DNA of 64,000 nt from Vulcanimicrobiota bacterium (GTDB lineage Bacteria; Vulcanimicrobiota; Vulcanimicrobiia; Eremiobacterales; Eremiobacteraceae). The DNA is taken from contig CAWETU010000001.1 in assembly GCA_963812135.1 (NCBI GenBank), positions 320,001-384,000 of the forward strand, in the 5' to 3' direction. The notes beneath the pieces are model-generated. The model searched no databases and was not told where the DNA came from. It worked only from the letters and a program-made list of their open reading frames with translations. Position numbers and translations under genes: made by a program. Shown here one piece after another: positions 1 to 64,000 of the stretch (its first letter is position 1; the number at the start of each line of letters is the position of its first letter).

Positions 1-1
1 A

Positions 2-1111
2 CAGCTGCAGAAGATGCACTTGACCGACGCCGAGGCGCTTGCGGATGTGAACGAGCTGGCAGCCGCCGACCGCGCGACGCTCGACGGGTTGAAGGAATTG
101 GCCACCGCCGGTCAGCTCGAGCTCGTCGCCGATCCTGCGGGCGAGCCGATTCTTCCGCTGCTTATCGATGGCGGCGGGAGAAGCGGGTCGAACGTCGTGC
201 ACGTCGACGCGGCTGCTGACGCCGGCGCATTGGTCGAAGCCGCGTTCCGCACCAACGGCGCGTATCAAGCGGGCACGTTGGGAGTGTACTCGCCGCACGG
301 CGCGTACGACGACATGACCGCGACGCTGCTCGAGCAGCATCACGCCGCCTATGCGCTGTTCTCCGATCGCGTGCCGCGGTCGTCGCCCATCGGGGGTTCG
401 CGCGAAGCGGTCGCCGCCGCCGACGCCGCCGCGTTTCATGCCTATGCGGTGCGCGCCGCCGCCGGTCCGCCGTTAGCCGCTTTGTTTTGGAGCCAAGACG
501 AGAGCGCCGCGCTGAGCGTGCTCGCGCCCAAGCTTCCGCCCGGCGCGATGGGCGGCCGCGTGCTGGAGCTGGCGAACATCGCGGGCGCGCGCGGCGGCGA
601 CGGTTCGATCATCGTGTTGCGCGTCGAGGCGGATGGGCTTTGGAATCGACGGGCCGATCGCGCGCGCGTGATCGACGAGCTCGCTGCGGATCTCGGATCC
701 GGCAAGGTGCCGTCGGTCACCATCGGCCAATTCGTGCGCGCGCGTCCGCCGTCGCTCATCTCGTACGGCTTTGCGCCTGCCGCTGACGAGGGCGGTCTGA
801 CCTATTGGATGGGCACGTTCAACCAGGCCAAGATGTGGACCGCGCTTGGCGATGCCCGGCGCGCCGCGGGCGGCGACGCCGCGCTCGCGCGCGAAGCGAC
901 GCGTTCTGCGCTTTTCGAAGCCGAAGCATCGCATTGGTATGCGGTGCCCAACCTGATCGGCGCGCCCGGCGAGATCGACCGGCTCATGGACGAGTTCCGT
1001 CAGGTCATCGGTAGGATCTACCAAAGCGCCGGCAAGCAGGTGCCGCCGAACATCGCGCCGCTGACCCCGGAAGCGCCCACGCCCTCGCCGAGACCACGGT
1101 CAAGCCCGTGA
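2..1111 (+). CDS. GH57-like protein, 5' partial, catalytic motifs degenerate
   Basis: Frame is open from the window edge. GQLELVADPAGEPILPLLID, WMGTFNQAKMW and LFEAEASHWY resemble GH57 amylopullulanase-type conserved blocks. Confidence 0.6.
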   Translation, partial: QLQKMHLTDAEALADVNELAAADRATLDGLKELATAGQLELVADPAGEPILPLLIDGGGRSGSNVVHVDAAADAGALVEAAFRTNGAYQAGTLGVYSPHGAYDDMTATLLEQHHAAYALFSDRVPRSSPIGGSREAVAAADAAAFHAYAVRAAAGPPLAALFWSQDESAALSVLAPKLPPGAMGGRVLELANIAGARGGDGSIIVLRVEADGLWNRRADRARVIDELAADLGSGKVPSVTIGQFVRARPPSLISYGFAPAADEGGLTYWMGTFNQAKMWTALGDARRAAGGDAALAREATRSALFEAEASHWYAVPNLIGAPGEIDRLMDEFRQVIGRIYQSAGKQVPPNIAPLTPEAPTPSPRPRSSP

Positions 1112-1125
1112 GACCCAAACGGGTG

Positions 1126-1156
1126 TTCTCCACAGAGCCTGTGAATATGTGGATAA
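1126..1156. promoter_or_regulatory. Cluster of three DnaA boxes
   Basis: TTCTCCACA at 1126-1134 (1 mismatch), TGTGAATAT at 1140-1148 (reverse, 1 mismatch to TTATNCACA), TGTGGATAA at 1148-1156 (perfect reverse TTATCCACA). Confidence 0.65.
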
Positions 1157-1943
1157 CGTCGTCGTGAAGCGCAAAACCCTTAACAAAAGCCCCTTGATCT
1201 GCAGCATTGGATCGACCGATCCGACCAATGCCGCCGGAATTGGCCGCGACCTCCTCATCTACGAGCGCCTGGGGGCTCGGGGTGCGCTGGCGATCGCTGC
1301 TGTCACCGCCCAAAACCGCGAACGTGTGGCAGAGGTCTATCCGCTGCCCCCGCGCGCGTTGCGCAACCAGCTCGACGCGGTCGTGCAAGAGCAACGCCCG
1401 GATGCATTGCGCATTGGGTTGCTGCCGGACGCACCGCTGATCGCGGTGGTCGCCCGCTTCTTGCGTGCGCAGCGCTCGAAGCCGCCATCGGTTCTTGATC
1501 CAGTGATCACGTCATCGTCGGGCCATCGCTTCTTAGGCGCCGCGGAGCTTGGCGCGCTCGAAGGCTTATTGCCGCTCGTCACCCTCGTGACGCCGAACGC
1601 AGCCGAGGCGCAGGCCCTGAGCGGCATCCGCGTCCGCAGCATCGCAGATGCCGAACGCGCGGCGATCCGCTTGCGCGAGCGCGGCTGCGCGGTGCTGGTC
1701 ACGGGCGGCCACCTCAAGGGCAAGGAGATCGTCGACGTTCTCGCCGACGCGCAGGGCGTCGTCCATTTTCGCGGCACTCGTATCGTTTCGCGCATGCGCG
1801 GCACGGGCTGCACGCTTGCGGCGGCGATCGCGGTCTATCTCGCGCGCGGCATGCAGCTGCGGCCCGCGATCGTGCGCGCGCGCGATGTCGTGCGGCGCGA
1901 GTTGGAGGCGCACCGCCCAAGGCGGGTTAAGGGACGCGCATGA
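1149..1943 (+). CDS. thiD: Hydroxymethylpyrimidine/phosphomethylpyrimidine kinase
   Basis: IGSTDPTNAAGIGRDL, VTAQN, VLDPV, TPNAAEA and GTGCTLAAAIA motifs. The true start may be slightly downstream (GTG 1164). Confidence 0.88.
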   Translation: MDNVVVKRKTLNKSPLICSIGSTDPTNAAGIGRDLLIYERLGARGALAIAAVTAQNRERVAEVYPLPPRALRNQLDAVVQEQRPDALRIGLLPDAPLIAVVARFLRAQRSKPPSVLDPVITSSSGHRFLGAAELGALEGLLPLVTLVTPNAAEAQALSGIRVRSIADAERAAIRLRERGCAVLVTGGHLKGKEIVDVLADAQGVVHFRGTRIVSRMRGTGCTLAAAIAVYLARGMQLRPAIVRARDVVRRELEAHRPRRVKGRA

Positions 1944-3202
1944 GTCCTGTCGCCGCGGCCAAACGCAAGCGCATCATGGCCGGCATCCGCGCCTCGGGCA
2001 AACTGCACGTCGGCCACTGGCTTGGCGCGCTTCAGAACTTCGTCGCGTTGAGCAAAGACAATGACTGCTTCTATGAGATCGCGGATCTGCACGCGCTCAC
2101 GACCAACTACGCCCGCAGCGGAGAGATCCGCGAATCCGTCCGCGATGTCGCGCTGGGCTTTCTCGCCGCGGGGCTAGACCCGCAGCGCTGCACGATGTTC
2201 GTGCAATCGCGCGTTCCCGAGATCAGCGAACTCGCGGTGCTGCTCTCCATGATCACGCCGGTCTCGTGGCTCGAACGGGTGCCTACCTACAAAGACCAGA
2301 TCGCCGCGCTCGGCAGCGAGATCGCGACGCATGGCTTTCTCGGCTATCCGGTGCTGCAGACGGTGGACATCATCGCATTTCGGGGAGAGGCGGTGCCGGT
2401 CGGTCAGGACCAGCTGCCCCACTTGGAGCTGTGCCGCGAGATCGTGCGCCGCTTCAATCATCTGTACGGTCAAGTGCTCGCTGAACCGGCAGCCGTGTTG
2501 TCGACCTTCCCCGCCGTCCCCGGCACCGACGGGCGCAAGATGAGCAAGTCGTACAACAACAGCATCCTCCTCGCCGACAGCGAGGCCGAGACGACCGCCA
2601 AAGTCAAAGAGATGTACACCGACCCGACCAAGATCCGCAAGAGCGATCCCGGCCATCCCGAGATCTGTCCGGTCTTTTTCTTCCAGCAGACGTTCAACGC
2701 GTCCAACGCGATGGACATCGCGCACCGCTGCCGCACCGGTCAGCTGGGTTGCGTCGAAGACAAAGCCGACATGGCGGTGCATCTCAACGCCGCATTGCGG
2801 CCGCTGCGCGAGCGCCGGCGCGAACTGGAATCGAAGCCCGGTTATCTGGAAGAAGTGCTCGAGGACGGCACTCGCCGCGCGCGAGAAGTCGCGGCTAAAA
2901 CACTCGCGGAGGTCAGAAAGGCGATTGGCTCTGTGACGTCATTCTTGAGACTGGGAGCGTGGCGGTCGCGCTTCCTTCGCCAACTTCCGGTGCGATGCAT
3001 CCAGGTTAGCCCCTCAATATTTCGTCAACGATCACGGATGCGTGGCATGCGAGGGACGCATCCTCGCGGTTGGCCTATCCGCGCTTCAAGTCGCGAATCC
3101 GAAACACGGGATATGCGTATGTCGACGCCATCCAGCGCGCGCGCTATGCGGATTGGAAAGGACGGTATGCGGAGGCCGCTACACTGTACGAGCGTGCCAT
3201 GA
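1940..3202 (+). CDS. trpS: Tryptophanyl-tRNA synthetase (true end probably ~2936; reads through as sequenced)
   Basis: HVGH (HIGH) motif, VPVGQDQLPH and KMSKS. Homology ends at RKAIG; removing one base gives TGA at 2934-2936 and a 331-aa protein. Confidence 0.95.
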   Translation: MSPVAAAKRKRIMAGIRASGKLHVGHWLGALQNFVALSKDNDCFYEIADLHALTTNYARSGEIRESVRDVALGFLAAGLDPQRCTMFVQSRVPEISELAVLLSMITPVSWLERVPTYKDQIAALGSEIATHGFLGYPVLQTVDIIAFRGEAVPVGQDQLPHLELCREIVRRFNHLYGQVLAEPAAVLSTFPAVPGTDGRKMSKSYNNSILLADSEAETTAKVKEMYTDPTKIRKSDPGHPEICPVFFFQQTFNASNAMDIAHRCRTGQLGCVEDKADMAVHLNAALRPLRERRRELESKPGYLEEVLEDGTRRAREVAAKTLAEVRKAIGSVTSFLRLGAWRSRFLRQLPVRCIQVSPSIFRQRSRMRGMRGTHPRGWPIRASSRESETRDMRMSTPSSARAMRIGKDGMRRPLHCTSVP

Positions 3203-3730
3203 AAGAAACAACACTCACGGGAGTGTCGTTGGACTCCATGATCAGGCAACCATACAGCATCGCGCTCTTCCGCGCAGGCGATGTGTCCGCAGCCAAAGCC
3301 CAGTGGCGGATACTCCAAAAACAAAACGTGCAGATCGATTCGGCAACCCGGGAAACGATAGCAGGCGACTACCAAGCAGCATTTACGGACTACGCGAGGA
3401 CGCTGAGCCATACGAGTTCGAACCCGATGTTCCTCGAAAAACTCCGGCGCATTGTACAATCTTCCAGCGCGGCCTCAATGCGGCGGAGGAAGCAAGATAT
3501 GGAGACGCGCGGACGTAGTTGCGCTATGCAGCGAAAGTGTTCAGGGCAATACTTGATGTCGAGCCGCATTCGTGCTCAGAGTAATAAGTACTATGAAAGG
3601 GGAGGTCACCGAGGCCAACAAGGAGTGGTTGAACGCGCTAGAGGGAGATGTGCCCGTGCCACCGCCGCCGTTGGGCATTTCACAAGCGCAGAGCGACGCC
3701 TTACGTGCTGCTCCACTACAACTGAAGACG
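2933..3730 (+). pseudogene. Fragmented helical/TPR-like hypothetical gene
   Basis: Segment looks less GC-rich than its flanks. The 3070 frame has TPR-like GRYAEAATLYERAMK and IALFRAGDVSAAKAQW, and plausible coding switches frames several times. Confidence 0.35.
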
Positions 3731-4915
3731 TTAGGGGCGGTATGCCGCGAGCGCTTTCTTCATGCGCTTGAGCGCTTCGCGCAGGTTTTCTTCGGATGCC
3801 GCGTACGACATCCTGATGAACCCGCGGCCGTTGGGTCCGAACGTCGAGCCGGCGAGCACCGCGACGTTGCCCTCTTCCAATAGGTAGTTGGCGAGCTTGA
3901 GATCGTCGCGCTCGATCGCCGACACGTTCGGGAAGACGTAGAACGCGCCGCCCGGCATCTGACACGTCACACCGGGGATGCCGCACAGGCCCTCCACCAA
4001 GATCTTACGGCGGCGGCGGAACTCTTCGCGCATGGCTTGCACGGGCCGGTCGTCGCCTTGCAATGCTTCGACGCCCGCGTCTTGCACGAACGTCGTCGTG
4101 CACGAAACGGTGTTGAGCATGAGCGCGCCCACCGCGTCGGCGATGTATTTCGGATAGACGCCGAAACCGAGACGCCAACCGGTCATCGCCCACGCCTTTG
4201 AAAAACCATCCACCAGGATCGTGCGTTCGGGCATCGCTGCGAGCCCGTAGTACGACGCGAATTCCTTGTCGTAGCAGTGGCGGTTGTAGATCTCGTCGCT
4301 GATCACGAGGATGTCGTGCTTGCGCACGATCTCCGCGATCGCGAAGATGTCCTCGTTGGTCAAGATGCCGCCGGTCGGGTTATGCGGTGAATTGAGCACG
4401 AGGATTTTGGTCTTGGGTGTGATGGCGGCTTCGAGCGCGGCCGGATCGAGCCGGAACTGTTTGCTTTCGAGCAGTGGCACCGACACAGGCACGGCGTTCA
4501 CATAGGTGACGATCGAGCGATAGGCGGGATACGCCGGGTCTGGGATGACGACTTCATCGCCGGGATCGAGTAGCGCCATCAACGTGAACGCGATCGTCGG
4601 TTTTGCGCCCGGGCTCACCACGACGTTCTCGCGCGTGACGTCGATGCCGCGCGTTTTGGTCACGTGCTTTGCGATGGCGTCGCGCAGCTCGGCGATGCCA
4701 GACGCAGGCGTGTAGTGCGTCCGGTTCTGACGGATCGACGCGATGCCGGCTTCCTTGACGTGTTCGGGCGTGTCGAAATCGGGCTCGCCGATCTCCAAAT
4801 GGATGATGTTGCGGCCCTCGGCTTCGAGCGCGCGGGCTCGCGCGAGCACCACAAAGGCGCTCTCGGTGCCCAAACGGCTCATCGAGGCGGCGAGCGAAAA
4901 AGTCGTCGTCTGCAT
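3731..4915 (-). CDS. PLP-dependent class I aminotransferase (aspartate aminotransferase family)
   Basis: IGEPDF, NSPHNPTG, SDEIY and FSKAWAMTGWRLG (PLP lysine). Confidence 0.92.
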   Translation of the reverse strand: MQTTTFSLAASMSRLGTESAFVVLARARALEAEGRNIIHLEIGEPDFDTPEHVKEAGIASIRQNRTHYTPASGIAELRDAIAKHVTKTRGIDVTRENVVVSPGAKPTIAFTLMALLDPGDEVVIPDPAYPAYRSIVTYVNAVPVSVPLLESKQFRLDPAALEAAITPKTKILVLNSPHNPTGGILTNEDIFAIAEIVRKHDILVISDEIYNRHCYDKEFASYYGLAAMPERTILVDGFSKAWAMTGWRLGFGVYPKYIADAVGALMLNTVSCTTTFVQDAGVEALQGDDRPVQAMREEFRRRRKILVEGLCGIPGVTCQMPGGAFYVFPNVSAIERDDLKLANYLLEEGNVAVLAGSTFGPNGRGFIRMSYAASEENLREALKRMKKALAAYRP

Positions 4916-4997
4916 AGTGCGCTGGAGTTTCGGGAGCCCGAAAGAATGTCCCTAGTGTCGCGGTTGTCGCTAGTCGTGACGTCGTTTCATTTGGGGG

Positions 4998-5600
4998 CTA
5001 TGCGCCGGGCTGCGTTTCGTCGCCGAGCATTGAGCTGTCTTTCGTCGTGCGCGCCTCGCGGAGACGTTGCCTCGCATTGACCTGATCAAAGCCGAGTCTC
5101 TGCGCCCGTTTCAAGACGCCGTCGTAAAGATGTTCGAAGTTGTCCCAAAGCTTCGGGTTCAGCGCGCGCCGATGCACGGCCACCACATCTGCCAGACCCT
5201 CCCACGTATCGATCACCCGCCCTGAGGCGAGGTGATAGATGAGATCGGCATCAAGAAGCTCTTGCTCGACGTACATGCCGACCCGCTCGAACGTCCTCAA
5301 GATGATCAGCTCTTTGTGCACGTTCTCATCGGCGCGTCCGACGATTTCGAGCTCCTTGCGGAACTTCGGATCGCTCATCCGTTCGGGCAATTCGTTGAGG
5401 ACGAAGCGCCGCGCGTCAAGGAACGTGGGGCTGGCGAGCTCGGCGAAGATGACGTTGGCGGCGTCGAGCTGCGACGCGCGTCGAAGTTGGCGCAGCTGGT
5501 CGACCGTCGTCCGCAGCTGATGCCATCCGACGACGACGGTGAAGAAGATGACCAGGCCGGTGAAGACCGTGCCGATTGCGGTGACCGCTTCCCAATTCAC
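4998..5600 (-). CDS. Membrane-anchored hypothetical protein (DUF4760-like)
   Basis: Single N-terminal TM helix followed by a helical domain; AAGGAG RBS upstream. Confidence 0.6.
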   Translation of the reverse strand: MNWEAVTAIGTVFTGLVIFFTVVVGWHQLRTTVDQLRQLRRASQLDAANVIFAELASPTFLDARRFVLNELPERMSDPKFRKELEIVGRADENVHKELIILRTFERVGMYVEQELLDADLIYHLASGRVIDTWEGLADVVAVHRRALNPKLWDNFEHLYDGVLKRAQRLGFDQVNARQRLREARTTKDSSMLGDETQPGA

Positions 5601-5610
5601 GAATCGCTCC

Positions 5611-7521
5611 TTAGTCGTGGATGCCGTTGCCGGCTGGGCCCTCGCGGCTGAGATGGTAGTAGTACTCGACGATGGCTTGCGCGACCGGCGCCGCGTTGAC
5701 CGCGCCGAAGCCGCCGCTCTTCTCCATGAACACGACCACCGCGATCTGCGGATGATCGTACGGCGCGAAGCACACGAACCATGCGTGGTTGCGGCCTTCG
5801 GGATTGTCGAGCGTGCGCACGTTCTCGACGGTGCCGGTCTTGCCGGCGAAATGGAATCCAGGGATCACGATGTTGTGCGCGGTGCCATACGGACTTTCGA
5901 TCGCGCCAAGCATGCCTTGGCGCACGAGATCGAGATCGCCGGCCGGCACCGGCACGTGTCCTTCGACGTATGGCTCGGTGCGCGTCGCGACATGGCCATG
6001 CGCATCGCGGACGTCGGCGAGCAGATAGGGCCGGTAGAGCGTACCGCCGTTGGCGACGGCCGTCGCCACGCGCAGCAGTTGGATCGGCGACACCTCGACA
6101 TACCCTTGGCCGATCGCCATGTTGACCGTATCGCCCGCGTACCACTGGTCGTCGTAGACTTTCTTCTTCCATTGCGGCGTCGGCAGCGTGCCGCTCGTCT
6201 CGCCTGGCAGGTCGATGCCGGTGACGGACCCGACGCCATACGCGCTCGCGAACCTGTCCAGACGGGTGATCCCGAGCTCGAACCCTACCTTATAGAAGAA
6301 GACGTCGCACGAGCGGGCGATCGCGTCCCGGATGGTAAGCGCGCCGTGCCCGCCCGCGGCGTCGTCGTTGAACACCACACCCAAGTCGAAATAGCCGGGG
6401 CAATACCGCACGCTGTCTGCGGTGAGCACCCCGCTGGCCAGCGCGGCGGAACTCGTGATCATCTTGAAGGTAGAACCGGTCGGATACTTGCCGGCGATCG
6501 CGCGCGTGAACAGCGGCTTGAGAGGATCGTTCAGATATGCATCATAGCGCGCCTCGGTGATCGGCAACGCGAAATCGTTCGGGTTCACGTTCGGCTGGCT
6601 CACCAACGCGAGGATCGCGCCGCTGTTGACGTCTTCGACGATCGCCGCGCCCGCGACGCGATGGCCGATGCGCGACGCGATGACGCGGATCTGCCGATCC
6701 ATCGCTGCTTCGGCTGCGCGCTGTAACCGCCAGTCGACCGTTAGGTCGAGACTGTTGCCGGGCACCGCCTCGCGCTCGCCCAGCGTGGCGACCGCCTGCC
6801 CCGCGGAGTTGACCTTGATCGCGCGTCCGCCGCTTTCGCCGCGCATCGCCTGGTCGTACGTGAATTCCAGCCCCTCTTTGCCGATCGTGTCGCTCGGGCC
6901 ATAGCCGAGCGGCTTGCGCGCCTCGTACTCATCTTGGGTGATCCTGCCGACGTAGCCGAGGATATGCGAGCCGATCGTGCCGTACGGATAGTGCCGCACG
7001 GGCACCAACTCGACCGCCATGCCGGCGAGCCGGTCCGCTCGTTCCGAAAAACGCGCGACGGTTGCGGGATTGAGGTCGCCCGCGATCGTGATGGGACCGA
7101 GCGGCACCGCACCTGCGAGCGCGTCGAACGTCGGGTACGTGACGCCGTTGTAACGCAGCAGCCGTTTCCACAGCGACTGCGGCGTGACGTGCAGGATGCC
7201 GGCGAGCTCGTCGATCTCCGAGCTCGGGTCCGCGACCTGCATCGGCACGACCTGGACGACGAACGAGGGGCGATTGGCGACGACGATGACGCCGCGCCGA
7301 TCGTACATGACGCCGCGCGGCGCGGTGAGCGGAATCGTGCGCAACTGGTTCTGATCCGCCAGCGTCTCGTACGCGGCGCCGTGCACGAGCTGCACGTCCG
7401 CCAAGCGCCACACCAGCACGGCGATGACGATCGCCACGCCGCCGACGAAAACCAACACGCGCGGGAGCTGCGCCCGCTCTCCGCTCTCCTCGGGTCCGGA
7501 ATGTCCCCACAGTCCTTGCAT
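5611..7521 (-). CDS. mrdA: Penicillin-binding protein 2
   Basis: TM anchor, APRGVMYDR, STFK, SCD and KTGT motifs. ATG at 7521 overlaps the mreD stop. Confidence 0.95.
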   Translation of the reverse strand: MQGLWGHSGPEESGERAQLPRVLVFVGGVAIVIAVLVWRLADVQLVHGAAYETLADQNQLRTIPLTAPRGVMYDRRGVIVVANRPSFVVQVVPMQVADPSSEIDELAGILHVTPQSLWKRLLRYNGVTYPTFDALAGAVPLGPITIAGDLNPATVARFSERADRLAGMAVELVPVRHYPYGTIGSHILGYVGRITQDEYEARKPLGYGPSDTIGKEGLEFTYDQAMRGESGGRAIKVNSAGQAVATLGEREAVPGNSLDLTVDWRLQRAAEAAMDRQIRVIASRIGHRVAGAAIVEDVNSGAILALVSQPNVNPNDFALPITEARYDAYLNDPLKPLFTRAIAGKYPTGSTFKMITSSAALASGVLTADSVRYCPGYFDLGVVFNDDAAGGHGALTIRDAIARSCDVFFYKVGFELGITRLDRFASAYGVGSVTGIDLPGETSGTLPTPQWKKKVYDDQWYAGDTVNMAIGQGYVEVSPIQLLRVATAVANGGTLYRPYLLADVRDAHGHVATRTEPYVEGHVPVPAGDLDLVRQGMLGAIESPYGTAHNIVIPGFHFAGKTGTVENVRTLDNPEGRNHAWFVCFAPYDHPQIAVVVFMEKSGGFGAVNAAPVAQAIVEYYYHLSREGPAGNGIHD

Positions 7522-8075
7522 CAGCGCCGCGACCACCAGCGCAGTGCGACCACGACAAGCAGTGCGATCGCGCAGTTGAGCACGACTTCCCAGGCGGTCG
7601 CATGCGCGAGCCGGTGGTAGGTGCCGCGATCGCCGAACGCGACCTCGAGCACGACGTACGTCACCGCGCTGCGCACGACCGTGCCCGCCGCCACTGCGCC
7701 GACGACCGCCATCGGCGAGTCGGCGAAGAAGCGGCTGCTCAAAAGACCAGATAAGAATCCGACGAGCGTCATGCCGAGCACGCTTGCGCCGCCGCCGCCG
7801 AGCGCGTCTTCGAGCGCGCCGCCGAGCAATCCGAGCCAGCCGCCCGTCGTCGGTCCACAGCGCAAACCCGTCCACACGACGAGCACCGTGAGCAGGCTGG
7901 GCTGCGCGCCGCGCAGCGTCCACGCGTGCGCGAACGTCACCTGCAAGAGTACGGCGAGCGCGGCGAGCGCGAGCAGCCACGAGAAGCCCGGCGCGGCTGC
8001 CGCACCGGCGTCGACCGGCCGTTGCGGTCCGAACAGAACGCGTGGTGGTCCGCTGCGCACGATGTCGAAGTTCAT
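7521..8075 (-). CDS. mreD: Rod shape-determining protein MreD
   Basis: Hydrophobic 184-aa protein between mreC and mrdA, containing GWLGLLGGALED. Confidence 0.85.
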   Translation of the reverse strand: MNFDIVRSGPPRVLFGPQRPVDAGAAAAPGFSWLLALAALAVLLQVTFAHAWTLRGAQPSLLTVLVVWTGLRCGPTTGGWLGLLGGALEDALGGGGASVLGMTLVGFLSGLLSSRFFADSPMAVVGAVAAGTVVRSAVTYVVLEVAFGDRGTYHRLAHATAWEVVLNCAIALLVVVALRWWSRR

Positions 8076-8835
8076 GGCGACGTGTAGACGAGCACGCGCA
8101 CGAGCGAATGGAAGTCGACCGCAGGCTCGAGCACCGCGGTCTGATAGAGCGCGTTGTCCTTGCGGTCGATCTCGCGCACCGTGCCGATCGCGATGCCGCT
8201 CGGATAGATCTCGCCTCGGCCGGTCACGACGACGTCGCCGGGCTGTAGCTTGGCGTTCTGATCGATGTACTTCATCTTGGCGTGCAGCCACGTACCGGTC
8301 ACGATGCCCCACGAACGCGAGCGCGCGAGATACGCGGGCACGGCGCTCTCAGGATCGATGACCAGCAGCACGCGCGCCTCGTGCGGCCCCGTGCTCAACA
8401 CGTGTCCGACCAGACCGTCGCCGCTGACCACGACGCTATCGCGGTGCACGCCGTCGCGCGAACCACGGTCGATGGTCACCTCGCGCCGCGTCGATTCGGG
8501 GACGTAGCCGACGACTTCGGCCACGATTGCGTCGCCTGGCAGTGTCTGTTTGATCTGCAAGAGGCGGCGCAGCTCGCGATTTTCAGCGGCGTCCGCGCGC
8601 AGCCGCTCGTTGGCGGCGGCGAGCCGGCCCGCCTTGTCCTGCAGCGTTTGGTTCTGCGCCGCGAACTCGCCGGCGTGCAGCAGATTGTGCGCCTCTGTGC
8701 CCACCGCGTCGACCGCGCGCGTCAAGCCGCTCTGCAGCGGCGTGAAGATCGCGCCGGCCGCGATGTCGATCGGGCTTTGCCGCCCGTTTCTGGTTGCGTC
8801 GATTTCCAGCAGCGCGATGCTCGCGGCCACGATGA

Positions 8836-9942
<1,107 letters not shown>

Positions 9943-9945
9943 GTG

Positions 9946-10557
9946 TTAGAGCAGTTCGTATCCTAAAGAAGCAAACGCGCGCCCCAGGCGCGCGAGCGGC
10001 AGTCCCATGACGGTGTAGAAGTCCCCGTCGATGGATGCGACAAGCAGCGCGCCCCGACCTTGGATGCCATACGCGCCGGCCTTGTCCATCGGCTCGCCGG
10101 TCGCGACATAGCGTGCGATCTGCGCGTCGTCGAGCGGTTCGAACGTGACGCGCGTCGACTCCACGCCGCTGACCGTGCGGCCGATAGCTCGATCGGTCAC
10201 CGCGAAACCCGTGTGCACCTCGTGGCGGCGGCCCGACAGCCGGCGCAACATGGCGGCCGCTTCCGCAGCATCGCGCGGTTTGCCGAGGATGTCGCCGTCG
10301 ATGACGACAGCGGTGTCCGCGGCCACGAGCAACGGCGGACCACCGGGATCGGCCTGCACCGCCTTGCCCAACGCGTGCGCGAGCACGAGTTCGAGCGGAT
10401 CGTCATATTCTTCGTGATGCGCGTCTTCGTCGTAGCGGCTCTTGACGACGACCACCTCGATGTCGAGGCTTTCGAGCAGTTGGCGGCGGCGCGGCGAGAT
10501 CGAGGCGAGCGCGACGGTCAATCTGGTGGCGCGTTCCTTGAACGCGCCTTCATTCAT
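9946..10557 (-). CDS. maf: Maf nucleotide pyrophosphatase
   Basis: LASISPRRRQLL, ADT, GKP and DKAGAYGIQG. Confidence 0.93.
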   Translation of the reverse strand: MNEGAFKERATRLTVALASISPRRRQLLESLDIEVVVVKSRYDEDAHHEEYDDPLELVLAHALGKAVQADPGGPPLLVAADTAVVIDGDILGKPRDAAEAAAMLRRLSGRRHEVHTGFAVTDRAIGRTVSGVESTRVTFEPLDDAQIARYVATGEPMDKAGAYGIQGRGALLVASIDGDFYTVMGLPLARLGRAFASLGYELL

Positions 10558-10972
10558 ACGTCTGGCCGTTCACCTTGATGAAGCCTGGCGGATGACGCCC
10601 GCTCGGATCGTGATGCGTCCAGTGGATGACTGGACCGGTCCGGTCAATTTCGAGATCGCCGTGGACGACCACCTCATCGCCTTCTTTGAGCGGCACTTCC
10701 GGGGCGATGTCGATGTTGTGCGCGACAAGGATCAACTGCTCGTCGCCGTTGCCGGAGTGCACGTCGATGACGAAGTTTTCGTGCCGGCCGGTCGCGCTCG
10801 TGCTCTGCCGCAACACTTGGGCCACGGTGCCCTGCACAGTCACCTCTTGTCCGCTGCGGTGCTGTTGCACGTCTTGAACGGCGGCCAAGTTGTCTGGTTG
10901 GTCAGAACCGGCCGAACACGCCGCCAACGCGAACGCGGCGAGCAAGGCGCACGCGATGCCAAAACGCCTCAT
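10550..10972 (-). CDS. DUF3465-like OB-fold lipoprotein
   Basis: Lipobox LAAC; AHNID and IHWTHHDP motifs. Confidence 0.75.
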   Translation of the reverse strand: MRRFGIACALLAAFALAACSAGSDQPDNLAAVQDVQQHRSGQEVTVQGTVAQVLRQSTSATGRHENFVIDVHSGNGDEQLILVAHNIDIAPEVPLKEGDEVVVHGDLEIDRTGPVIHWTHHDPSGRHPPGFIKVNGQTYE

Positions 10973-12288
10973 ACGTCAAGATCCAGCATGTGGCCGAGCG
11001 ATTCGCGTCGGGCGATGAGTTTCGCCTGCCCGGCGCGCGCCAGGACGACCGCCGGACGCGGAAACCGGTTGTAGTTGCTGGCCATCGAGTACGTGTAGGC
11101 GCCGGTGTTGTGCACCGCGAGCAGGTCGCCGGGTTGCGGGTCGTCGAGGGTCACGTCTGGGAAGAGACGGTCCGCCTCGCAGTGCCGGCCGAAGACGGTG
11201 AAGACGTCGCCGGCGGTGGTGTTGGCCGCACTCCGTGTCGCCGGTTCTTGCATCCCGCCGTTCCGCAAGAGCGTCACGTCGTAGCGCGCATCGTACAACG
11301 CCGGTCGCGGGTTGTCCGACAAACCGCCGTCGACGATGAGCGCGCGCGTGCCGTCCGGCAGCGTCTTGCGCACGCCGATCGTGTAGAGCGACGTACCGGC
11401 TTGGGTGACGAGCGCTCGTCCGGGCTCGACGACGATCTGAGGCCGTGTCACTCCTTCGACGGCGAAGTAGCGCTCGAAGGCGTCGAAGACGACGGCCGCC
11501 CATTGCTCCGGCGTGGGCGCCGACTCGCCACGCTCGGAGACGCCGATGCCACCGCCGATGTCGACGACGCCGAACTCGACGCCGCTGCTCTCTCGAACAT
11601 CGCGCGCAAAGCAGCCGAGCGCCGCGATCTCCTCTTCGTATTTGGCAAGATCGTCGATGCGCGAACCGATGTGGCAATGGATGCCGGCCAGCGCAAGGCC
11701 GGGCGCGTCCATCGCGAGCTTGATCGCCGCGGCGGCCTGTCCATCGGCGATCGCAAAGCCGAACTTGGAATCCGGTCCGCTCGTCTGCACGTGCTCGTGC
11801 GTGTCCGTCGCGATCTCCGGGTTGACGCGCACGAGCACGGCCTGCTTCTTTCGATGCGCGCGCGCGGCTTCGTCGAGCGCAGCGATCTCGTCGCGGTGAT
11901 CGACGACGACGTAGCGCACGCCGGTTGACACGGCGAGCTCGATCTCCTCATGCGTCTTGAAGCAGCCGTGCATGAGACATCGATCCGGCGCAAGGCCGGC
12001 ATGCAGCGCCGTCTGGAGCTCGCCGGCGGAACAGACGTCGACGGCGAGGCCTTCGTCGGCCGCGATGCGCACGATCGCCTTGAGCATGAGCGCTTTTGCA
12101 GCGTAGGTCACGTCGGCGGTGCGGAACGCATCGCGAAACGCCGCCATCCGCGAACGCAGAATCCCCTCGTCGATGACCAGCAGCGGCGTGCCGTAGCGCC
12201 GCGCGAGATCGAATGCGTCGCAGCCGCCGAGCGCGGCGTCGACCGTATGTTCGCCATTGTGGGCCTGGGCGTCTGCGCGTATACTCAA
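10969..12288 (-). CDS. lysA: Diaminopimelate decarboxylase
   Basis: YGTPL, YAAKA, HCHIGS, EPGR, RPALY and GAYTYSMASNYN. Confidence 0.93.
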   Translation of the reverse strand: MSIRADAQAHNGEHTVDAALGGCDAFDLARRYGTPLLVIDEGILRSRMAAFRDAFRTADVTYAAKALMLKAIVRIAADEGLAVDVCSAGELQTALHAGLAPDRCLMHGCFKTHEEIELAVSTGVRYVVVDHRDEIAALDEAARAHRKKQAVLVRVNPEIATDTHEHVQTSGPDSKFGFAIADGQAAAAIKLAMDAPGLALAGIHCHIGSRIDDLAKYEEEIAALGCFARDVRESSGVEFGVVDIGGGIGVSERGESAPTPEQWAAVVFDAFERYFAVEGVTRPQIVVEPGRALVTQAGTSLYTIGVRKTLPDGTRALIVDGGLSDNPRPALYDARYDVTLLRNGGMQEPATRSAANTTAGDVFTVFGRHCEADRLFPDVTLDDPQPGDLLAVHNTGAYTYSMASNYNRFPRPAVVLARAGQAKLIARRESLGHMLDLDV

Positions 12289-12498
12289 GGAGCTAAGAGT
12301 CCAATCGTACCGATCATTCTATTGATGTCGTGAGGTCACGTCCATTGAGCGATTCCCACGATTCGCGCCGCCTCATCCGCGCGGCGGGTAATATCCGCAT
12401 CCTGCTGCTCGGGTTGCCCGGCCCGGCCGGTGCGAAGAGAGCGACGCGACCGATTGCGACGGGGACGTTCTCATTCCCCGCGCTGAGCGCCAACTAGA

Positions 12499-13104
12499 CT
12501 AACTCCGGTAGAGCCGCCGCGTTTCGATGAGGCGCCCGACGTCGTCGGGGGTCAAATAGCGTATAGGTTGTCCGAGCTTGACGCGATCGCGTATGACGCT
12601 GGCCGAGACGTCCACCAACGGCAGGTCGAGCACTTCGAAACGGGCTTGTAGCTTCGCCGGCAGATCGCCGATGATCCCCGCGATATCCTCGGTCCGCGCG
12701 CCTTCGCGCCGCACGACGTAGAAACGCGCGAGCGCGGCGGCGACTTCATCGAGCCGGCGCCAGCGGCTCACCGTAAGCGAGTCGACGCCTGCGATGAAAT
12801 GCAGCTCGTCGCCCGGATATTTGGCGCGCATGAGCGCAAGCGTGTCGGCCGTATAGACCGGTCCGGTCTGCTCGAGGGCCGTGGTGTCGATGGCGAACAT
12901 CGGATTGTCCTTGATCGCCGCTTCGATCATCGCGAGCCGGTCTGCAGCGCCGGCGTGGACGGCACGATGCGCCGGATCCCCGACCGGCACGAAAAGCACG
13001 CGGTCGAGGTGCGCCGCCGCTCGGACCGCCTCGGCGATGAAGAGATGGCCGTAGTGGATCGGGTCGAACGTGCCGCCGAGCAGACCGAGGCGCGCGCCGC
13101 TCAC
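12499..13104 (-). CDS. nadD: Nicotinate-nucleotide adenylyltransferase
   Basis: GGTFDPIHYGH and VSASVIR. Confidence 0.93.
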   Translation of the reverse strand: MSGARLGLLGGTFDPIHYGHLFIAEAVRAAAHLDRVLFVPVGDPAHRAVHAGAADRLAMIEAAIKDNPMFAIDTTALEQTGPVYTADTLALMRAKYPGDELHFIAGVDSLTVSRWRRLDEVAAALARFYVVRREGARTEDIAGIIGDLPAKLQARFEVLDLPLVDVSASVIRDRVKLGQPIRYLTPDDVGRLIETRRLYRS

Positions 13105-14366
13105 GAGTGCACGAATTCCCGAACGCCGACGCGGACCGTGTCGCCGGCGCGCAGACCGAGCTTCTCGAGCTTTCGCAACGCGCCGCTGCGCGCGAGCGCG
13201 CGCGCGAAGAACGCTTTGCCTTCGTCGGTGTCAAGATCGGTCATCTGCGCGAGGCGCTCGAGGCTCGCGCCCGCGACGCGAAACGCTGTGCCTTCTTTCG
13301 ACACTTCGACGCGGCGCCGCGAGCTCGAAGGCTTCGGACGCAGCACGACCGCGTCGACCGGCGCTTCCCGCGTGAGCGCCGTGGCGCGCGCCTCCACGAT
13401 CGCGGCATACGCAGCTGCCATCAATGGCTTGACGCCTTGCCCGGTGGCGGCGGAAATGGCGAAGACTTTTTCTTTCGTCGTCGCCTCGACCGCGGCGAGC
13501 ACATCTTTGGCGCTCGGAAGATCCATCTTAGAGACGACGAGGATGCGGCGCTCTTTCAAGAGCGCGGGGTTCCACGCGCCAAGCTCCGCCTCGATCATCG
13601 CGCGTTGCGCGAGCGCGTCGTCCGGCGGCAACCCGCCGTCGATCAGGTGGATGAGGACGCGCGTCCGCTCGACATGGCGCAAGAACTTGTCGCCGAGGCC
13701 GGCGCCGGCGCTCGCGCCCTCGATCAGCCCAGGCACGTCGACGAGCACGAAGTTCGCGTCGATGTCGATCTGCACGACGCCCAATTGCGGCTCGAGGGTC
13801 GTGAACGGATAGTCGGCGATCTTCGGCCGCGCGGCGGACACGCTCGCAAGCAGTGTGGACTTGCCTGCGTTGGGCGCGCCGACGATGCCCGCATCGGCGA
13901 GCAGCTTGAGTTGGAGATCGAGCATGCGCTCTTCGCCGGGCTCGCCCTTTTGCGCGAAGCGTGGCGACTGGTTCACCGACGTCGCGAAGTGCTGATTGCC
14001 GAGTCCGCCACGGCCGCCGCGCGCGACGCAGATGCGCGCGCCGGCGTCACGCACGTCGGCGATGAGCTGGCCGCTTTCGTGCACGAGCGTGCCGAGCGGC
14101 ACGGGGATGATGATGTCGTCGGCGTCTTTGCCATGGCAGTTGTCGATGCCGCCGTTCTCGCCGTTGCGCGCGTGAAACGAGCGCTTGTGGCGGAAATCGA
14201 GCAGCGTCGTCCGTTGCGGATCGCCTTCGACGTAGACGGAACCGCCGCGGCCGCCGTCGCCGCCGCTGGGTCCGCCGCGAGGCACGTACTTCTCGCGACG
14301 GAACGCCACAGCGCCGCCGCCGCCGTTGCCGCCGCGTACCGAGATGTGCGCTTCGTCTACGAACAT
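13101..14366 (-). CDS. obgE: GTPase ObgE
   Basis: FRREKYVPRGGPSGGDGG, GAPNAGKS, DVPG and a C-terminal OCT-type domain. Confidence 0.97.
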   Translation of the reverse strand: MFVDEAHISVRGGNGGGGAVAFRREKYVPRGGPSGGDGGRGGSVYVEGDPQRTTLLDFRHKRSFHARNGENGGIDNCHGKDADDIIIPVPLGTLVHESGQLIADVRDAGARICVARGGRGGLGNQHFATSVNQSPRFAQKGEPGEERMLDLQLKLLADAGIVGAPNAGKSTLLASVSAARPKIADYPFTTLEPQLGVVQIDIDANFVLVDVPGLIEGASAGAGLGDKFLRHVERTRVLIHLIDGGLPPDDALAQRAMIEAELGAWNPALLKERRILVVSKMDLPSAKDVLAAVEATTKEKVFAISAATGQGVKPLMAAAYAAIVEARATALTREAPVDAVVLRPKPSSSRRRVEVSKEGTAFRVAGASLERLAQMTDLDTDEGKAFFARALARSGALRKLEKLGLRAGDTVRVGVREFVHS

Positions 14367-14385
14367 GTGCTAGCTACTTCGCTCG

Positions 14386-14417
14386 AAAAACAAAAAACCC
14401 GCATCGCGTGCGGGTTT
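14386..14417 (-). terminator. Intrinsic terminator after rpmA
   Basis: AAACCCGCA/TGCGGGTTT stem followed by a U-run on the minus strand. Confidence 0.75.
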
Positions 14418-14442
14418 CGCTCGGGGAAAACCGGCGTTGGAT

Positions 14443-14733
14443 CTATGCCTTGCCGGCCGGGTCGACGGCGACGACTTGGCGATCCTTGCTGCCGCGCGAG
14501 AAGGCGACCTTGCCTTCGACGAGCGCGAACAACGTGTTGTCCTTGCCCATGCCGACGTTCGTGCCCGGATAGTACTTCGTGCCGCGCTGGCGCAGGATGA
14601 TGTTGCCGGCGATGACCGTTTGGCCGCCGAACTTTTTGACGCCCAGACGCTTGCTTTGCGAATCACGGCCATTGCGCGACGAACCGAGACCTTTCTTGTG
14701 GGCAAAGCGCTGCAGATTAATGGAGAAAGACAC
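14443..14733 (-). CDS. rpmA: 50S ribosomal protein L27 with N-terminal extension
   Basis: [15 protein letters not shown]...RQRGT; GTG start at 14733 with AAGGAG RBS. Confidence 0.96.
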
Positions 14734-14784
14734 TCGAAAAGGGCTCCTTAGAATGGAAATCGTCCGAAAACCGGACGCCAACGA

Positions 14785-14814
14785 AGTATATCAAAGCTCG
14801 GCGTATTGGGTCAA
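14785..14814 (-). promoter_or_regulatory. Sigma70-type promoter for rpmA
   Basis: TTGACC-18 nt-TATACT with an extended -10 TG. Confidence 0.65.
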
Positions 14815-14843
14815 CTTCGGGGCTCCAAAGGGCGTTAAGAGAC

Positions 14844-16292
14844 CTAGCCCATGTTCTGTGTTGGGGGACGCAACGAGGCTCGCCGGCCGCCGAAACGATA
14901 AAACGCGAGACCGCTAGCGACCATGACCGCGGTGAGGCCGAGTACTTTCACCACCGCGAGTACCTTGTTCGGCTCGTCATCCGCCGGAAATGCGGCGAGC
15001 ACGATCGAGCCTGCCGTCGTGAGCAGGCCGATCGCGGCACCGATCACTACCGTCGCTTTGCCGCCCGGAATGCGGATATCGCCCGGCGCCGCTCCGCCGT
15101 GCAACTTGATCGCCGACGCGAAGAGCGCCAGGAACGGGATGAACGTGATGATCACCGTGGTGCTCACCAGCACATCGTATGCGCCCTTCACGCTTGTGCC
15201 GCCCTGCCCGAGGAGGATGAAGATCGCCGCGAGGGCCGCCTGCGTGATCAGCGCGACGACCGGCGAACCCCATCGAGGATGCATGCGGCCGAATGCAGCC
15301 GGCAGATAACGATCGATGCCGGCGACGAACGGAATGCGCGCGACCGCGCCGAGCCACGCGCCGACGCTGCCCAAGCAGCTGATCGTGACGAGCACGGCCG
15401 CGACCGGCGTCACCACAGACCAACCGATGCGCGTCGTACCTGCGGCGATCGATTGCATGACGCCGTATAATCCGCTGACATGCGCTGCGGGTACGGCCAC
15501 GAGCACGCTCGCCGTGCCGGCGATGTAGATCGCCGCGATCGCCGGCGCGGCGATCGCCAAGCCGCGCGGAATCGCGCGGCGCGGATCTTTGACCTCGCCG
15601 GACATGAACGCGATCGCCTCGGGACCAGTCCATGCGAATGCGATCACCGACCAGAAGATCACATCTTTGAGCCCAAGACCCGGCCGCACGGTCGCAAGAT
15701 TGATCGGCGTGGCTGCGCCGAACCGCCACCACAGCAGCACGCCGATGCCGATGAGCACGAGCGTCACGATCCAGCGGCTCGCCGCGCCGACGTTGTTGAG
15801 CCACTTGCCGACATCGAGCCCGAGCACGTTGACGATCGTACCAAGCGCGAGTCCGCCGATCGAAACGGCGATAAAGAACGCGGGCGTGCCGGCGAGCGAT
15901 GCGCCGGAGCCGCCGAACATATAGAGCGCATTGCCCGCGGTGAAGTACAGCAGCGCTGGGAAGTACGGCAGATTGCTCGCCCAATACGTCCAGCCCGTCA
16001 TGAAACCGGCGAACGGGCCAAAGGCGCGCTTGCTCCAGACGTAGACGCCGCCCTCTTCCGGATAGCGGGCGGTCAAATACACGACGGCGATGGAGAGCGG
16101 CACGAACATGCAGACACAACCGATGAGCCAGACGACGAGCGAGCTCGGGCCGGCCGCAGCAGCGGTGGCCACCCACTGCAGATTGGTGCATGCGATGACG
16201 AAGAAGAGCACCACGTCCATGAGCCCGAGACTGCGACGCAGCTCGGGGACGGCGGTTTCGCCCGCCAGGGCGACGGCCGGTCCGGTCGCCAC
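14844..16292 (-). CDS. APC family amino acid/polyamine permease
   Basis: About 12 TM segments; [10 protein letters not shown] and [10 protein letters not shown]. Confidence 0.88.
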
Positions 16293-16358
16293 GCGCTAAC
16301 CCTCGGGGCCGCGCGACTGGGGGAACGTCAATGCAGCGCGCGAAAACGCGCATTCGCC

Positions 16359-17516
16359 ATGGGACTCGAACGCACGCTGCCCCGCGATTTTTATTTCTCG
16401 GCTGAGTTGTACCGCCAGGAACAAGAGCGGATCTTTTGGCGCGAGTGGTTCTGCGCGGGCCGCGAAGAAGAGCTGCCGAATCCCGGAGACTACGTGCACG
16501 TCGACGTCGCCGGGCAGAGCGTGCTCGTCGTCCGCACCAAGGACGGCGCATTGGCCGCGCACTACAACGTCTGCCGCCATCGCGGCAGCCGGCTGGTGCT
16601 GGGCGAGCTGACGAAGATCGACATGGGCGATCGGTGCGCCCCGATGGGTACGTTTGGCGGCGCCATCCGTTGCCCGTATCATTCGTGGACGTACGAGCTC
16701 GACGGCCGCCTGCGCACCGCACCCTATCTCACCGAAAGCGATGGGGTGCGCAAAGAAGATTTCTCGCTGTATCCGGTCGGCATCGACACCTGGGGCGGTT
16801 TCTTCTTCCTCAATCTCATGCCCCAAGAGGCGGTTGCGCACGGGCACACGCTTGCCGCGCAACTCGACGCCGTTCCGCTGCGCCTCGCGCGCTATCCGCT
16901 GAGCGAGCTGCGCACCGCGCGGCGATTGATCTATGACGTCGCCGCCAACTGGAAGGTCATCCTCGAGAACTACAACGAGTGCTACCATTGCGCCGGCGTC
17001 CATCCCGAGCTGTGTTCCATCGTGCCCGCCTTCAAACAGGCGGGTGGCGGGCAGCTCGATTGGGAGCGCGGGATACCGCACCGCGATGGAGCGTTCACCT
17101 TCACGCGCAGCGGTACGACAACGCGAACCGCTTTCCCCGGGCTCGACGACGACGAGCGCGTGCGCCACAAGGGCGAGCTGATCTATCCCAACTTCTTGTT
17201 GAGCCTTTCAGCCGACCATGTCGCCGCATTCACGCTCTGGCCACATGCGCCGCAGCGCACCACCGTGGTGTGCGATTTCTTGTTCCATCCGAGCGAGATG
17301 TCCAAGCCCGGGTTCGACCCGTCGGATGCGGTCGAGTTCTGGGACCTCGTCAACCGCCAAGACTGGACGATCTGCACGTCGGTGCAGCGAGGCATGCAAG
17401 CGCGCGTCTTCGAGTACGGCTATTATGCGCCGATGGAAAGCGCGAGTCTCGACATCCGACGCTACGTGCGCGAACGGCTCGACATTCCAGAAGCCAGCGG
17501 TCCAGACGCCGAGTGA
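16359..17516 (+). CDS. Rieske non-heme iron oxygenase alpha subunit (glycine-betaine/choline oxygenase-like)
   Basis: Rieske ligands CRHRG...CPYHSW; mononuclear iron site ENYNECYHC-VHP...QDW. Confidence 0.88.
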   Translation: MGLERTLPRDFYFSAELYRQEQERIFWREWFCAGREEELPNPGDYVHVDVAGQSVLVVRTKDGALAAHYNVCRHRGSRLVLGELTKIDMGDRCAPMGTFGGAIRCPYHSWTYELDGRLRTAPYLTESDGVRKEDFSLYPVGIDTWGGFFFLNLMPQEAVAHGHTLAAQLDAVPLRLARYPLSELRTARRLIYDVAANWKVILENYNECYHCAGVHPELCSIVPAFKQAGGGQLDWERGIPHRDGAFTFTRSGTTTRTAFPGLDDDERVRHKGELIYPNFLLSLSADHVAAFTLWPHAPQRTTVVCDFLFHPSEMSKPGFDPSDAVEFWDLVNRQDWTICTSVQRGMQARVFEYGYYAPMESASLDIRRYVRERLDIPEASGPDAE

Positions 17517-18686
17517 CGACGCGCAGAGATTTCAGATTTCTCGTCCTGGGTCTTGGCGGCATCGGCAGCGGCGCCGCGTATTGGCTCTCGCGCCGCTTCG
17601 GCGCCGACGTCATCGGTCTCGAGCGGTTCGAACTCGGGCACGTGCGCGGCGAGTCCCAAGATCATTCGCGCATCATCCGCTTGTCGTATCATGCGCCGAT
17701 CTACGTCGAACTCGCCAAGCGCGCGTACGAAAGTTGGGCTGTGCTCGAGTCCGACGCGGGCGAGCGGGTCGTGCTCGAAACGGGCGGTCTCGATCTTGGT
17801 CCCAGGGTGAGCGCGATACCGCTGGAAACATACGCGCGGGCGATGGAGACGTGCGGCGTCGCATTCGAACGACTCGACGCGCGCGAGATCATGCGCCGCT
17901 GGCCGCAGTGGACGCTCACCGACGATATCGACGGCCTGTTCCAACCCCGCAGCGGCATCGCGATGGCTGCGAAAGCAAACGCCGCCCATCAACGCATGGC
18001 GCGCGAGCACGGCGCGACGCTGCTCGACCGCACGCTGGTCGCTTCGATACGCCAGACCGGCGGCGAATATGAGGTGGCGACGGAACGCGGTACCTTCCGG
18101 TGCCAGGGCCTTGCCGTCGCGGCGGGGCCGTGGTCGAACGACGCTCTGTCGAACTTCGGCGTGCATCTGCCGCTTGAAGTCACCAAGGAGCAGGTCACAT
18201 ACTTCGAGCCGCCGGCGTTGGCGAGCTTCGCGCCCGAACGCTTCCCGGTATGGATCTGGATGGACGATCCGTCGTTCTACGGCTTTCCTGCGTTCGGCGA
18301 ACCGGCGGTCAAAGTGGCGCAAGACGCAGGCGGGAAGACCGGTCGATCCGGACTCGCGCGATTTCGAACCGGACTCAGACAATCTGGCGCGCGTGCGCGC
18401 CTTCCTCGAGCGTCACTTGCCGTCGGCGCTCGGCCCGATCCGGTATACAAAGACATGTTTGTACACGCTCACGCCCGACCGTGATTTCGTCATCGACCAC
18501 ATCCCAGCTCATCCGACGGCAGCGGTCGCCATCGGTGCGGGGCACGCGTTCAAATTCGCGTCAGTGATCGGACGCGTACTGTCCGAGCTCATCGCCGACG
18601 GTTCCACACCCAGCGACATCGGCGCGTTTGCTCTCACGCGTCAGATTCTGACCCTGGCCGATCCGCCAAAGAAATATATGGTCTAG
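17513..18686 (+). CDS. Monomeric sarcosine oxidase/N-methyltryptophan oxidase family flavoprotein (+1 frameshift ~18338)
   Basis: GLGGIG and SQDHSRIIR in the first frame; CLYTLTPD and GHAFKF in the next frame. GTGA overlap with the Rieske gene. Confidence 0.85.
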
Positions 18687-18721
18687 CGAAGACCAAAGCC
18701 GCTTTTGCCGGGGTCGCGTTT

Positions 18722-19339
18722 TCAGCGTGGCCAGTAAAGGGTCGTGTTCGTGTACGGATCGTAGCCGATTTCGATTTGAATCGTCTTGTTCGGCTGGAGC
18801 GTCACTTGCGGGCCCGGGCCCTTGAGGTTCCCGAACGTGGCTTTACCGGCGCCGCTGCCGCCCATTCCCGATGTCTGGATCACTTTCCAATAAAGTGTGC
18901 CGGTCTCCGGCGCGTTCCCCGCAAGCGGAAACGCGAAAAGACAGCCGCCGGCGCTGTCAGGTTGGTAGCTGCCATGAACTGTCGTCTGGCCGGTCGGTGT
19001 GAGGACCAAGGAGATGACGCCGCACGCTTCCGTCACTGGGCCACCAGTCGGAGACGGCGAAGGCGCGACCATCGTCACGACCGCGGTGTTGATCTTCGGA
19101 CTGGGCTTGACCGTCGTCGCGACCGCGATATTGCTCTTTGGGCTTGCAGTGGGCGCGGGTTGAATCGCTGCCGTCAAACCTCGCGAACTCACGTGAAAGC
19201 CTGCTTGGCCGACGCGGTCGCCCTGGATCCGGATGTAGCCGACCCACCCACGGGTGGAAGCCAGGACAGGCGCTTGGCTCGTTGCGGCGATGAACGAAGC
19301 AAAAGCGAGGGTGAGCACGAGTGCAGACGCCTTCCACAT
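18722..19339 (-). CDS. Secreted hypothetical protein with Pro/Thr-rich linker
   Basis: Signal peptide, GGAGG RBS and a Cys pair. Confidence 0.6.
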   Translation of the reverse strand: MWKASALVLTLAFASFIAATSQAPVLASTRGWVGYIRIQGDRVGQAGFHVSSRGLTAAIQPAPTASPKSNIAVATTVKPSPKINTAVVTMVAPSPSPTGGPVTEACGVISLVLTPTGQTTVHGSYQPDSAGGCLFAFPLAGNAPETGTLYWKVIQTSGMGGSGAGKATFGNLKGPGPQVTLQPNKTIQIEIGYDPYTNTTLYWPR

Positions 19340-19434
19340 GATAGTGATCCTCCGTTGTCTCTGAAACGCGGCATTACACCGGGAAATTCCACGGCCGTTG
19401 CCTTGCCAACGCGGGGTGTGGGTAAAGGGTATCT

Positions 19435-20326
19435 ATGCGGCAGGCTGTCATCATCGCTAGCCTTTCCTCGCGCTACGGCAAGGTAGACTTGGACGAGGCG
19501 CGCTCGCTCCTCCTCGCCCGAGGTATCGAAGTCGCCGAGTCATACGCGAGCGCGGATCACCGCGAGCTCTGTCGCCGGGTGAGGAGCGCCGTCAAGTCGG
19601 GTCATCGCTTGATCGTGGCGTGCGGCGGGGACGGCTTGCAGACTTCGATCGTCGGCGAACTTGCGCATACCAAGGCCGTGCTCGGCGTCATTCCCGCCGG
19701 CACCGGCAACAGTTTCGCGCAAAGCCTTGACATCAAGATGTCTGTCAAAGACGCCGTCGACATCATCGCAAAGGGAAAAGTCGCCAAGGTTGACCTCGGC
19801 GTCGTCAACGGGACTCATTTCGCCAATTTCGCGACGATCGGCTTACCGTCCGAAATCGCGCGGCGCACGCCGCGCTCTCTGAAGAAGTGGACGGGCCCGC
19901 TGGCATACGCGCTCGCCGGTGCGGGACCCATTCTCACTCGCCGGCCCTTCACGTGCGTGATCAAATGGAAGCGCCAGAAGCTCAAATTGGAAACGCATTT
20001 GGTCATCGTGGCCAACGGCCGTTTCTACGGCGACACGCCGCTGTTGCCCAAAGCCTCGCTCACGGACGGGAAACTGTCGGTGTTCACGACGACGGGGCGT
20101 CTCGATCGGCGACAAGGTCGGAACGTCCATCGACTTCCTGCGGGGTGATCAGACGAAGCGCCGCGATGCCGAGTTCTTCTCAGCCTCCAAGCTCCGGGTC
20201 AAGACACACAAGCGCCAGCCGATCGCGATCGACGGCGACTATCTCGGTAAGACGCCCGCAAAATTCTCTGTCGACAAGCGTGCGCTCAAAGTGATGGTGT
20301 CCAAGCGCTTCAAGGAGCGCTCCTAG
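19435..20326 (+). CDS. Diacylglycerol kinase family lipid kinase (YegS/BmrU-like; +1 frameshift ~20095)
   Basis: GGDG, PAGTGNSFA and NGRFYG; the sequence continues in the +1 frame with IDGD to TAG at 20324-20326. Confidence 0.85.
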
Positions 20327-20961
20327 ATGGAGGCGCGGCTGTGGACCTCGAGCGCGGTTGCGTTTGCTCTTTTCCTCGCGCTTGGCTTTTTCGTCATGTC
20401 GATGCCGACTTCGAGCCTCGATATCGCGGCTGCGTCGCTACAAGGGCACGGCCGTGCAGGCTGCGGTCATCTTCACCGAATCTGGGAGGTTTGTCGCGCT
20501 CGCTGTGATAGGTCTCATCGGTGTGGCGATACTCGCCGCGGCACGAATGCCGTGGTGGTTCGGCGTCGGCGTGCTCCTGTCGGAGGCTGCGTCGCAAGGC
20601 GCGATCGAGCTGATCAAGGACGTGTTCCACCGCGTTCGCCCAGACTACTGGATCGTGTATCACGAAAGTGGCTACTCGTATCCAAGCGGGCACGCAGCCA
20701 CGGCGATCGTTTTCTTCGGAAGTTGGTTCTTGATCGTATCTGTTGTCGCCGCTGCCGCGCGCCGATGAGGATACATCTTGGCTGCGATCATCTTCGCATG
20801 GATGATCGGCATCGATTGGTCGCGCCTCGCGCTCGGCGCACATTACGCGACCGACGTGCTCGGGGGACCTGTTCGGCATCGCCTGGGTGAGCAGTCTCCT
20901 TGCGTCCATTGTCCACTTCAGGCGCACACGCCAAATCGTGGGACAAGCACTTCCGCACTAG
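20327..20961 (+). CDS. PAP2 family membrane phosphatase (several frameshifts)
   Basis: K-x6-RP, YPSGH and SRLALGAHYATDV are spread across ORF fragments. Confidence 0.8.
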
Positions 20962-20966
20962 CGTTC

Positions 20967-21116
20967 CTAGCGTCGTTTGAAGTACTGCACCGCGCGCTCG
21001 TGTTTTTCGGCCGCCTCGCGGCTCTTGAACGTGCCGAGGTTCCTGCGCTTGCCGGTCTTCGGGTTTTTCTTCCTCGAATAGAGGCGGTACTCGCCTGACG
21101 GCAATTTGCGTATCAT
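20967..21116 (-). CDS. Small basic hypothetical protein (49 aa)
   Basis: MIRKLPSGEYRLYSRK...RNLGTFKSREAAEKHERAVQYFKRR, a compact protein-like sequence with typical codon usage. Confidence 0.75.
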   Translation of the reverse strand: MIRKLPSGEYRLYSRKKNPKTGKRRNLGTFKSREAAEKHERAVQYFKRR

Positions 21117-21261
21117 GCGCGCCGCTTCGGTCGGCCCAAGCGAAGGCCCTATTTCAGGCCGCGTTCGGGGCAAAAACCCAGTAGGTGAGCACGGGCACGG
21201 CGCGCGAATGACCGCTGCAGCGGCGGCCATTTCCTTATTGTAGCGAAAGGTCTTTTCTCAC

Positions 21262-23856
21262 ATGAAGCGGTTTCTCGTTGCGGCGGCGCTCATCGCCGTC
21301 GCCTTTACGATTCTGCCGCTGCAGGCGCGCGCCGATGACGACGCAGCGCCGGCGGCACTCGCCAAGTTCACGGACGGGCTCACCCCGCAAAAAGGCCTGT
21401 TCACCGTGTGGCGCAAGGGCGGCAAAGTATATCTCGAGCTGACCCCCGCGCAGCTCAACCATGATTTCATTCTCAGCGCCGTGCCCGGCAACGGCTTGGG
21501 CGGCTATTTCATCTCGGCGGGCGGCGCCGACTATTTCTCACCGCACATCGTGCGGTTCGTGCGCCAAGACGACAAGATCGCGATCCTCTTCCCCAACACG
21601 ATCTTCGTCGCGCCGCCCAACACGCCTGATGCGCGCGCGATCGAGGACCAAACCGCCAAGTCGGTCGTCGGCGTGACCAAAGTCGCGGCCGTCGACGCCA
21701 CAAGCGGCGATGTCCTGATAGACGCCGCGCCGCTGCTCGGCGACGTCATCGATTTCGCCGACACCCTCAAGGCCGCGCTCGGCAACCCGGATCCGGGCAA
21801 GCTCTATCATCTTGACGCCGATCGCTCGTATTACGGACCTACCAAATCGTTTCCGGACAACACGCTGGTCGACGTGCGCCAGACGTGGACGAGCGACGAC
21901 GCGTCGATCATCGACAACGTGCCCGATCCGCGCGCCATCGAGTTCCGCATCGACTACAACTTCATCGAGCCGCCCAAAGACGGCGACTACATGCCCCGCT
22001 ACGCCGACGATCGCATCGGATTCTTCGACAACGTGCGGCTCAATTTCGGTTCCGACAAGCTGATCAATCGCCAGCAGCGCTACATCTGTCGTTGGAACAT
22101 GCAGAAGACCGATCCCAACGCGCCGATGTCGCCGGCCAAGCATCCCATGGTGTTCTACATGAGCAACACCATCCCGGACCGCTATCGCAACGCGATCCGC
22201 ACGGCGGTGCTCGAATGGAACAAGGCGTTCACTCCGCTCGGCATCAGCGATGCGGTCCAAGTCAAAGATCAGCCCAACGATCCGAACTGGGATGCCGACG
22301 ACGTCCGCTACAGCGTCTTGCGCTGGCTCACCGACTCGAACGCGAGCGGTTTTCTCGAGGCGCAGATCTACTTCGACCCGCGCACCGGCCAGGAGTTCCG
22401 CACCGGCGTCATCTTCGATGCCGATTACGTGAATTTCGGCGACCTCGCCTATCCGTTCTTCGTCGATGCGAGCCGCGGCACGTCGTTCGCCGCCCGCGAG
22501 CGATACTACGGCGCCGAGAAGCGCAACGAGGCTGGCTTCGGCGCGGTCGCCATGCGCCTGCTGGGCGATTGGCCGAGCGGCGACGTACCGCAGAAGTACA
22601 TCGACGACTTCCTCATCGACGGCACGCTGCACGAAGTGGGGCACGACATGGGCATGATGCACAACTTCATCGGCTCGCAAGCCTACAGCGCCGCGCAGGT
22701 CAAGAGCGCGGACTTCACCGCCAAGCACGGCATGTCGTCGTCGGTGATGGAGTACAACCCGATCAACTTCTGGCCCAAAGGTCAATCGCACGGCGCGCTG
22801 TTCATGACGACCATTGGCCCGTACGACTACTATGCGATCCACTGGGCGTACGCGCCGATCCCCGGCGCGCGCACGCCCGAGGACGAACTGCCGACGCTCA
22901 ATCGATGGCTCGCGCAATCGACCAATCCATGGTATCGCTTTGCATCAGACGAAGACGTGTCGTGGAACGATGCACATGCGATCGACCCGCGCGTCGTGCA
23001 GTTCGACCTCACCAACGACAACGTGAGCTGGTGCGATTCGCGCATGGATCTCGCGCGCAGCCTCCTGATGAAGCTCAACGACCGCTATCCGCGCACGCAG
23101 CACCCGTATGAAGAAGAGCGGGCCGCGTTCGGCTTCATCCTGCGCGAGTACAACCGCTGCAGCCTCGTCTTCGAGCATTACATCGGCGGCGAGTATCTCT
23201 CGCGCGCGCGGCCGGGCGACCCGGGCGCGCCCGCGCCGCTGACGCCCGTCGCGCGCAGCACGCAGCGGCGCGCGTGGGAGAACCTCGATCGCTACGTCTT
23301 CTCGGTCACCGCGATGAAGCTGCCGCCGGGCCTGCTCAACCGCTTGACGTATCAAGAGTGGGAACCGTTCCAGGGCGGCAGCTGGGCGTACGACCCGCCG
23401 GCTCGCCACGACGTGCCCATCGTCGAAGTGATCGGCGGCCTGCAGCGCTACATCTTGCGCACCCTGTATCTGCCGCTGCGTTTGCAACGGATCGACGAGA
23501 TCGTCGTGCGTGCCAAGCCGGGCAGCACGATGTCGCTAACCGACCTGTTCAACTGGACGCAGGACAGCGTGTACGGCGACTTGCGCGCGGCGCGCTTGAG
23601 CGAGGTGCCGCTGCTGACGCGCAATCTCCAAGCGGAGTACACGCGGATGCTCATCGCGATGGCGCTGACGCCCACGAGAGACACGCCAAGCGACGCGCAG
23701 GCGCTGGCTCGGGCGAAGCTTGTCAGCCTGTCGGGCACGCTGCGCGGCGCGCTCAACTCCGGTTCGCTGGACGAGATCTCGCGCGCGCACTTGGAGAACT
23801 TGCAGAACAAGGTATCGCTTGCGCTGCAAGGCCGGCAGGCCTCATCGGCGCCATAG
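21262..23856 (+). CDS. Secreted zinc-dependent metalloprotease (DUF5117/DUF4953 type)
   Basis: Signal peptide; PRYADDRIGFF; HEVGHDMGMMHN zincin motif; SVMEY Met-turn. Confidence 0.87.
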   Translation: MKRFLVAAALIAVAFTILPLQARADDDAAPAALAKFTDGLTPQKGLFTVWRKGGKVYLELTPAQLNHDFILSAVPGNGLGGYFISAGGADYFSPHIVRFVRQDDKIAILFPNTIFVAPPNTPDARAIEDQTAKSVVGVTKVAAVDATSGDVLIDAAPLLGDVIDFADTLKAALGNPDPGKLYHLDADRSYYGPTKSFPDNTLVDVRQTWTSDDASIIDNVPDPRAIEFRIDYNFIEPPKDGDYMPRYADDRIGFFDNVRLNFGSDKLINRQQRYICRWNMQKTDPNAPMSPAKHPMVFYMSNTIPDRYRNAIRTAVLEWNKAFTPLGISDAVQVKDQPNDPNWDADDVRYSVLRWLTDSNASGFLEAQIYFDPRTGQEFRTGVIFDADYVNFGDLAYPFFVDASRGTSFAARERYYGAEKRNEAGFGAVAMRLLGDWPSGDVPQKYIDDFLIDGTLHEVGHDMGMMHNFIGSQAYSAAQVKSADFTAKHGMSSSVMEYNPINFWPKGQSHGALFMTTIGPYDYYAIHWAYAPIPGARTPEDELPTLNRWLAQSTNPWYRFASDEDVSWNDAHAIDPRVVQFDLTNDNVSWCDSRMDLARSLLMKLNDRYPRTQHPYEEERAAFGFILREYNRCSLVFEHYIGGEYLSRARPGDPGAPAPLTPVARSTQRRAWENLDRYVFSVTAMKLPPGLLNRLTYQEWEPFQGGSWAYDPPARHDVPIVEVIGGLQRYILRTLYLPLRLQRIDEIVVRAKPGSTMSLTDLFNWTQDSVYGDLRAARLSEVPLLTRNLQAEYTRMLIAMALTPTRDTPSDAQALARAKLVSLSGTLRGALNSGSLDEISRAHLENLQNKVSLALQGRQASSAP

Positions 23857-23905
23857 GGGGCGACCGCGGTCACTGCAGCAAGGGCGACCTGACCGGTCGC
23901 CCTTG
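23853..23905. repeat. REP-like palindrome pair
   Basis: TAGGGGGCGACC followed by the perfect inverted repeat CAAGGGCGACC...GGTCGCCCTTG. Confidence 0.45.
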
Positions 23906-23977
23906 TCGTTCGTCACTTGCGTGCGCACACGAAGACGGCTACGCTAAGAGCGACTTGGGCACTACCAGCTGGTGAGG

Positions 23978-25138
23978 ATGTTCGTGAGCAGCTCGTCGTT
24001 TTTGCGCAACTGCCGAATCGCCGCGGTCGCCGCTGCGGCGGTCTCGATACTATTGGCTGCAGGTTGCGCGAGCGGCGGCAAGGGCGGACCGGGCCTTATC
24101 CCACCGCCGCCGACCCCGTCGCCCACGCCCGCGCCGAACGCCCACGTGCTCGTGGTGGCCAACAGCGCGATCGCGCAGAGCTTGTCGCTCGCGCAGACGT
24201 ACATGACCGGGCGCCACATACCGGCTGGCAATCTCGTCTCGGTCGCGCTCGATCCGAACCCCAACAACTTCTCGATCGTGCAGACGGCGGCGCAGCAAGA
24301 TCTGCAGACGAAGCTCTTCACACCGATCGCCAACGCGATCCAAGCGGCGCACGTCGCCGGAGGCCGAATCGACTTCGTCGTCATGATGTGGGGCACGCCG
24401 TACATCATCAGCGGAGGCGGCACGTTCAGCGGCTATAGCGTCGACGGCATCATCTCGCAGGCGACCGGCGCGTTTCCCACGACCGGCAGCGCCTTCAACC
24501 CATATTATGGTTCGACCGCGCCGTTCTCGTCGGACACCTACCACATGGTGCTCGTGACGAGGCTCGACGGCCGATCGGTGGCCGATGTCAACGGCCTCAT
24601 CACCAACGGACTAGCGTGCGATGGGACCCATCCGCATGGCGAGTTCTTCTTCGACGTCGACCCGACCAAGAGCGACGGCTACACGGTGTTCAACACCGCC
24701 ATGCAGACCGCACAGGCCCAGCTCGCGACCGCCGGGTTCGACGCGCAGATCGACAATACGATCGCGTTTGTCGCGCCGCCCACGCCGCTCATCGGATACG
24801 TGAGCTGGGGCAGCAACGATGCGCATTTCTCGCTTGCGAACTATCACGCGCTCAGGTTCGTGCCCGGCGGGATCGCCGAAACAGCCGTGAGCACGTCGGC
24901 CAGCAATATCCGCACGCCGGGCGGCGGGCAAAGCCAGATCGCCGATCTCATCAGCCAGGGTGTCACCGGCGTGCACGGCGACGTCACCGAGCCGTTCCTC
25001 AACGCGATCCCCGATCCGCCCAGCGTGTTCGCCGCCTATACGAGCGGGCGTACGCTGGGCGAATCTTTCTGGGCTGGTCTGTCCGAGATCGTCTGGAAAG
25101 AGATCGTCATCGGCGATCCGCTGTGCAAACCGTATTGA
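23978..25138 (+). CDS. TIGR03790-family lipoprotein
   Basis: Lipobox LAAGC, Pro linker, LVTRLDG, YVSWGSND, EPFL and IGDPL. Confidence 0.72.
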   Translation: MFVSSSSFLRNCRIAAVAAAAVSILLAAGCASGGKGGPGLIPPPPTPSPTPAPNAHVLVVANSAIAQSLSLAQTYMTGRHIPAGNLVSVALDPNPNNFSIVQTAAQQDLQTKLFTPIANAIQAAHVAGGRIDFVVMMWGTPYIISGGGTFSGYSVDGIISQATGAFPTTGSAFNPYYGSTAPFSSDTYHMVLVTRLDGRSVADVNGLITNGLACDGTHPHGEFFFDVDPTKSDGYTVFNTAMQTAQAQLATAGFDAQIDNTIAFVAPPTPLIGYVSWGSNDAHFSLANYHALRFVPGGIAETAVSTSASNIRTPGGGQSQIADLISQGVTGVHGDVTEPFLNAIPDPPSVFAAYTSGRTLGESFWAGLSEIVWKEIVIGDPLCKPY

Positions 25139-25221
25139 GCGTGGTTGCGTGTCCCAAAGCCGCGTTTTGAAGGTCCACGCCTAAGAGCGGCAAAGGCCGC
25201 TCGTCAAGGAGGGTGGATTTT

Positions 25222-25536
25222 ATGCATTTTATCGCTTTGTTGACGCTGCTCCAGGGTGAGAACACCAGCAACAACATGCCCGGCGCCGGGGCCGCCTTTG
25301 GCGCCTTTATGGCCGCCTACGCTATCTTCGTGATCATCATCTTGATCATCAGCCTTGTCATCAACTGGCGGATCGCCAGCAAGGCCGGCTATCCGGGCGC
25401 GTATAGCCTGCTCATGCTGATCCCGCTCGTGAACATCGTCATCATATTGATTTTCGCGTTCACCGAATGGCCGGTCGAGCGCGAGTTGAAAGCGCTGCGC
25501 GGCGGCGCCGGCAGGCCCATGACTCCGATCACCTGA
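25222..25536 (+). CDS. Small membrane protein
   Basis: Two to three TM segments with KAGYPG...LLMLIPLVN...EWP; GGAGG RBS. Confidence 0.75.
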   Translation: MHFIALLTLLQGENTSNNMPGAGAAFGAFMAAYAIFVIIILIISLVINWRIASKAGYPGAYSLLMLIPLVNIVIILIFAFTEWPVERELKALRGGAGRPMTPIT

Positions 25537-25566
25537 TCGAATCAGCAACGCTCGCGAGCTACGAAG

Positions 25567-25598
25567 AAACCCGCGCCGTCAGACCGCGCGGGTTTTTT
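25567..25598 (+). terminator. Intrinsic terminator
   Basis: AAACCCGCGC/GCGCGGGTTT stem plus T-run. Confidence 0.7.
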
Positions 25599-26179
25599 CC
25601 ATATGCTCGGTGTGCCCGTGGCGGCGCCGGTACGCGCGCGCTTTCGTGCGGTTGCCGCATACGCTCATCGAGCACCACGTGCCGGACCGGTTTTTCGTTT
25701 CGTCGTAAAACGCCCATAGGCAGCTATCGGCGGGGCAAGCCTTGAGCCTCGCCCACGAACCTTCGGCCATCGCGTCGTGCACGGTTGCGATGATCCGCCC
25801 AAGCGCGCCGTCGACGCCGGGAGCGCGCGACTCGAGTTTGGCCGTGCCCTCGGGGCCGAAGCACATCCCGAGCTGAGCGCTGCGCGCCGCGCGGTTGAGG
25901 GTTTCGAGCGCAGCCCGGATCCGGCGGCTCGCCGTTGTTGGCGAGCGTGAGCCGGCGAAGCGCCTCGCGGACGGCCGTCGCCTGCCCGACGTCGCTGGTT
26001 GAGACGGGTGCTGACCGGTCGAGCAGGCCGACGCCCGAGAGCCAGCCGCGCAAGCCGGCTGGGGTGGCTATCTCGTCAGTGCCGTGCTCGAGTTCGGCGG
26101 TGTTGATGAAGCCCTGGACAAGCGCAAGATCGCCGGGTGCCGGTTTGCTTCCCAGGTACTTCGCGAGGACGGTCTTCAC
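25579..26179 (-). CDS. ABATE/CGNR zinc-finger transcriptional regulator (+1 frameshift ~25915)
   Basis: N-terminal FINT ABATE region; C-terminal RLKAC...C...WCSMSVCGNR. Confidence 0.87.
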
Positions 26180-26185
26180 GGCGCT

Positions 26186-26291
26186 AGTATACTGTGTTAA
26201 GCGGTTATTAAGCAAGGGTTTCGTCCCGCAAAATAGGTGTGGGAAATAACTTTCTAAACATATTGACAGGTTATTCTCAGCGTACTATGAT
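26186..26291. promoter_or_regulatory. Divergent sigma70 promoters with an inverted-repeat operator
   Basis: Minus strand: TTGCTT-18-TATACT, 6 nt before the GTG at 26179. Plus strand: TTGACA (26263)-17-TATGAT (26286). AATAAC-N19-GTTATT (26245-26275) straddles the -35. Confidence 0.7.
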
Positions 26292-26336
26292 GTGTGTGCA
26301 GAGCAAGCAAACTGATCCTCGAAAGGCAGGGCCACC

Positions 26337-26468
26337 ATGGACCGGAATTCGCACCTCATCGGAATCGCACACGGCGATTACGAGCTCCCCACGACGCGCA
26401 CGGAACTGGTGCGCCTCCCCAAAGACTTCTTCAACACGATTTTCGGCGGTTGGGGCGTCCGGATCTGA
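26337..26468 (+). CDS. 43-aa microprotein (paralog A)
   Basis: MDRNSHLIGIAHGDYELPTTRTELVRLPKDFFNTIFGGWGVRI; GAAAGG RBS; consensus promoter upstream; similar to 27613-27753. Confidence 0.72.
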   Translation: MDRNSHLIGIAHGDYELPTTRTELVRLPKDFFNTIFGGWGVRI

Positions 26469-26533
26469 ACGATTAACAAGCGTTAAGCAGCGCGACGAAG
26501 GAGAGCCTTCGGGCACGACGCTAAGCGAACCAC

Positions 26534-27475
26534 ATGAGAATTCAACGAACGACTGCGACGGCGCTTAGCGCCGTCGTTTTTTTCACATTGCTCGCTGCGG
26601 TTCCAACCCGCCCTTCAGCTGCTGCCAGCGCCGATCCGGTGATTGCGGCCGCCGGCGATATCGCGTGCGACCTGCTTCCATCGGCGAAGCCTGAGGCCGA
26701 CGACGGCGGGCCGAACGTCTGCCACATGGGTGCCACCGCCAAGCTTATCGCCGGGCTGCATCCCGCCGCTGTGCTGACGTTGGGCGACGAGCAGTACGCG
26801 GACGGCTCGCTCGACCAATTCAAAAATGGCTACGAGAAGACGTGGGGCGCGTTCAAGAGCATCACCCGTCCGGCGCCCGGCAACCACGAGTATCACACGC
26901 CCGGCGCCGCAGGCTACTTCGAGTATTTCGGCGCCTCCGCCGGGGACCCGGCCAAGGGATACTACAGTTTCGACCTTGGCGGCTGGCATCTGATCGCGCT
27001 CAACGCGAACTGCAAGCAGGCTGGCGGTTGCGGGGCCGATTCGCCCGAGGTCCAATGGCTCGCGCACGATCTGGCCGGGCACCACGCGGCTTGCACGCTC
27101 GCATATTGGCACCAGCCGCGCTTCTCGTCGGGACCGCACCACAGCGACCCGACCTACGACGCGTTCTGGCGCGCGTTGTACGCCGCGCACACCGACCTCG
27201 TGCTCAACGGGCACGATCACGACTACGAGCGCTTCTCGCCCCAATCCCCCGACGCGAAACCAGACCCGTCGCTCGGCATCATGGAGATCGTGGCCGGCAC
27301 CGGCGGGCGCAGCCACTATAAGATAGGAAACATCGAGCCGAACAGCGTCGTCAGCAACGGCGTAACGTACGGCGTTTTGGCGATCACCCTACACCCGCAC
27401 GGTTTCGACTGGCGCTTCATCCCGGAGCCCGGGTCCACGTTCGCCGACTCCGGTTCCCAGGCGTGCCACGGCTGA
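26534..27475 (+). CDS. Secreted calcineurin-like metallophosphoesterase
   Basis: Signal peptide; AAGDIA, LGD, GNHEY, HQP and GHDHDYER. Confidence 0.88.
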   Translation: MRIQRTTATALSAVVFFTLLAAVPTRPSAAASADPVIAAAGDIACDLLPSAKPEADDGGPNVCHMGATAKLIAGLHPAAVLTLGDEQYADGSLDQFKNGYEKTWGAFKSITRPAPGNHEYHTPGAAGYFEYFGASAGDPAKGYYSFDLGGWHLIALNANCKQAGGCGADSPEVQWLAHDLAGHHAACTLAYWHQPRFSSGPHHSDPTYDAFWRALYAAHTDLVLNGHDHDYERFSPQSPDAKPDPSLGIMEIVAGTGGRSHYKIGNIEPNSVVSNGVTYGVLAITLHPHGFDWRFIPEPGSTFADSGSQACHG

Positions 27476-27612
27476 GGCGTTTCTCCGTACCGGGACGGAG
27501 CCAATCCCCGTGCTGGTACCGATTTGCCCAGAGCCCCAAAACCGTACCATAAGGTCAGCGAAGGCAGTGCAAGCGCCTCGCCCACACACTAAAGGAAAGG
27601 ACGCTGATCGAA

Positions 27613-27753
27613 ATGGACGCCAAGAAAGTCGACTACACGCTTGAGGACGACGCCGACCAGGAGAACGAGCTTTTGGATTCACGCTCCACACTCGTGCGGG
27701 TCCGCCGCGGTCCTGACACGTCGATCTTCCGGGGCTGGGGCCCGAAACTCTAA
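27613..27753 (+). CDS. 46-aa microprotein (paralog B)
   Basis: MDAKKVDYTLEDDADQENELLDSRSTLVRVRRGPDTSIFRGWGPKL; GAAAGGA RBS; terminator directly downstream. Confidence 0.72.
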   Translation: MDAKKVDYTLEDDADQENELLDSRSTLVRVRRGPDTSIFRGWGPKL

Positions 27754-27768
27754 TGCGGCCCGCCTGAG

Positions 27769-27796
27769 AGGGCGTCGAGAGACGCCCTTATTTTTT
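27769..27796 (+). terminator. Intrinsic terminator
   Basis: AGGGCGTC-GAGA-GACGCCCT followed by TATTTTTT. Confidence 0.8.
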
Positions 27797-27818
27797 GCGC
27801 TACGCGTTCAGAACGCGG

Positions 27819-29003
27819 CTAGCCCAGCGCGCGCAGGCCGCGCGCCAGGTCGGTTTGGATGTCGGCCACATCCTCGATGCCGACCGACATGCGCAAGAAC
27901 CCGTCGTGCAAGCCCATCGAATCGCGCATCGCTTGGGTCAGCGCGCGATGCGACGACTTGGCTGGATGCGACAACGTCGTATTCGTGCCGCCGAGACTCA
28001 ACACGAGGGTGATGCGCTCGAGTTTGGCGAGCAGCGCGTCGACCGCGGCAGCACCACCGTCGATTTCAAACGAGACCATCGCTCCGAAGCCGCGGTCGAG
28101 CACGCGGCGCGCGATCGCATGATCCGGATGCGAGCTCAGGCCAGGATAATGGACGCGCTTGACCGTGGGCTGTGCTTCGAGCCAGCGAGCCATCACCGAT
28201 GCGTTCTCAGATGCGCGCCGCATCCGCACCTCGAGCGTCTCGATTGAGCGCGTCGTCAGCCACGCGTCGAACGCGCCCGGCACCATCCCGGCGCGCAGCG
28301 CAAAGGTGCGCACGGGCGCGAGCAGATCTGCGCCTCCGGCAAGGGTCCCGATCAGCACGTCGTGGTGCCCGCCCAAGAACTTGGTGCCGCTTTCCATCGC
28401 GAGATGAGCGCCGAGCGCGAGCGGCCGGCAGTGATATGGCGTCGCAAAGGTGTTGTCGACCAGGAGCAGCGCACCGGCACGCTGCGCCGCCTGGGCCAGC
28501 GCGGGGATGTCGGCGACGCGCAGCCGGGGATTTGAGATCGTCTCCACCACCACCAGGCGCGCACCCCCGGCGAGCGCCTCCTCGACGGCCCGCAGCTCGG
28601 TCGAGTCGACATATGCGGTGCGCACGTCGAAGCGCGCAAGGTCGTCGAGCAGCCTGATCGTGTTGCCGTAGAGCTCGCGCGCCGCGACGACGCGATCGCC
28701 GCTGCGCAACAACGTGAAGAACGCGGCGGCGAATGCGGACATGCCGGCAGACATCGCAAGCGCATCTTGCGCATCTTCGAGCGACGCGACAAGCGCCTCG
28801 AGCGCGAGCAGATTCGGGTTGCCGTCGGATCCATAGATGGCGCCCGCGAGGCGACCTTCATAGATCTCATCGACTTCGGTCAGGTTGCGGAAGACCCAGC
28901 CCGCTGACTGGTAGAGAGGAGCGCGCGAGGGCCTATTGGCGGGCGTTTGCGCGTGCGCGCCGTGGACGCTGCGGGTGCCGAAGCCGTCGCCTTCGTGCGT
29001 CAT
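27819..29003 (-). CDS. Cys/Met metabolism PLP enzyme (cystathionine/methionine gamma-lyase family)
   Basis: ETISNP, VDNTFATP, SGTKFLGGHHD, SLGG and LRMSVGIED. Confidence 0.88.
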   Translation of the reverse strand: MTHEGDGFGTRSVHGAHAQTPANRPSRAPLYQSAGWVFRNLTEVDEIYEGRLAGAIYGSDGNPNLLALEALVASLEDAQDALAMSAGMSAFAAAFFTLLRSGDRVVAARELYGNTIRLLDDLARFDVRTAYVDSTELRAVEEALAGGARLVVVETISNPRLRVADIPALAQAAQRAGALLLVDNTFATPYHCRPLALGAHLAMESGTKFLGGHHDVLIGTLAGGADLLAPVRTFALRAGMVPGAFDAWLTTRSIETLEVRMRRASENASVMARWLEAQPTVKRVHYPGLSSHPDHAIARRVLDRGFGAMVSFEIDGGAAAVDALLAKLERITLVLSLGGTNTTLSHPAKSSHRALTQAMRDSMGLHDGFLRMSVGIEDVADIQTDLARGLRALG

Positions 29004-29081
29004 CGGCGACGTCTTGGCGTAAAGAAAGGGCGCCGCCTTCGCGACACCCCTCAATGTTTCCAGAACGCGATATCTAACGCG

Positions 29082-29132
29082 TTAGTGTTTCTTCTTTTTC
29101 GTTGCTTTCTTTTTTGCCTTTTTCTTTGCCAC
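29082..29132 (-). CDS. 16-aa lysine-rich micropeptide MAKKKAKKKATKKKKH
   Basis: GGAGGTGA Shine-Dalgarno 10 nt upstream of a GTG; clean TAA stop. Confidence 0.6.
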   Translation of the reverse strand: MAKKKAKKKATKKKKH

Positions 29133-29364
29133 GGTGCGCAGGTCACCTCCCTCTGAACTTCCGGTGCTCGCGGGGCGTTGCTGTACGCCACTTCATCTGT
29201 TGGTTGATCCGCCGGTGCGGAGCCGCGCGGTTATGCACGATGCCGGAGGGTACGGGGTCACGACTGGCCCACGAGAAGTGTGTTCGAGTTGGTGACGCGT
29301 TCCCCTTTTCGCTCATCAGCGCCGGGCAGGAGTCATATGCAGACGCAAACCATACTTCTATTCT

Positions 29365-30612
29365 ATGCGACCTTCGAGGCGCGTCGTCGTCACAGGACTC
29401 GGCGCGATCACGCCGCTCGGCAATTCGGTGCCGGAGTTCTGGTCGAACGTCGTCGCCGGCAAGAGCGGCGTCGGCGACATCACGCTGTTCGACGCGGCGC
29501 ATCTCCCCACGCGCTTTGCGGCGGAGGTGCGCGGCTTCGACGCTCCCGCGCTCATGGGCAAGAAAGAGGCCCGCAAGGCCGATCGCTTCGCCCAGTTCGC
29601 GATCGTCGCCGCCAAGGAGGCGTTGACGGACTCCGGCCTTGCGATCTCGGACGCGAACCGCGATGAGATCGGCGTGGTGATGGGCTCGGGCATCGGCGGC
29701 ATCATCACGATCGAGAACCAGCACAAAGTCATGCTCGACCAAGGCGCGGGCCGGCTCTCGCCGTTCTTCATCCCGATGCTGATCTCGAACATCGCGCCGG
29801 GCATCATCTCGATGAACATGAACGTGCGCGGCCCCACCTACACGACCGTGTCCGCGTGCGCGTCCTCGAACAACGCGATCGGCGAGGCCTACCGGGCGGT
29901 CCAGCTCGGCGAGGCCGAGGCGATGATCTGCGGCGGCTCGGAAGCGCCGATCTCGCCGCTCGCGGTCGCCGGTTTTTGCGCGATGCGGGCGCTGTCGACG
30001 CGCAACGACTCGCCGGCGACGGCCAGCCGTCCGTTCGACAAGGGGCGCGACGGATTCGTGATGGCCGAAGGCGGCGGCGCGATGATGATCGAGGAGCTCG
30101 AACACGCGCGCACGCGCGGCGCGCGCATCTATGCCGAGATGGTCGGCTACGGCAAATCGTCCGATGCGTATCACATGGTCCAACCCGACCCGGACGCGCG
30201 CGGCGTCACGCTCGCGATGCAGCGCGCGCTGCGCGATGCCGGCCTCGAACCCGCTGACGTCGACTACATCAACGCGCACGCGACGTCCACCGACCTCGGC
30301 GACATCGCGGAGACGCAGGCGATCCATCGGGTGTTCGGCGAGCGCGCCAAGACGTTGCCGGTCAGTTCGAACAAGTCGATGTTCGGCCACGCGCTGGGCG
30401 CGGCCGGCGCGCTCGAGGGCATCTGCACGGTCTTGACGATCCATGACGGCGTCATCCCGCCGACCATCAACTATCACGAAGTCGATCCGCAATGCGACCT
30501 CGATTGCGTTCCCAACGTGGCACGCAAGGCCGACGTGAACATCGCGATGTCGAACTCGTTCGGCTTCGGGGGCCACAACGCGGTCCTCATATTCCGCAAG
30601 TTCGCGGAATGA
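29365..30612 (+). CDS. fabF: 3-oxoacyl-ACP synthase II
   Basis: RRVVVTGLG, SACAS, NAHATST, GHALGAAG and NSFGFGG. Confidence 0.96.
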   Translation: MRPSRRVVVTGLGAITPLGNSVPEFWSNVVAGKSGVGDITLFDAAHLPTRFAAEVRGFDAPALMGKKEARKADRFAQFAIVAAKEALTDSGLAISDANRDEIGVVMGSGIGGIITIENQHKVMLDQGAGRLSPFFIPMLISNIAPGIISMNMNVRGPTYTTVSACASSNNAIGEAYRAVQLGEAEAMICGGSEAPISPLAVAGFCAMRALSTRNDSPATASRPFDKGRDGFVMAEGGGAMMIEELEHARTRGARIYAEMVGYGKSSDAYHMVQPDPDARGVTLAMQRALRDAGLEPADVDYINAHATSTDLGDIAETQAIHRVFGERAKTLPVSSNKSMFGHALGAAGALEGICTVLTIHDGVIPPTINYHEVDPQCDLDCVPNVARKADVNIAMSNSFGFGGHNAVLIFRKFAE

Positions 30613-30630
30613 GCGCTCGCCAGAATCCCC

Positions 30631-31338
30631 GTGTCTGAAGGCCTTGCGCGGCGCAAGGCGCTGCGCGCCTTCGGCCGGAGCCTGGGTCTGAAGGCGACCG
30701 CGACCGGCGACTGCGGGCTGTTGGACAACGCACTCACGCACGACTCGTATGCCTTTGAACACGGCGGCGGCCGGCGCGGCCAGGTGTCGAACGAGCGACT
30801 CGAGTTCTTGGGCGACGCGGTCATCGGGTTGGCCGCCTCGGCGTGGCTGTACGAACGCCATCCGAGCGAGCCGGAAGGCTGGTTGTCTCGCCGGCGTCAA
30901 GCGCTCGTCTCGGGTGCTGCCCTATCGCAGACTGCTGCGCGCATCGGCGTCGGCCCGCTGCTGCGCCTCGGCAAGGGTGAGGCCGCCGGCCACGGAGCGC
31001 GCAGACCGTCGATCTTGGCAGGCGCATTCGAAGCCATCGGCGGCGCGGTCTTGCTAGCTGAAGGCTACGACGCCGCGGCGCGCTTCGTGCAGCGCATCCA
31101 CCTCTCGCACGTGCGCGGCGCGGCGGACGCCGATCCGCGCACCGCGCTGCAAGAGCTCGCACAAGCACGCTTCAAGGAACCGCCGGAGTACACGTTCGAC
31201 GCCGAGAGCGGCCCCGCGCACGCGCGCGTCTTCAAGGCGCGGGTTTCCGCCGGCGGCGTGGTGGGAACCGGGTCCGGTTCGACGAAGAAGGAAGCACAGG
31301 CGCGGGCTGCCGCCGAGGCGCTGCGCAAACTGGCCTAA
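30631..31338 (+). CDS. rnc: Ribonuclease III
   Basis: ALTHDS, NERLEFLGDA and a C-terminal dsRBD (LQE...GPAH...KKEAQ). Confidence 0.92.
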   Translation: MSEGLARRKALRAFGRSLGLKATATGDCGLLDNALTHDSYAFEHGGGRRGQVSNERLEFLGDAVIGLAASAWLYERHPSEPEGWLSRRRQALVSGAALSQTAARIGVGPLLRLGKGEAAGHGARRPSILAGAFEAIGGAVLLAEGYDAAARFVQRIHLSHVRGAADADPRTALQELAQARFKEPPEYTFDAESGPAHARVFKARVSAGGVVGTGSGSTKKEAQARAAAEALRKLA

Positions 31339-31360
31339 CACAGCGACGAGGCGACCATCT

Positions 31361-34300
31361 ATCTACCTTAAGAGTATCGATCTCTTCGGCTTCAAGACGT
31401 TCGCAGAGCGGACGCGCCTCGTCTTCGAACCCGGCATCTCCGCCATCGTCGGTCCCAACGGCTCGGGCAAGTCAAACTTGGTCGACGCCGTGCGCTGGAC
31501 GCTCGGCGAGCAAAGCGCCAAGCAGCTGCGCGGCGGCCGCATGGACGACGTCATCTTCGCCGGCAACAACCGCCGGCGCTCGCTCGGCATGTCGGAGGTG
31601 ACCCTCACCTTCGACAACAGCGACGGCTCGCTGCCGACGCCGTTCGCGGAGATCGCGGTGACGCGCCGCGTCTATCGCAATGGCGAGGGCGAGTACTTCC
31701 TCAACAAGTCGCAGGTCCGGCTGCGCGACATCATGGATCTGCTGCTCGGCACCGGTCTTGGGCCCGACGCCTCGGCGATCATCTCGCAGGGCGAGATCGA
31801 CGCGATCCTGTCCGCCAAGCCGGTCGCTCGCCGCGAGGTGTTCGAAGAGGTCGCCGGCACAAGCAAATATCAAGCGCGCAAACACGAAGCGCAGCGCCGC
31901 CTCGAGCAGACCGACGCCAACGCGCTGCGGGTCAACGACCTGCTCGTCGAGCTCGAGCGCCAGGTCCCGGCGATCGAACAACAGGTGCGCCGCGCTCGGC
32001 GCCATCAAAAAGTCGTCGCGCGGTTGCGCGATCTCGAGATCCTCTCGTTCGTGCGCAACACGCAGACGCGCCGCGCCGAGCGCACCGAACTGAGCAAGGC
32101 CCTGAGCGCCGAGGAGTCCGAGCGCGCTGCCCTCGACGCGCGCCGCGCGACGCTCGAGGCGCAAGTGAGCAAAGCACGCCACGAAGAGTATCAAGCCACG
32201 CTCGCGCTGGACGAGCGCAACTCGGCGCGCGCGCAAGCGGCGGCCGACATGCAAGAGACCGCGTCAGCGCTCGCCACCGCGCAAGCGCGATACGACGAAG
32301 CCGGCCGCCGCTGCGAAGCGCTCGAGCGCGAAGTCGACGCCGCCGCGCGTGAAGTCGCGTCGGCAGAGGAGCACGTGGCCGCGCTAGTGGCGTCGCTCGC
32401 CCACGCCCGCGAGCAGCGCGACGAGGCGATGCGGCTGGTCGATGAACGCGCGATCGCCGAACGCAGCGCCGCGGCGCAATGGGATCAAGCCTACAGCGCA
32501 TTGCGCGCCGTGGAAGACCGGCGTGCGACGCTGGCCGCATCGGCAGCCGAAGTCGACGCGACGACGCAGGCCCATCTGACGCACAAAGAGCGGGTCGGCG
32601 CGACGGCGCAGCGGCTGAGCGACGAGCTCTCGGCCGCTCGCAAACGGCTCGACGCCGAACAGAAGCGCGTCACCGGCCTCAAAGAGACGCACGCGGAGCT
32701 CGAACGCTCGCTCGAACGCGCTGGAGCCGAGATCGCAAAAGCGAACGCGGTGCGCGATGCGGCAGGCGATGCGCTCGAACACGCCCGCGCTGACGTCGAG
32801 CGCAAACGCGCTGCCGTCGTGGAGCACGCCGCGCGCGTCGCCGCGCTGAACGATATCACGACCGCCGGCCACGACATGCCAGCGGCGGTTCGAAGCGTGC
32901 TCGACGCGAGCGCCGCCGGAACGCTGGACGGGATCGCCGGCGTCGTCGCCGCGCAAATCGAGACCGACGCGGCGTACGCGCGGGCGATCGACGTCGCCCT
33001 CGGCGCGACCGCGCACGCGGTGATCACGCGGACGGCGGCGCACGCGCACGCGGCCATCGAGCATCTCAAACGTTCCAAAGGCGGCACCGCGACGTTCCTG
33101 CCGCTCGATGAAGTGCGCCAGCAAGAACTGCCGCTGCTCGTCGATGTCGGCCGGCGCGACGGCGTCATCGGACACGCGCGCGAGCTCGTGCGCTGCGCCG
33201 ACGAGATCCGGCCTGCTGTCGAATACGCGCTGGCCAGCATAATCGTCGTGGATTCGCTGCGCACCGCGCAGCGCTTGGCGCGCGAGTTCTCGCACGCGAC
33301 CGTCGTCACGCTCGCCGGCGAAGTCGCGCGCGCCGCATCCATCACCGGCGGCAGCAGCGATGACGAGCGCGGTCCGCTCGCCCGCCGCGTCGCGCTCGGG
33401 CAGCTGGAAGCCGAGCTCGCTCGCGCGCGCGCCGCCGCGCAGGCATCCGAACAAGCGCTTGCGGCGGCGCGCACGGGGCACGACAACGCGACCGCCGCGG
33501 CGGAGCGTGCCGCTCGCGCCCGCGATGAGGCGCAGGGCCGCAGGCTCGACGCGCTCGTCGCGACCGAGCGCAGCGGCGCGGAGATCGGCGGTCTCGAGCG
33601 CCACATCGCGTCGCTGGAGAAGGAGCACGACGAAGCTCGGCGCGCGCTCGAGAACATCGCGGCACAATGGCGGACGCACGACGAGCGCACGGCCCAAGGA
33701 CACGCCGCGATCGGGGCGCTCGAAGACGAACGGCGCGCCGCCGCAGGCTCGTCAGACGAACTACAGGCCGCGCTGAACGAGCTGCGCGAGCAGCATCGCG
33801 CGGCGGCGGCGAACGCGGCCGCGCTGGTCGAGCGCGTCGCACAGGCCAGCGACGATGTCGAACGCGCGCGAGCGCGCGTGATCGAGCGCCGCGATGCCCA
33901 CGCCGCGAGGCTCGAGGCCGTCACCGCAGCGCGCGCCCAGCGCGAAGAGGCACAACGCACGCTCGAGACGTCGAACGAACGACGCGAGCTCTCCGGAGCA
34001 GCGCTCCTGGCGACCGAACGCGAGGCCGAAGAGCTGCGCGCCAAGCGAGACGCGCTCGTCGGCGAAGCGCGCGAGCTCGAAGAGCGGCTCAACGCGGAAC
34101 AATCGCACAACAAGGAGCGCTCGCTGGAGCTCGAACGCCACCGGATCCGGCTCGCGGAGATCGATGCGGAGCTGGCGGTCCTGCAGCAGCAATTCGCGCA
34201 AAACCCCGCTACGCCGCAGGAATGCGACGACGTCGACGCGCGTTACGCCTCGTACGAAGGCGATGCGGATTCGGAGATCCGGCGTTTGCGCGACGAATTG

Positions 34301-34912
34301 GCCCGCCTCGGCGGCGTCAACCTCAACGCGCTCGAAGATCAAGCCGCCTTGCTCGAGCGTCGCGACTTCCTCCGCCAACAACTGGCCGACCTCGAACGCG
34401 CGCGAGCGAGTATCCTCGGCGTGATCGGGGAGATCGATGCGGAATCCGTCCGCCAGTTCAACGCGGTGTTCGAAAAGGTCTCGGTCGCGTTCTCCGAGAT
34501 GTTCGGCCGGCTGTTCGCAGGCGGCGTCGGCAAGATATGGCTCGCCGACTCCGACGACCCCGCCCAGGCCGGCGTCGAGATCGCCGCGCAGCCGCCCGGC
34601 AAGAAGATGCAAAGCCTCAACGCGCTGTCCGGCGGCGAGCGCGCGCTCACCGCGGTCGCGCTCATCTTCGCGATCCTGCGCGTGCGCCCGAGCCCGTTCT
34701 ACATCTTTGACGAGATCGACGCTGCGCTGGACGAGGCGAACATCGGCCGTTTCGGCGCCGTTCTCGCCGAGTTCGCCGACCGCGCGCAAATCGTGATCAT
34801 CACGCACAACAAGGCGACGATGACGCTCGCCGACCGCATCTACGGCGTCACGATGGGCGAACCGGGCGTCTCGAACCTGCTCTCGCTCGCGCTGGAGCAG
34901 GTGGGTGCCTAG
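31361..34912 (+). CDS. smc: Chromosome segregation protein SMC (probable ATC start)
   Basis: xYLKSIDLFGFKTF and Walker A GPNGSGKSN lie upstream of the first canonical start; hinge region, LSGGE and DEIDAALD follow. Confidence 0.95.
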   Translation: MYLKSIDLFGFKTFAERTRLVFEPGISAIVGPNGSGKSNLVDAVRWTLGEQSAKQLRGGRMDDVIFAGNNRRRSLGMSEVTLTFDNSDGSLPTPFAEIAVTRRVYRNGEGEYFLNKSQVRLRDIMDLLLGTGLGPDASAIISQGEIDAILSAKPVARREVFEEVAGTSKYQARKHEAQRRLEQTDANALRVNDLLVELERQVPAIEQQVRRARRHQKVVARLRDLEILSFVRNTQTRRAERTELSKALSAEESERAALDARRATLEAQVSKARHEEYQATLALDERNSARAQAAADMQETASALATAQARYDEAGRRCEALEREVDAAAREVASAEEHVAALVASLAHAREQRDEAMRLVDERAIAERSAAAQWDQAYSALRAVEDRRATLAASAAEVDATTQAHLTHKERVGATAQRLSDELSAARKRLDAEQKRVTGLKETHAELERSLERAGAEIAKANAVRDAAGDALEHARADVERKRAAVVEHAARVAALNDITTAGHDMPAAVRSVLDASAAGTLDGIAGVVAAQIETDAAYARAIDVALGATAHAVITRTAAHAHAAIEHLKRSKGGTATFLPLDEVRQQELPLLVDVGRRDGVIGHARELVRCADEIRPAVEYALASIIVVDSLRTAQRLAREFSHATVVTLAGEVARAASITGGSSDDERGPLARRVALGQLEAELARARAAAQASEQALAAARTGHDNATAAAERAARARDEAQGRRLDALVATERSGAEIGGLERHIASLEKEHDEARRALENIAAQWRTHDERTAQGHAAIGALEDERRAAAGSSDELQAALNELREQHRAAAANAAALVERVAQASDDVERARARVIERRDAHAARLEAVTAARAQREEAQRTLETSNERRELSGAALLATEREAEELRAKRDALVGEARELEERLNAEQSHNKERSLELERHRIRLAEIDAELAVLQQQFAQNPATPQECDDVDARYASYEGDADSEIRRLRDELARLGGVNLNALEDQAALLERRDFLRQQLADLERARASILGVIGEIDAESVRQFNAVFEKVSVAFSEMFGRLFAGGVGKIWLADSDDPAQAGVEIAAQPPGKKMQSLNALSGGERALTAVALIFAILRVRPSPFYIFDEIDAALDEANIGRFGAVLAEFADRAQIVIITHNKATMTLADRIYGVTMGEPGVSNLLSLALEQVGA

Positions 34913-36479
34913 CGCCCCGAATCCGGCCGCGCTATTCTCGCTATCGGACCGCACCGGTCTCGAGCCGCTGGCTCGCGCGCTCGTCGCGCGCGGCTTTCAC
35001 CTCGTCGCCACGACCGGCACCGCGAAAGCGTTGCGCGATGTGGCAATTCCGGTTGAAGAAGTCAGTGAGGTCACCGGATATCCGCCGTTGCTCGACGGTC
35101 GCGTCAAAACGCTGCATCCCAAGATCATGGCAGGCATCCTCGCGGATGAGAACGAGCCCACGCACATTGCCGAGCTTCACGCGCACGGCATCGCGCCGTT
35201 CAAGGTCGTCGCCGTCAACCTCTATCCGTTCGAGCGCGAGGTCGCGCGGCAGGGCGCGACCGAGTCCGATATCGTCGAGCAGATCGACATCGGTGGCGTC
35301 ACGCTGTTGCGCGCCGCCGCGAAGAACTTCGGCAGCGTCAGCGTGCTGACCGATGTCGCGAGCTTCGAGCAATTCCTCGAGGCGCTCGAACGCGGCGGTC
35401 CGTCACTGGAAGAGCGCCGCCGCTGGGCCGCTGCGGCCTTCGCGCGCTGCGAACAGTACGACGCGGCGATCGCCCGCTATTTCACGTCGGCGACGGGCGA
35501 TAACGAGCTGCCGGACACCCTGCACGTCGACCTGCCGATGGCGAGCCGCTTGCGATATGGTGAGAATCCGTGGGCGCGCGCCGCGTTCTACGCGGGCCGC
35601 GCCGTGCAGATCCCCACGCAGCTCTCCGGCAAAACGCTGTCGTACAACAATCTGCTCGACGTCGACTCGTGCCTCCGGCTGCTGGCGCCGCTCGACGAGC
35701 CGCGCGGTTTTCCCGCGAACGCGCGCTCGGCGCGACGCGCGATAGCCGCCATCGTCAAGCATACGGTGCCATGCGGCGTCGCGGCGCGCAGCTCATCGGC
35801 GGAGGCGCTCGCCGCGGCGCTCGGCGCCGATCCGATCTCCGCGTTCGGCGGTATCGTCGCGAGCAGCGCGCCGATCGACATCGCCGCTGCCGAGCTGTTG
35901 CACTCGCGCTTCGTCGAAGTGGTCGCGGCGCCGACGTTCGAACCCGACGCGCTCGAGCTGCTGAAGCAGAAGAAGAACTTGCGATTGCTGACGTTCGACC
36001 GCGATCTGCCGAGCCGGTTATTGACCACCGCCAAGGTGCGCTCGGCGCTGGGCGGCGTGTTGCTCGAGTATCCAGACCCTGCGGCGGAGCCCGACGAGTG
36101 GCGCGTCGTCACGACCCGCCAACCAACCGAAGCGCAGTGGCGCGATCTGCTGTTCGGTTTCGGCGTCGTGCGTCAGATCAAGTCAAACGCTGCCGTCGTC
36201 GTCGCCGACGAGCTGACGCTCGGCGTATGCGGCGGCCAGACGAACCGCGTCGCCGCGGTAGAACTCGCCTGCCAGCGCGCGGGCGATGCGGTCAAGGGCG
36301 CGGTCCTTGCAACCGACGGATTCTTCCCGTTCGCCGACGGCGTCGAAGCCGCGGCGCGCGCCGGCATCGCAGCGGTCGTGGCGCCGAGCGGCTCGATCCG
36401 AGACGCAGAGGTGGTCGCAGCCGCGCAGGCAGCGGGCATCGCGCTCGTCTTCACGACGCGCCGCTACTTCCTACATTAG
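34905..36479 (+). CDS. purH: Bifunctional AICAR transformylase/IMP cyclohydrolase
   Basis: GRVKTLHP, IDIGG, LRYGENP, SYNN, VKH, KSNA and DGFFPF. Confidence 0.95.
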   Translation: MPSAPNPAALFSLSDRTGLEPLARALVARGFHLVATTGTAKALRDVAIPVEEVSEVTGYPPLLDGRVKTLHPKIMAGILADENEPTHIAELHAHGIAPFKVVAVNLYPFEREVARQGATESDIVEQIDIGGVTLLRAAAKNFGSVSVLTDVASFEQFLEALERGGPSLEERRRWAAAAFARCEQYDAAIARYFTSATGDNELPDTLHVDLPMASRLRYGENPWARAAFYAGRAVQIPTQLSGKTLSYNNLLDVDSCLRLLAPLDEPRGFPANARSARRAIAAIVKHTVPCGVAARSSSAEALAAALGADPISAFGGIVASSAPIDIAAAELLHSRFVEVVAAPTFEPDALELLKQKKNLRLLTFDRDLPSRLLTTAKVRSALGGVLLEYPDPAAEPDEWRVVTTRQPTEAQWRDLLFGFGVVRQIKSNAAVVVADELTLGVCGGQTNRVAAVELACQRAGDAVKGAVLATDGFFPFADGVEAAARAGIAAVVAPSGSIRDAEVVAAAQAAGIALVFTTRRYFLH

Positions 36480-36510
36480 TAATGTAGCGGTCGAATTTGT
36501 TCGACCGATT

Positions 36511-36846
36511 TTACGCAGGCGCGAGCGTGACCGCCGTGCCGTAGCAGAGGACCTCGGTGACGCCGGGACCGATCTCGGTGGCGTCGTAGCGCATGCTGAT
36601 GATGCCGTTCGCGCCGATCTGGTCGGCGTGGCGGATCATCAGCTCGTAGGATTCCATGCGCACTTTTTCGCACAACTCGGTATACAGCGTGATGTTGCCG
36701 CCGACGAGCTGCTGCAGGCTCGCACCCATGCTGCCGAAAATGCTGCGCGAGCGGACGACGATGCCGCGCACGATGCCGAAATTCTTCGCGACCTTGTAAC
36801 CGGGCAGTTCGAGAGCGGTGGTCACGAGCGAATGGTCGAATGCCAT
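36511..36846 (-). CDS. YbjQ/UPF0145 family protein
   Basis: GIVRG...VGG...GANGII...YGTAV; GGAGG RBS. Confidence 0.87.
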
Positions 36847-36881
36847 GAGCGTCCTCCATCGATATTGTGAGAAAGGTTTGA

Positions 36882-37354
36882 ATGCTCGGGGTTAACGCGC
36901 CAGCGCCATCAATCCCTGTTCCCGATCAGACGGGCACGCCTCGAAGCGTCGCGGAGTTCAAAGGTTCGTGGCTGGTGCTGTGGTTCTATCCGAAAGATCA
37001 CACCAGCGGCTGAACGAACGAGGCGTCGCAGTTCCGCGACGCGTACGCGGAGTTCACCGCCGCCGGCGCACAGATCGTCGGCGTGAGCCGCGATTCAGTG
37101 CAGTCACACGAGTCGTTCGCGCGCGAGCTCGGCTTGCCGTTTCCCGCTGCTCGCCGATACGGACGAGAAATTGTGCAACGCATACGGCACGCTCGTCGAA
37201 CGCGTCGCGGAGGACGGCACGAAATCGATGGGCCTACAGCGCTCGACGTTTCTGATCGATCCGCAGCGGCGTGATCCGTCACGTGTGGCCCAAGGTGTCG
37301 GTGCCCGGCCACGTCGTGGACGTGCTCGCGACCTTGATGGGTCTCATGGGATAG
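36882..37354 (+). CDS. bcp: BCP/PrxQ peroxiredoxin, probable selenoprotein (in-frame TGA 37011; two +1 frameshifts)
   Basis: [32 protein letters not shown] and WPKV..PGH; GAAAGG RBS. Confidence 0.8.
37023..37042 (+). promoter_or_regulatory. Putative bacterial SECIS hairpin
   Basis: GCGTCGC-AGTTCC-GCGACGC; the loop starts 16 nt after the UGA and has G in its second position. Confidence 0.6.
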
Positions 37355-37925
37355 CCATCGCGCCGATCGCATCGACGCGCGCGTCATCCAGCGAATAGCG
37401 CAGCTCTCCGCCCGCGAGCACAGCGTGAACGACTCCGTGCACCGAAACGGGTTGTCCGGCGCGCAGCGCAGACCGAGATCCACGCACGTCGAAACCGACA
37501 TCCACCGCATCTGCGGCGCAACATGCCATCACGCGGCGTGAGACGGTTGCGGCATGTCCATGTGAGGGCGGCGTCCATACACCCGACACGCTGACGGAGT
37601 GGCCCAACACCGCGCGAGGATCGTCGTCGAGCCGATCGAGCAGCGCGAAAAGATCTCCGTCATGCGCGCCGCCCGGCGAATGCGTCGCGACTGCGCCGAC
37701 CGGCAGCGATCCAGGAAGCGCGAGTCCAAGCGCGATACCGATCGGCAACGCGCCGGCCAACGCCGGCGTCAGGCGAATGCGTTTCACCGCGAGCACGAGC
37801 ATGGCGATGCCGAAGCTCGCGACGACGATCGGAGGCAATGCGACGAGCGTGCGTGATGCGCCCGTCGCGAACACCGTGAGCGCCAGCCCTGCGAGCGCTC
37901 CTAGCAGCGCACGGTCGCGGGTCAT
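37344..37925 (-). CDS. TIGR03943/YcgQ-like (DUF1980) membrane protein
   Basis: N-terminal TM segments; RRVMACCAADA motif. Confidence 0.72.
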   Translation of the reverse strand: MTRDRALLGALAGLALTVFATGASRTLVALPPIVVASFGIAMLVLAVKRIRLTPALAGALPIGIALGLALPGSLPVGAVATHSPGGAHDGDLFALLDRLDDDPRAVLGHSVSVSGVWTPPSHGHAATVSRRVMACCAADAVDVGFDVRGSRSALRAGQPVSVHGVVHAVLAGGELRYSLDDARVDAIGAMAIP

Positions 37926-38779
37926 GCGCACAACGCCGCGGTCGCACAGCCGGCGGCTCCGGCGAACCATGCGAGCAGCGCGCGAGGCGTGCCGTAATGG
38001 CGGCGCAAGAGCGCGAATTGTCGCGCGTCAAGCGACTGCGATGCGATCAGGAACGCGGCTTGCGCGGGCGCGGATGCGCCGATGACCTTCGCGAGGATCG
38101 CGTCGGCGGTCGAGCACGGCGACAGCAGCGCGCCGACCACCGCGCAGACAAGCGGCGTCGCGTGCGCGCGGACGATGTCAGGGAGCAACACGAGCGCGAG
38201 GGAAGCGAGGATCGCAGCAGGCAACAGCAGGCGCACGGCCGTCGCGACCTGTGCGGCGAGTCCATCGTCAGCATGACACACCGCCTGTGGCTCGTCCGGC
38301 GCCGTTCGCACGGCGATGATCGCCCACAGCGCAGCCACCGCGAGCGAGGCGGTCAGTGCGCCCGCCATCCGGGCTGCGAGGACGTGGCGTCCGAGCACAC
38401 TGGCCGTCGCTACCAGGGCGATGGGATTGCACGCGGCGCCCCACGTCAAGGCGAAGCCGGCGACCGGCGGCGGGCAGCGACGCAACGCTCGCGCGAAACC
38501 GTTCAGGCTGCAATCGCAACCAGGCGTCAGCGCGGCGACACACGCGGCGAACGCGCTACCATGAGCGATGCGCGAGATCCACGCCGCTGCGAACGCGCCG
38601 ACGAGTACGAAGGGGCCGGCTTCGAGCACGATCGACGCGGCATACACGAAGATGCGGTATGCGGCATCGCACGCGGCCGAGGCATGGGGCGCGAGCATCG
38701 CAGGACTGCAGAGCGCGCCGGCGAGTGCGCACGCGCCCGTCGCGACGAGTCGAAAGGAGGGTTGCCGGGGGTGGTTCAC
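37922..38779 (-). CDS. DUF318/YcgR-like permease
   Basis: EAGPF, PGCDC, NP and LSPCSTADA motifs; paired with the YcgQ-like gene. Start uncertain. Confidence 0.72.
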   Translation of the reverse strand: MNHPRQPSFRLVATGACALAGALCSPAMLAPHASAACDAAYRIFVYAASIVLEAGPFVLVGAFAAAWISRIAHGSAFAACVAALTPGCDCSLNGFARALRRCPPPVAGFALTWGAACNPIALVATASVLGRHVLAARMAGALTASLAVAALWAIIAVRTAPDEPQAVCHADDGLAAQVATAVRLLLPAAILASLALVLLPDIVRAHATPLVCAVVGALLSPCSTADAILAKVIGASAPAQAAFLIASQSLDARQFALLRRHYGTPRALLAWFAGAAGCATAALCA

Positions 38780-38793
38780 CTATCGAACCCATT

Positions 38794-40095
38794 GTGAAGC
38801 ATGCAGCCGCGCCGCGCGGAACTTTTGACGTACTTCCCACCAACGCGCGCCGCTGGCAAGCCCTCGAACGGATCGTCGATGAAGTGTGTGGCCGGTTCGG
38901 CTACGGGGAGATCCGCACGCCGATCTTCGAAAGCACCGAGGTCTTCGTGCGCACGATCGGCGAGGGCACCGACATCGTCGATAAGGAGATGTACACGTTC
39001 ACCGATCGCGGCGACCGCAGCATCACGCTGCGGCCGGAGTTCACCGCGCCGGTCGTGCGCGCCGTGCTCGAGCACAACCTGCTGCAGACGCTGCCGTTAA
39101 AGCTCTACTATCGAGGTCCTATCTTCCGATACGAACGCCCGCAGCGCGGACGTTATCGCCAGTCGCACCAGTGGGGCGTCGAGTGCTTCGGCGTCGAGGG
39201 GCCGGAAGCGGATGCCGAAGTCATCGCGCTTGGGATCGAAGTGTTGCGCGCAGCCGGCATCACCGACCATAAGCTCGAGATCAATTCGATGGGCTGCGAA
39301 TGGTGTCGCGCCGAATATCGCGCGGCGCTGGTCGCCTATCTCAAGGGACGAGGCGATGACCTGAGCGCGACGAGCCGGGAGCGCCTCGAGCGCAATCCGC
39401 TGCGCATCTTGGACTCAAAAGACGAAGGCGATCGGCGCGTGCTCGCATCCGCGCCGACCATCGACAGCTACTGGTGCGAGGCGTGCCGCGCGCATCTCGC
39501 GAGCGTGCGCGAGCTGCTCGACGCGATGGGCATCCAGAGCGAGCTGAACACGCACATCGTCCGGGGCTTCGACTATTACACGCGCACTGTGTTCGAGATC
39601 AGTTCGACGGCGTTGGGCTCGCAGAACGCCATTTGCGGCGGCGGGCGCTACGATCGGCTCGTCAAGGATATGGGCGGGCCTAGCACGCCCGCGGTCGGCC
39701 TCGCGATGGGCATCGATCGCCTGCTCATGCTGGTCGACGAGGGCAAAAGCACGAAGCTCGACGGGGCGCCGCACGTGCACGTCGCGTTCATCGCGCTGGA
39801 ACCCGAGGACGTGCTGACGCTCGTGCCGGTGATGCAAGGCTTGCGCGAGCGCGGCATCGGCGCCGACATGGACTACACGCGCCGCAAGTTGGAGAAGCAG
39901 ATCAAAGCCGCAGCCGAGAGCGGCGCGAGATTCGCTGTCATCGTCGGGGGCGATGAGCGCGCATCCGGCGAAGCTACCATCCAAGACCTGCAGACGCGGG
40001 AACGCCGCCGCGTGAAGCTCGCCGACGTCGGCGATGCGATCGCGGCCGCCTCGCACGCCGGCGCCGGCATGGAGCACGCGCATGGATCTGAATAA
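38794..40095 (+). CDS. hisS: Histidyl-tRNA synthetase
   Basis: PRGTFD, KEMY, LRPEFT, RYERPQRGRYRQ, RGFDYY and GGGRYD. Confidence 0.97.
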   Translation: MKHAAAPRGTFDVLPTNARRWQALERIVDEVCGRFGYGEIRTPIFESTEVFVRTIGEGTDIVDKEMYTFTDRGDRSITLRPEFTAPVVRAVLEHNLLQTLPLKLYYRGPIFRYERPQRGRYRQSHQWGVECFGVEGPEADAEVIALGIEVLRAAGITDHKLEINSMGCEWCRAEYRAALVAYLKGRGDDLSATSRERLERNPLRILDSKDEGDRRVLASAPTIDSYWCEACRAHLASVRELLDAMGIQSELNTHIVRGFDYYTRTVFEISSTALGSQNAICGGGRYDRLVKDMGGPSTPAVGLAMGIDRLLMLVDEGKSTKLDGAPHVHVAFIALEPEDVLTLVPVMQGLRERGIGADMDYTRRKLEKQIKAAAESGARFAVIVGGDERASGEATIQDLQTRERRRVKLADVGDAIAAASHAGAGMEHAHGSE

Positions 40096-40543
40096 GAAGG
40101 TCCTCGATCAACTCGTCGAGCTCATGCAGCGCGACGGGTTGGACCGGTTGCGCGTCCGCGTCGGCGATCTCGACGTCGACTTGCGCATGACGTCGCCGCG
40201 CCACGCCGACGGCGTCGCACCAAGCGCGACCGCTCCCTCGACAGCCGCCGTGTCCGCCGCAAGTTCGGCGCCGATCGCACCTAAGCCCGACGAAGCGCCG
40301 CCGAACGTCAAAAAAGTGCTCGCGCCGCTGGTCGGCGTCTTCTACCGCTCGCCCGCACCGAATGCGCCGCACTTCGTCGAAGTCGGCGACACGGTCACCG
40401 AAGGGCAGGTTTTGTGCATCCTGGAAGCGATGAAATTGATGAATGAAATCGTCAGCGAATACGACGGTAAGATCGTCAAGATCTGCGCGAAGGATGCGGA
40501 GCTCGCGTCGCTTCATCAGGAGTTGTTTTGGATCGAAACGTGA
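40082..40543 (+). CDS. accB: Biotin carboxyl carrier protein
   Basis: APLVGVFYRSP and EAMKLMNEI. Confidence 0.93.
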   Translation: MDLNKKVLDQLVELMQRDGLDRLRVRVGDLDVDLRMTSPRHADGVAPSATAPSTAAVSAASSAPIAPKPDEAPPNVKKVLAPLVGVFYRSPAPNAPHFVEVGDTVTEGQVLCILEAMKLMNEIVSEYDGKIVKICAKDAELASLHQELFWIET

Positions 40544-41121
40544 GCGCGCCGTCGAAGCGCAAGCGCTTCGCCGACTGCATGGCCGAGCGGTCCGATCTGT
40601 GGCGGGGCGCCGATTACGAACCATCCGTCACCGCAGCAGTCGCGGCGATCGTCCGCTGCATCCGCGCCGGAGGGCGCGTGTTTTTTTTCGGCAACGGCGG
40701 TAGCGCCGCGCAAGCGCAGCACCTCGCGGCGGAGCTCACCGGGCGTTTCTTGCTGGATCGCCCCAGTTATGGCGGCATCGCTTTGTCGGTCGACACGTCG
40801 GCGATCACCGCGATCGCCAACGACTACGGTTTCGAGCGCATCTTCGCGCGCCAACTCGAAGGCCTCGCGCGAGACGGCGACGTCGCGGTCGGCATCACGA
40901 CGTCGGGCAAGTCGCCCAACGTCATCGAGGGACTGAAGACCGCGCGCGCATTGGGCGCCGTCACGATCGCGTTCACCGGCAACGGCGGCGGCCCGGTCGT
41001 GGAGTTCGCTGACGTCGCGATCGTGGGTCCGCACGGCCCGTCGTGGAAAGTGCAGGAAGTGCAGTTCGCGCTCGGCCACATCGTCTGCGAATTGGCGGAG
41101 CTCGAGCTGGCGCAATCATGA
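40540..41121 (+). CDS. gmhA: Phosphoheptose isomerase
   Basis: GNGGSAAQAQH, ANDYGFE and QE...GH. Confidence 0.9.
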   Translation: MSAPSKRKRFADCMAERSDLWRGADYEPSVTAAVAAIVRCIRAGGRVFFFGNGGSAAQAQHLAAELTGRFLLDRPSYGGIALSVDTSAITAIANDYGFERIFARQLEGLARDGDVAVGITTSGKSPNVIEGLKTARALGAVTIAFTGNGGGPVVEFADVAIVGPHGPSWKVQEVQFALGHIVCELAELELAQS

Positions 41122-41708
41122 AGGCCGTCTTCGTCGATCGCGACGGCACGCTCAACGTCAATACCGGCTACGTCGGCGATCCCGCAGACGTCAAGCTCGT
41201 GCCGGGCGCTGCGGAAGGCGTGCGGCTGCTCGCCGATGCGGGCTACGCGATCGTCGTCGTCTCGAACCAATCCGGCATCGCACGAGGTTATTTCACGCCT
41301 GCTGCCGCCGAAGCGGTCGATGCCCGCATCCGCGAGCTGCTCGCCGCGTCGGGCGCGACGATCACTGCGTCGTATCGCTGTCCGCACTGGCCCGAGGAAA
41401 ATCGGCCGAGCGATGTTGCCGCGTGCGATTGCCGCAAGCCGAAGCCCGGCATGCTGCTACAGGCAGCGGCCGACCTCGGAATCGATCTCTCGCGCTCCTG
41501 GATGATCGGCGACCGCCTGCTCGACATGCAAGCCGGCCGCGCGGCGGGGTGCCGCTGCGTGCTGGTCGCCGGCGTGCCGGCGCACGAGCCGCCCGAGGAT
41601 TTTTCCAGCGCGCCGCCGCTCTATCGCGCACGCGATCTCGCCGACGCAGCTCGTTTCATACTGACATCCGCGGACGCGCCTGCCGCGCGCGCAGCCGGAT
41701 CGCGATGA
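41118..41708 (+). CDS. gmhB: Heptose-1,7-bisphosphate phosphatase
   Basis: DRDGTL, SNQSG, CPH, CRKPKPG and MIGD. Confidence 0.9.
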   Translation: MKAVFVDRDGTLNVNTGYVGDPADVKLVPGAAEGVRLLADAGYAIVVVSNQSGIARGYFTPAAAEAVDARIRELLAASGATITASYRCPHWPEENRPSDVAACDCRKPKPGMLLQAAADLGIDLSRSWMIGDRLLDMQAGRAAGCRCVLVAGVPAHEPPEDFSSAPPLYRARDLADAARFILTSADAPAARAAGSR

Positions 41709-42775
41709 GCGCGATCGAGCCGGCCTGGGTCGCCGACCTGCTCAAGGCGATGCGCGGAGCGCGCATCGCGGTCGCCGGCGACATCATGCTCGACGAATGG
41801 TTGTGGGGCAGCGTGCGGCGCATCTCGCCGGAAGCGCCGGTGCCGGTGGTCGAGGTCAGTTCACAATCGTTCACGCTCGGCGGCGCGGGCAACGTCGCCA
41901 ACAATCTCGCGGCATTAGGCGCGAAGGTGCGTCTGGTCGGCGTCGTCGGCGACGATGCCGCCGGCAGCCGGACGCTCGAGCTGTGCAAGCAGCTCGGGAT
42001 CGACACCTCGGGTGTGTTCGTCGCGCCCGGCCGGCCCACGACGCAGAAGACGCGCATCGTCGCGCACAACCAACAAGTGGTGCGCGCAGACCGCGAGGTG
42101 ACCGCGGCGCTCGACGCGCGCTCGCGGCGCGCGCTGCTCGATCGTCTGCGCTCGCTCGATGGAGCGATCGACGGGGCGGTCGTGTCGGACTACAGCAAGG
42201 GCATGGTCAGCGCGCCGATCGTCCAGACGCTGCTCGGGCACCGTCATCGCGTCGTCGTCACGGGCGATCCCAAACCCGCCAACCTTGCTGCGTTTTCCGG
42301 CGTCGACTGCATCGCGCCGAATCTTGCCGAAACCGCAGACGCGGCGGGCATGCCGGTCGACACCGACGCGGCACTGGCGCGGGCGGCGTCGCGTTTGCTC
42401 AAGTCGACGAACACCAAGTATGTCCTCGTCACGCGCGGCGAGCACGGCATGACGCTTTTCGGCGCGCACGGCGCGCCGTTCACGGTGCCTGCGGTCGCGC
42501 GCCAAGTCTATGACGTCAGCGGTGCGGGCGACACGGTGATATCCGCCCTGACGCTGTCATTGGCGGCGGGTGCGCCGATCCGGCACGCGGTCGCCTTCGC
42601 GTCGCTGGCGGCCGGCGTCGTCGTCGAGAAACTCGGCACCGCGACCGCGACGCCGAAAGAGATCTTAGAGTTCGCGCGGCGCGAAGGCGTCGCACACCCG
42701 ATGCGCTTGGCGAGCGCGAAACGCGCATCCCGCGGGAAGTCCCGCAGCGGCAAGGGCCGTGCGCGCCGCCGATAA
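41705..42775 (+). CDS. rfaE1: Heptose-7-phosphate kinase (RfaE domain I)
   Basis: GDIMLD, RISPEAPVPV, SDYSKG and DVSGAGDT. Confidence 0.9.
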   Translation: MSAIEPAWVADLLKAMRGARIAVAGDIMLDEWLWGSVRRISPEAPVPVVEVSSQSFTLGGAGNVANNLAALGAKVRLVGVVGDDAAGSRTLELCKQLGIDTSGVFVAPGRPTTQKTRIVAHNQQVVRADREVTAALDARSRRALLDRLRSLDGAIDGAVVSDYSKGMVSAPIVQTLLGHRHRVVVTGDPKPANLAAFSGVDCIAPNLAETADAAGMPVDTDAALARAASRLLKSTNTKYVLVTRGEHGMTLFGAHGAPFTVPAVARQVYDVSGAGDTVISALTLSLAAGAPIRHAVAFASLAAGVVVEKLGTATATPKEILEFARREGVAHPMRLASAKRASRGKSRSGKGRARRR

Positions 42776-43250
42776 AGTACTGCCGCGCGACGACATCGCC
42801 CGGCTGCTCCCGGCGCTGCGCGCCGAGCGCGGTACGCTCGTCTTCACCAATGGAGTCTTCGATCTGCTGCACGTCGGACACGTGCGTTACCTCGAATTCG
42901 CCCGCGCCCTGGGAGGCATCCTGATCGTCGGCATCAATTCGGATGCGTCCGTCCGCGCCCTCGACAAAGCTCCCGGCCGCCCCCTCGTCAGCGCCGCTGA
43001 ACGCGCCGAGATCGTCGCCGCGCTTGCCTGCGTCGACTACGTATGCATCTTCGACGAGCCGCGCCCGGATGCGACGCTGCGCGTGCTGCGCCCGGACATC
43101 CACGTCAAAGGCGCGGGTTACACGATCGCACAGCTTCCCGAAGCGGCGACCGTCGCGGAGATCGGCGGCAAGATCGTGCTGGCGCCGCAGGTCGAAGGCC
43201 GATCGACGAGCGATCTGCTCAAGCGCATCCGCGAAAGCGATTCGAAGTGA
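42759..43250 (+). CDS. rfaE2: Heptose-1-phosphate adenylyltransferase (RfaE domain II)
   Basis: FTNGVFDLLHVGH, NSDASV and STS. Confidence 0.9.
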   Translation: MRAADKVLPRDDIARLLPALRAERGTLVFTNGVFDLLHVGHVRYLEFARALGGILIVGINSDASVRALDKAPGRPLVSAAERAEIVAALACVDYVCIFDEPRPDATLRVLRPDIHVKGAGYTIAQLPEAATVAEIGGKIVLAPQVEGRSTSDLLKRIRESDSK

Positions 43251-44488
43251 CGCCGCGGCTGGTCGTCACCGTCAATGGTCCCGGCGAACTGATGGGTTGG
43301 GCGCGCCCCTTCGTGCGCGCGGTCTACGAACTGGCCGCGGACACGCACGTCACGATCGTGTTCGTGCCGTGCCCCTATGCGACCGGGCGCGAGCCCCAGA
43401 CGGCGCGCGACCTTTTCCCGCGGGCGACCGTGGTGCCGCCCAAACAGTATGCGCGTTTCCTCATGGGTCGCGCCGTCGAGGGGATGGAGAAAGGCCCCGG
43501 CGCCCTGCAGTACCTCGGCGGCGATCTGTACCATGCGAAGACGATCGCGAAGCGCATGGGACTGACGTCCATGACCTACAAGTTCTCGCGCCGCAACTTC
43601 GCGCACAGCTTCGTGCGTTTTTTCGCGCTCGACGAAGCGAACGCCGCAGAGTTGCGTGCGACCGGCGCGCCGCCGGATCGCGTGCGCATCGTCGGCAACC
43701 TGGTGGCCGACTCGGTGCTCGAATCGGTGGCCTCACCGGCACCGGCGCCGAGCCGCGCGACGACGATCTGCATCTTCCCCGGCAGCCGGCCGCCGGAGTT
43801 GCGCGCGCTGTTGCCATTCTTTCTCGATGCGGTGATGCGCGTGCTGCGCGCGCGGCCCGAGCTCAGCGGCAGCGTGTCAGTCGCTCCCTTCAATAGCGAC
43901 GATGAGATCGGCGCGAGTATGCAGGCGCCGGATAGTGCGTTCGGCGGCGTGCGCGGCGAGCTCGTCGACGGCGGCAAGGCGATCGTCGTGGACGGTATCC
44001 GCTTTGCGGTTGACCGTTCGGGCAGGTACGAGGCCCTGTCGCAAGCGGCGCTCGTGATCGCGACACCCGGCACCAAATGCATTGAAGCGGCTGTGCTCGG
44101 CCGGCCGCTGCTCGTCGTGCTGCCGCTCAACCGGACCGACGAAGCCGTCGTGCCAGGAATGGCCGGGTATTTGCATCGCGTACCCGTGGTCGGCCGGCCG
44201 CTCAAACGCTGGCTGTCGCATAAGATCGAGCGCCGCTTCAAATATGTCGCGCAACCCAACATCGACGCCGACAAACTGCTGGTGCCGGAATTGCGAGGCG
44301 TGCTGAGCTCGCAGGATATCGCGGCGCGCGCTCTCTCGATGCTCGGGGACCCGGCCGGACTGGACGCGATGGGCGCCGAGCTCGCGCAACTGTATGCGCA
44401 CGACGCCGGAGCGGCGGTGCGCATGGCGCGCGAGGCGCTTTCGGTGGCGGTCGAAGCGGCGCAGCCGGCGACAGGAGCGGCATCGTAA
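43247..44488 (+). CDS. LpxB-related GT-B glycosyltransferase
   Basis: NGPGE, VGNL, FPGSR, PGT, PNI and VPEL, as in lipid-A-disaccharide synthase-like proteins. Confidence 0.65.
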   Translation: MTPRLVVTVNGPGELMGWARPFVRAVYELAADTHVTIVFVPCPYATGREPQTARDLFPRATVVPPKQYARFLMGRAVEGMEKGPGALQYLGGDLYHAKTIAKRMGLTSMTYKFSRRNFAHSFVRFFALDEANAAELRATGAPPDRVRIVGNLVADSVLESVASPAPAPSRATTICIFPGSRPPELRALLPFFLDAVMRVLRARPELSGSVSVAPFNSDDEIGASMQAPDSAFGGVRGELVDGGKAIVVDGIRFAVDRSGRYEALSQAALVIATPGTKCIEAAVLGRPLLVVLPLNRTDEAVVPGMAGYLHRVPVVGRPLKRWLSHKIERRFKYVAQPNIDADKLLVPELRGVLSSQDIAARALSMLGDPAGLDAMGAELAQLYAHDAGAAVRMAREALSVAVEAAQPATGAAS

Positions 44489-44490
44489 CC

Positions 44491-45372
44491 ATGCCCGAGG
44501 CGACCGTCGTGATCGCCACGCGCGATCGCGCCGACCTGCTGCGCGATTGCCTCGCCCGGCTCGCGGCGCAAACGGCGCACGGGCGGTTCGATGTCATCGT
44601 GGCGGACAACGGTTCGAGCGATGATACGGAGCGCGTCGTCGCGCAGGCGGCGCCGCTCGCCAGACGCGTCTTCGTCGCGCGACCCAATCGCGGCAGCGCG
44701 CGCAACGCCGGCATCGCTGCGGCGACCGGCCGCATCGTCATCTTCTGTGACGACGACACGCTGCCGCCGGGCGGCTTCGTCGCCGCGCACCTCGCCGCGC
44801 ACGGCGCGGCAACAGATCGCGTGGTGGCAGGGCCGATCGTCAACGTGCCCGACGCGGAGCATCTGACGGCGCCGACCGCCGCGCACTATTCGCGCGCGTT
44901 TTTTTGCACGTGCAACGCGAGCGCGCCGAAAGCCGCGCTCGATGCCGTCGGCGATTTCGATGAGGCATTCGAGCTGTACGGGTGGGAAGACACGGATCTC
45001 GGCGTGCGCTTGAAGAGCGCGGGCCTCAAGCGCGTGTTCGCCTGGGATGCGTACATCTATCACGTCAAGCCGCCATCCGTGATGACGCTGGAGCGCCGGC
45101 TCGCCCTCGCTCGCGAGAAGGGCGCGATGGCCGCGCGCTTCGTGCGCAAGTCACCGACCTGGCCGGTACGTCTGGCGACCGGCGCATATGCGGCGAATTT
45201 CGCGCGCGCATCGATTGCCGGCGTGGCGCCGCTGCGGCGCCTCTATGAACGGCTCGCGCAGCCGCGCGTGCCGGGTGAGCTCTCGGGCGTGCGCGCGCTC
45301 GCCGCGGATGCGCTGGCAGACGCGACATATGTCGATGCGCTGCGCGCGGGGCTGCGGCGCGCAGATGGCTGA
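44491..45372 (+). CDS. Glycosyltransferase family 2
   Basis: DNGSSD, ARNAG, DDD and YGWEDTDLG. Confidence 0.88.
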   Translation: MPEATVVIATRDRADLLRDCLARLAAQTAHGRFDVIVADNGSSDDTERVVAQAAPLARRVFVARPNRGSARNAGIAAATGRIVIFCDDDTLPPGGFVAAHLAAHGAATDRVVAGPIVNVPDAEHLTAPTAAHYSRAFFCTCNASAPKAALDAVGDFDEAFELYGWEDTDLGVRLKSAGLKRVFAWDAYIYHVKPPSVMTLERRLALAREKGAMAARFVRKSPTWPVRLATGAYAANFARASIAGVAPLRRLYERLAQPRVPGELSGVRALAADALADATYVDALRAGLRRADG

Positions 45373-46384
45373 CGCCCCCCGATTTCTCCTCGTACGTCTT
45401 GACGGGCTCGGCGATGCGCTCGCGTGCATCCCCGCGCTTGCCGGTCTGCGCGCAGCGCATCCAGGTGCGGCGTTCGGCGTCGTCTGCTCGAGCGCGAACG
45501 CCGACGTGTTCTCGGATCTGATGGAGCGCGTGCATGTCTTGCCAGATGTGTCTGCGCCACGCGAAGCGCTCGACGCGGAATTGAAGCGGGCCGGATACAC
45601 GCACGCGCTTGTAGCGACCGAGGAAGTCGCGGGATACGCGCTTGCGTCGGCGTCCGGCGCGCGCCGCCGCGCCGGCTTTTGGCATCGCTTTGAAAAGCCG
45701 TTCAAGTCGCTCTGGCAATTCGCGCAGCTCACCGACCGCGTCTACCGGCCGGCGGCGTGGACCGCGCGCCCGGAGCACGAGGCGGAAACGCTCTATCGTC
45801 TCGCGCTGCCGTTCGGCGCACACGCGCCGCCGCCGCGCGACGCACGAACACTGCGCGAATGGGTGGCGCTCGACCCCGATCCATCGCAGCAGCTGACGCG
45901 CGATACGCTCGGCGTGCAAGTGGCCGGCAAGCTTGCGACCGACGGGTGGGGCCCAAGCGCGCTCGCGCAACTCTGCGAGAGCGCCCTCCGATCGTCCGAG
46001 CTGCGTGATTTGGCGCTGTTGGCGGCGCCATCCGACCAGGGCCTCGCGCACTCCGTGCTGGAACACTTTGGCGGCGACGCGCGTTCGCGCGCCCGCGTGC
46101 TACCTCCCGGACGCGTGCCCCAATGGTTCGCAGCGATCGATTCGCTCGCGGCGCTCCTCACGCCGGATACCGGCGCGGCACATGCAGCCGGCATGCTCGG
46201 AGTCCCGGTGATCGATCTCTTCGCCCAGACACGTTTCGACCAGCTCTCGCGCCAATGGCGTCCGTGGGCGGCGCCGGCGCGCTGCCTCGTCAAGCCGATC
46301 GCAGGCCCCGGCATCGCGCAGTCATTCGGCGACGAGCTGGGGACCGAGATCAAACGGTTGCGCACGCAGGACGCACGCGCGTGA
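45365..46384 (+). CDS. Glycosyltransferase family 9
   Basis: RLDGLGD and DTGAAHAA. Confidence 0.82.
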   Translation: MADAPRFLLVRLDGLGDALACIPALAGLRAAHPGAAFGVVCSSANADVFSDLMERVHVLPDVSAPREALDAELKRAGYTHALVATEEVAGYALASASGARRRAGFWHRFEKPFKSLWQFAQLTDRVYRPAAWTARPEHEAETLYRLALPFGAHAPPPRDARTLREWVALDPDPSQQLTRDTLGVQVAGKLATDGWGPSALAQLCESALRSSELRDLALLAAPSDQGLAHSVLEHFGGDARSRARVLPPGRVPQWFAAIDSLAALLTPDTGAAHAAGMLGVPVIDLFAQTRFDQLSRQWRPWAAPARCLVKPIAGPGIAQSFGDELGTEIKRLRTQDARA

Positions 46385-47427
46385 GCCAAACGGATCGCGC
46401 ACGCGTGCTCGCGGTGTGCACCGGCGGCGGCAGCGGCGATCTGCTGGCCGCGACGCCGGCGATGCAGGCATTGGCGCGCCATTTCGGCCGGAAGCTCGTG
46501 GTGCTCGCGTCGCCGCTCGCCGCGCCGCTGCTCGACGGCCACCCAGCCGTCGAAACGACGCTGGTCGATGACGGCCGGGAGCCGGTCGACGCGATCGCCG
46601 CGCGGCTGCGCGAGTTCGGCTTCACGCACGCGGTCGTCTTCTGGTCGACGGCGCGCGTCGCAGCGATCGTCGCGCGCGCGGGCATCCCAGTGCGCGTGGG
46701 CCAGTCGCGGCGCCTGTATTCGTGGCGGTATACGCTTCGCGTGCCGGTGCGCACCGAGCGCGGCGACCAGACCAGTCACTGGACCGACGTGCAGATGGAT
46801 TACGCGCGCGCCCTGGGCGCACAGCCGATCGATTCGGATTATCGCATCGTCGTGCCGATCGATGCGGACGACCGGGCGCAAGCAAGCGAGGTGCTCCGCC
46901 GCGCCGCGCCGGATGGGCGCTTTCTCGTCTTGCACGCGGCGCGCGGCATGCGCTTGGACACGGTGCGCTGGCCGGTGGAGACGTTCGCGGCGATCGGCGA
47001 TGCGCTCGCCGACGCGTTCGGTGTGCCAGTATTGCTCACCGGCGCCGCAGATGAGGCGGCGACCATCCAACGGATCGGCGACGCGATGCACCGGCCGCAC
47101 GCAGTCATCGCAGGAAAGACCAGTCTACGCAGTCTCGCCGCACTGCTCGAACGAGCCGAGGTGGTCGTCGCGCTTGATTCGGGACCGATGCACATCGCCG
47201 CGGCGGTCGGCGCGCCGACGGTCGGTATCTTCGCGCTGCGCACGGATCTGCCGAAACGCTGGCGGCCGCTCGGCGATCGCGTGGTGATTGTCGAGCCCTC
47301 GTACGCGTGTCCGCGGTGGTGCCGCAAGGAGACGTGCAAGACGTTCGACTGCTGTCGCGCGCTCGACCCGGCCGCGATCGTCAGCGCTGCGCGCGACGCG
47401 ACGCGCAAGACCGCGAGCGTCGCATGA
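46381..47427 (+). CDS. Glycosyltransferase family 9 (heptosyltransferase-like)
   Basis: GDLLAATP, WP, GKTSL, DSGPMHIA and a C-terminal Cys cluster. Confidence 0.87.
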   Translation: MSQTDRARVLAVCTGGGSGDLLAATPAMQALARHFGRKLVVLASPLAAPLLDGHPAVETTLVDDGREPVDAIAARLREFGFTHAVVFWSTARVAAIVARAGIPVRVGQSRRLYSWRYTLRVPVRTERGDQTSHWTDVQMDYARALGAQPIDSDYRIVVPIDADDRAQASEVLRRAAPDGRFLVLHAARGMRLDTVRWPVETFAAIGDALADAFGVPVLLTGAADEAATIQRIGDAMHRPHAVIAGKTSLRSLAALLERAEVVVALDSGPMHIAAAVGAPTVGIFALRTDLPKRWRPLGDRVVIVEPSYACPRWCRKETCKTFDCCRALDPAAIVSAARDATRKTASVA

Positions 47428-48344
47428 GCGCTCCGATCATCACCGTTCAGTTGTGCACGTACAACCGTCGCGCGCTGCTCGGCCGCGTGATGCAGGCCCT
47501 CTTCGCACAGGACCTCGATTCATCCCAATACGAGATCGTGCTTGTCGACGACGGTTCGACCGACGGCACATACGAAGACGTGATCGCCAAACTCGCGCCG
47601 ACGTGCGCGCTGACCGTCGTGCGCCAGCGCAATGCCGGCCTTGCCGCCGGTCGCAACGCCGGCATCGCGAGAGCGCGCGGCGAATTGATCATGTTCATGG
47701 ACGACGACGTGCTCGCCACGCCTGGGTTGCTGGCGGCGCACGTGCGTGCTCACCAGGCGAACTCGCGCGCGATCGTCAGGGGCGGCGTGATCAACGTCGT
47801 GTCGTTCGACGAGTTGCCGCGTGCAGCGTATTCCTGGCGCAACTACTCGGGTGCGTATTTCTGGACCACCAACGTTTCGGTGCCCCTCGCGCTGCTGCGA
47901 GAAGCCGGGGGCTTTGACGAACGCTTCCGGGAGTACGGCTGGGAGGACCTGGACGTCGGTCTGCGTCTGCGGCAGATGCATGTCCCATCGCTGCTCGCCA
48001 AAGACGCGCTCGTCTACCATTATAAGCCACCCGCGCCGCCCAGCGCGTTTTCGGCGCAGGCGCGCCAGGCGCGCGCCCAGGCACGCACCGCGGTGCAGTT
48101 CATCGACAAGCACCCGCACTGGCGCGTCGCGCTGGCGACCGGCCAAGTCGCGCCGCTGATGTGGTGGAGCGGAGTCGCGCGGGCGCTCGGGTGGCCGCGA
48201 CTGCTCGAGACGATCGCGAAGCCAGACATGTCGAGCGGTGCGCTGCCGATGGGCCTGCGCCGATGGGCCGCAGCGCGCTTCGCTCGCGCCGAATACTTCG
48301 ACGAACTGCAGCTCGCCCGCGCGCCGCGGGCGCGAAAAGCGTAA
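47424..48344 (+). CDS. Glycosyltransferase family 2
   Basis: TYNR, DDGSTD, DDD and YGWEDLD. Confidence 0.88.
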   Translation: MSAPIITVQLCTYNRRALLGRVMQALFAQDLDSSQYEIVLVDDGSTDGTYEDVIAKLAPTCALTVVRQRNAGLAAGRNAGIARARGELIMFMDDDVLATPGLLAAHVRAHQANSRAIVRGGVINVVSFDELPRAAYSWRNYSGAYFWTTNVSVPLALLREAGGFDERFREYGWEDLDVGLRLRQMHVPSLLAKDALVYHYKPPAPPSAFSAQARQARAQARTAVQFIDKHPHWRVALATGQVAPLMWWSGVARALGWPRLLETIAKPDMSSGALPMGLRRWAAARFARAEYFDELQLARAPRARKA

Positions 48345-48353
48345 GCGCGCAGC

Positions 48354-49379
48354 GTGCCTGCCTATCGCCGCATCCTGCTCATCCGCACCGACCGGCTCGG
48401 CGACCTCGTGCTCTCGACGCCGGCGATCGCGTCGTTTCGCCGGTCGTGGCCGGACGCGCGCATCGAGGCGCTCGTCTCCGACTACAACGAGCCGGTGATG
48501 CGTTTCAATCGCGACGTCGACGCGCTTCACGTGTTGCCGCGCACGGCCTCACGCTCGCAAGCCCGAGCGCTCGCGCGCACCCTCGGGGAAGGCGTGGACC
48601 TCGCCGTCGCGCTCGCGCCGCGCACCGCGGATTATCGGCTTGCGCTGTGGTCGCGCGCGCCGCGGCGCATCGGCTACGTCTATCGAAGGCGCTACCTCTC
48701 GCGACTGGCGGCCCGCGTGATGCTGACGGATCACGGCATCTCTGAAGCGGATCCCGACCTCGCCGATCGCTATCCCGACCGTCCGGTTGCACACGAGGTG
48801 CATCAAGTGCTCGCCCTCGTGCGTCTCGCGGGCGGCGAAACGCTCACTGATTCGCTCGTCTTCGACGTCGGCGAAGAGGCGACAGCGTTCGCGCGCGATG
48901 CAGTGCCGTCCGGCGCGATCGGCGTGAATCTCGCGCCGCGCTGGTTCGCCCCTGACTTCGGCCTGCGCGCGACTGCGACGCTCATCGAGGGTCTCGCCGC
49001 GCAGCAGAAGGACGTGCTGGTCACGTATGGCGGCGACGTGCGAGAAGCGGCGATGCAGCTGCGCGGCTCCGTCAACGCGTCCAACGTCACCTGGATCGGT
49101 GAAGCGCCGGTGCTCGATTGGGCGGCAGCGCTCGGCCGGTGCGGCGCGGTCATCACCGTTGATTGCGGCGCGGTGCACGTCGCCGCCGCGCAAGGCATTC
49201 CCGTCGTCGGCGTCTACGAACGGCAGTATTATCGGTTGAGCTCCCAGGAGTGGAGCCCATGGCACGTGCCGTCGGTCGTGCTGTGCAAACCACCCGAGGG
49301 AGCGAGCGCGCTCCCGCTCATCGACGACGTGCTCGCGGGCGTGCGGGCGCTGCTGCGCCAGCCCGCGCCCGCCGCATGA
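48354..49379 (+). CDS. Glycosyltransferase family 9
   Basis: RTDRLGDLVLSTP and DCGAVHVA. Confidence 0.85.
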   Translation: MPAYRRILLIRTDRLGDLVLSTPAIASFRRSWPDARIEALVSDYNEPVMRFNRDVDALHVLPRTASRSQARALARTLGEGVDLAVALAPRTADYRLALWSRAPRRIGYVYRRRYLSRLAARVMLTDHGISEADPDLADRYPDRPVAHEVHQVLALVRLAGGETLTDSLVFDVGEEATAFARDAVPSGAIGVNLAPRWFAPDFGLRATATLIEGLAAQQKDVLVTYGGDVREAAMQLRGSVNASNVTWIGEAPVLDWAAALGRCGAVITVDCGAVHVAAAQGIPVVGVYERQYYRLSSQEWSPWHVPSVVLCKPPEGASALPLIDDVLAGVRALLRQPAPAA

Positions 49380-49389
49380 TCCGAAGAGC

Positions 49390-50325
49390 ATGAAGCTATC
49401 GGTCGTGATCCCGACCTACAACCGCATCGATACGCTGCGGGTCGTCGTGCCGTCTCTCCTGGAGCAGACGCTGCCCGCCGGCGAGTACGAGCTCGTCATC
49501 GCCGACTCGCGCAGCACCGACGGCACGCGCGAGTATCTGGCGGGACTGGGGGCCGGCGGCCGAGTCCGCCATCTGCCCGGCGACTATACCGGCCGCGCGT
49601 CGGCGCGCAATGCCGGCATCGCCGCTGCGGTCGCGCCGCTCGTCCTGTTCACGGATGCGGACATCATCGCGTCGCCGGACCTGCTCGAGCGCCACGTGGC
49701 CGGACACGAAGCCGCGGAACGGCGTATCGCGATCGTGGGCTGCGAGCTCCAAGTCAAGTCGCTCGACGACTACCGCGTGCAGCGCGACCAGCCCGAAACC
49801 CGCAAGCCATTGCACCCGGCGGAGCGCCGGCGGCTCTCCTGGCTCTACTTCTTGACCGGCAACGCGTCCGCGCGGCGCGACGATTTGTCGGCGGTCGGCG
49901 GATTCGATGAGGATTTCACCGGTTACGGTCACGAAGACCTCGAGCTCGGGTATCGGTTGGAGAAAGCCGGCGTCGAGCTGCGATACGACGCCCGGGCGAT
50001 CAACTATCACTGGCACCCGGTCGGCTACGAAGAACAGAAGGGCAAGATGGAGCTGGCCGGCGTGTCGACGGTGCGTTTCTATCGCAAGCATCGCGACGTA
50101 GCGGTGATGGCGAACCTCGGGATGACGCCGGTCTCGCTCGCGCTCCACTCGTTGCTGCAAGCCGCCGGACCCGTGCGGCGTGCCATCGAGCGCGCGGGCG
50201 AAAGCCAAGAGTCGCCGCGCAAGAACACGTGGCCGTTCATCGCGCGACAGATCGCCTATCAATACCACTACTTGAACGGGGTGAAGCGCGCATTGCGCGA
50301 GCCCGACGGAGCGACACGCGGTTGA
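49390..50325 (+). CDS. Glycosyltransferase family 2
   Basis: SVVIPTYNR, DAD and GHEDLELG. Confidence 0.88.
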   Translation: MKLSVVIPTYNRIDTLRVVVPSLLEQTLPAGEYELVIADSRSTDGTREYLAGLGAGGRVRHLPGDYTGRASARNAGIAAAVAPLVLFTDADIIASPDLLERHVAGHEAAERRIAIVGCELQVKSLDDYRVQRDQPETRKPLHPAERRRLSWLYFLTGNASARRDDLSAVGGFDEDFTGYGHEDLELGYRLEKAGVELRYDARAINYHWHPVGYEEQKGKMELAGVSTVRFYRKHRDVAVMANLGMTPVSLALHSLLQAAGPVRRAIERAGESQESPRKNTWPFIARQIAYQYHYLNGVKRALREPDGATRG

Positions 50326-52112
50326 CATCTGCCGACCAGAAAAATAGATACGTCACGTGCGGCGAGCTCGGCGCGAGCGACGCTGGTGCGCGCGTCGCCG
50401 TCCGCGGCTGGGTGAACAGCACGCGCGATCACGGCGGGCTGATCTTCGTCGACGTCCGCGACCGCTACGGCATCACGCAGGTCGTCTTCGATCCGCGGAC
50501 GACTGAACAACCGTCGTACGAAGCCGCAGGCCACCTGCGCTCCGAGGACGTCATCATGGCCGCCGGCACCGTCCGGCGCCGGCCCGCCGGCACCGAGAAC
50601 GCGAACCTCAAGACGGGTGAGATCGAAGTCGCGGTCGATCAGCTCACGGTCCTCAACAAGTCGAAGACGCCGCCGTTCCCCTTGCACGGCGATGAGAACG
50701 TCGACGAAAGCTTGCGCATGAAGTACCGCTACATCGACCTGCGCCGGCCGGCGATGCAGCACAACATCGCGCTTCGCCATCGCGCGGTCAAAGCGGTGCG
50801 CGATTATCTCGATACGCAAGGCTACCTCGAGATCGAGACGCCGATGCTCATCAAGCAGACGCCCGAGGGCGCGCGCGACTTCCTCGTGCCGAGCCGCCTG
50901 CACCCCGGCGAGTTCTACGCGCTGCCGCAGTCGCCGCAGCTGTTCAAGCAGCTGCTGATGGTCGGCGGTTTTCACCGCTATTTCCAGATCGCGCGCTGCT
51001 TCCGCGACGAAGACTCTCGCGCCGACCGCCAACCGGAGTTCTCGCAGATCGACATCGAGCTGACGTTCCCGAGCCAAGAAGACGTCATCGCGGTGATCGA
51101 GGGGACGCTCGCGGCCATGTTCTCGCACGCGCTCGGCGTCGACGTGAAGCCGCCGTTTCGCCGCCTGACGTTCGAAGAGGCGATGGCCACATACGGCTCG
51201 GACAAACCCGACCTTCGGTTCGAGATGCGGCTGCACGACTTCGCGCCGGCGTTCGCAGGCACGGAGTTCAAGATCTTCGCGTCGGCGCTCGCCGCCGGCA
51301 AAGCGGTCGTGGGTCTCGTGGATCGCGGCGGCGCGAGCCGCTCGCGGCGCGAGTTCGACGCGCTCGCGGAACTCGCGGCGAGCGAATGGGGCGCCAAAGG
51401 ACTCGCATGGCTCGCGTTCGGCGCCGACGGCGTGAAGACGTCGCTGCCCAAGGCGGCGCTTACCGACCCGACACTCGCCAAGATCCGCGAGGCCGGCGCA
51501 GCCGACGGCGACGCAGTGTTCTTTGTCGCCGACGAGCGCCGGACGGCCCAGACGATCGCGGGCAAACTGCGTTTACATCTGGGAACGCAGCGCGATCTGC
51601 GCGATCCAAAGCGCTTCGAGTTCTGCTGGGTGCTGGATTTCCCGCTGTTCGAGAAAGATCCCGAGACGGGCGCGACCATGCCGATGCACCATCCGTTCAC
51701 CGCGCCCGCGCCCGGCCAGAACCTGCTCACGGACGATCCGCTCACGCTGCGCGCGCAGCACTACGACGTCGTGCTCAACGGATCCGAGCTCGGCAGCGGC
51801 TCGATCCGCATCCACGATCCGCGCGAGCAGCGCAAGGTGTTCGAGATGCTCGGTTATTCCGAAGAGGAAGTGGCGCACCGATTCGGATTCCTGCTCGAGG
51901 CGTTCGAATACGGCGCGCCGCCGCACGGCGGCATGGCGCTCGGCATCGACCGCATCATCGCGCTCATGGTTGGCGCCGAGTCCATCCGCGAAGTCATCGC
52001 CTTCCCGAAGAACCAGAAGTTCCAAGACTTGATGATCGACGCCCCGTCGACCGTCGAGCCGAAGCTGCTGCGCGACTTGCGCCTCAAGCTCGACCAGCCG
52101 CCGCAACGATGA
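50322..52112 (+). CDS. aspS: Aspartyl-tRNA synthetase (probably non-discriminating)
   Basis: RDHGG, PEGARDF, LPQSPQLFKQ, CFRDED and GAPPHGG; TTG start overlapping the upstream stop. Confidence 0.96.
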   Translation: MTSADQKNRYVTCGELGASDAGARVAVRGWVNSTRDHGGLIFVDVRDRYGITQVVFDPRTTEQPSYEAAGHLRSEDVIMAAGTVRRRPAGTENANLKTGEIEVAVDQLTVLNKSKTPPFPLHGDENVDESLRMKYRYIDLRRPAMQHNIALRHRAVKAVRDYLDTQGYLEIETPMLIKQTPEGARDFLVPSRLHPGEFYALPQSPQLFKQLLMVGGFHRYFQIARCFRDEDSRADRQPEFSQIDIELTFPSQEDVIAVIEGTLAAMFSHALGVDVKPPFRRLTFEEAMATYGSDKPDLRFEMRLHDFAPAFAGTEFKIFASALAAGKAVVGLVDRGGASRSRREFDALAELAASEWGAKGLAWLAFGADGVKTSLPKAALTDPTLAKIREAGAADGDAVFFVADERRTAQTIAGKLRLHLGTQRDLRDPKRFEFCWVLDFPLFEKDPETGATMPMHHPFTAPAPGQNLLTDDPLTLRAQHYDVVLNGSELGSGSIRIHDPREQRKVFEMLGYSEEEVAHRFGFLLEAFEYGAPPHGGMALGIDRIIALMVGAESIREVIAFPKNQKFQDLMIDAPSTVEPKLLRDLRLKLDQPPQR

Positions 52113-52122
52113 GGAGCCGACC

Positions 52123-52995
52123 GTGACCATCACGCTCGTCCGTGAACCCGATGCCGTCGACGAACGGGTGCGCGAAGCGTATCGCGACATCAAAGCGTCG
52201 TTACGCGTGCCGGTCGTCAGCAGCCTGTTCCAGGCATACGCGGCCGTGCCGCGTTTCTTGGACTACACGTGGCGTCGGCTGCGTCCCAATGTGCTCGCCA
52301 AGCCGTTCGTCGATCACGCGCGTGCCATCGGCGAGCACGCCGAGCGTTCCGCAGCGACGTGGTCCATCGGCGATCATGCAGCGGAGCTGCGCGCGCGCAA
52401 CGTCGGCGAAGGCGACATCGTGCGCATGCGCGAGATCGCCGCGCTGCTGGTCGACGTCGATCCCAAGCTGCTCGTCATCGCGCACGCGGTGCGCATGGCG
52501 ATGAGCGGCGTGCAGGTCGGCGGCGCCGGCACGGGCACGCATCAGTTCAGCGGCGACGAGGATCGTCTGGCGCGCGACTATCGCGGGCTGACCATCGCGA
52601 TCATCGAAGAGCGCGACGCGCCGCTGCGCGTGCGCACCGTGTACGAAGAGATCAAGTCGGCGACCGGCGCGCCGTTCGTCAACAGCGACTACCGCGCGAT
52701 GGCGGCATACCCCGACTGGCTCGAGCTATGGTGGCGCGACGTGAAAGCCGCGATCCACACGCCGCGCTTCGCGACGATGTGCCGCGAAGTCGACGACGCG
52801 GCCATCGAAGCCGCACGCCATCTCCCCTACGCGCTGAATCTGCGCGAGGAGTCGCTCGCGCGCGTCGAAGTCAGCGCCGACGAACGCGCGCGCATCACGC
52901 GCGCCAACGAAGCGTTCTGCCAGATGCTGCCGGCCATCGTCGTGGGTACCGCGCTCGCGCACCGTGGGTTGAACCTCCCCGAATCGCGAGCGTAA
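52123..52995 (+). CDS. DehI-family (group I) 2-haloacid dehalogenase-like protein
   Basis: Internal tandem repeat YRDIKASLRVPVV / YEEIKSATGAPFVNSDY; GAGGAG RBS. Confidence 0.7.
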   Translation: MTITLVREPDAVDERVREAYRDIKASLRVPVVSSLFQAYAAVPRFLDYTWRRLRPNVLAKPFVDHARAIGEHAERSAATWSIGDHAAELRARNVGEGDIVRMREIAALLVDVDPKLLVIAHAVRMAMSGVQVGGAGTGTHQFSGDEDRLARDYRGLTIAIIEERDAPLRVRTVYEEIKSATGAPFVNSDYRAMAAYPDWLELWWRDVKAAIHTPRFATMCREVDDAAIEAARHLPYALNLREESLARVEVSADERARITRANEAFCQMLPAIVVGTALAHRGLNLPESRA

Positions 52996-54396
52996 GTGGC
53001 GCAGCGCGTCGCACGCGACCCGGCGCGGTCCGTGTGGGCGGGCGTCGCGCTCTTCGCCCTCTGCATCAGCGCGCTCGCGACCGATCGCTACGTCACCTAC
53101 CACTACGGGGCGGACCTCGGACTGTTCACGCAGACCATCGCGGCGGCGTTCCACGGTTTTGGGAATCAGGTCGAGCACGGCAGCCATTTCATCGTCCACT
53201 TCTCGCCGATCTACTATCTCGTCGCGTTGCCGTTCGCCGCTGCGCGCTCGCCCCTGACGCTGCAGGTGTTTCAGGCGATCAGCTGCGCGTTGGTCGCGCC
53301 ACCGCTCTACCTGTTCGCGCGCAAGCGCACGGACGCGAGGCTGGCTGCGTTGATCGCATGCACTGCGCTGCTCTATCCGCCGCTCGTGGGCATGTCGCTG
53401 AGCGAGTTCCATGAGAACGCGTTCGCGCCGGCGGCGATCGCGTGGTTGATCTGGGCGGTCGACGAACGCCGCTGGTCCCTGGCAGCGCTGTTCGCGGCGC
53501 TCGCGTTGAGCATCAAAGAGGACGAGGCGGTCATCCTCTGCACCCTCGGCGCGGCGTTCGCCGTGTGGAGCCTGCTCCGGCGCGACCGCGCGGGTGCGCT
53601 ATTCGGCGCGTCGGTGGCGCTCGCCGCGGTGGCGGTGCTCGCGCTGTACTTCGGATTCATCCAACCGCATGCCGGCGGCCGCTGGTTCATCTCCGATTTC
53701 TATCTCGCGCACACGAAGGATCTGCCGCACGGCGCGGTCGTCGTCACCGGCAGGCTCACGTTCTTGCTCGAGGTCTTCGGACCGCTGCTCTTCGTGCCGT
53801 TGATGTCGCGCTGGATCTGGCTCGCCGTGCCCGGGTTCATCGAAGTGCTCTCGTCTCGTTGGCCCGTCACCTATACCATGGGGACGCATTATGCCGGCGT
53901 GTGGATCCCGTACGTGTTGGTCGCGTTCGCCGCCGCAGTCGCGGCGCTGGGCGCGAACGACCTTGTGCGCGCGCGCAAAGTCGTCTGGGTCTGCATCGCG
54001 TTGTGCGTCCTCAATCTGGCGGTCGCAAGCCCGACGCATTGGGCGCACTACTATCGCTTGCGCAACGCGCATGACGCCGCGCTCGATCGGATGATCGCGA
54101 CGATTCCCGCCGACGCGGACGTCGGGTCCTATGACGAGGCCTTCACCCACATGTCGCTCGATCCCAACGCGCGCATCGGCATGTATATCACGCCCGATTA
54201 TTTCCTCTACGACCGGCAGTTCGACAGCATGGCGTGGCGCCGCTATATCGTGCCGCGTCTGGCCGCTGTCGTCTGCACCGGTTACTTCGTGCCGATCCGC
54301 GAGGACGATGGCCTGGTGCTCTACCAACGCGTCAAGGATGTGCCGGACGAGGTCTACGCGCGAGCACGCCGCGTCCTCCCGACGTGCAAGATGTAG
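52996..54396 (+). CDS. DUF2079 family membrane protein (GT-C-like)
   Basis: DLGLFTQ, HFSPI, EFHE and KED motifs; many TM segments. Confidence 0.75.
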   Translation: MAQRVARDPARSVWAGVALFALCISALATDRYVTYHYGADLGLFTQTIAAAFHGFGNQVEHGSHFIVHFSPIYYLVALPFAAARSPLTLQVFQAISCALVAPPLYLFARKRTDARLAALIACTALLYPPLVGMSLSEFHENAFAPAAIAWLIWAVDERRWSLAALFAALALSIKEDEAVILCTLGAAFAVWSLLRRDRAGALFGASVALAAVAVLALYFGFIQPHAGGRWFISDFYLAHTKDLPHGAVVVTGRLTFLLEVFGPLLFVPLMSRWIWLAVPGFIEVLSSRWPVTYTMGTHYAGVWIPYVLVAFAAAVAALGANDLVRARKVVWVCIALCVLNLAVASPTHWAHYYRLRNAHDAALDRMIATIPADADVGSYDEAFTHMSLDPNARIGMYITPDYFLYDRQFDSMAWRRYIVPRLAAVVCTGYFVPIREDDGLVLYQRVKDVPDEVYARARRVLPTCKM

Positions 54397-55257
54397 CTAC
54401 ATCTGGATCGCTTCGGTCGAGCGGCTTTCGATGAAGAGCATGTCGGCCGATGATTTCGGGAAGTCGAAATTCGTGAACGAATAGCTGATGCCGTCGTAGC
54501 GCGTCGCGCCCGGCAGGGGCACGTACGGGTCGACGGCCGGTGCGTAACCGCCGAGCACCAGCGACGCTGAGGTCGATTCGCTATCGATGACCCAGTGGCC
54601 GTGATTCATCGTGTACGTGACAATCCAGGCCACGGTCGTCGCTTGGCCGGAACGGAAAGCGCCGTCGCTCACGAGCTTGACGACCTCAAAGGTCTTCGCA
54701 TCGACCCACAGCTCGCGCAGCCGATACACTTTCGGATCGAGCAGCGGCGTCAGCTCGAGCAGATACGTGCGGCGATTATGCAGTGTCTCCACGTCGAGCG
54801 ACGCGACGTCGTAGGCGCGCTGCGCCGACGTGGCGGGCGCGAGCTTCGACAGCCCGAAATCGTAGATCGGCGAGATCTGCGGCACGCCGAACGGCTCGTC
54901 GATGTTCGGGCTGTCGTGGACGGCCAGTCCTTTGACTTTCAGCGTGAACTTGTAGGGATTGTCGGGCGGGTTGGTCGAGCTCAGCGGCTTCGAGTCGGTG
55001 GCGACGCGATCGTCGCGCGCGCGGCACCTCGACTGGAACTGCTCGATGAGCCAGCGCCCCTTTGCCTGCGTCCGCACCGTGACGACGAAGGAGATGAACG
55101 CCGGGTAGCTCTGCGCGCGCGCGAAGGCGAGCGCGCGATCGAAGATCTCGTCGGCGCTCGGATCGGATGCGGCGCGCGCCTGACCGGCGAGCGCGAACTG
55201 CAGCGCCGCACCGAAGGCGATTGCGGCGACGCGCAGATGCAGTGCCCGGCTTGCCAT
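54397..55257 (-). CDS. Secreted hypothetical protein
   Basis: Signal peptide; beta-rich; RLRELWVD; AAGGA RBS. Confidence 0.65.
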   Translation of the reverse strand: MASRALHLRVAAIAFGAALQFALAGQARAASDPSADEIFDRALAFARAQSYPAFISFVVTVRTQAKGRWLIEQFQSRCRARDDRVATDSKPLSSTNPPDNPYKFTLKVKGLAVHDSPNIDEPFGVPQISPIYDFGLSKLAPATSAQRAYDVASLDVETLHNRRTYLLELTPLLDPKVYRLRELWVDAKTFEVVKLVSDGAFRSGQATTVAWIVTYTMNHGHWVIDSESTSASLVLGGYAPAVDPYVPLPGATRYDGISYSFTNFDFPKSSADMLFIESRSTEAIQM

Positions 55258-55263
55258 AGTTCC

Positions 55264-56337
55264 TTAGCGCAGCGATCTGATGATATCGGGCGGGGCGATG
55301 ATGTACACCGTGCCGTTGGAGCCGCCCTGCCACACGCGTTCGAACTGTGCGCGCGGGTACACCCGCCGGATGGCGCCGGGTTCGGCGTACGGATCGTTCA
55401 CGATGACGTCGCCCGCCGCGTTGAAACCCCTGATGACAAGCAGGTGCCCTTCGGTCTTCGGATACGGCGTGCCATCGAGCTCGCCGGGTTTGACGGCGAT
55501 GCTCGCGATCACGGGCACCCCCCGTTTCACCAACAGCTCGACATCGGTCAGCGACGGCAGCTGGCGCACGAAGCCGGCAAGACCATGTTCGGACGCGTAC
55601 GCGACGTTGAACGGCCAGTTGCCGCAGCCGTCGTACACCGGATCGTAGACGCCGTCGGCGACGGTCGCGACGTCGACATCCCATTGCGGGTTGTTGGTGG
55701 CGCGCGCCCAGTACGCCATCACCATCGAGACGCTCGTCGGACTGCACCACGAGTCGCCGCCGCCGCCTTTCGCGTCGGGCGACGTCGGAATGCGCTGCGT
55801 GCGCTCGGGGACGTCGAGTTCGGCGACCGCGCCGGCGCGCGAGCGCTCGGCGTTCCCGCCATCGGGCGCGAGCGACGTCGCGATCGCGAATAGGTGCAGC
55901 GCGGGCAGCGAACCGGCTGTGCCGGCCAACGGCGCAGCGTGCAGTTCGAACGCGTCCGCGGTCGCATTGAGCGTGAGCGTGTCGGTGTCGACCTGTCCGT
56001 CCGCGTCTTTTTGGCCATCGACGGAGTGGCGCTTGCCCGCGTTGTCGGCGCTCCACACGCCCATCTGGTACCATCGTGTCCAGCGGCCGTCGACCCGCGC
56101 GCGCAGGCGGACGTCGACACCCGAACCGCCGGGCGTCTGCACGTTCCACGACACGACCGCGGTCTTGAAACCACCGGGCACGTCCATCTCGCGTTGCACG
56201 ACGCCAATGTCGGAGCCGACGTCGACGAAGGCGACGCGGTCATTCACGTTCGGCGCAGCGCTTGCGCCGCTCGCGAGACCCGCGCCGGCGAGCATGCCGA
56301 GCGCGGCGAGCAGAAGCGCATGTCTTAGATTTCCCAT
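55264..56337 (-). CDS. Secreted C39-like cysteine peptidase
   Basis: Signal peptide; WCSPTS...GHL...NDP catalytic pattern. Confidence 0.8.
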   Translation of the reverse strand: MGNLRHALLLAALGMLAGAGLASGASAAPNVNDRVAFVDVGSDIGVVQREMDVPGGFKTAVVSWNVQTPGGSGVDVRLRARVDGRWTRWYQMGVWSADNAGKRHSVDGQKDADGQVDTDTLTLNATADAFELHAAPLAGTAGSLPALHLFAIATSLAPDGGNAERSRAGAVAELDVPERTQRIPTSPDAKGGGGDSWCSPTSVSMVMAYWARATNNPQWDVDVATVADGVYDPVYDGCGNWPFNVAYASEHGLAGFVRQLPSLTDVELLVKRGVPVIASIAVKPGELDGTPYPKTEGHLLVIRGFNAAGDVIVNDPYAEPGAIRRVYPRAQFERVWQGGSNGTVYIIAPPDIIRSLR

Positions 56338-57953
56338 TCCCAGCAGTTCCAGAAATCCGTCACGACCGGCGAGATCTTGAAGTTGCGCAGATCCGAGTTC
56401 GCCGCGACGACGTTCTTATCCCAATAGACGATGACCGCCGGCACGTCGTCGAGCATGAGCGACCAAGCGAGCTCATAGTCGCGGCGCCGGACCGCTTGGT
56501 CGGCCTGGCGCTCCGCGTCGAGCAACAGCGCGTCGACGCGCGGATTGCAATAGAAATCGGTGTTCGCGCCGCTGCGCGGGAAATAGTCGCAGCCCCACGA
56601 GCCGAGATTGTCCGGGTCGACGCCTTCGGTGTTCACGATCCATGCCATGTCGTACGTGCCGCCGTAGAGCGGGCCGTGTTCTGCGAAAAGCAGCGCGCCG
56701 GCGTAGTTCTTCACGGAGAGCTCCACGCCGATGGCCTTGAGCTGCTCGACGATCATCGCTTCGCTCGACTCCGCCGCCTGATTGCCCGCGGCGCTTGAGA
56801 TCGTCAGCGAAAGGCGCGTGCCCGCTTTTTCGCGCACGCCGCCCGGACCGAGCCGCCAGCCGTCGGCATCGAGGAGGCGGCGCGCCGCCGCGGGATCGTA
56901 GGGGATCGGCGGCAGCCGGTTCGCCGCCCATGAGAACGGCGGGATATCCGTCGACGCGCGCGCGCCGAAGCCGCCGTAGATCGTGTTGATGATGCGCTCG
57001 TAGTCGATGCCGCGCGCGACCGCGCGACGCACCGCGGCGTCGGCGAGGATCGGATTCTTCAGATTGAAATCGAGATGCCGGTACGCAGCGATCAGCGCGG
57101 TCGAGACGCGGATGCCGTCCACGCCTATGAGCTCGCGCACGTGGGCCTTCGGCACGCCGTCGATGACGTCGAGTTCGTGGGTGAGCAGCAGCTGGATCGA
57201 CGTGTTCGTGTTGGGGACGATCTTGATGCGCACTTCGTCGAGCCGCGGACGGCCGCGCCAATAGAGCGGGTTGGCGGCGAAGACGAGTTCGGAACCGTGT
57301 TCCCAATGTTTGAGGACGAACGGGCCATCGCCGATCGGGGACGCGTTGAACGGGATGTTGTTGAGCGTCGCGTACCCCGCGAGCAGATGCTTGGGGAGCG
57401 GCGGAAAATCGCCTTCGGAGAAAAGATAGACGGCCGGGCTGAACGGCTCGCGCAGCACCATGGTGACTTGGTGAGGATTGTCGGCGACGATGGTCTTGAT
57501 CTTGTCGAAGCCCGCCGTGCGCACGACGGGGTTCTTGCCGTCGACGATCGCGTGCCATGTGAAGATGACGTCGTCAGCGGTCACGGGCGCGCCGTCCGAC
57601 CAGCGCGCGGTGGGGCGCAGCTTGAACGTGATGCGCAGGCCGTCTTTGCTGATCAATCCGTTGGCCACGCTGGGGAAGACGGTGGCGAGCGAGGGCACGG
57701 GATGCTCTCGTTCATCGAAACGGAAGAACGGTTCGAACAGCAGCATGGTGACGTCGTCCGCCGACGCCTGATTAGAGAACATACGGATGAGCGTGTTCGG
57801 CTCTTCTTGTTCCGCGAAGCGCACGATGCCGTGGTGCGTCCAAGGATTGCCTGCATTTGTCGTAGCGGCCGAATTTGTTCGGCCGTGCGTGATGCTGCAT
57901 GCGCCCACGAACAGCGCGAGCACGACGGCAAGCGCGATTCGACCGACAGTCAC
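56325..57953 (-). CDS. Peptide ABC transporter substrate-binding lipoprotein (family 5)
   Basis: Lipobox VGAC; WSDGAPVTADDV, GDGPF and VRRAV. Confidence 0.88.
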   Translation of the reverse strand: MTVGRIALAVVLALFVGACSITHGRTNSAATTNAGNPWTHHGIVRFAEQEEPNTLIRMFSNQASADDVTMLLFEPFFRFDEREHPVPSLATVFPSVANGLISKDGLRITFKLRPTARWSDGAPVTADDVIFTWHAIVDGKNPVVRTAGFDKIKTIVADNPHQVTMVLREPFSPAVYLFSEGDFPPLPKHLLAGYATLNNIPFNASPIGDGPFVLKHWEHGSELVFAANPLYWRGRPRLDEVRIKIVPNTNTSIQLLLTHELDVIDGVPKAHVRELIGVDGIRVSTALIAAYRHLDFNLKNPILADAAVRRAVARGIDYERIINTIYGGFGARASTDIPPFSWAANRLPPIPYDPAAARRLLDADGWRLGPGGVREKAGTRLSLTISSAAGNQAAESSEAMIVEQLKAIGVELSVKNYAGALLFAEHGPLYGGTYDMAWIVNTEGVDPDNLGSWGCDYFPRSGANTDFYCNPRVDALLLDAERQADQAVRRRDYELAWSLMLDDVPAVIVYWDKNVVAANSDLRNFKISPVVTDFWNCWEWEI

Positions 57954-59026
57954 TTGGCAGCGACGCGCGCGTGCCACTTCGGCGTCTGCTGCGCCGCGTC
58001 ACGCAACGCGCTCCACAGCCGCGCGCCACCGAAACGCACGACGTCATCCGCGGGAAGGCCGGCGCTTGCCTCTGCTTCGGCGATGGCTGCGCGGGCGTGC
58101 GCGTCATCCAGGCTCGACGTGTTCACCGCGACTGCGACGCAGCGCGCCGGCTTGATCGGGGCGAGCAGCGTCTCGTGCGCGCGGATCATCTCCGCCAACG
58201 GAGGCAGCGTGACGCCGTATTCCTCGATCGAGACGCGATCGGTATCGATGCACATCACGAGCAGATCGGGGGCGCATCCGTAGAGCAACCCAAGCGTCAC
58301 GGGCGCGTAGGCAGGATGCCAGAGACTTCCCTGGCCTTCGACGAGCGCGACATCGGCATCCGGCGCGACGCCCAGCACGAGCTGCTCGGCCGCGCCGGTG
58401 ATGAAATCGGAGATGACGCGGTCGACGACGATGCCTTTGCCGGCGATCAGCGTACCCGTCTGTCCGGTGGCGACGAATTCCGTCTTGTCGCCGGCCGCGC
58501 GCGCCGCGCGGTCGAGCTCGATCATCACCGACTTTTTGCCGACCGCGCAATCGCTGCCGACGGCGAGAGCGACCACTTGCGGCACGCGATACGCTGCGCC
58601 GGAGAACAACGGGATGTCCGCGGGCGGCACGCGCACATCCCAGAGGCGCGCGCCAGACGCGCGTGCGCGCGCGGCGAACTCAGGATCGTCGGCCAACAGT
58701 TGGTGCAATCCGCTCACGATCTCCAGGCCGGCGTCGATCGCGTCGACGATCTGCGGTCGAAAAGACTCTGGGATGAAGCCGCCCTGGTTCGCGACGCCGA
58801 GCAAAAGCGACGTGGGCCGCAGCGCCAGCGCTTCACGCAGCGACGCGACGATCGGCGCGGACCGGTGCAGGCGCGGCAATACGTCGCGCACGTCGCGGCC
58901 GGCGAACTCGGAATCGATGACAGCGGCGACCTCGTCGCGCCCGTATTGCATCACGCCGTGCGCGGTCTTCGCACGGCGGTCAGTGAGGTGGCCCTCTGTC
59001 AAGATCGCGTAACGGCGAGGCGGCAT
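57950..59026 (-). CDS. DUF1611 P-loop protein (DgcN-like)
   Basis: AKTA, SGLH, GSDCAVGK, ATGQTG and EGQGS. Confidence 0.85.
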   Translation of the reverse strand: MPPRRYAILTEGHLTDRRAKTAHGVMQYGRDEVAAVIDSEFAGRDVRDVLPRLHRSAPIVASLREALALRPTSLLLGVANQGGFIPESFRPQIVDAIDAGLEIVSGLHQLLADDPEFAARARASGARLWDVRVPPADIPLFSGAAYRVPQVVALAVGSDCAVGKKSVMIELDRAARAAGDKTEFVATGQTGTLIAGKGIVVDRVISDFITGAAEQLVLGVAPDADVALVEGQGSLWHPAYAPVTLGLLYGCAPDLLVMCIDTDRVSIEEYGVTLPPLAEMIRAHETLLAPIKPARCVAVAVNTSSLDDAHARAAIAEAEASAGLPADDVVRFGGARLWSALRDAAQQTPKWHARVAAK

Positions 59027-59035
59027 AATCGCGTG

Positions 59036-60049
59036 TTACGCCGCAGCCCGCGGACGGACCCCCAGACCGGGCGCGTCGGGCAGCTGCAACTGCGCGCCGT
59101 CGTACGTCACGCCGGTGAACGGATCGTCGGTGATGAGCAGCGGGCCGTCGATGTCGGCGTGGTCGGCGAGCGGCGTCAAATGCGCCGCCGCGGTCGACAA
59201 CACCGACGATTCGATCATGCAACCGATCATGACTTTCATGCCGCGCTCGCGCGCGGCGCGAATCATGCGTACGGCCGCGCGCATGCCGCCGCATTTCACG
59301 AGTTTGACGTTGATGCCGTCCACGCAGCCCGCAAGCCGGGGCACGTCGTCTTCGGTGACGGAGTCTTCGTCGGTGTAGATGGGCACGGGCGAGCGCTCGC
59401 GCACGTAACGCAAATGCTCGGGGTGCCCTGCGGGCACGGGCTGCTCGCAGAACTCGATGCCGAAACGCTCGAGCTCGCGTAGGCACGCGACCGCCTCTTC
59501 GGGCGTCCAGCCTTCGTTCGCATCGATGCGGATGGTGCCGTTGTAGATGCCGCGGATCGCTTCGAGCGTCTCGATCTCACGGCCGGCGCCGAGTTTGACT
59601 TTGAGGATCGGCATGTGGGCCGCTTCGCGAACCTTTGCGATCGTCTCGTCGATATCGGCGATGCCGATGGTGAACGAGGTTGGCTTCGCGTCGCGCGGGT
59701 CGAGCCCGAAGAGCGTGTACGCGGGCACTTCAAGCAGTTTGCCGGCGAAGTCGTGCAGCGCGAGATCGAGCGCGCACATCGCGCCCCGTTGGGTGGACGG
59801 CAGTTGCGCAAGGGTCGCGTCGACGTCGAGCAGTTTGGCGTCGTCGAGCACGACTGCTCGCAGCTGCGCTTCGATCAGCTCGACGTTCTCATCATAGCGG
59901 CTTGAAGGCGTCACCTCGCCCAGCGCTTCGATGCCGCGCGTGATGAGCCGAACGATGAGCGTCTGCGAGACGTCCTCGAAGCCACGTGCGATGGCGAAAC
60001 GATGGCGCAATCGCAATGCGAGCGGCTCGAGCTCCAGTCGCGTGGTTAT
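59036..60049 (-). CDS. Dipeptide epimerase (L-Ala-D/L-Glu epimerase, enolase superfamily); probable ATA start
   Basis: KVK, DANEGW, EQP, DE, KLVKCGG and DIDG. Confidence 0.9.
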   Translation of the reverse strand: MTTRLELEPLALRLRHRFAIARGFEDVSQTLIVRLITRGIEALGEVTPSSRYDENVELIEAQLRAVVLDDAKLLDVDATLAQLPSTQRGAMCALDLALHDFAGKLLEVPAYTLFGLDPRDAKPTSFTIGIADIDETIAKVREAAHMPILKVKLGAGREIETLEAIRGIYNGTIRIDANEGWTPEEAVACLRELERFGIEFCEQPVPAGHPEHLRYVRERSPVPIYTDEDSVTEDDVPRLAGCVDGINVKLVKCGGMRAAVRMIRAARERGMKVMIGCMIESSVLSTAAAHLTPLADHADIDGPLLITDDPFTGVTYDGAQLQLPDAPGLGVRPRAAA

Positions 60050-60465
60050 TGCGGTGCCGCCCGGCGCGGCAGCGCCAAGGAGCAGATCCACAGCGGACCG
60101 ACGAGCAGATGGACCAGATTCCGCAGGAACGCCGGCTTCTTGCCTTCGTACCCGTGGCCGACGAATTGGAAGATCCAGCCGACGACGAATGCGCCCACGG
60201 CGAGCGGCCACGGCGTATATCGTCCGGCGATATACAGCGCGGCGAACGCGACGAGCGCCACCAGTGCGAGCCGGACGTCGAGCGTAAGATAGTAGATGAT
60301 GATGAGCACGCCGACGACCAGGCCAAGATCGATCGGGCCGAGCTTGACCAGTTCCAGCAGCGAGAAGAGCGCCCACACGATCAGTGGAATGCCGATCTCG
60401 TGACAGATGAGATTCCGCCGGTCCGTATGGTACATGCCGTACTCGGCGAAGTATTTGTCGACCAT
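60046..60465 (-). CDS. Mpo1-like/DUF962 membrane protein
   Basis: YH...N...H.IGIP and QFVGH.YEGKKPAF. Confidence 0.85.
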   Translation of the reverse strand: MVDKYFAEYGMYHTDRRNLICHEIGIPLIVWALFSLLELVKLGPIDLGLVVGVLIIIYYLTLDVRLALVALVAFAALYIAGRYTPWPLAVGAFVVGWIFQFVGHGYEGKKPAFLRNLVHLLVGPLWICSLALPRRAAPQ

Positions 60466-60492
60466 AGTGATCACGCTCCGGTCACGGGATTC

Positions 60493-61146
60493 GTAAGAAC
60501 GGTCCTCGGCGCCCTCCTCGCGCTCATCCTCACCTCGACGACGGTCGCGCTGGGTGAGACGCTAGGCACCACGGTTGAAATACAGCCAGGATCACGAGCG
60601 ACTCCGATGCCCCAACCCACCCAGCCTCGTGAAACCATCATCCTTACCGACGAGTCGCTTCCGAGGGCAACTCCACCTCCGCTTGTGATCTGTTGTTCTC
60701 TTGAGATTATGACGCCGATGAGCTTCTTGTGGACTCAGGCGATGAAACCAGCCGGAGGCGTGATCGACTTCGGCGACGGGAGCCGCTCTTCGTTAACCGC
60801 TGGGCGTCGGGTCGCGCACACCTATTCGCGCTTCAGAACGTTTGTAGTAACCGTGACGCCGAGGGGTCGCAGCAATCCGGTCGTGACGCAGTCTCTTGAG
60901 ATTTCGCCGCCGATGCAGCCACCGGCGACACCACAGCTTGTCGCGCTGGCAGACGGTGCGCACTCAGGCGATAGCGTCATCTTCGTCCTTTTCTTGACGG
61001 CGATAGACGATTGCACGGCGCCCACGATCGAGTTCGGCGACGGTGCTGCCGGGACCATCCCATTTAACGGTGGGGCCGTGCACACATATCGTAGCGCCGG
61101 CGTCTACCACGCGACGGTCAATTACGATCATCGCTGCGCGCAGTGA
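60493..61146 (+). CDS. Secreted protein with two PKD-like repeats (start uncertain)
   Basis: Signal-like segment; DFGDG...HTY and EFGDG...HTY..AGVY. Confidence 0.55.
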   Translation, partial: VRTVLGALLALILTSTTVALGETLGTTVEIQPGSRATPMPQPTQPRETIILTDESLPRATPPPLVICCSLEIMTPMSFLWTQAMKPAGGVIDFGDGSRSSLTAGRRVAHTYSRFRTFVVTVTPRGRSNPVVTQSLEISPPMQPPATPQLVALADGAHSGDSVIFVLFLTAIDDCTAPTIEFGDGAAGTIPFNGGAVHTYRSAGVYHATVNYDHRCAQ

Positions 61147-61173
61147 GAACAGCTGCGCGCCGAAAGTCAAGAC

Positions 61174-61202
61174 TTGAATTGTCCGGCGTCAAGTGCTACC
61201 GT
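61174..61202 (+). promoter_or_regulatory. Promoter for the 6S RNA
   Basis: TTGAAT-17-TACCGT with an extended -10 TG. Confidence 0.55.
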
Positions 61203-61231
61203 AGGTCCACGTGCGAGCGATCGTACGAAAT

Positions 61232-61416
61232 GATCTCCCTGCGGTGTGCGTGAGCTTGCTTTGTGATTGAGCCAACGCAATCACAACGGGAGCCGATCTC
61301 CGAGCCGCTTTGAGCAAGCCCTCCTCGAGAGGGAAGCCTGTGTCCGGTTCGGGTGAGCACCCACCTGCTTAGCAGGTTCAGATCCCTTGCAGGTAACGGC
61401 ACTTCGGGGTAGAGCA
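61232..61416 (+). ncRNA. ssrS: 6S RNA
   Basis: About 185 nt with complementary ends. CCCTGCGGTGTGCGT, GGGAGC, CACCCACCTG, GGTTCA and AACGGCAC blocks match Bacillota-type 6S RNA as I recall it. Flanked by a promoter and a terminator. Confidence 0.8.
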
Positions 61417-61418
61417 AG

Positions 61419-61449
61419 AAAAACGGCTCGCGGATACGCGGGCCGTTTT
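61419..61449. terminator. Bidirectional intrinsic terminator
   Basis: AAAAACGGCTCGCG-GATA-CGCGGGCCGTTTT. Confidence 0.8.
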
Positions 61450-61451
61450 GA

Positions 61452-62135
61452 TTAGCGCAGCGCTTCCACCCAGCGGCTCAGCCGCGCCTCGTCAAGCTCG
61501 CCGCTCTCATCTTCCAGACTCACGAACCCGCGGAAACGCAGCGTGGCCGCCACATCGTAGCCGCGCGGCTGCATCGTCATGATCACTGCATCGCGCGAGT
61601 GGGGCTCCCACTGCACCGCCGCCGGGATCGCAAGGCGCAACCAGGCGGAATCGCATTCCTTGATCGCCCGGTTGACGTCGGCATCGTTCGCGACCAGCGT
61701 GCCCTCGCGCGGCGCCAACGCGAGGGTGACGTTGCGCAGCTTCGCATGGGCGCTCACGTATTTGAGCGCGCGGATCAGCTCGCGCCACGCGATGCCGGGC
61801 GAACCGCTTCCCGTGCCGCACCCGAAACGCAACAGCGGTGCGCCCACCGACGCGGCGTCGTCGAGCGCCTGCTTCAGCGCCTCGATCTGGGGATCCACGT
61901 CGCTATCGCCGAGCGCGATAGCCGTGTTGAGGCCCGCGATCGTCAGCTGCCGGTCGACGCACAGCTTCTTGATCTGCGCGAGATACTCTACGTCGCGCCG
62001 CGGGAAGTGCTCGTGGCTGAGATCGACGCCGCCGAGTCCGGGCTGCGCGCAGCAAATGTCGATCCACTCGAGCTGGGTGAGGTCGCCGCCCTCGATCCGG
62101 CGCGCAAAAGAGCGGGAGCTGAGCGCCAATCTCAT
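61452..62135 (-). CDS. Sugar phosphate isomerase/epimerase-like TIM barrel (AP endonuclease 2 family)
   Basis: MRLALSS..F, LGGVDL, A..VGAPLLR and FRGFVSLE; metal ligands look eroded. Confidence 0.65.
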   Translation of the reverse strand: MRLALSSRSFARRIEGGDLTQLEWIDICCAQPGLGGVDLSHEHFPRRDVEYLAQIKKLCVDRQLTIAGLNTAIALGDSDVDPQIEALKQALDDAASVGAPLLRFGCGTGSGSPGIAWRELIRALKYVSAHAKLRNVTLALAPREGTLVANDADVNRAIKECDSAWLRLAIPAAVQWEPHSRDAVIMTMQPRGYDVAATLRFRGFVSLEDESGELDEARLSRWVEALR

Positions 62136-62194
62136 CCGGCGCCGTTCTTCGCCACGGGGTCCCGCCCTTTCGAGGCGAACATCGATCCAACGAT

Positions 62195-62689
62195 ATGTCA
62201 AAATCGAAACACAAGCCGACAGGCCCGCCGCTGCTGCTCTTCGTCTGCTCTGGGAACATCTGCCGCAGCCCGATGGCCGAGGTCATCGCCGCCCACGCGG
62301 CGCAGGCGGCAGGCCTCGACATCCGCGTCGCGAGCAGCGGCACGATGGCGCTGGTCGGGTATCCCGCTGAGGAGACGGCGGAGCAGGTGGTCGCCGAGCT
62401 CGGGCTGGCGCTGGAATCCCATCGCGCGCGACAGACGACTCGAGACCAGATCCGCGAGGCGGTGCTGGTCGTGGCCGCGACGCGCCAGCATCACGCATGG
62501 CTGCGCCTCCACGAACCGCGCGCGTCGCATGTCGCCAGCTTCGACGAGCTCACCGGACTGGGCGACATCCCCGATCCCTACGGCGCGAGCCCAGAGGAGT
62601 ATCGTGCGGTGCGCGACATGCTCGTCGCGGGCATGCCGCGCGTGCTCGCCGCGCTCAAGGCCAGACAGCGCGCAAACGCGAACGATTGA
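62195..62689 (+). CDS. Low-molecular-weight protein phosphatase
   Basis: FVCSGNICRSPMAE and DIPDPYG. Confidence 0.9.
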   Translation: MSKSKHKPTGPPLLLFVCSGNICRSPMAEVIAAHAAQAAGLDIRVASSGTMALVGYPAEETAEQVVAELGLALESHRARQTTRDQIREAVLVVAATRQHHAWLRLHEPRASHVASFDELTGLGDIPDPYGASPEEYRAVRDMLVAGMPRVLAALKARQRANAND

Positions 62690-62698
62690 CGCATTCGC

Positions 62699-63178
62699 AT
62701 GAGCGCAAGCAACGCACATATCTTCCGCATCGCCGTCGGTGCTGACCATGCAGGCTTCATCTATAAACAGAAGCTGGCCGAGCTCTTGCGGGAGTGGGGG
62801 CACGAAGTCGTCGATTTCGGCACGTACTCGACCGATCCGGTCGACTATCCGCTCATCGCGTTCAAGGTCGCCGAAGCGGTGGCGAGCGGCGAGTTCGAGC
62901 GCGGCGTGCTCACCTGCGGGTCCAGCCTCGGCATCGCCATGGCAGCCAACAAAGTGCGCGGAGCACGCGCGGCGCCGATCGCGGAGCCGTACTCAGCGCA
63001 GCTCTCGCGCCAGCACAACCACGCGAACATCATCTGTTTCGCCGAACGGTTGACCGGTTGGGAGATGGTCGTCGAGTGCTTGCGGGTCTGGCTGGCGACC
63101 GACGAAGAAGAGGGCCGGCACGCGCGTCGCGTCGCCGAGATCGACGAATACGATCCGGATAGCAAGGAGCACGTCTGA
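62699..63178 (+). CDS. rpiB: Ribose-5-phosphate isomerase B
   Basis: GADHAG, VDYP, CGS, AANK, HN and GRHARRV. Confidence 0.93.
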
Positions 63179-63180
63179 CC

Positions 63181-64000
63181 GTGAACGCGCGTCTGCTCGA
63201 GCATGCGCCGCTGGCGACCGAAGATCCCGAGATCTATGACGCGATTCTCAAAGAAGAAGAACGTCAGCGCAAGAATCTCGAGCTGATCGCGTCGGAGAAC
63301 TACGTGAGTCCGGCCGTTCGCGAAGCCGCGGCCAGCGTCATGACCAATAAGTACGCCGAAGGCTACCCCGGCAGACGCTATTACGGCGGCTGCGAATTCG
63401 TCGACCTCGCCGAAACGCTCGCGATCGAACGCTTGAAGAAGCTGTTCGGCGTGGACTATGTCAACGTGCAACCCCATTCCGGCGCGCAAGCGAACATGGC
63501 GGTCTATTTCGCGGCGGTCAAGCCAGGCGACACCGTGATGGGCGCCGCGCTCGATCATGGCGGCCACCTCACGCACGGCAGCAAAGTCAACTTCAGCGGC
63601 AAGCTCTACAACGCGGTCGGCTACACGGTGAATCAGAAGACCGAGCAATTCGACTACGACGAGATCCGCGCGCTCGCCAAAGAGCACAAACCGAAACTGC
63701 TCGTAACCGGTTGGAGCGCGTATGCGCGCATCCCGGATTGGCAGGCGTTCGCGGATATCGCGCACGAGGTCGGCGCGGTGATGATGGCCGACATCGCGCA
63801 CGTCGCAGGCCTGGTCGCGACAGGCATCCACCCGTCGCCCGTCGGGATCGCCGACTACGTCACGACCACCACGCACAAGACATTGCGCGGCCCGCGCGGC
63901 GGCGCGGTCATGTGCGACGTCGAACGCGGCAAGCTGATCGCCAAGAACGTCTTCCCGGGTATCCAGGGAGGCCCGTTGATGCATATCATCGCCGCAAAAG
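63181..64000 (+). CDS. glyA: Serine hydroxymethyltransferase, 3' partial
   Basis: [31 protein letters not shown] and [13 protein letters not shown]; runs off the window end. Confidence 0.97.

Follow-up and report, generated by a model that had tools for sequence, protein, structure and literature searches.

Two short open reading frames, sA and sB, in the window (the whole 64,000-nt stretch of DNA that was analyzed) are, by sequence comparison, paralogues of one undescribed Eremiobacterota microprotein family, which we name here the GWG-tail family. Comparative evidence identifies both as coding genes under purifying selection and as a diverged, ancient pair whose duplication is old. The genomes of relatives further indicate that type A, to which sA belongs, forms a conserved two-gene module with a single ABATE/zf-CGNR gene, and that type B, represented by sB, stands as a monocistronic unit under a conserved promoter of another kind. 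An earlier note, made from the letters of this DNA, had already claimed both ORFs with their positions and lengths, a GAAAGG ribosome-binding site upstream of each, their ungapped alignment to the stop codons and a shared motif, EL-x3-R-x2-LVR-x8-IF-x-GWG-x2-[IL]. All of these hold (Table 1), the alignment and the motif by BLASTP and by reading.

Table 1. Features around sA and sB (window coordinates)
Feature	Position	Strand	Basis or remark
ABATE/zf-CGNR gene, two frames in this assembly	25579..26215	-	ABATE 25724-26215, zf-CGNR 25579-25866
Probable CGNR operator, degenerate inverted repeat ATAAC-N19-GGTTAT	26246..26274	+	overlaps -35 box
sA promoter, TTGACA-17 nt-TATGAT	26263..26291	+	11/12 consensus matches
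sA ribosome-binding site, GAAAGG	26321..26326	+	10 nt 5' of ATG
sA, 43-aa GWG-tail microprotein, CGNR-linked type A (MDRNS...GGWGVRI)	26337..26468	+	homology, selection
GATTAAC-N4-GTTAAGC repeat behind sA	26471..26488	+	genus-specific
Secreted calcineurin-like metallophosphoesterase	26534..27475	+	Pfam Metallophos 8.7e-7
sB promoter region, second type: TTCTCCGTACC box 27481-27491, CCGATTTG 27519-27526, GTACCAT 27544-27550	27481..27550	+	upstream comparison
sB 5'-UTR stem, GCGAAGG...CCTCGC	27558..27581	+	read from sequence
GAAAGG of sB	27595-27600	+	12 nt 5' of ATG
sB, 46-aa GWG-tail microprotein, type B, acidic N-terminus (MDAKK...RGWGPKL)	27613..27753	+	homology, selection
sB intrinsic terminator	27768..27797	+	9-bp stem (27768-27789), then T run; terminator scan

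A microprotein family conserved up to its stop codon

Aligned to each other as a single comparison, sA and sB share 12/33 residues without gaps to both C-termini (BLASTP, E 2e-6). Within their own genome the reciprocal tblastn matches are weak (E 0.8 and 1.6), so that the pair alone is marginal; it is the ORFs of relatives that decide for more than chance. Each query also finds the other's orthologues. A homologue search across related genomes recovered both types in several genera, which agrees with the earlier view of a diverged and non-recent pair. Within the taxonomic family to which this genome belongs, 27/31 genomes have a match to sA and 20/31 a match to sB; among the other genomes of the class, 0/29 have one to sA. 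One sB match in a genome of the sister family f2 (E 0.006) lay inside a 494-aa frame and was treated as chance.

Members of the family are 38-48 aa long, with a variable N-terminus and an ending of the form ..LVRxPxGADxx[IL]F-x-GWG-x-[RK]-[ILF]-stop. Defined by this length and by F-x-G-W-G-x-[RK]-[ILF] right before the stop, the family comprises sA, sB and 38 further distinct published ORFs, all 40 of which stop directly after the motif; residues F36, G38, W39, G40 and V25 are invariant in a 34-row alignment. Distant members fit the same definition, save for minor variants of the last residues (P0144, P0155) and a three-residue extension (P0150). A profile search over proteins of all lengths returned 51 matches at E<=1e-3, among which those read that keep the tail are 38-117 aa long and carry it at the very C-terminus. 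The long proteins inspected (P0121, P0158, P0159) match a mid-profile stretch only, through repeated stretches, and were dismissed as chance; the sequences of five further long matches (P0143, P0149, P0151, P0154, P0156) lie outside the inspected set. Public data hold 251 family clusters at E<=0.01, from Eremiobacterota and labelled only "hypothetical protein". For sA and sB there were no families at E<=0.1 in Pfam-A, NCBIfam, PHROGs or PADLOC, a profile of 87 GWG-tail sequences found no PDB match at E<=10, and the ESM Atlas offered no usable match for the microprotein. The earlier description of the family as unannotated is thus accurate for these libraries and too strong for public records, where several members already stand as hypothetical proteins.

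The selection check points to purifying, frame-specific constraint on both genes: within the genus, in-frame pN/pS is 0.15 for sA and 0.28 for sB, against 1.6-3.1 in the two shifted frames. All four codons are in use for the invariant Gly and Val residues, and the stop codons vary among TGA, TAA and TAG while always following the motif directly. Most of the chosen starts have a purine-rich, Shine-Dalgarno-like stretch in front of them; in four cases the first ATG lay too far upstream and the start was re-set by eye. RNA-library contigs from relatives cover 26307-26546 (sA, from a close relative, with 7/8 of the differences inside sA at third positions) and 27489-27732 (sB), although these two contigs (~93% identity) come from a single soil RNA library and, as contigs, are no proof of transcription, strand or ends. 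Among the sequencing runs, one RNA run alone contains a small share (0.06), and uncovered parts carry no meaning. An AF2 monomer model from an 87-row alignment (mean pLDDT 56.6, pTM 0.17) predicts, with low confidence, that the peptide is disordered on its own.

A CGNR-linked type A and a type B with a promoter of its own

The type-A copy lies divergent from the CGNR gene, ~180-330 nt away, in 24/25 published genomes with a type-A copy, and each of these genomes has a single ABATE/zf-CGNR gene. CGNR is the sole regulator conserved beside sA; the two genes are inverted as a block in this genus, and one genome (G015, 96% complete) is without both. A type-A-like copy in G011 stands away from CGNR yet has kept the operator. 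In the window, the Pfam matches to ABATE (1.1e-11) and zf-CGNR (8.1e-19) fall on two separate ORFs with a frame change near 25895-25915, beyond which homology goes on in the second frame and the G005 orthologue aligns as two HSPs. The orthologues in G005 and G007 are single, intact ORFs, and across 28 orthologues the conserved columns, Cys and G-N-R among them, do not vary; the frameshift may reflect either an error of assembly or a genuine loss. The earlier note had placed both microproteins in one module with the CGNR regulator and the metallophosphoesterase. Synteny upholds the tie between sA and CGNR. The phosphoesterase, found between sA and sB in genus g1 only, is a genus-specific neighbour outside the conserved module, and sB has a different promoter, with type B unlinked to CGNR in 6/6 type-B-only loci.

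Upstream of sA-type genes, GTAAC-N19/20-GTTAC repeats overlap a TTGACA promoter. The string TTGACA[AG]GTTA occurs in 22/24 type-A upstream regions, and the looser inverted repeat [AG]T[AC]AC-N18-21-GTTA[CTG] in 23/24 (a contig end truncates the remaining one), in 13/13 f2-type regions and in 0/13 type-B regions. The own genus, G001 excepted, carries just one degenerate copy. The exact 12-mer TTGACAGGTTAY occurs once in the 2.79-Mb genome, and a search there for a wider regulon gave four one-mismatch matches to it, no excess over the three of a reversed-pattern control. A scan of ~185,000 species genomes for TTGACARGTTAC-N18-32-AGGTTAC yielded 80 loci with DNA, 58 of which have a divergent CGNR homologue within 400 nt; among these 58 are 7/8 loci from Actinomycetota and a single locus each from Trueperaceae and Chloroflexi. 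The same operator architecture lies 5' of CGNR genes in other phyla, there too facing small ORFs. In Eremiobacterota, the microproteins that face CGNR are of the GWG-tail or the MFRDP family; in Actinomycetota they form an Arg-rich and membrane pair. In f2 the facing peptides are 45 aa long and fall into two subtypes related to each other (hhalign 96%, E 3.7e-9); their homology with sA and sB is unsupported (hhalign probability 2.7% for A5, 0.2% for A7). Because these f2 microproteins face CGNR without detectable homology to sA, the regulator does not need this particular peptide.

Type B is set apart by its promoter, in which TCCGTA is present in 11/13 upstream regions, against 0/24 for type A and 0/13 for the f2 type. 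Elsewhere in this genome, the complete arrangement is seen only upstream of a gene for a 114-aa STAS protein (anti-sigma antagonist), and in G011 a type-B gene lies 70 nt upstream of a STAS gene. The 5'-UTR stem reads GCGAAGC...GCTTCGC elsewhere in the genus. Behind type-B genes comes a hairpin, and beyond it an opposite-strand gene or none; each of those listed has a G+C-rich hairpin, mostly with a T-rich tail, as read by eye (the formal terminator scan covered the window only). The hairpin that the earlier note saw after each ORF is a canonical terminator for sB, whereas sA has only a 6-bp stem (26496-26511) without a T run. A terminator-like hairpin at 26555-26577 falls within the signal-peptide coding part of the phosphoesterase, and neither sA hairpin is kept across the genus when downstream sequences are compared. 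The sequence GTTAAGCGGTTATTAAGC at 26196-26213 resembles the GATTAAC-N4-GTTAAGC repeat behind sA.

Possible function of the peptides

We lean slightly towards a model in which sA is repressed by CGNR, sB belongs to a regulon shared with STAS, and the peptide docks in trans. The CGNR protein would bind the GTAAC-N19/20-GTTAC repeats over the sA promoter, here through the one degenerate copy, and would hold sA off until a signal comes. sB would sit in another regulon, common with the STAS anti-sigma antagonist and probably of the partner-switching or stress type. Once made, the peptide would act in trans, its conserved C-terminal 25 residues docking on a protein partner; action in trans is suggested by the fact that type B and the f2 analogue, which has a convergent gene directly behind it, are monocistronic. 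The best candidate for the partner is a small VOC-fold protein, whose gene shows translational coupling with sA in four genera other than this one. A 185-nt sA duplicate in G007 also lies behind another VOC gene, there under a WYL regulator. The VOC gene directly follows sA in 11/25 genomes (g2, g7, g8, g9), its start overlapping the sA stop by 1 nt or following it after a 2-nt gap, or its open frame overlapping the sA 3' end. It is absent from the sA locus in g1, g3, g4 and g5; in this genome VOC homologues are found elsewhere and not beside sA.

The same junctions, in which the VOC start abuts the sA stop or the frames overlap in four genera, would also suit a leader or ribosome-arrest peptide acting in cis on the translation or transcription of the next gene (VOC, or here the phosphoesterase), as would the lack of an own sA terminator in this genus and a conservation that covers only the final ~25 residues before the stop, much as in TnaC and SecM. 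We regard this as quite unlikely. A peptide of this kind should always be encoded within the 5' leader of its target gene, and sB, the other type-B genes and the f2 analogue, being monocistronic, are not; moreover, the gene after sA is on the opposite strand in g4 (L070), in g3 (L067) nothing but an 80-aa ORF with no Pfam match comes next, the G007 duplicate lies downstream of its VOC neighbour, and within the genus the N-terminal halves are under selection too. It is very unlikely that the peptides are RiPP or signal precursors, processed by enzymes encoded elsewhere or, in some genera, by a downstream S9 peptidase. Such precursors could be as small and have a conserved Trp/Gly-rich C-terminus, and Peptidase_S9 and TonB-dependent-receptor-like genes do follow sA or VOC in g2, g5 and g9, but the locus has neither gene in g1, g3 and g4, type B is a solitary gene, and there is neither a signal peptide nor a leader/core split in peptides whose conserved part spans 25 residues. 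When 75 neighbouring ORFs of 18 loci and six flanking ORFs in the window were scanned against Pfam, no maturase-type family turned up (radical-SAM, YcaO, LanM-like and cyclase genes were all missing, as were export genes), in agreement with the earlier remark that no maturase lies nearby and with nothing in favor of the RiPP-like role that the same note had considered.

The near-invariant pairing of sA with CGNR, retained through an inversion and ended by joint loss in G015 (f1) and, for the analogous peptide, in G043 (f2), raises the alternative that the peptide is a ligand or anti-repressor of its own regulator, with the ABATE domain sensing the microprotein in a feedback module. The ABATE dimer has a large cavity (~2800 A3) and no known ligand (PMC2954205), and peptide families differ among bacterial families, like the fast-evolving ABATE domain. 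However, a divergent regulator-target layout requires no protein contact, the type-B copies and the unlinked G011 copy are away from CGNR, and the G007 duplicate is under a WYL regulator; we consider a ligand role unlikely. Co-folding of two copies of the G005 CGNR orthologue (28-row alignment) with its sA (43 rows) scored 0.00 in both runs and is neutral on binding. To read the two ORFs as frames open by chance, or as a non-coding RNA element, is hardly credible: the weak match of sA and sB to each other within their own genome would fit, but the selection is frame-specific, all 40 ORFs end at the motif, and an Rfam search of 25400-28000 at a permissive threshold gave only a sub-threshold Leu_leader located elsewhere (best 22 bits versus a gathering score of 50).

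Relation to known systems and significance

The neighbor of sA has both domains of the Jann_2411-type ABATE + zf-CGNR regulators (PF07336 + PF11706; PDB 3H0N, PMC2954205), from which the present case differs in the proposed conserved operator and microprotein target, and in the frameshift of the window copy. In the library searched, literature on ABATE/zf-CGNR function comprised only this 2009 structure paper, which gives no target or ligand. As in TetR/TetA-type modules, regulator and target stand back to back with inverted repeats over the target promoter, although the target here is a 43-aa protein in place of a pump or enzyme, the regulator is of unrelated fold and has an unrelated DNA-binding domain, and repression is inferred. 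Small stress effectors can also be encoded opposite a repressor, as is YneA, divergent from lexA in Bacillus. There, too, the gene of a small protein stands opposite that of a stress-type repressor, and the effector works in trans, as we propose here; the sequences are unrelated, however, and the present case has neither LexA nor any membrane or LysM part. With TnaC and SecM, which are regulatory arrest or leader peptides, the GWG-tail peptides share a short ORF, a variable N-terminus, a C-terminus conserved to the stop and a conserved Trp; they differ in that many of them are monocistronic and end at a terminator of their own, and no sequence relation exists. Pup/UBact-type tags end in Gly-Gly-Gln/Glu and have a ligase gene nearby, whereas the C-terminus here is [RK]-[ILF] and no ligase family was found among the neighbors scanned. 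Nor do the peptides resemble RRNPP-type pheromones, as they have no signal or hydrophobic N-terminus and the regulator is ABATE/CGNR, not TPR.

The GWG-tail peptides add an undescribed, strongly selected microprotein family of hundreds of sequence clusters which, as far as searched, is limited to the largely uncultured soil phylum Eremiobacterota. The large ABATE/CGNR family gains a concrete candidate operator and a conserved candidate target, and the occurrence of one operator/promoter cassette before unrelated microproteins across lineages bears on the origin and exchange of small proteins. A bolder extension, which we advance tentatively and hold to be rather unlikely, is that in the ABATE/CGNR subfamily with GTAAC-N20-GTTAC operators a microprotein gene is the conserved, sometimes the sole local, target in several phyla, and that the microprotein would be the effector, possibly also the feedback ligand, of a widespread stress switch. 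If true, this would represent a widespread and previously unrecognized 'zinc-finger regulator plus microprotein' stress switch.

A family of microproteins with a GWG tail

Two short ORFs, sA and sB, had been described in the earlier note as a paralogous microprotein pair. Their positions and strand agree with the sequence, as does a gapless alignment to the C-termini (12/33 identical, E 2e-6 in a single comparison), and the GAAAGG ribosome-binding site reported for each is present, 10 nt (sA) and 12 nt (sB) upstream of the ATG. The hairpin said to follow both ORFs holds for sB as a clean terminator, but after sA there is only a short stem lacking a T run. Neither this stem nor the stronger hairpin beyond it is conserved in the genus, the latter being absent as a conserved feature in genomes G005 and G006. 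Since reciprocal matches between sA and sB are weak in the window genome alone (E 0.8 and 1.6), the case for a family was built on relatives.

We compared 61 genomes of the class, among them the window genome, at E<=0.01. Homologs of sA were matched in 27/31 other genomes of the window's taxonomic family (f1) and in 0/29 genomes of two other families of the class, and sB in 20/31 f1 genomes; these tallies count three unpublished genomes (G010, G013, G016), whose sequences are omitted from all later results. Published loci yielded 40 distinct ORFs of 41-48 aa (after re-setting four first-ATG picks), most with a purine-rich Shine-Dalgarno-like stretch 5' of the start, and all 40 stop (TGA, TAA or TAG) immediately past ...[IL]F-x-GWG-x-[RK]-[IL]. 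V25, F36, G38, W39 and G40 never vary across a 34-row alignment, in which the N-terminal half is free. When 5.8 billion proteins were searched with a profile, 251 clusters came up at E<=0.01, none with a Pfam domain; the only name given to any of them is "hypothetical protein", in records of Candidatus Eremiobacteraceae, Eremiobacteraeota, Tumulicola and, in one case, Acidoferrales bacterium. Searching 1.84 billion representatives by profile without filters gave 51 matches at E<=1e-3. Tail-bearing matches among the sequences read span 38-117 aa, with the tail at the extreme C-terminus; long profile matches were rejected as members, those inspected being repeat proteins that align with the middle of the profile only. 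The family has no match in Pfam, NCBIfam, PHROGs, PADLOC, PDB or ESM-Atlas, and no paper describing it was found in the non-subscription literature searched.

Selection acts on the reading frame. Nei-Gojobori dN/dS within the genus ranges over 0.03-0.17 among sA pairs and 0.09-0.35 among sB pairs (dS 0.3-1.6), and sA pairs that involve the divergent sA of G001 give 0.26-0.67. Pooled pN/pS is 0.15 (sA) and 0.28 (sB) in frame versus 1.6-3.1 in the two shifted frames, and all four codons are used at the invariant glycines and valine. The homolog search and dN/dS comparison proposed in the earlier note confirm its observation: sA and sB belong to a real gene family, coding and selected. Contigs from one soil RNA library, ~93% identical, cover sA in full (26307-26546) and sB for the most part (27489-27732), with 7/8 differences inside sA at third codon positions by our own count from the position list; as such contigs are no proof of transcription, they are a weak hint.

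Features of the sA and sB loci (window coordinates unless a contig is named)
Feature	Position	Strand	Description
sA	26337-26468	+	43 aa ORF
sB	27613-27753	+	46 aa ORF
sA promoter	26263-26291		TTGACA-17-TATGAT
Candidate operator	26246-26274		one degenerate repeat, ATAAC-N19-GGTTAT
Stem 3' of sA	26496-26511		short, without T run
Terminator-like hairpin	26555-26585		stem 26555-26577, 10 pairs plus T7, strong; inside metallophosphoesterase signal-peptide coding part
sB intrinsic terminator	27768-27789 plus T run		clean hairpin
STAS (anti-sigma antagonist) gene	G000:C5:208981-209417 (L107)		114 aa; shares sB promoter architecture

Type A and the divergent CGNR regulator

Members fall into type A, with the tail ..GGWGVRI of sA, and type B, with the acidic N-terminus of sB and ..GWGPKL, ..GWGIKL or ..GWGVKI. 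Match coordinates and tblastn synteny place type A divergent from the single ABATE/zf-CGNR gene, ~180-330 nt apart, in 24/25 published f1 genomes having type A; the remaining genome, G026, has both genes at contig ends. Other genera have the CGNR gene convergent with a Cys/Met PLP enzyme gene adjoining fabF-rnc, and in the window genus the CGNR-sA unit is inverted as a block, with the metallophosphoesterase and sB in between. G015 (96% complete) is without the CGNR gene and without any family member. Two exceptions were seen: a type-A-like copy in G011 away from its own CGNR gene, and in G007 a 185-nt sA duplicate, 86% identical and complete with 5' UTR hairpin and ribosome-binding site (locus L079 7314-7498 vs L078 6998-7180), inserted behind an unrelated VOC gene and facing a WYL-domain regulator. 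Type B has no CGNR gene nearby in 6/6 type-B-only loci, and its neighbours vary. The duplication is thus older than the genera, which bears out the description of a diverged pair. The proposed module with the CGNR regulator and the metallophosphoesterase was only partly right: the synteny check upholds the sA-CGNR link, but type B stands away from CGNR and the metallophosphoesterase neighbourhood is confined to the window genus.

The window CGNR gene (25579-26215, reverse strand) changes frame at 25895-25915, leaving its ABATE and zinc-finger halves in different frames. Either the assembly has an indel here or the gene may be a true pseudogene; the G005 and G007 orthologues are single ORFs. 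Directly after sA, 11/25 genomes (genera g2, g7, g8, g9) carry a 125-149-aa VOC/glyoxalase-fold gene, which either begins at the sA stop or immediately past it (overlapping by 1 nt or leaving a 2-nt gap) or has an open frame overlapping the sA 3' end. In most of them, genes for a Peptidase_S9 and for a TonB-dependent-receptor-like protein lie beyond. VOC homologues are found elsewhere in the window genome, where the secreted metallophosphoesterase lies 65 nt 3' of sA. In genera g3 (L013, L015) and g4 (L012, L016), a conserved candidate short frame ..QLARQRIEDLRRDGARLRIAD-stop (and variants) directly follows the sA orthologue, and bears a loose resemblance to the N-terminal part of the Arg-rich Actinomycetota ORF described below.

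The -35 region TTGACA[AG]GTTA occurs in 22/24 type-A upstream regions (one region is truncated by a contig end), and inverted repeats [AG]T[AC]AC-N18-21-GTTA[CTG] in 23/24, eight of which hold two copies, the first over the -35 box and the second over the -10 box; type-B upstream regions have neither (0/13). The second copy is missing throughout the window genus except in G001, and the window genome has a single exact occurrence of the -35/half-site 12-mer. GTTAAGC/GATTAAC-type repeats at 26196-26213 (near the CGNR start) and 26471-26488 (just 3' of the sA stop; in G002 a perfect palindrome, GGTTAACAGCTGTTAACC) are possibly a second, genus-specific binding site. Scanning one genome per species (~185,000 species) for TTGACARGTTAC-N18-32-AGGTTAC found at least 120 stretches, and the DNA of 80 was examined. 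Among the matches listed, a CGNR homologue lies divergent within 400 nt in 58/80: 43/45 loci titled Eremiobacterota or Vulcanimicrobiota, 7/8 Actinomycetota loci and 8/27 others, including Trueperaceae, Chloroflexi, Myxococcaceae, Sphingomonas, Caulobacterales and Terriglobia (taxon labels assigned from record titles). GTTAC/GTAAC sites are tied to the CGNR gene across phyla, and from this association we infer that they are the CGNR operator, which the regulator would bind.

The sister family (f2) has a CGNR homologue (34-43% identical) that likewise faces an ORF of 44-45 aa, preceded by the same promoter/operator in 13/13 cases. This small gene is monocistronic, and a convergent gene follows immediately 3'. 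Its peptide, MFRDPIRTAPLVSDISDVDLRLKIxRADSALFLESNLRLPHLRV., occurs in 12 genomes, always CGNR-adjacent, and in 212 public clusters; a related subtype is M.EP.RCVPLVFDYVELRLRMPVRKADDP.. (M.EP.RCVPLVFDY..; hhalign to the MFRDP subtype 96%). Neither shows detectable homology to the GWG-tail family (hhalign 2.7% and 0.2%). These microproteins were seen at L092 3920-4057 (-), L094 5003-5140 (+), L095-L106, L116, L131, L144 and others, and one f2 genome, G037, has a GWG-type peptide extended at its C-terminus. Actinomycetota MAGs carry the operator and divergent CGNR gene, then two overlapping small ORFs (L114 1313-1626, L139 840-1156, L176 863-1176, L126, L119, L143), one Arg-rich (~57 aa) and the other a membrane peptide (~47 aa) with FGRDSRDG.DW, both without a match in Pfam or NCBIfam. 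This subfamily of CGNR regulators thus recurs opposite microprotein genes from different families, with distinct peptides in f1, f2 and Actinomycetota.

The separate promoter of type B

Upstream of sB (27481-27550) lie TTCTCCGTACC, then CCGATTTG, then GTACCAT. TCCGTA boxes occur in 11/13 upstream regions of type B and are absent from those of type A and the f2 type. The complete arrangement recurs at one further place in the whole genome, before the STAS-domain gene (Pfam 8e-13), and G011 has a STAS gene 70 nt downstream of its type-B gene. These two loci suggest that sB may be co-regulated with an anti-sigma antagonist, possibly via an alternative sigma factor. Each type-B gene is followed by a hairpin, in most with a T-rich tail, as read from downstream sequences.

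A stem in the sB 5' UTR (27558-27581, GCGAAGG..CCTCGC) reads GCGAAGC..GCTTCGC in other species of the genus; the substitutions look compensatory, and the stem has no Rfam match. Beside a type-B gene in g3, 2-3 tandem genes of ~480 aa adjoin a LuxR/AAA_16 regulator (L068 4050-7109, L069 7626-12138), and the four frames scanned have no Pfam match.

A candidate docking peptide

The free N-terminus, the rigidly conserved C-terminal tail and stand-alone members with their own terminators are best fitted by a docking peptide that acts in trans and would bind a partner protein through its 25 C-terminal residues, the tail having to end at a free carboxylate. Readings in which sA is a leader peptide, or in which these are RiPPs (a precursor role suggested in the earlier note), are weakened by the existence of monocistronic members and by the lack of maturases across 18 loci. 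The lone peptide has no confident predicted fold (mean pLDDT 56.6). For a docking peptide, the VOC protein coupled to sA is the best candidate partner, and the CGNR protein itself the more novel one. A signal would release sA from CGNR repression, and a second regulon would drive sB.

The CGNR family is unstudied: in the non-subscription literature searched, the 2009 structure paper (PMC2954205) alone bears on function, and it describes a dimer with a cavity of ~2800 A3, a ligand that is not known and a zinc finger that is likely DNA-binding. The GWG-tail family is new among microproteins, within the familiar layout of a regulator and its divergent target, and these results supply a candidate operator and a candidate target class for this regulator family.
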